Source of the DNA: a virus | Lineage: Duplodnaviria > Heunggongvirae > Uroviricota > Caudoviricetes | IMG/VR virus record: IMGVR_UViG_3300039384_000072 | Strand: one strand, 5' to 3' | Length of the DNA: 8,326 nt | In this document: in pieces, positions 1-8,326 of the stretch | Layout: each line of letters begins with the position of its first letter | Position numbering within the stretch: the first letter of the stretch is position 1 | The notes under the pieces: generated by a model | What the model was told of the DNA's origin: nothing | The model's database searches: none | Seen by the model: only the letters and a program-made list of their open reading frames with translations | Program-made: the position numbers and the translations under genes

Positions 1-22
1 CGAGGTGGGTGCAAGCTGGCGC

Positions 23-50
23 TTGCATGGTGGCGTGCGACAGGTATAAT
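23..50 (+). promoter_or_regulatory. Sigma70-type promoter for the tRNA-Leu gene: -35 TTGCAT (23-28), 16-bp spacer, -10 TATAAT (45-50)
   Basis: Read directly: near-consensus hexamers with canonical spacing, about 30 bp upstream of the tRNA 5' end. Confidence 0.55.
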
Positions 51-79
51 CCACAACGTTTTCCGCATACCTCTTCAGT

Positions 80-164
80 GCCGAAGTGGCGAAATCGGTA
101 GACGCAGTTGATTCAAAATCAACCGTAGAAATACGTGCCGGTTCGAGTCCGGCCTTCGGCACCA
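80..164 (+). tRNA. leuX: tRNA-Leu (anticodon CAA), 85 nt with encoded CCA; leuX-type, the known P4 integration target
   Basis: Read directly: acceptor stem GCCGAAG.../...CTTCGGC, D-arm with GG, anticodon stem gttga/tcaac around loop ttCAAaa, long variable arm, T-arm GGTTCGAGTCC, 3' CCA. The sequence matches my memory of E. coli leuX. Phage and island integration at tRNA 3' ends is established. Confidence 0.9.
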
Positions 165-327
165 TTAGCACTTCCAAGATCATCCGAGAAAGTCCAATTG
201 TTCCTTATAATTCAATGAGTTCAGTGATTCTTATGTCCGGAGTCGTCCGAGATTGTCCGTTGAAATCCGGATGCCATTGGGGGCATAATTAGGGGCATCT
301 TGACTTCGATTAGAAATGTGCCCCCAA

Positions 328-1584
328 ATGAAGCTCAACGCCAGACTGGTCGAGACCGCAAAGCCAAAAGACAAAACCTACAAAATGGCCGATGGTGGCG
401 GTTTGTATCTTGAGGTTTCGGCCAAGGGATCTAAATACTGGCGTATGAAATACAGACGCCCTTCAGACAAAAAAGAGGATCGCCTCGCTTTTGGCGTTTG
501 GCCTACTGTGACACTTGCCCAGGCAAGGGCAAAACGTGATGAAGCTAAAAGATTATTAGTGCAGGGTATTGATCCAAAAGCCGAGCAGAAAGCGGCTCAG
601 GCCGAGAAATCGGGGGCATATACTTTCGAAACGATCGCTCGTGAATGGCATGCCAGTAACAAGCGCTGGAGTGAAGACCATAGAGCGCGCGTTCTTCGCT
701 ATCTTGAGCTTTATATCTTCCCTCATATCGGATCGTCCGATATCCGCCAGCTTAAAACAAGCCACCTGTTAGCCCCGATTAAAAAAGTTGATGCCAGTGG
801 TAAGCATGACGTCGCGCAGCGTCTTCAGCAGCGTGTTACAGCTATTATGCGTTATGCCGTACAGAACGATTATATCGACTCAAACCCAGCCAGTGATATG
901 GCTGGTGCTTTATCGACAGTTAAAACACGACACTATCCAGCGTTACCCTCCCATCGTTTTCCCGAATTATTGGCACGTCTCGCTGCATATCGTGGTCGTA
1001 TAATGACAAAAATTGCGGTTCAGCTTTCTTTACTAACATTTGTTCGCTCAAGTGAATTACGCTTTGCTCGTTGGAGAGAGTTTGATTTTGATAACGCAAT
1101 TTGGCGTATTCCGGCAAAACGTGAAGAAATTAAAGGAGTGCGTTACTCATACCGTGGTATGAAAATGAAAGAAGAACATATTGTGCCATTAAGTCATCAA
1201 GCCATGGAACTCTTGAGGCAGCTAACACAAATTAGTGGTGATAAGGAGTTTCTTTTTCCTGGGGATCACGATGCTACGAAAGTTATGAGTGAAAATACGG
1301 TAAACAATGCTTTACGCTCAATGGGATATGACACCAAAACTGAAGTTTGTGGGCATGGATTTAGAACAATGGCGCGTGGAGCCTTGGGAGAGTCAGGATT
1401 ATGGAGTGATGACGCAATAGAGCGTCAGTTGAGTCATGCTGAGCGTAACAATGTGCGTGCTGCTTATATTCATACTTCAGAGCATTTAGATGAACGTCGG
1501 CTAATGATTCAGTGGTGGGCTGACTACTTGGGAGCAAATAAAGAAAAATATATCACACCTTATGATTATGCTAAGTCTGAATAG
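328..1584 (+). CDS. int: P4-type tyrosine integrase (site-specific recombinase)
   Basis: ORF track 316..1584. The N-terminus MKLNARLVETAKPKDKTYKMADGGGLYLEV...KYWRMKYR is the characteristic P4-integrase arm-binding region, and the C-terminal half carries catalytic-domain features (HGFR, terminal Y region). Start chosen at ATG 328 (MKLNAR); ATG 316 is an in-frame alternative. Lies immediately downstream of the tRNA. Confidence 0.9.
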   Translation: MKLNARLVETAKPKDKTYKMADGGGLYLEVSAKGSKYWRMKYRRPSDKKEDRLAFGVWPTVTLAQARAKRDEAKRLLVQGIDPKAEQKAAQAEKSGAYTFETIAREWHASNKRWSEDHRARVLRYLELYIFPHIGSSDIRQLKTSHLLAPIKKVDASGKHDVAQRLQQRVTAIMRYAVQNDYIDSNPASDMAGALSTVKTRHYPALPSHRFPELLARLAAYRGRIMTKIAVQLSLLTFVRSSELRFARWREFDFDNAIWRIPAKREEIKGVRYSYRGMKMKEEHIVPLSHQAMELLRQLTQISGDKEFLFPGDHDATKVMSENTVNNALRSMGYDTKTEVCGHGFRTMARGALGESGLWSDDAIERQLSHAERNNVRAAYIHTSEHLDERRLMIQWWADYLGANKEKYITPYDYAKSE

Positions 1585-1733
1585 CGGGTAACAGCTATTG
1601 TTATATTTTATGTTAACACTATCACGTTTTCTGAGATATCAATCTAACTTTGTTAGTAACTCAGGTAGGATTCAGTGTGGTATGTTAAGATTAATGATCT
1701 ATTGGATTAAGCTTTGATTTAAAGGAGGTTTTT

Positions 1734-3197
1734 ATGCCAAAGTTAAGAATATATTTTTCAGATTTTTTTAATGTATCTCCTGAAAAAATAAAAGAGTATG
1801 GTGCATTTAATATTTCTCTGATTAATGATTTGCCGCTATTTATTGATCCGTTTTTGTTATTTAATAATGAGAAATATATAGATTTACATCAGGGGATAAT
1901 TAAATATGTTTCTTTCTTAAGAGATCGTTCTCAGAATGGAGAATTAAATCGAGGTTTAATCAAAAGTTGGTTTTTATTTCCTGAGGTAAAACAAAACTGG
2001 CTGGGTTATAGCATGGTTGGGAACGGTGGGAGTGGATTGGGTATTGATTTTGCAAATTCCTTAATCACCTCATTTTCAAGTATTTTAAAAAACTTTGGTA
2101 AAGAGGAAATTACTGAGGGAAGTCATCTTGAAAAATTGTGTTTGATTAAGGAGGGGGTAGGAAAGGATAGTATTAGTGATTTTACCACTAATTTAATTAA
2201 ATCGTTTTTACTGAAGTATACTGAAGATTTCTCTAAAGAAAATATAGATAGTAAATATCTCTCTGAACACTTAGTACCAAAAGTTGAATTTAATTACGAA
2301 ACCAGAAGTTGGATGAGTAAAAAATTCACGTTGCCAACATATGCTGGAGATTATGTTCTTTTAACTCCGAGAGATATACTCACAAAAGATGAAACTTGGA
2401 TTAACAGAAATGAAATGATCGAGGACTTTAGAGATATATGTGAAAGTATCCCTAATGATCAATTGCGTGGACAATTGTCTGATTATTTCAATAGATGTCT
2501 CCCAGACTCTCCAAAGAAAAAGGAACGAGAGTCCGCTGCCGATTTGACAATTAAGAATTACCCGAGTTTTATTGATTATTATATTCGTTATAAAGAACAA
2601 AACTCTGGGGGTGCTAAACGTGATAGTAATGCAAAGGTTAGCGAAACTGAGCAAAGGTATATTGAAGCTGTCCAACTTTTGGTTGATACAATCTTTAATA
2701 AACATCAGGAGTTCTTTAGTTCAAAGGATGATACTTTCGAAGAGGCCTATAAGCGAGTCTGTTATCTTAAACAGGTAATAGAAAATAATGATGGCTATAA
2801 AGTATTCTATTTGAATGGTGTCCCAATTAAGCGTGAAGCTGATTTGCAGTTAATGTTTAGATTAACATGGTTTGCTAGTATTTCTGATGTCAATAGTGAA
2901 GTAAATAATGGTCGTGGTCCCGTTGACTACAAAATATCGAGAGGTTCGAAAGATAAAACATTGGTTGAATTCAAACTGGCTAGTAACTCCAAGCTTAAAC
3001 AGAATCTGGCAAATCAGGTTAAAGTGTATGAGGCGGCAAATGAAACAAAAAAATCAATAAAGGTTATTTTGTATTTTACTGATCGAGAATTGTCTGGATT
3101 GTTTAAGACTTTCAAAGAACTTGGGATTAAAGAAGGTAAGGATTTAGTCTTGATTGATGCTAGGCCTAATAAGGTTTCTGCATCGAATGTCAAATAA
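1734..3197 (+). CDS. Hypothetical 487-aa protein with a C-terminal PD-(D/E)xK / RecB-like nuclease signature; candidate single-gene anti-phage defence protein
   Basis: Strong RBS AGGAGG (1723-1728) 5 nt before ATG 1734; long uninterrupted ORF. By eye it is markedly AT-rich compared with flanking genes. C-terminal motifs read from the translation: acidic residue in READ, then GRGPVD (D398), VEFK (E412, K414), then QVKVY (Q428...Y432), the order and spacing expected for RecB/Cas4-like PD-(D/E)xK nucleases. The N-terminal ~380 aa have no motif I can assign. Followed by a hairpin plus T-run. Confidence 0.8.
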   Translation: MPKLRIYFSDFFNVSPEKIKEYGAFNISLINDLPLFIDPFLLFNNEKYIDLHQGIIKYVSFLRDRSQNGELNRGLIKSWFLFPEVKQNWLGYSMVGNGGSGLGIDFANSLITSFSSILKNFGKEEITEGSHLEKLCLIKEGVGKDSISDFTTNLIKSFLLKYTEDFSKENIDSKYLSEHLVPKVEFNYETRSWMSKKFTLPTYAGDYVLLTPRDILTKDETWINRNEMIEDFRDICESIPNDQLRGQLSDYFNRCLPDSPKKKERESAADLTIKNYPSFIDYYIRYKEQNSGGAKRDSNAKVSETEQRYIEAVQLLVDTIFNKHQEFFSSKDDTFEEAYKRVCYLKQVIENNDGYKVFYLNGVPIKREADLQLMFRLTWFASISDVNSEVNNGRGPVDYKISRGSKDKTLVEFKLASNSKLKQNLANQVKVYEAANETKKSIKVILYFTDRELSGLFKTFKELGIKEGKDLVLIDARPNKVSASNVK

Positions 3198-3220
3198 CTT
3201 GTTGGGAATGAGTATGATTT

Positions 3221-3245
3221 AAGCCGCATTATGGCGGCTTTTTAT
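3221..3245 (+). terminator. Rho-independent terminator downstream of the cargo ORF
   Basis: Stem aagccgc (3221-3227) pairs with gcggctt (3234-3240) around a 6-nt loop, followed by a T-run (3240-3244). Confidence 0.55.
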
Positions 3246-3379
3246 AATCTTCTTTTATTATGGTAACGACACTTTAGATGTATAGGGCAGTATTCATTTT
3301 AATAAACAGTTTTGCACATGAGCGTGATGGTATTAAGTATTTGTGAACTTTATTAAGTATGTAACAAGGTCTGCGCGCA

Positions 3380-3398
3380 GTGCTTTCCCCGCCTCGCC
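3380..3398. other. cos: cos site: P2/P4-type 19-nt cohesive-end sequence (reverse complement of GGCGAGGCGGGGAAAGCAC)
   Basis: Read directly: gtgctttccccgcctcgcc at 3380-3398 is the exact reverse complement of the P2/P4 cohesive-end 19-mer as I remember it. It is followed by a GC-rich hairpin (cccgcccgctttgcggggcgg) and lies between the variable region and psu, where cos sits in P4. Confidence 0.8.
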
Positions 3399-3500
3399 CG
3401 CCCGCTTTGCGGGGCGGTTTTAATGCAGTTGCACTGACACGCTCAGGCCGCGCCGGGAATGGCGCGGTTTGCAGAAAATGAGGCAGGAAAACGCATGCAA

Positions 3501-3532
3501 AGCCATGCACCTTATCGATGCATGGCTTTTTT
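3501..3532 (+). terminator. Hairpin with T-run (terminator-like) between cos and the psu 3' end
   Basis: Stem agccatgca (3501-3509) pairs with tgcatggct (3519-3527), followed by a T-run (3527-3532). Orientation and function are uncertain; it could be part of the cos-flanking recognition region. Confidence 0.4.
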
Positions 3533-3562
3533 CAGTAAAAACGGGCGGATTTTCGGGGAGTT

Positions 3563-4135
3563 TTACACAGACTGATGTGATACCAGTTGCGCACTTTTAC
3601 GCGAAAAAATCATGTTCTGCGCAGGGGTGAATTTTTCACGGCTGTCATCCACCGAAGCCGCGTCAGGCCTGAATCCGATGGTCGTTAAAATGTCGCTATC
3701 CTGTGCGGAATAATTAATTTTTTCCCCCTTCGCAAGCCAGGACAGAAGGGCTTCACGCAGGGCATCTGTGGCACGCTGTATGGCACAGTTTCGGGCAATG
3801 GCCGTCAGCTCACTGTAGCCCATCAGCTCCGGTGCCAGTGCGGCCGCCAGTGCTGTGCCGTGCTGCTGCATAAAATCATTCAGCCGGTCGCGGATGCTGA
3901 TGTGCTGAACGGCTTCATGCGAACGAATATAACGACCGGCAGCCTGATTCACCTGCCATTTTCTGACTTCGATAATATTGCGTAATTCGTCCAGGCGACT
4001 GACGTTTCTGCCTTCCCCGGACAGAAGCCGCAGATATTCCTGTTCGGCCGCAGCCAGCTCATTTTTGCGTTGCAGCCATGCTGCTTTGTTATTCTGACAG
4101 GTGTCAAAGGCCTGCTGTAAGGCTGTGCTTTCCAT
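3563..4135 (-). CDS. psu: Psu (polarity suppression protein / capsid-decoration protein), 190 aa
   Basis: ORF track 3563..4135 minus, 190 aa, beginning MESTALQQAFDTCQ. Length and N-terminus match my memory of P4 Psu. Position is last gene of the sid-delta-psu operon, next to cos. Confidence 0.85.
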   Translation of the reverse strand: MESTALQQAFDTCQNNKAAWLQRKNELAAAEQEYLRLLSGEGRNVSRLDELRNIIEVRKWQVNQAAGRYIRSHEAVQHISIRDRLNDFMQQHGTALAAALAPELMGYSELTAIARNCAIQRATDALREALLSWLAKGEKINYSAQDSDILTTIGFRPDAASVDDSREKFTPAQNMIFSRKSAQLVSHQSV

Positions 4136-4208
4136 CGTTATCTCTTTCTCATCATGCTGAAGAATAAAAATACGGTGTGCGGCGACGGCCGGTGTTAACC
4201 GGCAGCCT

Positions 4209-4709
4209 TCATTCCAGACGCAGCGAATATGATTGTGTTTTTAACCGTACTGGCGGCAGTTCCTGTTTTTCATGCAGGCGTTCTGCCAGTTCGTCCGGTG
4301 TGACCGGGCGGACAATGAAGCGGTTGATGGTCTGAAGCGTTTTAAACACCAGACCACAGCCCGGCTCCGTGCACACATAAAAACGTTCGGTGACTTCCTG
4401 AGACAGACGCCGCGATGTTCTTGACAGTGCAAGGCCTTTACATCTCCGACAACAATATCCGGTAACAAGCATTCTTTTCGGGCGTTTCATACTGCCGGAG
4501 GCAGAAGTCAGTGAATCGCGGTATCTCTGTTTGCCTGAAATGTATTCCATTCCTGAATCTTTACAGTCAGAGAAAAAGCTTTCACTCGCTTCAAATGTCG
4601 CAGAGCAATAAATATTCCGGCACTGTGCAATCATTATCTTGGTGCCATCGTCCATGAAATGTGCGCGACGGGTGTGAGCAACATGTCCACACGACGGGCA
4701 GTAAATCAT
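4209..4709 (-). CDS. delta: Delta late-gene transcriptional activator (tandem Ogr-like zinc-finger protein), 166 aa
   Basis: Two Ogr-type Cys clusters in one polypeptide (CPSCGH...C...YC and CCRRC...CTEPGC), which is the known duplicated-Ogr architecture of P4 delta. The start codon overlaps the sid stop (ATGA at 4706-4709 on the minus strand). Confidence 0.85.
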   Translation of the reverse strand: MIYCPSCGHVAHTRRAHFMDDGTKIMIAQCRNIYCSATFEASESFFSDCKDSGMEYISGKQRYRDSLTSASGSMKRPKRMLVTGYCCRRCKGLALSRTSRRLSQEVTERFYVCTEPGCGLVFKTLQTINRFIVRPVTPDELAERLHEKQELPPVRLKTQSYSLRLE

Positions 4710-5440
4710 GACAGCAGTCCTCTGGCCTTAAGCTCTGCTCCCTGCTGGTCTATTTTGTCCTGCCACACCTTGCGCTGTGCCGGTGTGCCTGCCACCTCAT
4801 AATCCATGTGCGGGAGTGTTGCCGCTGACAGTCCGGTCAGCCGGAGAACCGGCTCACCGCTGAGGCTGATTTGCATCTGTTTTATTTTCTGTTCCAGCGA
4901 TGATTTCACCTGCTGCATGACAGCCTTTTCCGGTGCGATGTAGCCCTGATGGCCGGTGGTGTTGGCGAGCGGATTTTCCTGTACCAGGATGCTCAGATGC
5001 ATTGCCCGGACAAGCGCCTCACAGGTTTCATTCAGGGCGTGTTCCAGCTCATGCTCTGCATACAGACTCAGAAGGTGATGATGTGCCTTCCGGTAGGCGG
5101 TGGCCGTGCTGTCACACGCCCCTTTCAGGCGTTCGCGTTCAAAATTCAGCACCACGGCCAGATTGTCATATTCCTGTACCAGCTCCCGGCGTGCCACGCG
5201 CTCAATGTGGCGCTGTTTCAGCTCATCGCTCAGGACACCACCGGCTGCACGAAAGGCCGTGCGCCAGTCGTCAGCGTCGTTTCCGTCGGCCTGCGCCAGC
5301 GCATTTTTTTCCTGCTCTGCCCGTTCAATGGCCGTGACGGTCTCATCCATCAGGCGGGCGTTCTCAAGATGGGCGGCTCTGGCCTTTTCCAGTTGTGCCA
5401 GCGCGGGTTGCAGATATTCAGGGATGGTGTTGTCAGACAT
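4706..5440 (-). CDS. sid: Sid (external scaffold / capsid size determination protein), 244 aa from the second in-frame ATG
   Basis: The ORF track gives 250 aa from ATG 5458. The in-frame ATG at 5440 (MSDNTIPEYL...) has a GAGGAA Shine-Dalgarno about 8 nt upstream and gives 244 aa, matching my memory of P4 Sid. The protein is alpha-helical and Ala/Glu/Leu-rich, as expected for a scaffold. Confidence 0.8.
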   Translation of the reverse strand: MSDNTIPEYLQPALAQLEKARAAHLENARLMDETVTAIERAEQEKNALAQADGNDADDWRTAFRAAGGVLSDELKQRHIERVARRELVQEYDNLAVVLNFERERLKGACDSTATAYRKAHHHLLSLYAEHELEHALNETCEALVRAMHLSILVQENPLANTTGHQGYIAPEKAVMQQVKSSLEQKIKQMQISLSGEPVLRLTGLSAATLPHMDYEVAGTPAQRKVWQDKIDQQGAELKARGLLS

Positions 5441-5474
5441 TTTCCGGTTCCTCGTCACTTCAGGTTAAGAAAAT

Positions 5475-5492
5475 TGTGACGTACACCGGACA
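5475..5492. promoter_or_regulatory. TGT-N12-ACA dyad (Ogr/delta-type activator site), promoter-proximal site of Psid
   Basis: Read directly: TGT (5475-5477), 12 nt, ACA (5490-5492). It lies 38 bp from the dyad at 5513-5530, consistent with -55 and about -17 sites upstream of sid. Confidence 0.5.
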
Positions 5493-5512
5493 ACAACACG
5501 ACGCATTGCAGA

Positions 5513-5530
5513 TGTGCCAGCCCTGACACA
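5513..5530. promoter_or_regulatory. TGT-N12-ACA dyad (Ogr/delta-type activator site), candidate -55 site of the late promoter Psid
   Basis: Read directly: TGT (5513-5515), 12 nt, ACA (5528-5530), about 80 bp upstream of the sid start codon on the minus strand. P2/P4 late promoters are known to be activated through TGT-N12-ACA sites centred near -55. Confidence 0.55.
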
Positions 5531-5612
5531 GGAGACTCATCCTCAGACCGGCAAGCCAGGAAAAGGTCGCAGGAAAAACCGGCTTACTGTTTGTTTTTTT
5601 TTATATTTTACT

Positions 5613-5715
5613 GTTCACCTCTGTTCACAATAAGAAAAAAGATAAGTAATACAGTAAGTTAAAGGGTGAACAATCGCAGTAATGACTGTTCACCGTCTGT
5701 TCACCACTGTTCACC
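5613..5715. repeat. crr: Iteron cluster: six copies of the octamer TGTTCACC (five direct, one inverted), candidate alpha-binding cis replication region (crr)
   Basis: Read directly: TGTTCACC at 5613-5620, 5688-5695, 5698-5705 and 5708-5715; variant TGTTCACA at 5623-5630; inverted GGTGAACA at 5665-5672. TGTTCACC is, from memory, the P4 alpha-protein binding octamer found in ori and crr. Confidence 0.6.
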
Positions 5716-5873
5716 CGTTGATGGGCTTTTTGTGCTGTTTATTACTTTTTATTTTTATTAATTCACTGAAATAAATAAGAAAAAACAATTTGTATTTCAC
5801 TATAATTTTTTCCAGCTCCTTCCAGAGCGTTTTAAAGCTATCTGGCGCTGATGTACAAAAAATGCACAGCCAT

Positions 5874-5891
5874 TGTAAGGCTGCCGGAACA
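5874..5891. promoter_or_regulatory. TGT-N12-ACA dyad, candidate -55 activator site of the late leftward-type promoter (PLL analogue) driving vis
   Basis: Read directly: TGT (5874-5876), 12 nt, ACA (5889-5891). A site centred here places a transcription start near 5937, about 57 nt upstream of the vis ATG at 5994. Confidence 0.5.
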
Positions 5892-5993
5892 AATCCCCCC
5901 TGTTGCGTCTGCCGAAAATATTCACAAAATAAAGCGCTACCCGAAGCCGGACGGACTTATCCGGTGCTGTATGGACATTAACGAGGTAGCCCG

Positions 5994-6260
5994 ATGCAAG
6001 CTGTTTTTTCTTCCCCGTCTCCCGCCCCTGTGACGCCACTGATGCCGCTGCCGGACATCACACAGGAGCGTTTTTTACGTCTTCCGGAAGTGATGCACCT
6101 GTGCGGCCTGTCACGCTCGACCATCTACGAACTCATCCGTAAGGGGGAATTTCCGCCGCAGGTGAGTCTTGGCGGTAAAAATGTGGCCTGGCTGCACTCT
6201 GAAGTCACCGCATGGATGGCCGGCCGCATTGCCGGACGCAAACGGGGGTACGACGCATGA
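5994..6260 (+). CDS. vis: Vis/AlpA-family small DNA-binding protein (excision/regulatory), 88 aa
   Basis: RBS GAGGT (5983-5987) 6 nt before ATG 5994. The C-terminal half [44 protein letters not shown] is the AlpA/Vis-type helix-turn-helix signature. The 88-aa length matches my memory of P4 Vis. Confidence 0.75.
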
Positions 6261-6295
6261 TGATGCCTGTTCTGCAAAAAGTCCCTTTTTCTGGC

Positions 6296-6325
6296 TTGCC
6301 TTTTTCCGGCATTTGCGGATATAGT
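6296..6325 (+). promoter_or_regulatory. Candidate early/immunity promoter (PLE analogue): -35 TTGCCT (6296-6301), 18-bp spacer, -10 TATAGT (6320-6325)
   Basis: Read directly; lies just downstream of vis and upstream of the structured leader region. Confidence 0.35.
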
Positions 6326-6356
6326 TTTTCCGCTGTCGCAAAATCGGCAGCCGGGC

Positions 6357-6647
6357 GTGGAAACCCGAGCAATCTAACGGCGACATATGACGCGCCATGC
6401 GTCTTTTTTTGTGTCGCAATCAACGCCACAGAGCGCCAGATTATGGTGTGGTGTGTGGTCAGTCGAGCAGATGGAACTCCGTGCATCCTGCCCGCGTCCG
6501 CTCATTATGCCGCAGAGTCAATGGTAGCTCAGGCGGGGCAGCCTCCGGGCTGGCCGGTATCCGTTAGAGCCGGTATTTCCACCCCCGTCTGGGCTATCGC
6601 CATCGAGCGTGGAAACTCCGGCGATAGCGTAACCTGCTATCTAACGG
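6357..6647 (+). ncRNA. Candidate P4-type RNA immunity region: transcribed leader with seqA-like (6357-6380), seqB-like (6561-6582) and seqC-like (6609-6647) elements
   Basis: Read directly: GTGGAAAC...ATCTAACGG occurs at 6357-6380 and again at 6609-6647. The element CCGTTAGA...TTTCCAC at 6561-6582 is complementary to both ends of each copy. Additional local hairpins, e.g. gctatcgcc (6593-6601) pairing with ggcgatagc (6620-6628). The precise RNA ends cannot be determined from sequence. Confidence 0.35.
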
Positions 6648-6658
6648 AGGCTGCCATC

Positions 6659-6856
6659 ATGGCTACAACCCTTACCCCTTCACACCCTGAATTTGTCTTT
6701 GTGTTTGCGGCTGTCCGTCGCGCAGACCGTCATCCCCGTATCTGCATGCTTCGCACCGTCGCCGGTGATGAACGCAGTGCCCGCCGTTCCCTTGTCCGTG
6801 ACTATGTGCTCTCCCTTGCTGCCCGTCTGCCGGTGGTGGAGGTGTCCCGTGCGTAA
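6659..6856 (+). CDS. Small protein, 65 aa, possibly Icd-like host cell division inhibitor / Ash-region protein of P4-like elements
   Basis: RBS GGAGG (6646-6650) 8 nt before ATG 6659. The frame is open from 6212, so in-frame ATGs at 6521 and 6443 are possible alternative starts. Family assignment rests on position within the immunity region and a vague sequence recollection, so it is uncertain. Confidence 0.45.
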
Positions 6857-7136
6857 TAAAAAAGCCCCTCAGACCGTCTCAGCGCGTCATGACGCCCGTG
6901 AACACCTCAGCATTGAGGCTTACCATAAGCTCAACCGCGCCAGCGCCGTATCCCAGTTTGTTGGGGGTGATTTGATTCACCGTGAACTCTCCGGCCTGCA
7001 TCAGCTCTACATTCCGCATATTTTCAGCTACCTGAATGAAGATATTGATTTTGTGCTGAATGAGCTGAAAGCCAAAGGCCTGTGCCGCGATTTTCTCGCC
7101 CAGCAGAAAGACCGGGGAGACAAGACGCATGTTTGA
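6849..7136 (+). CDS. Hypothetical small protein, about 95 aa, at the position of P4 epsilon (helper derepression protein)
   Basis: The ORF track's 6693..7136 frame has no ATG beyond 6693, and that ATG overlaps the preceding gene. GTG 6849 is preceded by GGAGG (6838-6842) with a 6-nt spacer. The 3' end overlaps the next ORF (ATG 7129, stop 7134-7136), suggesting translational coupling. The epsilon assignment is positional only. Confidence 0.5.
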
Positions 7137-7584
7137 TTTTCCCCAGCCCGGTGAGATTTACCGTTCTGCCGGTTTTCCCGATGTGGCCGTGGTCGGCATT
7201 CTGGAAGACGGTATTCCGTGGGAAATGCCGTACCGCTGCCCGGACATTGTCTGGAACCCGTACCGCCGTAAATTCAGTATCCTTGTGCGTATCCTCGCTG
7301 ACGGGCGCACCACAGACATCCCGCTGGGGCGTTTTCTGCGGGAATTTACCTGTGACCGTCCTGACCTGTTTAAACGCAGCCCCGTAAACCGGCATGCGGT
7401 ACTGAAAGAAATGGCCGGAGACCCGGAATTACAGAAATGGCGGGAGAAATATCTGGATATTTACCCGCAGGCCCCTGTTCCGGTCAGCCGGGCGGCACCG
7501 GTGGCGCGGGAATGGCGGGAAATTCCCCGCACGGAGCCTGACCCGGAAATCACCCCGGATAACAGTTACCGCAATTATCTGTAA
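7129..7584 (+). CDS. Hypothetical protein, 151 aa; same size and position as P4 orf151 upstream of alpha
   Basis: ORF track 7129..7584, 151 aa; purine-rich GGGGAG about 9 nt upstream; coupled to the upstream ORF. Protein-like composition. Function unknown. Confidence 0.7.
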   Translation: MFDFPQPGEIYRSAGFPDVAVVGILEDGIPWEMPYRCPDIVWNPYRRKFSILVRILADGRTTDIPLGRFLREFTCDRPDLFKRSPVNRHAVLKEMAGDPELQKWREKYLDIYPQAPVPVSRAAPVAREWREIPRTEPDPEITPDNSYRNYL

Positions 7585-7719
7585 TTAAAAAACGACACCC
7601 GAAAAATTAAATGTGCGTATTCGCGCAGGGATACGCACGTCTTCAGGAGACGCAGATATGCCTTATCAGTTAATGCAACCGGCACGGAATGCAGTCATCT
7701 GTCACAGGGAGGAAAACAA

Positions 7720-8040
7720 ATGAAAACACCCTTACCGCCCGTCTTACGTGCTGCCCTTTACCGTCGCGCTGTCGCCTGTGCCTGGCTGACCGTGTGCGAA
7801 CGTCAGCACCGCTACCCGCATCTCACCCTTGAGTCACTGGAGGCGGCCATCGCCGCTGAGCTGGAAGGCTTTTATCTGCGCCAGCACGGTGAGGAAAAAG
7901 GGCGTCAGATAGCCTGTGCCCTGCTGGAAGATTTAATGGAATCCGGCCCCCTGAAGGCCGCGCCGTCGCTGTCCTTTCTCGGGCTGGTTGTGATGGATGA
8001 ACTCTGTGCCCGTCACATAAAAGCGCCGGTACTGCACTGA
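7720..8040 (+). CDS. Hypothetical protein, 106 aa, immediately upstream of the primase gene
   Basis: RBS GGGAGG (7707-7712) 7 nt before ATG 7720. Ends 14 nt before the primase start, consistent with one operon. Confidence 0.65.
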
Positions 8041-8054
8041 AGGAGAACAACACC

Positions 8055-8326
8055 ATGAAAATGAACGTAACCGCCACCGTCAGCCATGCGCTCGGCCACT
8101 GGCCGCGTATTCTCCCGGCGCTGGGGATTCAGGTGCTGAAAAACCGTCATCAGCCCTGTCCGGTCTGTGGCGGGAGTGACCGCTTCCGTTTTGATGACAG
8201 GGAGGGGCGCGGCACCTGGTACTGCAATCAGTGTGGTGCCGGTGACGGCCTGAAACTGGTTGGAAAGGTGTTTGGTGTCTCTCCGTCCGACGCGGCCGCA
8301 AAGGTGGCTGCCGTGACCGGCAGCCT
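8055..8326 (+). CDS. alpha: Alpha-type primase/helicase, N-terminal fragment (primase zinc-ribbon domain); 3' end outside the window
   Basis: RBS AAGGAG (8040-8045) 9 nt before ATG 8055; open to the window end. Translation MKMNVTATVSHALGHWPRILPALGIQVLKNRHQPCPVCGGSDRFRFDDREGRGTWYCNQCGAGDGLKLV contains the CxxC...CxxC zinc-ribbon typical of P4 alpha / T7 gp4-type primases. Not in the ORF track because there is no stop in the window. Confidence 0.8.
   Translation, partial: MKMNVTATVSHALGHWPRILPALGIQVLKNRHQPCPVCGGSDRFRFDDREGRGTWYCNQCGAGDGLKLVGKVFGVSPSDAAAKVAAVTGS

What the first reader, a model, noticed from the sequence alone, without database searches (positions are those of the whole stretch)
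23..8326. Window is the integrase-proximal part of a P4-family phage satellite integrated at tRNA-Leu(CAA)
The gene order tRNA, int, variable cargo, cos, psu, delta, sid (minus strand), regulatory region, vis, immunity region, small ORFs, alpha primase reproduces the P4 genome architecture as I remember it. The protein lengths (Psu 190, delta 166, Sid 244, Vis 88, orf151) match remembered P4 values. The cos 19-mer and the TGTTCACC iterons are P4/P2-specific sequence signatures read directly from the DNA. The element looks intact in this portion: no frameshifts or premature stops are evident in the recognised genes, so it may be a mobilisable satellite dependent on a P2-like helper.
Basis: partly seen in the sequence, partly recalled or inferred. 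Interest (0 to 1): 0.45.

Follow-up and report, generated by a model that had tools for sequence, protein, structure and literature searches.

The report
P4-like phage satellite at leuX
This is an ordinary, apparently intact relative of the well-known E. coli phage satellite P4, inserted in the leuX tRNA gene; its only unstudied part is one swapped-in cargo gene that looks like an anti-phage nuclease.

Summary
The window runs from the host tRNA-Leu(CAA) gene (80-164) through about 8.2 kb of a 10.8-kb P4-family satellite prophage. The order is attL, int, cargo, cos, psu, delta, sid, ori iterons, vis, CI-RNA immunity region, eps, orf151, orf106 and the first 90 codons of alpha.

Core proteins are 98-100% identical to phage P4 (Int 92%) and have the same lengths. 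The 19-nt cos sequence is exact. Five exact TGTTCACC iterons sit where P4's ori repeats lie. A genome that differs from the window by one base carries full-length alpha, crr and an attR repeat, so the refutation test fails to refute.

Three things differ from P4:
- The int-cos hotspot holds a single low-GC 487-aa gene (DUF8370/DUF8371) instead of gop/beta/cII.
- The immunity determinants seqA, seqB and seqC carry covarying substitutions, which predicts immunity distinct from P4's.
- P4's type II ori decamers are not conserved.

The cargo has a C-terminal restriction-endonuclease-like fold and occurs as a solitary gene in other satellites, a prophage, a cassette array and an ICE. This exact protein is already listed in a published catalogue of P4 hotspot loci. 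The element is already known in kind, and interest is low.

The parts
23..50 (+). Host leuX promoter-like hexamers (TTGCAT, 16 nt, TATAAT). This is host DNA, not part of the satellite.
   Evidence: Read directly from the sequence. It falls below the threshold of the consensus scan. Positions 1-164 match nearly all E. coli genomes and Salmonella chromosomes.
80..164 (+). tRNA-Leu(CAA) gene (leuX), the integration target
   Evidence: ARAGORN. Rfam tRNA, 59.4 bits.
145..164 (+). attL core, 20 bp, GAGTCCGGCCTTCGGCACCA. It is identical to the P4 attP core and forms the 3' end of the tRNA.
   Evidence: The P4 annotation 'attP core' at L002 7528-7547 has the same 20 bases. P4 homology starts at window 141.
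277..300 (+). Int arm-type binding repeats (TTGGGGGCATAATTAGGGGCAT)
   Evidence: Aligns with the P4 'attP arm sequence repeat' pair at L002 7660-7683.
316..1584 (+). int, a P4-type tyrosine integrase (422 aa; RefSeq starts it at 328)
   Evidence: 92% identical to P4 Int over 414 aa. Pfam Arm-DNA-bind_3, Phage_int_M and Phage_integrase.
1585..3369 (.). Variable hotspot module. GC is about 0.29-0.36, against about 0.5-0.6 in the satellite core. It replaces P4's gop-beta-cII.
   Evidence: No P4 homology between 1531 and 3373. Composition. Only 11 of 5426 complete E. coli genomes carry a match spanning at least 80% of the window, cargo included.
1734..3197 (+). Cargo gene, 487 aa, DUF8370/DUF8371. 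A helical N-terminal region is followed by a C-terminal PD-(D/E)xK-like nuclease domain (P396-V-D398 ... E412-F-K414). AGGAGG lies 6 nt upstream of the ATG.
3221..3240 (+). Terminator-like hairpin plus T-run after the cargo gene
3370..3445 (-). cos region. The 19-nt cohesive-end sequence lies at 3380-3398.
   Evidence: Exact 19-mer. Both ends of the linear P4 record meet here. 3373-3445 matches P2-like phages at 90-95% identity.
3563..4135 (-). psu (190 aa), capsid decoration and Rho antagonist
   Evidence: 98% identical to P4 Psu. Pfam Psu, E=2e-88.
4209..4709 (-). delta (166 aa), a tandem Ogr/Delta zinc-finger late-gene activator
   Evidence: 98% identical to P4 Delta. Pfam Ogr_Delta, 2 stretches.
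4706..5440 (-). sid (244 aa), the capsid size-determining external scaffold
   Evidence: 99% identical to P4 Sid. RefSeq names it 'capsid size-determining scaffold Sid'.
5612..5715 (.). ori type I iterons: TGTTCACC, 5 exact copies plus one 7/8 copy at 5622-5629
   Evidence: They are co-linear with the P4 'ori type 1 repeat' annotations.
5994..6260 (+). vis / alpA (88 aa), excisionase and late-promoter regulator
   Evidence: 99% identical to P4 ORF88. Pfam Phage_AlpA.
6296..6325 (+). Promoter-like site (TTGCCT, 18 nt, TATAGT) at the position I take to be P4's PLE promoter
   Evidence: Consensus scan. The sequence is identical in P4. Assigning it to PLE rests on my own knowledge of P4.
6332..6409 (+). 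Leader RNA containing seqA (6352-6382) and a terminator hairpin. It matches Rfam isrK.
   Evidence: Rfam isrK, 72.5 bits against a gathering score of 50. [quoted passage not shown]
6517..6604 (+). CI RNA, the antisense immunity factor containing seqB (6552-6587)
   Evidence: Rfam C4, 76.2 bits against a gathering score of 45. MFE -48.1 kcal/mol.
6604..6650 (+). seqC, the second target of CI RNA
   Evidence: Repeat family D8 with seqA. The duplex with seqB is -35.2 kcal/mol.
6257..6856 (+). Annotated Ash/Icd-like ORF that overlaps the RNA immunity region. Its coding status is uncertain.
   Evidence: Pfam Phage_ASH. NCBIfam phage_ICD_like. RefSeq annotation.
6849..7136 (+). epsilon (95 aa), the helper derepression protein
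   Evidence: 98% identical to P4 Eps. Pfam Derepression.
7129..7584 (+). orf151
   Evidence: 98% identical to P4 ORF151.
7720..8040 (+). orf106 (cnr, DUF5375)
   Evidence: 100% identical to P4 ORF106. Pfam DUF5375. The name cnr is given in PMC8628076.
8055..8326 (+). alpha primase-helicase, first 90 codons, cut by the end of the window
   Evidence: 99% identical to the P4 alpha N-terminus. It is full length (777 aa, 99%) in the near-identical genome.

Best explanation
The window is the attL-to-alpha portion of a complete ('Type A') P4-like phage satellite integrated in the 3' end of the leuX tRNA-Leu(CAA) gene of Escherichia coli. It is a very close relative of phage P4 itself.

The mechanism below is inferred from P4 biology; none of it was tested here.
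- **Integration:** Int recombined the 20-bp attP core with the identical tRNA 3' end, which regenerated the tRNA at attL.
- **Prophage state:** transcription from the early promoter is stopped prematurely, because the processed CI RNA (seqB) pairs with seqA and seqC on the nascent transcript.
- **Activation by a P2-like helper:** Eps inactivates the helper repressor, and Delta and the helper's Ogr cross-activate late promoters. Vis plus Int excise the element. Alpha replicates it from the TGTTCACC iterons of ori and crr.
- **Packaging:** Sid builds an external scaffold that forces the helper's capsid protein into a small shell, which Psu stabilises. The helper terminase cuts and packages the roughly 10.8-kb genome at cos.

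Between int and cos lies the known satellite defence hotspot. Here it holds a single horizontally acquired gene for a 487-aa protein with a C-terminal PD-(D/E)xK nuclease-like domain. That gene most likely protects the host, and so the satellite, from other phages.

The immunity determinants differ from P4's in a covarying way. I therefore predict that this satellite is heteroimmune to P4.
For: **P4 identity.**
- DNA identity to P4 is 94.4% over everything except the cargo.
- Nine P4 proteins are 98-100% identical with identical lengths, and Int is 92%.
- All seven family-defining components listed in PMC8628076 are present in P4's order: int, psu, delta, sid, alpA, eps, alpha.

**Cis elements and regulatory RNAs.**
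- The cos 19-mer is exact and is flanked by both P4 ends.
- The iterons are strongly enriched and co-linear with P4's ori.
- The CI RNA and the seqA leader are recognised by Rfam above gathering scores.
- The tRNA and the att core are confirmed.

**Completeness.**
- A genome differing from the window by one base completes the element with alpha, crr and attR. P4 homology ends exactly at the core.

**Cargo.**
- The hotspot position matches Rousset et al. 2022, and the exact cargo protein is in their locus table.
- It is a solitary gene in a Klebsiella P4-like hotspot, a prophage, a Vibrio cassette array and an ICE beside CBASS.

**Immunity.**
- Cognate seqB-seqA and seqB-seqC duplexes are -33 to -35 kcal/mol in both elements. 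Cross-pairs are -21 to -27 kcal/mol.
Against: - **No function was tested.** Excision, replication, packaging, immunity and defence were not assayed.
- **attR is imperfect.** The window lacks attR. In relatives only the first 14 nt of the core are perfectly repeated. NZ_OZ547117 has 19/20 with one G missing, and the 98.5% relative and the Klebsiella element have other variants. This could lower or abolish excision.
- **Helper not sought.** I did not check whether the host genome carries a P2-like helper.
- **ori differs.** P4's three 'type 2' ori decamers are not conserved here. The effect on replication or Vis regulation is unknown.
Confidence: 0.93

Rival explanations
1. The element is a cryptic, anchored P4-like prophage. 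Its genes are intact, but it can no longer excise or transfer, so it now serves only as a fixed chromosomal carrier of the cargo gene and a regulator of helper phages.
For: - attR in the near-identical genome lacks one G of the 20-bp core.
- In the 98.5% relative and in the Klebsiella element the right part of the core also differs from the tRNA 3' end.
- A decayed second integrase island and IS elements follow attR directly, which shows that the leuX locus accumulates immobile remnants.
- P4's type II ori decamers are not conserved.
Against: - All reading frames are full length and 98-100% identical to functional P4.
- cos, the ori/crr iterons and the CI RNA are intact.
- The same element at 98-100% identity occurs in unrelated strains from human, bovine, pig, chicken and mouse sources. 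That fits recent horizontal spread.
- The first 14 nt of the core are perfectly repeated.
Confidence: 0.2
2. The element is bacteriophage P4 itself, or a laboratory-type P4 lysogen, not a distinct relative.
For: Core proteins are 98-100% identical to P4. The att core, cos and iterons are the same.
Against: - gop, beta and cII are absent and replaced by an unrelated 1.8-kb module.
- int DNA is only 84% identical to P4's.
- seqA, seqB and seqC differ at six positions each, in concert.
- The type II ori repeats differ.
Confidence: 0.01
3. The region is a generic leuX genomic or pathogenicity island that merely uses a P4-type integrase and is not a phage satellite.
For: leuX is a common island insertion site. 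A second integrase-bearing remnant lies next door in the relative.
Against: All satellite-specific functions are present and near-identical to P4: Sid, Psu, Delta, Eps, alpha, cos and the CI RNA.
Confidence: 0.01

Closest known systems
Enterobacteria phage P4 (NC_001609 / X51522)
   Same: It shares the integration site (the leuX 20-bp core), gene order, cos 19-mer, ori type I iterons and CI-RNA immunity architecture. Psu, Delta, Sid, Vis, Eps, orf151, orf106 and alpha are 98-100% identical, and Int is 92%.
   Different: - The hotspot carries one 487-aa DUF8370/DUF8371 gene instead of gop-beta-cII.
- The last 8 residues of Int differ, and Int is 17 aa shorter.
- seqA, seqB and seqC carry concerted substitutions (GTGAGAA to GTGGAAA; TTCACAGG to TCTAACGG).
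- The three type II ori decamers are not conserved.
- The element is about 10.8 kb, against 11.6 kb for P4.
P4-like satellites of Enterobacterales with a defence hotspot between psu/cos and int (Rousset et al. 2022, PMC9122126; Moura de Sousa & Rocha 2021, PMC8628076; Moura de Sousa et al. 2026, PMC13586616)
   Same: It has the complete seven-component set in the commonest order, a variable low-GC module directly next to cos, and conserved core genes. The exact cargo protein WP_001572310 appears in the 2022 locus table.
   Different: The cargo is not among the systems those papers describe as validated, as far as the held text shows. It is rare: only 11 of 5426 complete E. coli genomes carry a match spanning at least 80% of the window, cargo included.
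PADLOC candidate system PDC-M36 (component A)
   Same: The N-terminal 325 residues of the cargo match the PDC-M36A profile at E=4e-21.
   Different: The match stops at profile position 324 of 457, so the C-terminal nuclease-like domain is not covered. No conserved partner gene was found in five different contexts. I found no paper that mentions PDC-M36.
Type II restriction endonucleases of the BamHI/BstYI/BglII/OkrAI group (PD-(D/E)xK fold)
   Different: Sequence identity is 6-11%. There is no adjacent methyltransferase. A 350-residue, largely helical N-terminal region has no recognisable relative.
P1/P7 c4 and P4 CI antisense RNAs (Rfam C4, RF01695) and IsrK/SeqA RNA (RF01394)
   Same: Both RNAs score well above the gathering thresholds: 76.2 against 45, and 72.5 against 50.
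   Different: The recognition loops differ from P4's, with matching changes in both targets.

Membership tests
P4-like phage satellites (definition of Moura de Sousa & Rocha, PMC8628076) | Integrase homologue | tested here: met
   316-1584; 92% identical to P4 Int; Pfam integrase domains.
P4-like phage satellites (definition of Moura de Sousa & Rocha, PMC8628076) | psu homologue | tested here: met
   3563-4135 (-); 98% identical to P4 Psu; Pfam Psu E=2e-88.
P4-like phage satellites (definition of Moura de Sousa & Rocha, PMC8628076) | delta homologue | tested here: met
   4209-4709 (-); 98% identical to P4 Delta; Ogr_Delta domain twice.
P4-like phage satellites (definition of Moura de Sousa & Rocha, PMC8628076) | sid homologue | tested here: met
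   4706-5440 (-); 99% identical to P4 Sid.
P4-like phage satellites (definition of Moura de Sousa & Rocha, PMC8628076) | alpA (vis) homologue, not a pseudogene | tested here: met
   5994-6260; 88 aa; 99% identical to P4 ORF88; Pfam Phage_AlpA.
P4-like phage satellites (definition of Moura de Sousa & Rocha, PMC8628076) | epsilon homologue | tested here: met
   6849-7136; 98% identical to P4 Eps; Pfam Derepression.
P4-like phage satellites (definition of Moura de Sousa & Rocha, PMC8628076) | alpha primase-helicase homologue | tested here: met
   Only 90 codons lie in the window, and they are 99% identical to P4. The gene is full length (777 aa, 99%) in a genome that differs from the window by one base.
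P4-like phage satellites (definition of Moura de Sousa & Rocha, PMC8628076) | Components co-localised in P4's order | tested here: met
   The order int, psu, delta, sid, alpA, eps, alpha is the organisation of 77% of Type A elements.
P4-like phage satellites (functional criteria) | P2-type cos site for packaging by the helper terminase | tested here: met
   The 19-mer is exact, and the flanks match the P4 ends and P2-like phages. Cleavage itself was not tested.
P4-like phage satellites (functional criteria) | Flanking att repeats (attL and attR) | tested here: inconclusive
   attL is perfect in the window. attR lies outside it. In the near-identical genome attR has 19 of the 20 core bases with one G missing, and other relatives show other variants.
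P4-like phage satellites (functional criteria) | Helper-dependent induction, capsid size redirection and transfer | not testable with these tools
   Requires infection or induction experiments with a P2-like phage.
PD-(D/E)xK nuclease superfamily (cargo C-terminal domain) | Alpha-beta-beta-beta-alpha-beta core fold | tested here: inconclusive
PD-(D/E)xK nuclease superfamily (cargo C-terminal domain) | Catalytic D ... (D/E)-x-K motif on consecutive strands | tested here: met
   D398 lies on strand 398-402, and E412 and K414 lie on strand 408-415. All three are invariant in 32 homologues down to 61% identity.
PD-(D/E)xK nuclease superfamily (cargo C-terminal domain) | Metal-dependent nuclease activity | not testable with these tools
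   Requires biochemistry.
PADLOC candidate defence system PDC-M36 | Match to the component A profile | tested here: inconclusive
   E=4e-21, but only profile positions 5-324 of 457 are matched.
PADLOC candidate defence system PDC-M36 | Presence of the system's other component(s) | tested here: inconclusive
   I do not know the composition of PDC-M36. The window has no second cargo gene, and neighbours in four other contexts gave no PDC-M36 hits.
Rfam C4 antisense RNA family (RF01695) | Score at or above the gathering threshold over the full model | tested here: met
   76.2 bits against 45, model positions 1-87 of 87.

The most novel reading that the evidence does not exclude
The 487-aa DUF8370/DUF8371 cargo (1734-3197) could be an unvalidated single-gene anti-phage system. 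In this reading a large helical N-terminal sensor domain controls a C-terminal PD-(D/E)xK nuclease.

The family is very large, with more than 6,800 clusters at 90% identity. It is unusually conserved, at 60% identity or more from Enterobacteria to Chlorobium. It moves as a solitary gene between P4-like satellites, prophages, integron-like cassette arrays and ICEs.

A second, smaller point is that the concerted changes in seqA, seqB and seqC would define an immunity type distinct from P4's.
Probability: 0.5. Interest if true: 0.45.

Novelty: already known. Interest (0 to 1): 0.17.

Why it matters
As a satellite it adds nothing new. P4-like elements occur in a large share of E. coli genomes. This sequence is present at 98-100% identity and annotated in RefSeq genomes, and its hotspot locus is already in a published catalogue.

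The practical value is threefold:
- It gives a clean, fully parsed annotation of the window.
- It flags a widespread, uncharacterised nuclease-like gene in a position where most tested unknown genes have proved to be antiviral: 6 of 8 in PMC13586616.
- It offers a natural example of covarying RNA-RNA immunity determinants that could be used to test the rules of P4 immunity specificity.

Tried and rejected
- **Family searches on the cargo.** Pfam-A and NCBIfam gave no significant hit. The held Pfam copy lacks PF28123 and PF28130.
- **Solved structures.** A profile search against PDB sequences found nothing, best E=0.19. Foldseek against the PDB found nothing at E of 0.001 or below.
- **Literature.** Searches for 'PDC-M36' and 'DUF8370' returned no papers. 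The supplements of the 2026 P4/P2 hotspot paper are not held, so I could not tell whether this locus was among its eight tested unknowns. A search for papers on Vibrio integron cassette defence found nothing that mentions this family.
- **Partner gene.** I looked for a conserved second gene next to cargo homologues and found none. The small ORFs at 3014-3229 and 3274-3510, which are possible counterparts of the second 'hypothetical' in Rousset's table, are not in the protein collection. The second of them spans cos, so I do not treat either as a gene.
- **Repeat family D1** (830, 1583, 5826). I considered it as possible protein-binding sites and left it as a probable chance match.
- **Tool problem.** The P4 locus L002 never appeared in /data for scripts. 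P4 comparisons were therefore done with the alignment tools, and the P4 seqA, seqB and seqC sequences were typed in.
- **Not done.** I did not search the host genome for a P2-like helper, because no tool restricts a search to one genome.

Full report
**Observation.** The window holds one tRNA gene, tRNA-Leu(CAA), at 80-164.
- Psu, 190 aa (3563-4135, -)
- Delta, 166 aa (4209-4709, -)
- Sid, 244 aa from its ATG (4706-5440, -)
- Vis, 88 aa (5994-6260, +)
- orf151 (7129-7584, +)
- orf106 (7720-8040, +)
- an ORF that starts at 8055 and runs off the end of the window

The cos 19-mer GGCGAGGCGGGGAAAGCAC is present exactly once, at 3380-3398 on the minus strand. The chance expectation is 0.01 even with three mismatches allowed. 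TGTTCACC occurs five times exactly within 5612-5715, against 0.19 expected in the whole window. A sixth, 7/8 copy lies at 5622-5629.

**Identity with P4.**
- Megablast against 50,697 phage records puts phage P4 first. It covers window 141-8326 except the cargo, which is 76% of the window at 94.4% identity.
- Protein comparisons with the annotated P4 genes (L002) give Int 92% over 414 aa, Psu 98%, Delta 98%, Sid 99%, Vis 99%, Eps 98%, orf151 98% and orf106 100%. The first 90 residues of alpha are 99% identical.
- All these proteins except Int have exactly P4's length. Int loses P4 similarity in its last eight residues, where the variable module begins.
- Pfam independently recognises the integrase domains, Psu, Ogr_Delta (twice), Phage_AlpA, Phage_ASH, Derepression and DUF5375.
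- Rfam finds the CI immunity RNA (family C4, 76.2 bits, 6517-6604). It also finds the upstream seqA leader (family isrK, 72.5 bits, 6332-6409). [quoted passage not shown]

**Ends of the element.**
- The last 20 nt of the tRNA (145-164) equal the annotated P4 attP core. P4's int-side arm, including the GGGGGCAT arm repeats at 277-300, follows directly.
- attR lies outside the window, so I used the closest genome. NZ_OZ547117 (L001) differs from the window only by one T in a T-run at 5594-5602.
- In that genome alpha is complete, at 777 aa and 99% identity to P4. The terminator and both 120-bp crr repeats follow.
- P4 homology ends exactly after GAGTCCGGCCTTCG-CACCA at L001 19935-19953. The element is therefore about 10.8 kb.
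- This attR lacks one G of the core. A 98.5% relative has GAGTCCGGCCTTCGCCCCA, and a Klebsiella satellite has GAGTCCGGCCTTCGCCCCCA. Only the first 14 nt are perfectly repeated in all three.
- Beyond attR in L001 lie a decayed second integrase gene and IS elements. The satellite therefore sits at the head of a tandem array of islands at leuX.

**cos and the hotspot.**
- The two ends of the linear P4 record meet at 3398/3399. P4 similarity on the cargo side ends about 10 nt beyond the 19-mer, at about 3370.
- On the other side, P4 similarity stops at about 1531-1557, inside the int 3' end.
- The 1.8 kb in between has GC of about 0.29-0.36, against about 0.5-0.6 for the core. It replaces P4's gop, beta and cII.
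- This is the hotspot between psu/cos and int described by Rousset et al. 2022.
- Only 11 of 5,426 complete E. coli genomes carry a match spanning at least 80% of the window, this cargo included. Many more match about 78% of it and hold other cargo, such as the beta/sce7726 genes.

**The cargo gene.**
- It is a single ORF (1734-3197, 487 aa) with an AGGAGG ribosome-binding site and a terminator-like hairpin at 3221-3240.
- It has no hit in the held Pfam-A or NCBIfam copies. RefSeq calls it DUF8370, and precomputed Pfam labels are PF28123 plus PF28130.
- PADLOC matches the candidate component PDC-M36A at E=4e-21, but only over residues 5-329. PHROGs places it in families of unknown function.
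- The family is very large: at least 6,895 clusters passed E of 0.001 or below. It is strikingly conserved, with 60-65% identity in Vibrio, Neisseria, Xanthomonas, Methylomagnum and Chlorobium.
- Homologues appear as solitary genes in four kinds of element. These are the same hotspot of Klebsiella P4-like satellites, a prophage, a one-directional cassette array in Vibrio parahaemolyticus, and an ICE beside a relaxase and a CBASS operon. No partner gene recurs.
- An AlphaFold2 model from 32 homologues is mediocre overall (pLDDT 67.9) but better in the C-terminal 90 residues.
- D398, E412 and K414 lie on consecutive predicted strands and are invariant.
- I therefore read the protein as a nuclease with a large, unassigned N-terminal domain, and as a probable single-gene defence. 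This is inference from fold, motif and context.
- The exact protein (WP_001572310) is already listed as a P4 hotspot locus in Rousset's Table S1A, with no function given. All 24 named members among the 40 cluster members read are called hypothetical or uncharacterised.
- A 2026 study found 6 of 8 randomly chosen unknown P4 loci to be protective. I could not establish whether this one was among them.

**Immunity region.**
- The alignment with P4 is 97% identical overall, but the differences cluster.
- In seqA, in seqB (inside the CI RNA) and in seqC, the two pairing blocks change together. P4's GTGAGAA and TTCACAGG become GTGGAAA and TCTAACGG, with the complementary changes in seqB.
- Predicted duplex energies are -33.6 and -35.2 kcal/mol for this element's cognate pairs. 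For P4's they are -34.4 and -32.9. The four cross-combinations give -21 to -27.
- Concerted change of this kind is how P4-like elements are known to alter immunity specificity. I recall this being shown for retronphage phiR73, from my own knowledge. The papers are not in the searchable library.
- Among the 5,426 complete genomes, 49 share this CI+seqC stretch at 99% identity or more, and 894 have any match.

**A second divergent patch.** Positions of about 5805-5865 are only about 50% identical to P4 within otherwise near-identical flanks. The patch covers P4's three annotated 'ori type 2' decamers, which are therefore not conserved here. I did not pursue what that means for replication or for Vis regulation.

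**Mechanism.** Everything about how the element works is taken from established P4 biology, as summarised in PMC8628076 and PMC9122126 and from my own knowledge. It is supported here only by sequence conservation.
- Int-mediated integration at leuX.
- CI-RNA-dependent premature termination in the prophage.
- Eps-mediated helper derepression.
- Delta/Ogr cross-activation of late promoters.
- Vis-assisted excision.
- Alpha-driven replication from ori and crr.
- Sid and Psu redirection of the helper capsid.
- Packaging at cos by the helper terminase.

None of these steps was tested. The presence of a P2-like helper in the host was not examined.

**Comparison and verdict.**
[quoted passage not shown] It also has cos, the iterons and the immunity RNAs.
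- It is not P4 itself, because the cargo, the int DNA (84% identity), the immunity loops and the type II repeats differ.
- It is a member of a well-described, very common family, and it is already present and annotated in public genomes. I rate it as already known and of low interest.
- The main uncertainty is whether the imperfect attR still allows excision.
- The only part with discovery potential is the cargo gene.

Noticed in passing
window 6352-6382 (seqA), 6552-6587 (seqB in CI RNA), 6604-6650 (seqC): All three immunity determinants differ from P4 at the same six positions, in a base-pair-preserving way. Cognate duplexes are -33 to -35 kcal/mol and cross-pairs with P4 are -21 to -27. This predicts an immunity type different from P4's. 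Among 5,426 complete E. coli genomes, 49 share this stretch at 99% identity or more.
   Followed up: partly
window ~5805-5865 (between the ori iterons and vis): A patch of about 60 nt is only about 50% identical to P4 inside 97-99% identical flanks. It replaces P4's three annotated 'ori type 2' decamers (CTTTAAGTGG / CTTTAAATGA / CTTTAAGTGG).
   Followed up: no
L001 19935-19953; L010 15434-15452; L007 18947-18966: The attR cores of this satellite and its relatives are imperfect copies of the tRNA 3' end. One has a G missing, and the others read GCCCCA or GCCCCCA instead of GGCACCA. Only the first 14 nt (GAGTCCGGCCTTCG) are always perfect.
   Followed up: partly
L001 19628-23780 (downstream of attR in the near-identical genome): A second island follows the satellite directly. 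It has a pseudogenised tyrosine recombinase and IS3, IS30 and IS600 fragments, so leuX carries a tandem array of integrated elements.
   Followed up: no
window 6332-6409: The Rfam isrK family, described for a Salmonella Gifsy-1 sRNA, matches the P4-type early leader with seqA and its terminator. This agrees with the published remark that IsrK is a structural homologue of the SeqA RNA.
   Followed up: yes
L007 10477-11340 (Klebsiella P4-like satellite): The Klebsiella satellite carries an 88%-identical copy of the cargo. It has an extra, oppositely oriented 287-aa gene in the hotspot, with weak HNH and type IV restriction-enzyme hits (E about 1e-3). That gene is absent from the window.
   Followed up: partly
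L005 / L006 (Vibrio parahaemolyticus), gene at 8001-9455 / 6898-8352: A 64%-identical cargo homologue sits in a long array of same-strand genes, mostly small, separated by short spacers. It looks like a chromosomal integron cassette array. I did not check for attC sites.
   Followed up: no
window 6257-6856: RefSeq annotates a 199-aa 'Icd-like' protein (Pfam Phage_ASH) across the stretch that encodes the seqA leader, the CI RNA and seqC. P4's own record has only a 137-aa ORF there. Whether the ORF is translated is unclear.
   Followed up: no
window 830-846, 1583-1599, 5826-5842: A 17-nt motif (AGCGTGTTACAGCTATT and variants at 82-88% identity) occurs inside int, at the int stop codon, and inside the diverged type II repeat patch. 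It may well be chance.
   Followed up: no

What the first reader, a model, noticed from the sequence alone, without database searches (positions are those of the whole stretch)
1734..3197. AT-rich 487-aa cargo gene with a RecB-like nuclease signature in the satellite's int-cos/psu variable region: candidate single-gene anti-phage system
Seen in sequence: a single long ORF with a strong RBS and its own terminator sits between int and cos/psu. Its base composition is visibly far more AT-rich than the satellite backbone, which suggests recent horizontal acquisition. The last ~100 residues carry D398, E412-x-K414 and Q428-x-x-x-Y432 in the order and spacing of PD-(D/E)xK nucleases of the RecB/Cas4 type. 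The ~380-aa N-terminal region has no motif I can place and would be the presumptive sensor or regulatory part. Established knowledge: the interval between int and psu/cos of P4-like satellites is a recognised hotspot for diverse anti-phage systems, and in P4 itself this position holds gop-beta-cII. Inference: this is a nuclease-effector defence protein, possibly abortive infection, not carried by canonical P4. I cannot tell without searches whether it belongs to a named family such as Shedu-like DUF4263 proteins or is undescribed.
Basis: partly seen in the sequence, partly recalled or inferred. Interest (0 to 1): 0.85.

Follow-up and report, generated by a model that had tools for sequence, protein, structure and literature searches.

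The report
Known phage-defence nuclease DS-20 on satellite
The AT-rich 487-residue gene is a real single-gene phage-defence cargo of a P4-like satellite, but a protein differing by one residue was already shown to be defensive (system DS-20); what remains unknown is how its large, very conserved front part controls the DNA-cutting end.

Summary
An ORF at 1734-3197 (+) has a consensus RBS and its own terminator. It lies in a 1.8-kb AT-rich block (G+C 0.33 against 0.45-0.58 in the backbone) that fills the variable int-cos/psu slot of a P4-like satellite.

D398, E412, K414 and Y432 are invariant in 54 homologues. They sit on the correct elements of a modelled alpha-beta-beta-beta-alpha-beta core whose best PDB matches are restriction endonucleases.

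- Rousset 2022 listed this protein as P4 hotspot system #20 ("Nuclease") without testing it.
- DeWeirdt et al. (DefensePredictor, Science 2026) cloned a 486/487-identical protein and scored it defensive and replicated, as DS-20. In the screen rows read, protection was 5-50-fold against T3, T7, SECphi27, several BASEL phages, Candy and lambda. No mechanism was given.
- It is not Shedu and not specifically RecB/Cas4-like.

New here: the front ~350 residues (Pfam DUF8370) have no solved structural relative. In other proteins they are fused to TIR, SIR2, SEFIR, CHAT, caspase or nucleoside-phosphorylase domains, and the relic nuclease site has usually decayed. This suggests a sensor or regulator wired to swappable effectors. 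Homologues span about ten phyla as solitary genes.

The parts
80..164 (+). tRNA-Leu(CAA), the chromosomal attachment site of the satellite
   Evidence: ARAGORN, Rfam tRNA, RefSeq annotation.
316..1584 (+). P4-type tyrosine integrase, left border of the cargo slot
   Evidence: ORF. Annotated as tyrosine-type recombinase. Homology to sister elements (85% identity) ends at 1569-1574.
1575..3367 (.). Variable, AT-rich cargo block that replaces gop-beta-cII of P4
   Evidence: blastn against IHE3034 and S1-ESP-02-A elements. G+C about 0.31-0.34. Other cargoes occupy the same slot.
1722..1728 (+). Shine-Dalgarno AAGGAGG, 5 nt upstream of the ATG
   Evidence: Read from the sequence.
1734..3197 (+). 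Defence gene, 487 aa: DS-20 / DUF8370-DUF8371 protein (WP_001572310.1)
   Evidence: ORF. RefSeq name 'DUF8370 family protein'. 486/487 identical to WP_032291790.1 = DS-20.
1734..2453 (+). N-terminal alpha/beta core (aa 1-240) of the DUF8370 module, the presumed sensor or regulator. It contains the invariant IDPF (aa 37-40), the glycine-rich loop GNGGSGLG (aa 96-103, nt 2019-2042), HLEK (131-134), GKDSISDF (143-150) and TKD (217-219).
   Evidence: Conservation. AF2 models. No PDB or viral fold match. The same module is fused to TIR, SIR2, SEFIR, CHAT, caspase or PNP domains elsewhere.
2454..2807 (+). Helical linker (aa 241-358), including a 32-residue helix (292-323); the least conserved part
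   Evidence: AF2 secondary structure. Mean pairwise identity 0.52, against 0.65 for the N-core and 0.73 for the nuclease domain.
2808..3194 (+). C-terminal PD-(D/E)xK nuclease domain (aa 359-487). Codons: E368 2835-2837, D398 2925-2927, E412 2967-2969, K414 2973-2975, Q428 3015-3017, Y432 3027-3029.
3221..3248 (+). Intrinsic terminator of the cargo gene (7-bp stem with 5 G-C pairs, 6-nt loop, T-run)
   Evidence: Terminator scan.
3368..3562 (.). Start of the conserved right arm (cos-proximal region), 98% identical in sister elements
   Evidence: blastn. The conserved GC-rich sequence here matches the start of the inserts cloned by Rousset 2022.
3563..4135 (-). psu (polarity suppression protein), right-hand landmark of the slot
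   Evidence: ORF, annotation.

Best explanation
The ORF is DS-20, a single-protein anti-phage system carried in the exchangeable int-cos/psu slot of a P4-like satellite.

Shown:
- A near-identical protein protects E. coli MG1655 on its own.
- The protein has three parts: a ~240-residue alpha/beta core and a ~120-residue helical linker (together the DUF8370 module), followed by a PD-(D/E)xK nuclease domain with an intact, invariant catalytic set.

Inferred:
- The nuclease is the effector, and the DUF8370 module holds it inactive until an infection cue is sensed.
- Once active, it cuts DNA (phage DNA, possibly also host DNA), which gives modest protection against several phage types.
- The N-module is as conserved across phyla as the nuclease domain. 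The cue is therefore more likely a general feature of infection (a nucleotide-like ligand or a nucleic-acid structure, perhaps bound at the invariant glycine-rich and acidic loops) than a fast-evolving phage protein.
For: 1. Experiment in the literature. WP_032291790.1 (486/487 identical) is listed with pBAD TRUE, defensive TRUE, DS-20 and replicated TRUE. Screen rows give log10 protection of 1.70 (Bas3), 1.48 (Bas1), 1.15 (Bas11), 1.34 (Bas19), 1.52 (T3), 1.26 (T7) and 1.54 (SECphi27). Rows flagged 'Y' (meaning not given in the part of the table read) show about 1.0 (Bas67), 0.92 (Candy) and 0.74 (lambda); the fifth Bas-series row, Bas25, shows none (-0.36, also flagged 'Y').
2. Nuclease fold and invariant D398, E412, K414 and Y432.
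3. Effector swapping. The N-module (47-52% identical, E about 1e-82 to 1e-105) is fused to SIR2, TIR, SEFIR, CHAT, caspase (+EAD7) or PNP_UDP_1 domains.
4. Decay of the relic site. In 13 such long proteins that still align to the nuclease domain, at least 7 carry substitutions at D398 or E412. Only one keeps D398, E412 and K414, and it has lost Q428/Y432.
5. Solitary gene. No neighbour is conserved across 80 loci from about ten phyla, and the window's slot holds no other credible ORF.
6. Defence and mobile-element contexts:
   - P4 hotspots.
   - A Vibrio array of short same-strand genes consistent with a chromosomal integron (my reading; no attC sites or integrase checked), beside a DUF4238 gene.
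   - A conjugative element near CBASS genes.
   - A prophage.
   - A Tn3 family transposase and an IS256-like element flank the gene on a conjugative plasmid.
   - A SIR2/GIY-YIG island.
   - Directly after hsdR in 10 of 80 loci.
   - Next to Gabija-like genes.
7. Domain conservation: N-core 0.65 and nuclease 0.73 mean pairwise identity.
Against: - No catalytic mutant, nuclease assay, trigger or infection time-course exists for DS-20, so 'nuclease effector', 'activated on infection' and 'abortive' are inferences.
- Reported protection is small (about 5-50-fold), with no effect on Bas25. I read only one part of the plaque table, so the full spectrum is unknown, and no T4, T5 or RB69 rows for this construct appeared in that part.
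- The N-module has no recognisable ligand-binding or DNA-binding fold. Its most conserved loops are modelled with low confidence.
- Its conserved Asp, Glu and His residues could equally indicate an enzyme rather than a sensor.
- A branch of 438-481-aa homologues has a degenerate nuclease domain and no added effector. The simple sensor-plus-effector picture does not explain this branch.
Confidence: 0.85

Rival explanations
1. A solitary restriction endonuclease (Type IV-like or orphan Type II-like). The N-terminal part would be a DNA-recognition domain, and the enzyme would cut incoming phage DNA constitutively by sequence or modification, with no infection-triggered activation.
For: - The best structural neighbours are Type II restriction enzymes, and the published HHpred match is DpnII-MboI.
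- The gene lies immediately downstream of hsdR in 10 of 80 loci, within Type I R-M operons.
- Modest EOP reductions are compatible with restriction.
Against: - There is no methyltransferase in the slot, yet MG1655 tolerates the gene.
- Protection covers T7, T3 and lambda; from general knowledge, not tested here, these phages carry ordinary unmodified DNA, which argues against modification-dependent cutting.
- The same N-module drives TIR, SIR2, CHAT, caspase and PNP effectors, which do not act on a DNA site.
- The N-module has no match to known DNA-binding folds.
Confidence: 0.1
2. The N-terminal module is itself an enzyme (for example acting on a nucleotide or nucleic acid) that works together with the nuclease, rather than a sensor or regulator.
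For: - Many invariant Asp, Glu, His, Lys and Ser residues and a glycine-rich loop GNGGSGLG.
- Conservation as high as in the catalytic domain.
- Recurrent placement just downstream of ribonucleotide reductase genes in at least four lineages.
Against: - No fold or sequence similarity to any enzyme family.
- Fusion of a constant module to many alternative toxic effectors is the usual pattern for sensors.
- The reductase adjacency may simply mark an island insertion site: Gabija-like genes follow the gene in L084.
Confidence: 0.15
3. An addiction or toxin gene, or a gene serving the satellite's own life cycle (helper exploitation, packaging), rather than host defence.
For: It is carried by a mobile element next to cos, and nucleases can act as toxins.
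Against: - It is present in only 17 of 5426 E. coli genomes, while the surrounding window matches 5425 of 5426 genomes (partly through the flanking tRNA-Leu) and sister elements carry other cargo in the slot.
- No antitoxin ORF is present.
- The same gene occurs in a Vibrio cassette-like gene array, R-M operons, conjugative elements and plasmids of distant phyla that have no P4 genes.
- It protects when cloned alone, without the satellite.
Confidence: 0.03

Closest known systems
DS-20 (working name PDX1; WP_032291790.1) of DeWeirdt et al., DefensePredictor, Science 2026 (PMC13092281)
   Same: 486/487 identical (I111T). One genome carrying WP_032291790.1 (CP160643) has it in the same int-psu position; the context of the cloned source contig (NZ_QOYR01000022.1) was not examined. 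Single gene with a PD-(D/E)xK annotation on residues 333-474.
   Different: Nothing material; this is the same system. That paper gives no mechanism, no mutants and no annotation for residues 1-332.
P4 hotspot system #20 ('DpnII-MboI', 'Nuclease', 73 occurrences) in Table S1 of Rousset et al. 2022 (PMC9122126)
   Same: Same protein: WP_001572310 is listed, and the sequence shown in the table (cut off after about residue 399) differs at two residues. Same hotspot.
   Different: It was only catalogued there. Its sequence is absent from the table of tested systems.
PADLOC candidate PDC-M36 (protein A)
   Same: The N-terminal module matches the PDC-M36A profile (E 4e-21, residues 5-329).
   Different: The match is partial and moderate. 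PDC-M36 is a multi-gene candidate, whereas the window has no partner gene. The true PDC-M36A branch is more distant.
Sensor-plus-swappable-effector immune proteins, such as SAVED or CARF effector fusions (Cap4, Can2, Card1, TIR-SAVED) and Shedu
   Different: The N-module is not SAVED, CARF or DUF4263. No signal-producing cyclase is needed, because the gene protects alone.
Type II restriction endonucleases of the BamHI/BglII/BstYI/OkrAI group
   Different: 6-11% identity. Those enzymes lack the 358-residue N-terminal module and work with a cognate methyltransferase.

Membership tests
PD-(D/E)xK nuclease superfamily | alpha-beta-beta-beta-alpha-beta core fold | tested here: met
PD-(D/E)xK nuclease superfamily | Catalytic Asp on beta2 and (D/E)xK on beta3, conserved in the family | tested here: met
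   D398 falls on strand 396-402; E412 and K414 fall on strand 408-415. All three are invariant in 54 sequences.
PD-(D/E)xK nuclease superfamily | Metal-dependent phosphodiester cleavage | not testable with these tools
   Needs a biochemical assay; none is reported for DS-20.
RecB/Cas4-type nucleases | QxxxY motif on the helix after the (D/E)xK strand | tested here: met
   Q428 (>=90% conserved) and Y432 (invariant) lie on helix 421-435.
RecB/Cas4-type nucleases | Closest structural or sequence relatives are RecB, Cas4 or AddB; Cas4 also needs a four-Cys Fe-S cluster | tested here: not met
Shedu (SduA, DUF4263) | DUF4263 (PF14082) nuclease domain, or a match to the PADLOC Shedu model | tested here: not met
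DS-20 (DeWeirdt et al. 2026) | Same protein sequence as the validated construct | tested here: met
   486/487 identical to WP_032291790.1, which is PDX1 = DS-20, defensive and replicated.
DS-20 (DeWeirdt et al. 2026) | Protection against phage by this exact allele (I111) | not testable with these tools
   Position 111 is variable in the family, so an effect is unlikely but remains untested.
P4-like satellite defence-hotspot cargo (Rousset et al. 2022) | Located between int and cos/psu of a P4-like element | tested here: met
   tRNA-Leu, int, ORF, psu, delta, sid, then C4 RNA, isrK and the start of the primase gene at the window's right edge.
P4-like satellite defence-hotspot cargo (Rousset et al. 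2022) | Slot content varies between otherwise near-identical elements | tested here: met
   The right arm is 98% identical, while the slot holds gop-beta-cII or three other genes. The gene is in 17 of 5426 genomes.
Pfam DUF8370 (PF28123) / DUF8371 (PF28130) | Match to both Pfam models | tested here: met
   Precomputed Pfam hits on the 100%-identical cluster representative P0001. RefSeq names the protein 'DUF8370 family protein'. The local Pfam copy lacks these models. TIR-fused relatives keep PF28123 only, so PF28123 is the N-module.
PADLOC PDC-M36 | Multi-gene organisation with a partner (B) gene | tested here: not met
   No other credible ORF lies in 1575-3562. No neighbour is conserved in 80 loci. 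The A-profile match covers residues 5-329 only.
Lamassu (LmuA PD-(D/E)xK effector) | LmuA paired with an LmuB SMC-like ATPase | tested here: not met
   The only link is a remote HHblits similarity over 17% of the protein, reported by DeWeirdt et al.. There is no SMC-like neighbour and no PADLOC Lamassu hit.

The most novel reading that the evidence does not exclude
The DUF8370 module (residues 1-358) may be an undescribed, phylum-spanning infection sensor with a fold not represented in the PDB. Evolution has wired it to at least six effector classes: PD-(D/E)xK nuclease, TIR/SEFIR, SIR2, CHAT, caspase and PNP nucleosidase. Its unusually high conservation, glycine-rich loop and repeated placement next to ribonucleotide reductase genes would fit sensing of a conserved, nucleotide-related infection cue rather than a phage protein.
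Probability: 0.4. Interest if true: 0.65.

Novelty: already known. Interest (0 to 1): 0.3.

Why it matters
As a discovery, the gene adds nothing new. It was catalogued in 2022 and experimentally validated as DS-20 in 2025-26.

Its remaining value is mechanistic. DS-20 is one of many validated systems with no known trigger. The analysis here shows that its unannotated front two-thirds is a widely distributed, strongly conserved module that is reused with at least five other immune effector types in place of an active nuclease. That makes it a tractable case for asking what general signal of infection a bacterial immune sensor can read. It also gives a ready set of natural effector-swap variants for comparison.

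Tried and rejected
- Local Pfam, NCBIfam and PHROGs scans of the protein gave nothing informative. Pfam had no hit; PHROGs returned phrog_30194, of unknown function.
- A profile search of PDB sequences gave only chance hits, E about 1.
- Foldseek of the N-module against viral structures found nothing at E<=0.001.
- The afdb50 library was unavailable.
- tblastn against 50,697 phage records found no match, so the gene is not a common gene of sequenced phages.
- No papers were found for PDC-M36, DUF8370, DUF8371, WP_001572310 or 'DS-20 anti-phage'.
- The gene is not among the new P4 systems (Crouga, Bandua, Aernus, Toga, Reve, Hailong) of Moura de Sousa et al. 2026. It is not in the held supplement of the chromosomal-integron defence preprint.
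- It was not among the systems tested by Rousset 2022.
- A search for a partner gene by clustering neighbours across 80 loci found none.
- I tried to obtain contexts for the nuclease-degenerate branch through P0171. That protein is a singleton on a 2.3-kb contig, so I dropped this line.
- Shedu, Cas4/RecB, Lamassu and PDC-M36 membership were considered and rejected (see membership tests).

Full report
**Observation**

The window is a P4-like satellite integrated at tRNA-Leu(CAA) (80-164). The gene order is int (316-1584), the ORF in question (1734-3197), then psu, delta and sid on the minus strand. After these come a C4-type immunity RNA (6517-6604), isrK (6332-6409) and the start of the primase gene.

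The ORF encodes 487 aa. It has AAGGAGG 5 nt before the ATG and a stem-loop terminator at 3221-3240 followed by a T-run.

G+C is 0.327 for the ORF (GC3 0.275) and 0.31-0.34 for its flanks. This compares with 0.45 for int and 0.53-0.58 for psu and sid.

Sister elements at the same site align to the window only up to 1569-1574 and again from 3368-3373. Between these points they carry gop-beta-cII or three unrelated genes. Only 17 of 5426 complete E. coli genomes have this cargo.

**The protein**

Homologues are very numerous: more than 6,895 clusters at 90% identity. They remain 44-63% identical across Gamma-, Beta- and Deltaproteobacteria, Verrucomicrobia, Chlorobium, Nitrospirota, Chloroflexota, Rubrobacter, Acidobacteria, Bacteroidota, Clostridia, Gracilibacteria and Bdellovibrionales.

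In a 54-sequence alignment, D398, E412, K414 and Y432 are invariant and Q428 is nearly so. E368, D370 and Q372 are also invariant.

The PD-(D/E)xK assignment is therefore sound. A specific RecB/Cas4 or Shedu assignment is not: there is no DUF4263 or PADLOC Shedu hit, and the nuclease domain has no cysteine.

**The N-terminal 358 residues**

A separate model of residues 1-359 (pLDDT 74.6, pTM 0.72) shows an alpha/beta core with two long hairpins, followed by a helical linker. It has no convincing match in the PDB or among viral structures.

Its most conserved stretches are the least confidently modelled loops. These include IDPF (37-40), EVKQNW...GNGGSGLG (84-103), HLEK (131-134), GKDSISDF (143-150) and TKD (217-219).

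A search of 1.84 billion representative proteins with residues 1-340 found 1,490 clusters at E<=0.001. Of 95 representatives with a near-complete N-core, 62 carry the nuclease domain.

Eighteen representatives are longer than 540 aa. Their C-termini carry the following domains:
- TIR: eight proteins, one of which also matches SEFIR
- CHAT: three
- caspase: two, one with an EAD7 adaptor domain
- SIR2: one
- PNP_UDP_1 nucleoside phosphorylase: one
- no recognised domain: one (P0142); two others (P0131, P0230) were not scanned

Thirteen of these 18 still align to the nuclease domain. At least seven of the 13 have substitutions at D398 or E412. Only one keeps D398, E412 and K414, and it has lost Q428/Y432. 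This is what would be expected if the nuclease is the effector in the 487-aa form and has been functionally replaced in the others.

Precomputed Pfam hits show that TIR-fused relatives keep PF28123 (DUF8370) and lose PF28130 (DUF8371). DUF8370 is therefore the N-module and DUF8371 the nuclease part.

A further branch of 438-481-aa proteins keeps a homologous C-terminal domain (hhalign probability 98.4%). It lacks the segment bearing D398 and has no E412. I cannot explain this branch.

**Context**

The gene is solitary. Clustering the neighbours of 80 loci found no conserved partner, and the window's slot has no other credible ORF.

The contexts are those typical of defence genes and mobile elements:
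- P4-like hotspots in E. coli, Klebsiella and relatives.
- A Vibrio parahaemolyticus array of short same-strand genes, consistent with a chromosomal integron (not verified), beside a DUF4238 gene.
- A Neisseria conjugative element next to a relaxase and CBASS genes.
- A Methylomagnum prophage.
- On a Sinorhizobium conjugative plasmid, flanked by a Tn3 family transposase and an IS256-like element.
- A Rhodobacter island with SIR2, GIY-YIG and AAA genes.
- Directly downstream of hsdR inside Type I R-M operons in 10 of 80 loci.

**Literature**

Rousset et al. 2022 list this protein in Table S1 as P4 hotspot system #20. The entry reads Pfam 'DpnII-MboI', 73 occurrences, comment 'Nuclease'. The protein is not among the systems they tested.

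DeWeirdt et al. (DefensePredictor; bioRxiv 2025, Science 2026) cloned WP_032291790.1 from assembly GCF_003333645.1, part of their E. coli strain collection, as 'PDX1'. They record it as defensive, replicated and named DS-20, in the category 'predicted novel defense gene'. That protein differs from the window's by I111T only.

The screen rows I could read show the following log10 protection:

| Phage | log10 protection | Note |
|---|---|---|
| Bas3 | 1.70 | |
| SECphi27 | 1.54 | |
| T3 | 1.52 | |
| Bas1 | 1.48 | |
| Bas19 | 1.34 | |
| T7 | 1.26 | |
| Bas11 | 1.15 | |
| Bas67 | about 1.0 | flagged 'Y' |
| Candy | 0.92 | flagged 'Y' |
| lambda | 0.74 | flagged 'Y' |
| Bas25 | -0.36 | flagged 'Y'; no protection |

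The meaning of the 'Y' flag is not given in the part of the table I read.

The paper annotates only residues 333-474 (PDDEXK, DpnII-MboI, probability 0.97). It never discusses DS-20 individually and reports no mutants or mechanism. No other paper was found.

**Mechanism**

Shown: the gene alone protects, and it carries an intact, invariant PD-(D/E)xK site behind a conserved module that is reused with other immune effectors.

Inferred: the DUF8370 module keeps the nuclease off until infection, and the nuclease then cuts DNA.

The N-core is nearly as conserved as the catalytic domain (0.65 against 0.73 mean pairwise identity), and the spectrum covers unrelated phages. I therefore favour a general cue, either nucleotide-like or a nucleic-acid structure, over recognition of a particular phage protein. 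This is speculative.

The rival readings are less well supported:
- Constitutive solitary restriction enzyme. There is no methylase, the host tolerates the gene, and protection covers phages that (from general knowledge, not tested here) have ordinary unmodified DNA. The module also drives non-DNA effectors.
- Addiction gene or satellite-function gene. The gene is rare among P4-likes, widespread outside them, and protective when cloned alone.

**Verdict**

The residual interest lies in the uncharacterised sensor-like DUF8370 module and its effector-swapped relatives.

Noticed in passing
L041 327-4813; L084 2703-10227; L048 3642-7458; L076 1463-7449; L097 3772-8842; L098 3853-8845: Homologues sit just downstream of ribonucleotide reductase genes, on the same strand. 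The reductases are class II NrdJ-TSCPD, class Ia NrdAB, or ATP-cone forms, and are only 22-29% identical between lineages. This implies at least four independent events in about 82 loci. Both TIR-fused variants examined show it. In L084 a Gabija-like pair follows the gene, so this may be an island insertion site rather than a functional link.
   Followed up: partly
L073 2897-7416 and nine other loci among L015-L094: In 10 of 80 species' loci the gene lies immediately after hsdR on the same strand (24-nt gap in L073). HsdS, HsdM and a YgjP-like metallopeptidase are nearby. The gene is an embedded passenger of Type I R-M operons.
   Followed up: partly
Representative proteins P0129, P0144, P0160, P0171, P0180, P0185, P0208, P0219, P0237, P0243 and others: A branch of 438-481-aa relatives keeps a C-terminal domain homologous to the nuclease (hhalign probability 98.4%). 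It lacks the strand segment with D398, has no E412, and has no added effector domain. These may need a separate partner, as in the multi-gene PDC-M36 candidate.
   Followed up: partly
window 316-1584 versus 3368-8326: The integrase is only about 85% identical to that of sister elements whose right arm is 98% identical. The left recombination junction lies inside the last 15 nt of int. The element is a mosaic, and int may travel with the cargo.
   Followed up: partly
L004 9477-10340; L032 3201-4061: In P4-like elements of Klebsiella and Buttiauxella (and one further locus of the three in that neighbour cluster), the gene is followed by a convergent 287-aa gene. That gene has CxxC...HH...CxxC (HNH-like) motifs and no Pfam hit at 1e-5. 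It is absent from the window and is probably a second cargo.
   Followed up: no
window 6332-6409 and 6517-6604: Rfam finds isrK (72.5 bits) and a C4 antisense RNA (76.2 bits, the P4 CI-type immunity RNA). These overlap mechanically listed ORFs (6212-6856 and others) that are probably not genes.
   Followed up: no
window aa 33-35, 84-101, 141-143, 217-219 (nt 1830-1838, 1983-2036, 2154-2162, 2382-2390): The segments with pLDDT below 50 in the full-length AF2 model are among the most conserved (invariant) loops of the N-module; in the N-module-only model only 85-100 of these falls below 50. This is consistent with a flexible active or binding site, or an interface, that the model cannot resolve.
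   Followed up: no
E. coli records NZ_CP009104.1 and NZ_AP031375.1 (hits H4, H9): In two genomes the same satellite is interrupted by insertion sequences (ISEc23 and ISEc12). The match to the window is split into two pieces.
   Followed up: no
L002 7037-9455 (Vibrio parahaemolyticus): The homologue sits in a long same-strand array of short genes about 130-150 nt apart, which looks like a chromosomal integron (no attC sites or integrase were checked). It lies immediately after a gene with a faint precomputed DUF4238 hit (DUF4238 marks another defence family).
   Followed up: no

What the first reader, a model, noticed from the sequence alone, without database searches (positions are those of the whole stretch)
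5475..5891. Three perfect TGT-N12-ACA dyads within ~420 bp of the divergent sid and vis promoter region
A perfect TGT-N12-ACA occurs about once per 4 kb by chance, so three in about 420 bp is highly non-random. Two (5513-5530 and 5475-5492) lie upstream of sid, 38 bp apart, consistent with activator sites at about -55 and about -17; I recall P4 late promoters having a second delta site near -18, unverified. The third (5874-5891) is positioned to serve a promoter for vis. This fits delta, encoded two genes downstream of sid, autoactivating the late operon and activating the leftward vis operon.
Basis: partly seen in the sequence, partly recalled or inferred. Interest (0 to 1): 0.45.

Follow-up and report, generated by a model that had tools for sequence, protein, structure and literature searches.

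The report
Known P4 satellite late-promoter activator sites
The three dyads are the already characterised binding sites for the delta/Ogr late-gene activator at the two late promoters (Psid and PLL) of a phage-P4-type satellite prophage in E. coli, so the finding is correct but ordinary.

Summary
The window is a P4-type satellite prophage at tRNA-Leu in E. coli. From psu to cnr it is 97% identical to phage P4.

**Observation.** The three perfect TGT-N12-ACA dyads are at the stated coordinates. It is made by two replication-origin iterons and is not perfect in P4.

**Match to P4.** All three dyads sit at the same positions in P4. The two sid-side dyads are base-for-base identical. The vis-side dyad keeps its arms but has three spacer changes.

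**Wider comparison (166 related loci).**
- The distal sid dyad is perfect in 165, including satellites whose Sid is only about 60% identical. Its spacers vary and its distance to the -10 element is fixed.
- The proximal dyad is perfect only in the P4 clade. Elsewhere it is TGT-N12-AGA, with its right arm inside the -10 hexamer.
- The vis-side dyad is N12 only in the P4 clade. Elsewhere it is N11/N13, as at P2 PV.

**Geometry.** Predicted positions are -55.5 and -17.5 at Psid and about -54.5 at PLL. They match the activator-site-to-start distances annotated in phage P2.

**Verdict.** Novelty: already known. Interest: low.

The parts
5513..5530 (-). Distal Psid dyad. Reads TGTGTCAGGGCTGGCACA on the sid strand; centre about -55.5 from the predicted start. 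Activator (delta/Ogr) site.
   Evidence: Perfect match and identical in P4. Perfect in 165 of 166 related loci, with variable spacers and conserved arms TGTG(C/T)CA...TG(C/G)CACA. The left arm TGTGTCAG is identical to the annotated P2 PO/PP activator site and occupies the same -64..-47 register.
5475..5492 (-). Proximal Psid dyad. Reads TGTCCGGTGTACGTCACA on the sid strand; centre about -17.5. Its right arm ACA lies inside the -10 hexamer. Probable second delta site.
   Evidence: Perfect match and identical in P4. The 18-mer is invariant in 126 of 126 P4-clade loci. It is TGT-N12-AGA in 39 of 39 diverged-clade loci, always 38 bp from the distal dyad.
5473..5478 (-). Predicted Psid -10 hexamer CACAAT (CAGAAT in the diverged clade). 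The implied start is near 5466, 26 nt before the sid ATG at 5440.
   Evidence: Read from the sequence. There are no indels between the distal dyad and this hexamer in 20 aligned loci. The start site is inferred, not mapped.
5874..5891 (+). PLL dyad TGTAAGGCTGCCGGAACA. Centre is 111.5 nt upstream of the vis ATG, about -54.5 from the predicted start. Activator site for the vis-side late promoter.
   Evidence: Perfect match. P4 has TGTAAGACAGCCTGAACA at the same position. In the P4 clade the arms TGTAAG/GAACA are kept across at least 8 spacer variants. The diverged clade has a dyad with N11/N13 spacing at the same place.
5902..5930 (+). Predicted PLL core: conserved TGTTGC block (5902-5907) and -10-like CAAAAT (5925-5930). 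The implied start is near 5937.
   Evidence: The block from TGTTGC to CACAAAATA is conserved across clades. No sigma-70 consensus promoter was found anywhere in 5400-6050, as expected for activator-dependent promoters. The start site is inferred.
4209..4709 (-). delta: two-finger Ogr/Delta activator, second gene of the sid-delta-psu operon. The protein proposed to bind the dyads.
   Evidence: Pfam PF04606 with two stretches. Matches P4 delta at 162 of 166 residues; both CX2CX22CX4C motifs are intact.
4706..5440 (-). sid, first gene transcribed from Psid.
   Evidence: 241 of 244 residues identical to P4 Sid. Annotated as 'capsid size-determining scaffold Sid' in the identical genome record.
3563..4135 (-). 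psu, third gene of the operon.
   Evidence: Pfam PF07455, E 2e-88. 187 of 190 residues identical to P4 Psu.
5994..6260 (+). vis (AlpA-family excisionase and regulator), first gene downstream of PLL.
   Evidence: Pfam PF05930. 98.9% identical to P4 ORF88.
5612..5715 (.). P4-type replication origin: six type-1 iterons TGTTCAC(C/A) at 5612, 5622, 5666 (minus strand), 5687, 5698 and 5708. The first two make the fourth perfect TGT-N12-ACA. Not part of the delta system.
   Evidence: 7 TGTTCAC matches in the window against 1 expected, 6 of them here. The P4 record annotates the same positions as ori type-1 repeats.
5805..5856 (.). Variable cassette just upstream of the PLL dyad. In P4 this position holds three tandem cox-boxes, the P2 Cox binding region. 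The window carries a different allele.
   Evidence: It is the only strongly diverged stretch in the alignment with P4. Cox-box scan. Two alleles exist across E. coli genomes. Cox binding upstream of PLL: PMC3936717.

Best explanation
The window is a P4-type satellite prophage. The sid-vis spacer holds P4's two divergent, activator-dependent late promoters on either side of the replication origin.

Proposed mechanism: a zinc-finger activator of the Ogr/Delta family binds the dyad centred about 55 bp upstream of each start. The activator can be delta from the satellite or Ogr from a P2-type helper. From there it recruits RNA polymerase through the alpha subunit to promoters that lack a usable -35 element.

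- At Psid this drives sid-delta-psu. Because delta lies in that operon, expression reinforces itself.
- At PLL it drives vis and the genes behind it.
- The second sid-side dyad, centred at -17.5 and overlapping the -10 hexamer, is most likely an additional delta site peculiar to the P4 clade.

Shown here: sequence identity with P4, the geometry, the presence of the activator gene, and deep conservation of the distal dyad.

Inferred or taken from the literature: the start sites, actual binding, and the alpha-subunit contact.
For: - Window 3399-8326 is 97.2% identical to P4. The promoter spacer is 92.5% identical, and both sid-side dyads are unchanged.
- P4 has only five perfect dyads in 11.6 kb, and three of them are these.
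- The distal Psid dyad is perfect in 165 of 166 loci, including 39 of 40 with Sid about 57-66% identical. Spacers vary and the distance to the -10 element is fixed.
- The PLL arms are kept across at least 8 spacer variants.
- Within the P4 clade, 1 of 18 half-site positions varies against 148 of 553 in the spacer overall, p = 0.026.
- The geometry equals that of P2's annotated activator sites and starts, 55-58 bp.
- delta is intact.
- No sigma-70 consensus promoter lies in the spacer.
- Literature: Ogr binds inverted repeats near -55 and needs the RNA polymerase alpha subunit (PMC3152322). TGT-N12-ACA is the P2 late-promoter consensus (PMC3931495).
Against: - No start site, binding or expression data exist for this element. 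All positions rest on predicted -10 hexamers.
- The primary P4 papers (Julien and Calendar 1995; Van Bokkelen et al. 1991; Reiter et al. 1998) are not held. The footprint data, and especially the -18 site, are from memory.
- The proximal dyad is perfect only in the P4 clade. That perfection depends on one base at the least constrained position of the -10 hexamer (CACAAT against CAGAAT).
- The within-clade constraint test is weak: p = 0.026, or 0.09 when the hypervariable cassette is excluded.
- The perfect pattern is neither necessary nor sufficient in P2.
Confidence: 0.88

Rival explanations
1. The proximal dyad (5475-5492) is not an independent activator site. Its perfect form could be a side effect of a conserved upstream TGT block plus the A-N-A of the -10 hexamer. 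Alternatively it could act negatively, with delta or another protein such as Vis occluding the -10 element at high concentration.
For: The right arm lies inside the -10 hexamer. In 39 of 39 diverged-clade loci the arm is AGA, so those promotors work, if at all, without a perfect dyad. The TGT belongs to a longer conserved block, TCGTGTTGTTGTG, that could have another role. Thirteen loci combine the P4-type promoter with a single-finger 81-aa delta, so the site is not tied to the duplicated delta.
Against: The TGT sits exactly 12 bp from the arm and exactly 38 bp from the distal dyad in all 165 loci, although the intervening spacer diverges. The 18-mer is invariant in 126 P4-clade loci, while the base just outside it (5493) varies. 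My recollection, unverified, is that delta footprints a second site near -18 in P4.
Confidence: 0.25
2. The cluster is chance or hitch-hiking. The dyads would be conserved only because the element diverged from P4 very recently, and would have no function.
For: The window is 97% identical to P4, so identity with P4 alone proves little. At least 3 matches in some 420-bp span arose in 38 of 5000 shuffles. One of the four matches in the interval really is incidental.
Against: The distal dyad stays perfect in satellites with about 60% Sid identity even though its spacer changes. The PLL arms are kept across many spacer variants. Both sit at the helper phage's activator-to-start distance.
Confidence: 0.03
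3. The dyads are upstream activating sequences for the host response regulator QseF (GlrR), whose consensus is also TGT-N12-ACA, driving a sigma-54 promoter.
For: PMC6075780 gives TGTN12ACA as the QseF consensus in E. coli.
Against: No sigma-54-type promoter (TGGCAC-N5-TTGCW, up to 2 mismatches) lies anywhere in 5441-5993. The TGGCAC inside the distal dyad is followed by GC at the wrong spacing and is absent from the diverged clade. The sites travel with a delta gene in every satellite examined.
Confidence: 0.01

Closest known systems
Phage P4 late promoters Psid and PLL (GenBank X51522 positions 9493-9510, 9531-9548 and 9133-9150)
   Same: Same genes, same order and same positions. Both Psid dyads and everything from them to the sid start are identical apart from one base. 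The PLL dyad has the same arms and the same distance to vis.
   Different: Three substitutions in the PLL spacer (GGCTGCCGG against GACAGCCTG). The 50-bp cassette just upstream of the PLL dyad is a different allele and lacks P4's three tandem cox-boxes. One ori iteron ends in A instead of C, which creates an extra incidental dyad.
Phage P2 late promoters PP, PO, PV and PF (Ogr-dependent)
   Same: A dyad centred 55-58 bp upstream of the mapped start and no good -35 element. The left arm TGTGTCAG of Psid is identical to that of PO/PP, in the same register.
   Different: The P2 sites are imperfect (TGT-N12-CCA, TGT-N11-ACA) and single. No P2 site is annotated overlapping the -10 element.
Late promoters of the diverged P4-like satellite clade (Klebsiella, Raoultella, Citrobacter, Enterobacter and others; single-finger delta of 67-87 aa)
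   Same: The same sid-ori-vis layout. A perfect distal Psid dyad at the same distance from the -10 element. A dyad at the PLL position.
   Different: The proximal element is TGT-N12-AGA. The PLL dyad has N11/N13 spacing (TGTTGTGTGG...CACTACA), resembling P2 PV. delta has one finger rather than two.

Membership tests
Ogr/Delta-dependent late promoters of P2/P4 | Inverted repeat of TGT-N12-ACA type centred about 55 bp upstream of the transcription start | tested here: met
   Dyad centres are at -55.5 (Psid) and -54.5 (PLL) relative to starts predicted from the -10 hexamers. P2's annotated sites are at 55-58 bp. The starts themselves are predicted, not mapped.
Ogr/Delta-dependent late promoters of P2/P4 | Recognisable -10 element but no functional -35 consensus, hence dependence on an activator | tested here: met
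   No sigma-70 consensus promoter was found in 5400-6050. CACAAT and CAAAAT hexamers lie at the expected distance.
Ogr/Delta-dependent late promoters of P2/P4 | A cognate C4 zinc-finger activator encoded by the element or its helper | tested here: met
   delta at 4209-4709: PF04606 with two stretches, and 162 of 166 residues identical to P4 delta.
Ogr/Delta-dependent late promoters of P2/P4 | Sequence orthology with an experimentally studied member | tested here: met
   92.5% identity to P4 across the spacer. The Psid dyads are 100% identical and the PLL arms are identical.
Ogr/Delta-dependent late promoters of P2/P4 | Activator binding to the dyad, and transcription that depends on the activator and the RNA polymerase alpha subunit | not testable with these tools
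   Needs a footprint or gel shift and reporter assays. The literature statement for the family is in PMC3152322.
P4-like satellite | Core gene set: int, psu, delta, sid, alpA/vis, epsilon (ash), alpha, in P4 order, integrated at a tRNA gene | tested here: met
   Pfam hits for integrase, Psu, Ogr_Delta, AlpA and Ash. tRNA-Leu(CAA) lies at 80-164. In the 100% identical genome record the primase-helicase (alpha) follows directly after the end of the window. The core set is as defined in PMC8628076.
QseF (GlrR) upstream activating sequences | A sigma-54 promoter downstream of the TGT-N12-ACA sites | tested here: not met
   No TGGCAC-N5-TTGCW match with up to 2 mismatches lies in 5441-5993.

The most novel reading that the evidence does not exclude
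The late-promoter region may be modular. The delta dyads would form a fixed core, and the elements around them would be swapped between lineages.

Two observations fit this reading:
- The 50-bp cassette immediately upstream of the PLL dyad (5805-5856) replaces P4's three tandem cox-boxes with a different repeat pattern: TTCCAG twice at 10-bp spacing, plus an inverted CCAGA. It exists as one of two common alleles in E. coli. It could retarget helper-triggered derepression to the Cox/Apl protein of a different P2-type helper.
- The perfect -17.5 dyad would be a gain specific to the P4 clade that adds a second layer of delta control at Psid.
Probability: 0.2. Interest if true: 0.4.

Novelty: already known. 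Interest (0 to 1): 0.1.

Why it matters
For the finding itself, very little. It re-identifies the activator sites of two promoters that were dissected in phage P4 decades ago, in a prophage 97% identical to P4.

- **Annotation.** The sites are not marked in the P4 or E. coli records, so a scan that finds them from raw sequence is behaving correctly.
- **Comparative result.** The distal Psid dyad is a near-universal, position-locked feature of P4-like satellites. The perfect -17.5 dyad and the N12 spacing at PLL are specific to the P4 clade. This gives a simple rule for locating late promoters in the thousands of unannotated P4-like elements.
- **Possible experiment.** The variable cassette next to the PLL dyad is a candidate determinant of which helper phage can wake the satellite.

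Tried and rejected
- **Primary literature.** I tried PMC177091 (Julien and Calendar 1995), PMC107552 (Reiter et al. 1998), PMC3518693 and PMC4836473; none is held. Full-text searches for Psid, 'sid promoter' and delta binding returned only citing papers. The -18 delta site therefore remains a recollection.
- **Perfect proximal dyad tied to the two-finger delta.** Rejected. Thirteen loci carry the P4-type promoter, with both perfect dyads, ahead of an 81-aa single-finger delta.
- **Second perfect dyad near -18 of PLL.** None found. The P4 clade has only TGC-N11-ACA there, and the diverged clade TGA-N12-ACA.
- **Fourth dyad (5612-5629) as a delta site.** Rejected. It is two ori iterons and is not perfect in P4.
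- **Host QseF sites.** Rejected for lack of a sigma-54 promoter.
- **Record annotation.** The '-10 consensus' and 'dyad symmetry' features in record X02534 do not coincide with the delta sites. They are early sequence-gazing annotations.
- **Within-clade polymorphism as a constraint test.** It gave only weak support, p = 0.026 to 0.09.

Full report
**What the window is**

The window matches an E. coli chromosome (NZ_OZ547117.1) at 100%. Its layout is as follows:

| Feature | Coordinates |
|---|---|
| tRNA-Leu(CAA) | 80-164 |
| Integrase | 316-1584 |
| Cargo gene | 1734-3197 |
| psu | 3563-4135, minus strand |
| delta | 4209-4709, minus strand |
| sid | 4706-5440, minus strand |
| Non-coding spacer | 5441-5993 (553 bp) |
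| vis | 5994-6260, plus strand |

After vis come the P4 immunity and replication genes. From 3399 to the end, the window is 97.2% identical to phage P4 (X51522). Sid matches at 241 of 244 residues, Delta at 162 of 166 and Psu at 187 of 190. So this is a P4-type satellite prophage, and the finding lies in the P4 sid-vis spacer.

**The observation**

It reads TGTTCACCTCTGTTCACA and is simply two adjacent copies of TGTTCAC(C/A). The P4 record annotates these as ori type-1 repeats, and the window has six of them in 5612-5715. In P4 the second copy ends in CC, so there the match is not perfect.

The clustering is real but moderate. At least three matches in some 420-bp span occurred in 38 of 5000 shuffles, and at least four in 2 of 5000.

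The bare pattern is a poor classifier. Phage P2 has five perfect matches where 8.2 are expected, and none is at an annotated activator site. The annotated P2 sites are imperfect: TGT-N12-CCA at PO/PP and PF, and TGT-N11-ACA at PV.

**Identity with P4**

The spacer aligns with P4 end to end at 92.5% identity.

- Both sid-side dyads, and the whole stretch from them to the sid start codon, are identical except for one base in the ribosome-binding region.
- The vis-side dyad keeps its arms (TGTAAG...GAACA) with three spacer substitutions.
- P4 has five perfect dyads in its 11.6-kb genome, and three of them are these.

**Geometry**

On the sid strand, the sequence after the proximal dyad reads ...GTCACAATTTTCTTAACC....

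- *Psid.* The best -10 hexamer is CACAAT (5478-5473). That implies a start near 5466, 26 nt before the sid ATG. The dyad centres then fall at -55.5 and -17.5.
- *PLL.* On the vis side, CAAAAT (5925-5930) implies a start near 5937 and puts the dyad centre at about -54.5.
- *Comparison with P2.* The P2 record annotates activator sites and mapped starts 55-58 bp apart. When aligned on the start, the Psid distal dyad occupies the same -64 to -47 register as the PO/PP site and shares its left arm TGTGTCAG.
- *No consensus promoter.* No sigma-70 consensus promoter is found in the spacer. That fits promoters which need an activator.

The start sites are inferred, not mapped.

**Comparative test**

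I collected 180 further loci encoding Sid relatives from genomes, metagenomes and viral contigs. They fall into two groups with nothing in between. One is a P4 clade with Sid 92-100% identical. The other is a diverged clade with Sid about 57-66% identical, found in Klebsiella, Raoultella, Citrobacter, Enterobacter and others.

Of these loci, 166 have enough sequence upstream of sid.

- *Distal dyad.* It is a perfect TGT-N12-ACA in 165. The exception has N13. There are 15 or more different spacers, and the arms TGTG(C/T)CA...TG(C/G)CACA are conserved. In the 20 promoter regions aligned (window, P4 and 18 other loci) there are no indels between the dyad and the -10 hexamer. This is strong evidence of function.
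- *Proximal dyad.* It is an invariant, perfect 18-mer in all 126 P4-clade loci. It is TGT-N12-AGA in all 39 diverged loci that have a perfect distal dyad. It is always exactly 38 bp from the distal dyad, and its spacers are very different between loci. The right arm is part of the -10 hexamer (CACAAT against CAGAAT). So its perfection depends on a single base at the least constrained position of that hexamer.
- *PLL dyad.* The P4 clade keeps the arms across at least eight spacer variants; three loci have TAT for TGT. The diverged clade has TGTTGTGTGG...CACTACA at the same position, which gives N11/N13 spacing and resembles P2 PV.
- *Within-clade polymorphism.* Inside the P4 clade, one of 18 half-site positions is polymorphic, against 148 of 553 across the spacer. 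This is only weakly significant (p = 0.026).

**The activator**

The window's delta has two Ogr-type fingers, as in P4. The diverged clade has single-finger deltas of 67-87 aa.

I asked whether the perfect proximal dyad goes with the duplicated delta. It does not. Thirteen loci have the P4-type promoter, with both perfect dyads, ahead of an 81-aa single-finger delta.

**Mechanism**

The best-supported account is the established one, given here in outline. Delta, or Ogr from a P2-type helper, binds the -55 dyads and activates Psid and PLL through contact with the RNA polymerase alpha subunit. Because delta sits in the Psid operon, expression is self-reinforcing.

The held literature supports the family-level statements:
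- Ogr binds inverted repeats centred near -55 and needs the alpha subunit (PMC3152322).
- TGT-N12-ACA is the late-promoter consensus (PMC3931495).
- P2 Cox binds upstream of PLL (PMC3936717).

The specific P4 footprints, including a second delta site near -18, are my recollection of Julien and Calendar 1995. That paper is cited in the held papers but cannot be read here. The role of the proximal dyad is the least certain step.

**Rivals**

- *Chance or hitch-hiking.* Excluded for the distal and PLL sites by the deep comparison.
- *Host QseF.* It shares the consensus (PMC6075780), but there is no sigma-54 promoter in the spacer.
- *The proximal dyad as by-product or brake.* It may be a by-product of a conserved TGT block and the -10 hexamer, or a negative site. 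This stays open at about one chance in four.

- delta is the gene directly after sid, not two genes downstream.
- The interval also contains the replication origin.
- There are four perfect dyads in the interval, not three.

**Verdict**

The comparative details are modest additions. Interest is low.

Noticed in passing
window 5805-5856: This is the only strongly diverged stretch of the sid-vis spacer relative to P4. P4 has three tandem cox-boxes here (TTAAAGNCA at 10-bp spacing, annotated as 'ori type 2 repeats'), which is the region where P2 Cox binds. The window has a single box-like match (5832-5840, 8 of 9), plus TTCCAG twice (5810, 5820) and an inverted CCAGA/TCTGG. In complete E. coli genomes, 372 match the window allele at 95% or better and about 600 match at 60-90%, which is the band the P4-type allele would fall in. 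It is possibly a helper-specificity cassette.
   Followed up: partly
It is made by two ori type-1 iterons. A C-to-A difference from P4 makes it perfect.
   Followed up: yes
window 1734-3197: A 487-aa cargo gene sits in the int-psu hotspot in place of P4's gop/beta/cII. It is annotated as DUF8370, has no Pfam hit, and matches the PADLOC candidate defence family PDC-M36A at E 4e-21.
   Followed up: partly
window 3368-3430: The junction of the P4 genome ends falls at 3398/3399. Window 3368-3398 matches P4 bases 31-1, and 3399 onward matches P4 from 11624 downward. The cos site therefore lies here.
   Followed up: no
window 6332-6409 and 6517-6604: Rfam matches to isrK (72.5 bits) and to C4 antisense RNA, the P4 CI immunity RNA (76.2 bits), downstream of vis.
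   Followed up: no
window 5936-5990: In the predicted PLL leader, GCTACC at its 5' end can pair with GGTAGC in the vis Shine-Dalgarno region, with a CCGGA/TCCGG hairpin in between. The pairing segments are invariant in seven diverged leaders, so there is no covariation evidence either way.
   Followed up: partly
window 5866-5884, minus strand: A terminator-like hairpin followed by a T run overlaps the PLL dyad. It is created by the window-type dyad spacer and is absent with P4's spacer. The scan expects about one such hit in this region by chance.
   Followed up: no
loci L025, L028, L030, L046, L057, L060-L062, L070, L071, L074, L161, L178: These are recombinant satellites. Sid and Psid are P4-type (98-99% identical, both dyads perfect), but they are followed by an 81-aa single-finger delta instead of the 166-aa two-finger P4 delta.
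   Followed up: partly
window 7580-7597: A fifth perfect TGT-N12-ACA (TGTAATTAAAAAACGACA) lies at the end of orf151. It is absent from P4 and is probably chance.
   Followed up: partly

What the first reader, a model, noticed from the sequence alone, without database searches (positions are those of the whole stretch)
6296..6660. Candidate RNA-based immunity locus: a short element complementary to two flanking repeats, the downstream one overlapping an RBS
Seen in sequence: GTGGAAAC...ATCTAACGG occurs twice (6357-6380 and 6609-6647), and between them CCGTTAGA...TTTCCAC (6561-6582) is complementary to both ends of each copy. This is the logic of the P4 immunity system, in which the small CI RNA (seqB) pairs with seqA and seqC in the nascent leader to cause premature termination. 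Here the downstream copy ends in ctaacGGAGG, which is the Shine-Dalgarno of the 65-aa ORF at 6659, so pairing would also occlude translation initiation. A plausible promoter (6296-6325) lies just upstream. The open frame through this region is GC-rich with non-protein-like composition, consistent with an RNA element rather than a long protein.
Basis: partly seen in the sequence, partly recalled or inferred. Interest (0 to 1): 0.55.

Follow-up and report, generated by a model that had tools for sequence, protein, structure and literature searches.

The report
P4-type RNA immunity locus, variant allele
This is the well-known small-RNA immunity switch of satellite phage P4, sitting in a P4-like prophage of E. 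coli, with the short pairing sequences changed in concert so that it should no longer cross-react with P4 itself; the kind of system is ordinary and already described.

Summary
The window is a P4-like satellite prophage at tRNA-Leu(CAA) of E. coli. Positions 6255-6870 are 97% identical to the immunity region of phage P4. Rfam places a C4/CI antisense RNA at 6517-6604 (76 bits) and an IsrK-like (seqA) leader with an intrinsic terminator at 6332-6409 (72.5 bits).

Two short boxes in the CI RNA are CCGTTAGA (6561-6568) and TTTCCAC (6576-6582). They are perfectly complementary to box pairs upstream (seqA, 6357-6363 and 6373-6380) and downstream (seqC, 6609-6615 and 6640-6647). The downstream pair overlaps the Shine-Dalgarno sequence of the 65-aa kil/Icd-like ORF.

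Of the 23 differences from P4 in this stretch, 18 fall in these six boxes, and all 18 are compensatory. Across 63 distinct related sequences, pairing is kept in 98-99% of cells, and 12-13 of the 15 pairs show double changes. There are 26 different specificities. The window's allele is predicted to be heteroimmune to P4.

It is kept open in 55 of 58 relatives, although the peptide it would encode is not conserved.

Novelty is low: a new allele of a known system.

The parts
5994..6260 (+). vis/orf88 homologue (AlpA-family regulator). It lies immediately upstream of the immunity region, as in P4.
   Evidence: Pfam Phage_AlpA, 7e-21. Same position as P4 ORF88.
6296..6325 (+). Promoter equivalent to P4 PLE (TTGCCT-18-TATAGT).
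   Evidence: Found by the promoter scan. Identical to P4, and its -10 is the one annotated in X02534. The TTGC and TA(T/C)AGT elements are conserved while the spacer varies in other genera.
6332..6409 (+). Leader RNA (IsrK-like, 'seqA RNA'). It has two hairpins, a single-stranded a box and the intrinsic terminator t1.
   Evidence: Rfam isrK, 72.5 bits against a gathering score of 50. c4-a1b1 scores 45.8 against 46.7 at 6319-6371. The hairpins carry compensatory changes.
6357..6363 (+). seqA b box, GTGGAAA, in the loop of hairpin 6352-6367.
   Evidence: Complementary to 6576-6582. 99.8% of cells paired across 63 sequences, and 6 of 7 pairs have double changes.
6373..6380 (+). seqA a box, TCTAACGG, in the single-stranded stretch.
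   Evidence: Complementary to 6561-6568. 96.8% paired, and 6 of 8 pairs have double changes.
6389..6409 (+). Intrinsic terminator (P4 t1 equivalent): GACGCG-CCA-CGCGTC followed by T7.
   Evidence: Terminator scan. One stem pair switches G-C to C-G in 10 sequences.
6517..6604 (+). CI RNA (C4 antisense RNA family). It has a long closing stem, hairpin 1, hairpin 2 with the a' box in its loop, and the b' box in the joint. The 3' tail reads CCA.
   Evidence: Rfam C4, 76.2 bits against 45. MFE -48.1 kcal/mol, z = -4.4. The closing stem is 100% paired, with 4 compensatory pairs.
6561..6568 (+). seqB a' box, CCGTTAGA, in the loop of hairpin 2.
6576..6582 (+). seqB b' box, TTTCCAC, in the single-stranded joint.
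6593..6628 (+). Hairpin that presents the seqC b box in its loop. Its 5' arm is also the 3' strand of the CI closing stem, so the two structures are mutually exclusive.
   Evidence: 9-bp perfect inverted repeat (I14). 99.5% paired, and 6 of 12 pairs are compensatory.
6609..6615 (+). seqC b box, GTGGAAA.
   Evidence: 100% paired with 6576-6582 across 63 sequences.
6640..6648 (+). seqC a box, TCTAACGG(A). It overlaps the first bases of the Shine-Dalgarno GGAGG (6646-6650).
   Evidence: 98% paired with 6561-6568, and 7 of 8 pairs have double changes. Sequence read.
6659..6856 (+). kil homologue: 65 aa, Icd-like. It is the first gene after the leader.
   Evidence: NCBIfam phage_ICD_like, 76 bits, aa 12-59. 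Diversity is biased to the third codon position, 0.14/0.13/0.26.
6257..6856 (+). Long frame, 199 aa, in frame with kil. Its ATG overlaps the vis stop (ATGA). This is the P4 'eta' frame and runs through seqA, t1, CI and seqC.
   Evidence: Annotated as a CDS in RefSeq. Open in 55 of 58 distinct leaders, against 1 of 58 for each other frame; indels are multiples of 3 in 54 of 58. There is no codon-position bias upstream of kil. The boxes carry 1 in-frame stop triplet against 30 out-of-frame.
6849..7136 (+). epsilon (derepression protein). [quoted passage not shown]
   Evidence: Pfam Derepression, 8e-51. P4 gene order.

Best explanation
This is the immunity region of a P4-family satellite prophage, and it should work as P4's does.

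A constitutive promoter (6296-6325) transcribes a leader. Part of that transcript is processed into a stable, highly structured CI RNA of about 80 nt (6517-6604). CI exposes two short boxes: a' in a hairpin loop and b' in a single-stranded joint. These boxes pair with the b+a box pair of seqA (6357-6380) and with the b+a box pair of seqC (6609-6648) on newly made leader transcripts.

Pairing at seqA favours termination at the intrinsic terminator t1 (6389-6409), which limits CI's own synthesis. Pairing at seqC covers the ribosome-binding site of kil (6659). The untranslated RNA is then terminated prematurely, so epsilon, the primase gene alpha and the rest of the left operon stay silent in the lysogen and in a superinfecting element of the same type.

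Transcripts that start further upstream, through vis, can translate the long eta frame across the whole region and so escape the block.

The window's boxes differ from P4's at 6 positions per site. Its CI should therefore repress only elements of its own type.

Shown here: the homology, the RNA family membership, the structures, the three-way complementarity and its covariation, the RBS overlap, and the conserved open frame. Inferred from P4 and P1 genetics, and not tested here: processing, termination, translational repression, and escape of the upstream transcripts.
For: - Region 5990-6860 is 95.5% identical to P4, with the same gene order: psu, delta, sid, ori, orf88, immunity region, epsilon, orf151, orf106, alpha.
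- In the 616-nt alignment with P4, the differences cluster in the six boxes and are compensatory. P4 has GTGAGAA/TTCACAGG pairing with CCTGTGAA/TTCTCAC. The window has GTGGAAA/TCTAACGG pairing with CCGTTAGA/TTTCCAC.
- Rfam C4 scores 76.2 bits and isrK 72.5 bits, both above their gathering scores.
- The literature equates IsrK-like with seqA and C4-like with the CI RNA of P4-like prophages (PMC3632133, PMC4825925).
- Of 72 related loci, 68 are perfectly complementary at all four contacts, in 12 box combinations.
- On 63 distinct sequences, including 26 from other Enterobacterales genera, seqA:seqB is 98.2% paired with 12 of 15 pairs compensatory. seqB:seqC is 98.9% paired with 13 of 15 compensatory. 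Slid controls give 37-50% paired.
- G-U pairs occur at the edges of the boxes. These work only in RNA of the + strand.
- Duplex energy is -17.3 kcal/mol for the cognate pair and -3.3 for window CI against P4 targets.
- kil is Icd-like.
- t1 is found by the scan and is conserved.
Against: - There are no expression data, so the existence, ends and abundance of the small RNA in this strain are unverified.
- The single-sequence MFE fold of the leader differs from the Rfam consensus and is not better than shuffles, z = -0.8.
- A full-length leader x CI duplex energy is not exceptional: 84 of 500 shuffles do as well. The case for seqA therefore rests on covariation, not on energy.
- Four of 72 loci break the rule. 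Two are seqA chimeras and two have indels in seqC. This shows either that perfect three-site matching is not obligatory or that some elements are decaying.
- The primary P4 papers on t1, timm, kil and eta could not be read here. Those mechanistic steps rest on my recollection of them.
Confidence: 0.9

Rival explanations
1. IsrK-type activation rather than repression. In Salmonella Gifsy-1, the short terminated leader RNA (6332-6409) acts in trans on the read-through transcript to open a structure and switch ON translation of the downstream small ORF. Here it could also act as a decoy that titrates CI.
For: The leader matches the isrK model at 72.5 bits and ends in the same kind of intrinsic terminator. 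The Gifsy-1 mechanism is documented, and its authors call seqA of P4-like phages a structural homologue of IsrK (PMC4825925). A short seqA-bearing RNA would necessarily be able to bind CI.
Against: The locus is 97% identical to P4, where genetics assign seqA a role in CI-dependent termination. Downstream genes are kil and epsilon, not orf45-anrP. The covariation links seqA to seqB, not to a cis-inhibitory helix near the kil RBS. The one candidate cis helix to the SD shows no covariation.
Confidence: 0.1
2. The region is simply the N-terminal part of a 199-aa Icd-like protein, as RefSeq annotates it. The repeats would reflect protein-level or incidental features, with no RNA function.
For: RefSeq calls one CDS over 6257-6856 and annotates no ncRNA. 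The frame is open in 55 of 58 distinct relatives, and indels are multiples of three.
Against: Upstream of kil, diversity is equal at the three codon positions (0.23/0.24/0.25). Within kil it is third-position biased. The Icd-like domain maps only to the 65-aa ORF. Two Rfam structural models hit above threshold. The inverted boxes co-vary as base pairs, including G-U, which protein coding cannot explain. The frame and the RNAs coexist; the frame does not replace them.
Confidence: 0.03
3. The repeated and inverted boxes are DNA sites for a protein such as Vis, alpha or a repressor, rather than RNA pairing elements.
For: The region lies next to the P4 origin and to a DNA-binding regulator gene. 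Short repeated motifs are typical of operators.
Against: 26 different box sequences occur with an almost unchanged neighbouring protein set. A protein site would not diversify like this while keeping strict Watson-Crick/G-U complementarity between copies in opposite orientation. The boxes also sit in loops and joints of conserved RNA structures.
Confidence: 0.02
4. The match between the repeats is due to chance.
For: The boxes are only 7-9 nt long.
Against: There are 3 occurrences of the 8-mer against 0.13 expected, with 0 of 200 shuffles reaching that. There is three-way covariation over dozens of alleles.
Confidence: 0

Closest known systems
Phage P4 immunity region (PLE, seqA, t1, cI/CI RNA with seqB, seqC, kil/eta)
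   Same: 97% nucleotide identity over 616 nt. Same promoter, same leader hairpins, same terminator, same CI scaffold and same kil. Same position between orf88/vis and epsilon. Same three-site complementarity.
   Different: Each of seqA, seqB and seqC differs at 6 positions, 2 in the b box and 4 in the a box, with all changes compensatory. Predicted cross-pairing with P4 is about -3 kcal/mol against -17 for the cognate pair, which implies a different immunity specificity. The cargo between int and psu also differs: a 487-aa ORF replaces cII/gop/beta.
c4 antisense RNA - icd - ant immunity (immI) of phages P1/P7, and the related N15-type systems
   Same: Same RNA family (Rfam C4, clan CL00128) and the same a'/b' two-box logic with targets upstream (c4-a1b1) and at the RBS of an Icd-like ORF. 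P1-like phages D6 and RCS47 align to window 6518-6698 at about 70%. N15-like phages (phiKO2, PY54) align to 6521-6628 at 77-80%.
   Different: In those phages the controlled downstream gene is an antirepressor. Here it is the satellite's derepression/replication operon (epsilon ... alpha). The host elements are plasmid prophages, not an integrated satellite.
IsrK sRNA / STnc1160 locus of Salmonella Gifsy-1
   Same: The leader matches the isrK covariance model end to end. A C4-like processed RNA lies downstream in both. The Gifsy-1 authors note the homology to seqA (PMC4825925).
   Different: The mechanism described for IsrK is trans-activation of orf45/anrP translation leading to AntQ expression, not immunity by premature termination. 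The gene content downstream is different.

Membership tests
P4-type RNA immunity (CI RNA with seqA/seqB/seqC) | A C4/CI-type structured small RNA is encoded in the leader of the early (left) operon. | tested here: met
   Rfam RF01695, 76.2 bits (GA 45), full length, at 6517-6604. Fold z = -4.4. Closing stem 100% paired with compensatory changes.
P4-type RNA immunity (CI RNA with seqA/seqB/seqC) | seqB is complementary to one site upstream (seqA) and one downstream (seqC) on the same transcript. | tested here: met
   Complementarity is 7+8 nt and 7+9 nt. Covariation gives 98.2% and 98.9% paired, with 12 and 13 of 15 pairs compensatory.
P4-type RNA immunity (CI RNA with seqA/seqB/seqC) | A promoter (PLE) lies directly upstream of seqA, and an intrinsic terminator (t1) lies between seqA and cI. 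| tested here: met
   Promoter and terminator scans. Identical to P4 and to its annotated -10. Conserved in other genera. Activity was not tested.
P4-type RNA immunity (CI RNA with seqA/seqB/seqC) | seqC overlaps the translation start region of kil, a 65-codon Icd-like ORF. | tested here: met
   a box at 6640-6648, SD at 6646-6650, ATG at 6659. NCBIfam phage_ICD_like, 76 bits.
P4-type RNA immunity (CI RNA with seqA/seqB/seqC) | The locus sits in a P4-like satellite between vis/orf88 and epsilon-alpha. | tested here: met
   Pfam hits for int, Psu, Ogr_Delta, AlpA, Derepression and DUF5375. RefSeq context with Sid and primase. P4 map.
P4-type RNA immunity (CI RNA with seqA/seqB/seqC) | CI RNA is made by processing of the leader (RNase P, PNPase) and accumulates in lysogens. 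| not testable with these tools
   Only indirect hints: a tRNA-like closing stem followed by CCA at 6600-6602.
P4-type RNA immunity (CI RNA with seqA/seqB/seqC) | CI-dependent premature termination and superinfection immunity. | not testable with these tools
   Needs reporter fusions or superinfection assays.
Rfam isrK (RF01394) / c4-a1b1 (RF03163) target-leader RNAs | Two 5' hairpins with the b box in the second loop, a single-stranded a box, and a terminator. | tested here: met
   isrK 72.5 bits (GA 50). c4-a1b1 45.8 bits, just under its GA of 46.7, E = 2e-10.
IsrK-type trans-activation (Gifsy-1) | Downstream orf45-anrP antirepressor operon, and a cis-inhibitory helix at the RBS that the sRNA opens. 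| tested here: not met
   The downstream genes are kil and epsilon. The only long-range helix to the SD (6537-6547 with 6645-6655) has no covariation support.

The most novel reading that the evidence does not exclude
The two boxes may act as an independently assorting, two-part address code that has diversified under selection for mutual non-recognition among competing satellites.

- There are 26 seqB specificities in 63 distinct sequences.
- In E. coli elements, 9 of the 12 combinations of three b alleles and four a alleles are seen with perfect three-site matching.
- Natural seqA chimeras exist.
- Every allele avoids stop codons in the overlapping eta frame.

This would make P4-like satellites a large natural library of orthogonal RNA repressor/target pairs. 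It would also be an example of RNA-RNA specificity evolving under a simultaneous 'keep the frame translatable' constraint. The large P4-like surveys I could read (PMC8628076, PMC9122126) do not treat the immunity RNA.
Probability: 0.45. Interest if true: 0.4.

Novelty: new member of a known kind. Interest (0 to 1): 0.2.

Why it matters

There are two practical points. First, RefSeq annotates the whole RNA region as one 'Icd-like' CDS and no ncRNA, in hundreds of E. coli genomes. The immunity RNAs of P4-like satellites are therefore invisible in standard annotation. Second, the box alleles give a simple sequence-based way to sort P4-like satellites into predicted immunity groups. That bears on which satellites can coexist or exclude each other in a host. 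It could also supply orthogonal RNA regulators.

Tried and rejected
- **Primary P4 papers.** Sabbattini 1995 (PMC176756) and Forti 1999 are not held in the library. One literature search with generic terms returned only noise. Two others failed on a term-length rule.
- **Full-length duplex energies.** These are dominated by GC-rich stems. Leader x CI is not better than shuffles, with 84 of 500 doing as well. CI x seqC/TIR is (1 of 500), but the predicted duplex unfolds CI unrealistically. I relied on box-level energies and covariation instead.
- **11-nt complement to the kil SD.** The perfect complement between CI hairpin 1 (6537-6547) and the kil SD region (6645-6655) looked like an extra contact. 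It has no covariation beyond conservation: 91.0% paired against 90.9% in shuffles. I rejected it as supported structure.
- **Pfam on kil.** Pfam gives nothing for the 65-aa ORF. NCBIfam does.
- **Identity with retronphage phiR73's allele.** I could not determine whether the window allele equals that of phiR73. No sequence or text for it is available here.
- **Genome-wide pattern scan.** Many hits in Actinobacteria are chance matches of a GC-rich pattern. I excluded them by an nhmmer filter.

Full report
**What the window is**

ARAGORN finds tRNA-Leu(CAA) at 80-164. It is followed by a tyrosine integrase (316-1584) and a 487-aa ORF. On the minus strand come psu, delta and sid. On the plus strand come an 88-aa AlpA-family gene (5994-6260), the region in question, epsilon, a 151-aa ORF and a DUF5375 ORF.

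This is the gene order of satellite phage P4. The whole window is 100% identical to two E. coli chromosomes, where it lies next to the tRNA-Leu gene and is followed by the primase gene alpha. Positions 5990-6860 match P4 at 95.5%.

**The observation**

- TCTAACGG is at 6373-6380 and 6640-6647, and its complement is at 6561-6568. That is three hits against 0.13 expected, and no shuffle out of 200 reaches three.
- GTGGAAA(C) is at 6357 and 6609. Its 7-nt complement TTTCCAC is at 6576-6582.
- The downstream copy runs into GGAGG at 6646-6650, before the ATG at 6659.
- The only sigma-70-like site in the neighbourhood is 6296-6325. Its -10 is the one annotated in the old P4 record.

**What it is**

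Rfam finds a full-length C4 antisense RNA at 6517-6604 (76.2 bits, threshold 45). It also finds a full-length isrK RNA at 6332-6409 (72.5 bits, threshold 50). With looser thresholds, the 'a1,b1 targets of C4' model hits at 6319-6371, 0.9 bit under its threshold.

Two papers state that, in P4-like prophages, the IsrK-like element is seqA and the C4-like element is the CI RNA. They summarise the mechanism as CI pairing with seqA and seqC to cause premature termination (PMC3632133, PMC4825925).

In the Rfam structure, the a' box (CCGUUAGA) lies in the loop of the second hairpin of CI. The b' box (UUUCCAC) lies in the single-stranded joint. In the leader the arrangement is reciprocal: the b box is in a hairpin loop and the a box is single-stranded. 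CI folds strongly on its own, at -48.1 kcal/mol with z = -4.4.

An intrinsic terminator (6389-6403 plus T7) lies between seqA and CI. The 65-aa ORF carries the Icd-like domain (NCBIfam, 76 bits) and is nearly identical to the corresponding P4 frame.

**The strongest evidence: concerted change**

In the 616-column alignment with P4, the two sequences are 97% identical. The differences are concentrated in the six boxes:

| | b box (seqA, seqC) | a box (seqA, seqC) | a' box (seqB) | b' box (seqB) |
|---|---|---|---|---|
| P4 | GTGAGAA | TTCACAGG | CCTGTGAA | TTCTCAC |
| Window | GTGGAAA | TCTAACGG | CCGTTAGA | TTTCCAC |

Every change is compensated at all three sites.

A scan of viral contigs with an invariant piece of the CI scaffold gave 74 loci. 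Of the 72 usable loci, 68 are perfectly complementary at all four contacts, in 12 box combinations. The window's combination occurs 9 times, counting the window itself.

A scan of species-representative genomes added 26 loci from other Enterobacterales, including Edwardsiella, Serratia, Erwinia, Kluyvera, Kosakonia, Phytobacter, Ewingella and Citrobacter. These carry further alleles.

On the resulting alignment of 63 distinct sequences (A2):

- seqA:seqB pairs are 98.2% standard pairs, with double changes at 12 of 15 pairs.
- seqB:seqC pairs are 98.9% standard pairs, with double changes at 13 of 15.
- Sliding the partner by 1-3 columns drops pairing to 37-50%.
- G-U pairs occur at the box edges. 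These fit RNA of the + strand and would be C-A mismatches on the other strand.

The set contains 26 distinct seqB specificities. Cognate box pairing averages -15.9 kcal/mol and non-cognate -5.1. The window's CI against P4's targets gives -3.3, against -17.3 for its own. The element is therefore predicted to be heteroimmune to P4.

In complete E. coli genomes, 883 of 5426 have a megablast match to the 98-nt seqB-seqC stretch. Of these, 49 match at 99% or more, which is this allele.

**Mechanism**

The anatomy fits the P4 model. Which steps are shown and which are inferred is marked below.

- *Shown:* the parts, their structures, the complementarity, the RBS overlap and their conservation.
- *Inferred by homology,* partly from my memory of Sabbattini 1995, Forti 1999 and Briani 2000, which I could not read here: CI is cut out of the leader (RNase P, PNPase). 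CI binding at seqA promotes termination at t1, giving autoregulation. CI binding at seqC blocks kil translation, which exposes the RNA to termination before epsilon and alpha.

The long frame over the region is not meaningless. RefSeq calls it a 199-aa 'Icd-like' CDS, window 6257-6856, with its ATG overlapping the vis stop as ATGA.

- Across 58 distinct leaders this frame has no stop in 55. Each of the other two frames is open in only 1.
- Length differences are multiples of three in 54 of 58.
- The box alleles contain 30 out-of-frame stop triplets but only 1 in-frame.
- Yet diversity is flat across codon positions upstream of kil (0.23/0.24/0.25), while in kil it is third-position biased (0.14/0.13/0.26).

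So the frame is kept translatable, but the peptide is not conserved. That fits the idea, published for P4 as the nested genes kil and eta as I recall it, that translation through the region on transcripts from the upstream promoter is what matters. The region is both RNA genes and a translatable frame.

**Other structures**

A hairpin formed by 6593-6601 with 6620-6628, plus 6605-6607 with 6616-6618, presents the seqC b box in its loop. It uses the 3' strand of the CI closing stem as its 5' arm. It is 99.5% paired, with 6 of 12 pairs compensatory. It is therefore a conserved alternative to the base of the CI stem in the unprocessed transcript.

An 11-nt perfect complement between CI hairpin 1 and the kil SD has no covariation support.

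**Comparison with the known, and novelty**

The closest system is P4's own immunity region; this is a member with a different specificity. The P1/P7 c4-icd-ant system and the N15-type systems share the RNA family and the two-box logic but control an antirepressor. Gifsy-1 IsrK shares the leader fold but is described as an activator.

The same isrK/c4-a1b1 plus C4 tandem is found in loci from Ralstonia, Burkholderia, Pseudomonas, Thiothrix, Rhodanobacter and Desulfobulbaceae. The kind is therefore widespread and catalogued (PMC2864571).

The finding is a correct identification of a known system. What is mildly new is the allele, the breadth of allelic diversity, and the open-frame constraint. 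The recent P4-like surveys I could search do not discuss these.

**Verdict:** new member of a known kind; interest 0.2.

Noticed in passing
window 6257-6856: RefSeq annotates the whole RNA immunity region plus kil as a single 199-aa 'host cell division inhibitor Icd-like protein' and annotates no ncRNA. The same label sits over the seqB-seqC stretch in every listed hit among 883 E. coli genomes. The Icd-like domain itself maps only to the last 65 aa.
   Followed up: yes
window 6257-6658 (frame of kil): The long frame through seqA, t1, CI and seqC is open in 55 of 58 distinct relatives, and indels are multiples of three. The box alleles avoid in-frame stops (1 in-frame against 30 out-of-frame). 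There is no codon-position signature. The frame appears to be kept translatable without conserving the peptide.
   Followed up: yes
window 6593-6628: A conserved, co-varying hairpin carries the seqC b box in its loop. Its 5' arm is also the 3' strand of the CI closing stem, so the two structures are mutually exclusive in the unprocessed transcript. Its role (processing, termination or target presentation) is unknown.
   Followed up: partly
window 6537-6547 and 6645-6655: There is an 11-nt perfect complement between CI hairpin 1 (GGCAGCCTCCG) and the kil Shine-Dalgarno region. No covariation supports it.
   Followed up: yes
L028 and L071 (IMG/VR contigs); also L027, L037: These are natural chimeras. 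In L028 and L071, seqA belongs to a different specificity type from the matched seqB/seqC. L027 and L037 share an unusual seqB (CCTATGAC) with indels in the seqC a box. They could be recombination intermediates or decaying elements.
   Followed up: no
window 1734-3197: A 487-aa ORF occupies the int-psu slot, which is described as a defence hotspot of P4-like satellites (PMC9122126). It replaces P4's cII/gop/beta. It has no Pfam or NCBIfam hit. RefSeq calls it DUF8370. It matches the PADLOC candidate system protein PDC-M36A at 4e-21.
   Followed up: partly
L086, L093, L108, L115, L136, L146, L154, L156, L159, L161, L172: The tandem of an isrK/c4-a1b1 leader followed within about 20-60 nt by a C4 RNA also occurs in Ralstonia, Burkholderia, Pseudomonas, Thiothrix, Rhodanobacter, Desulfobulbaceae and other Proteobacteria. 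In some of these loci Rfam also finds int-alpA RNA hits and tmRNA or tRNA genes, the latter being common integration sites.
   Followed up: partly
L047 and L051 (two contigs of IMG genome 2529293142): Two P4-like immunity regions from the same genome carry the same box combination (GGAAA + TTCACAGG). L005 and L041, from another shared genome, differ in both boxes. Whether co-resident satellites tend to be heteroimmune was not tested.
   Followed up: no
window 6600-6602: The CI closing stem is followed by CCA. Other genera have CACCA or CACCCA at this point. This resembles a tRNA 3' end and fits the reported RNase P processing of C4/CI precursors.
   Followed up: no
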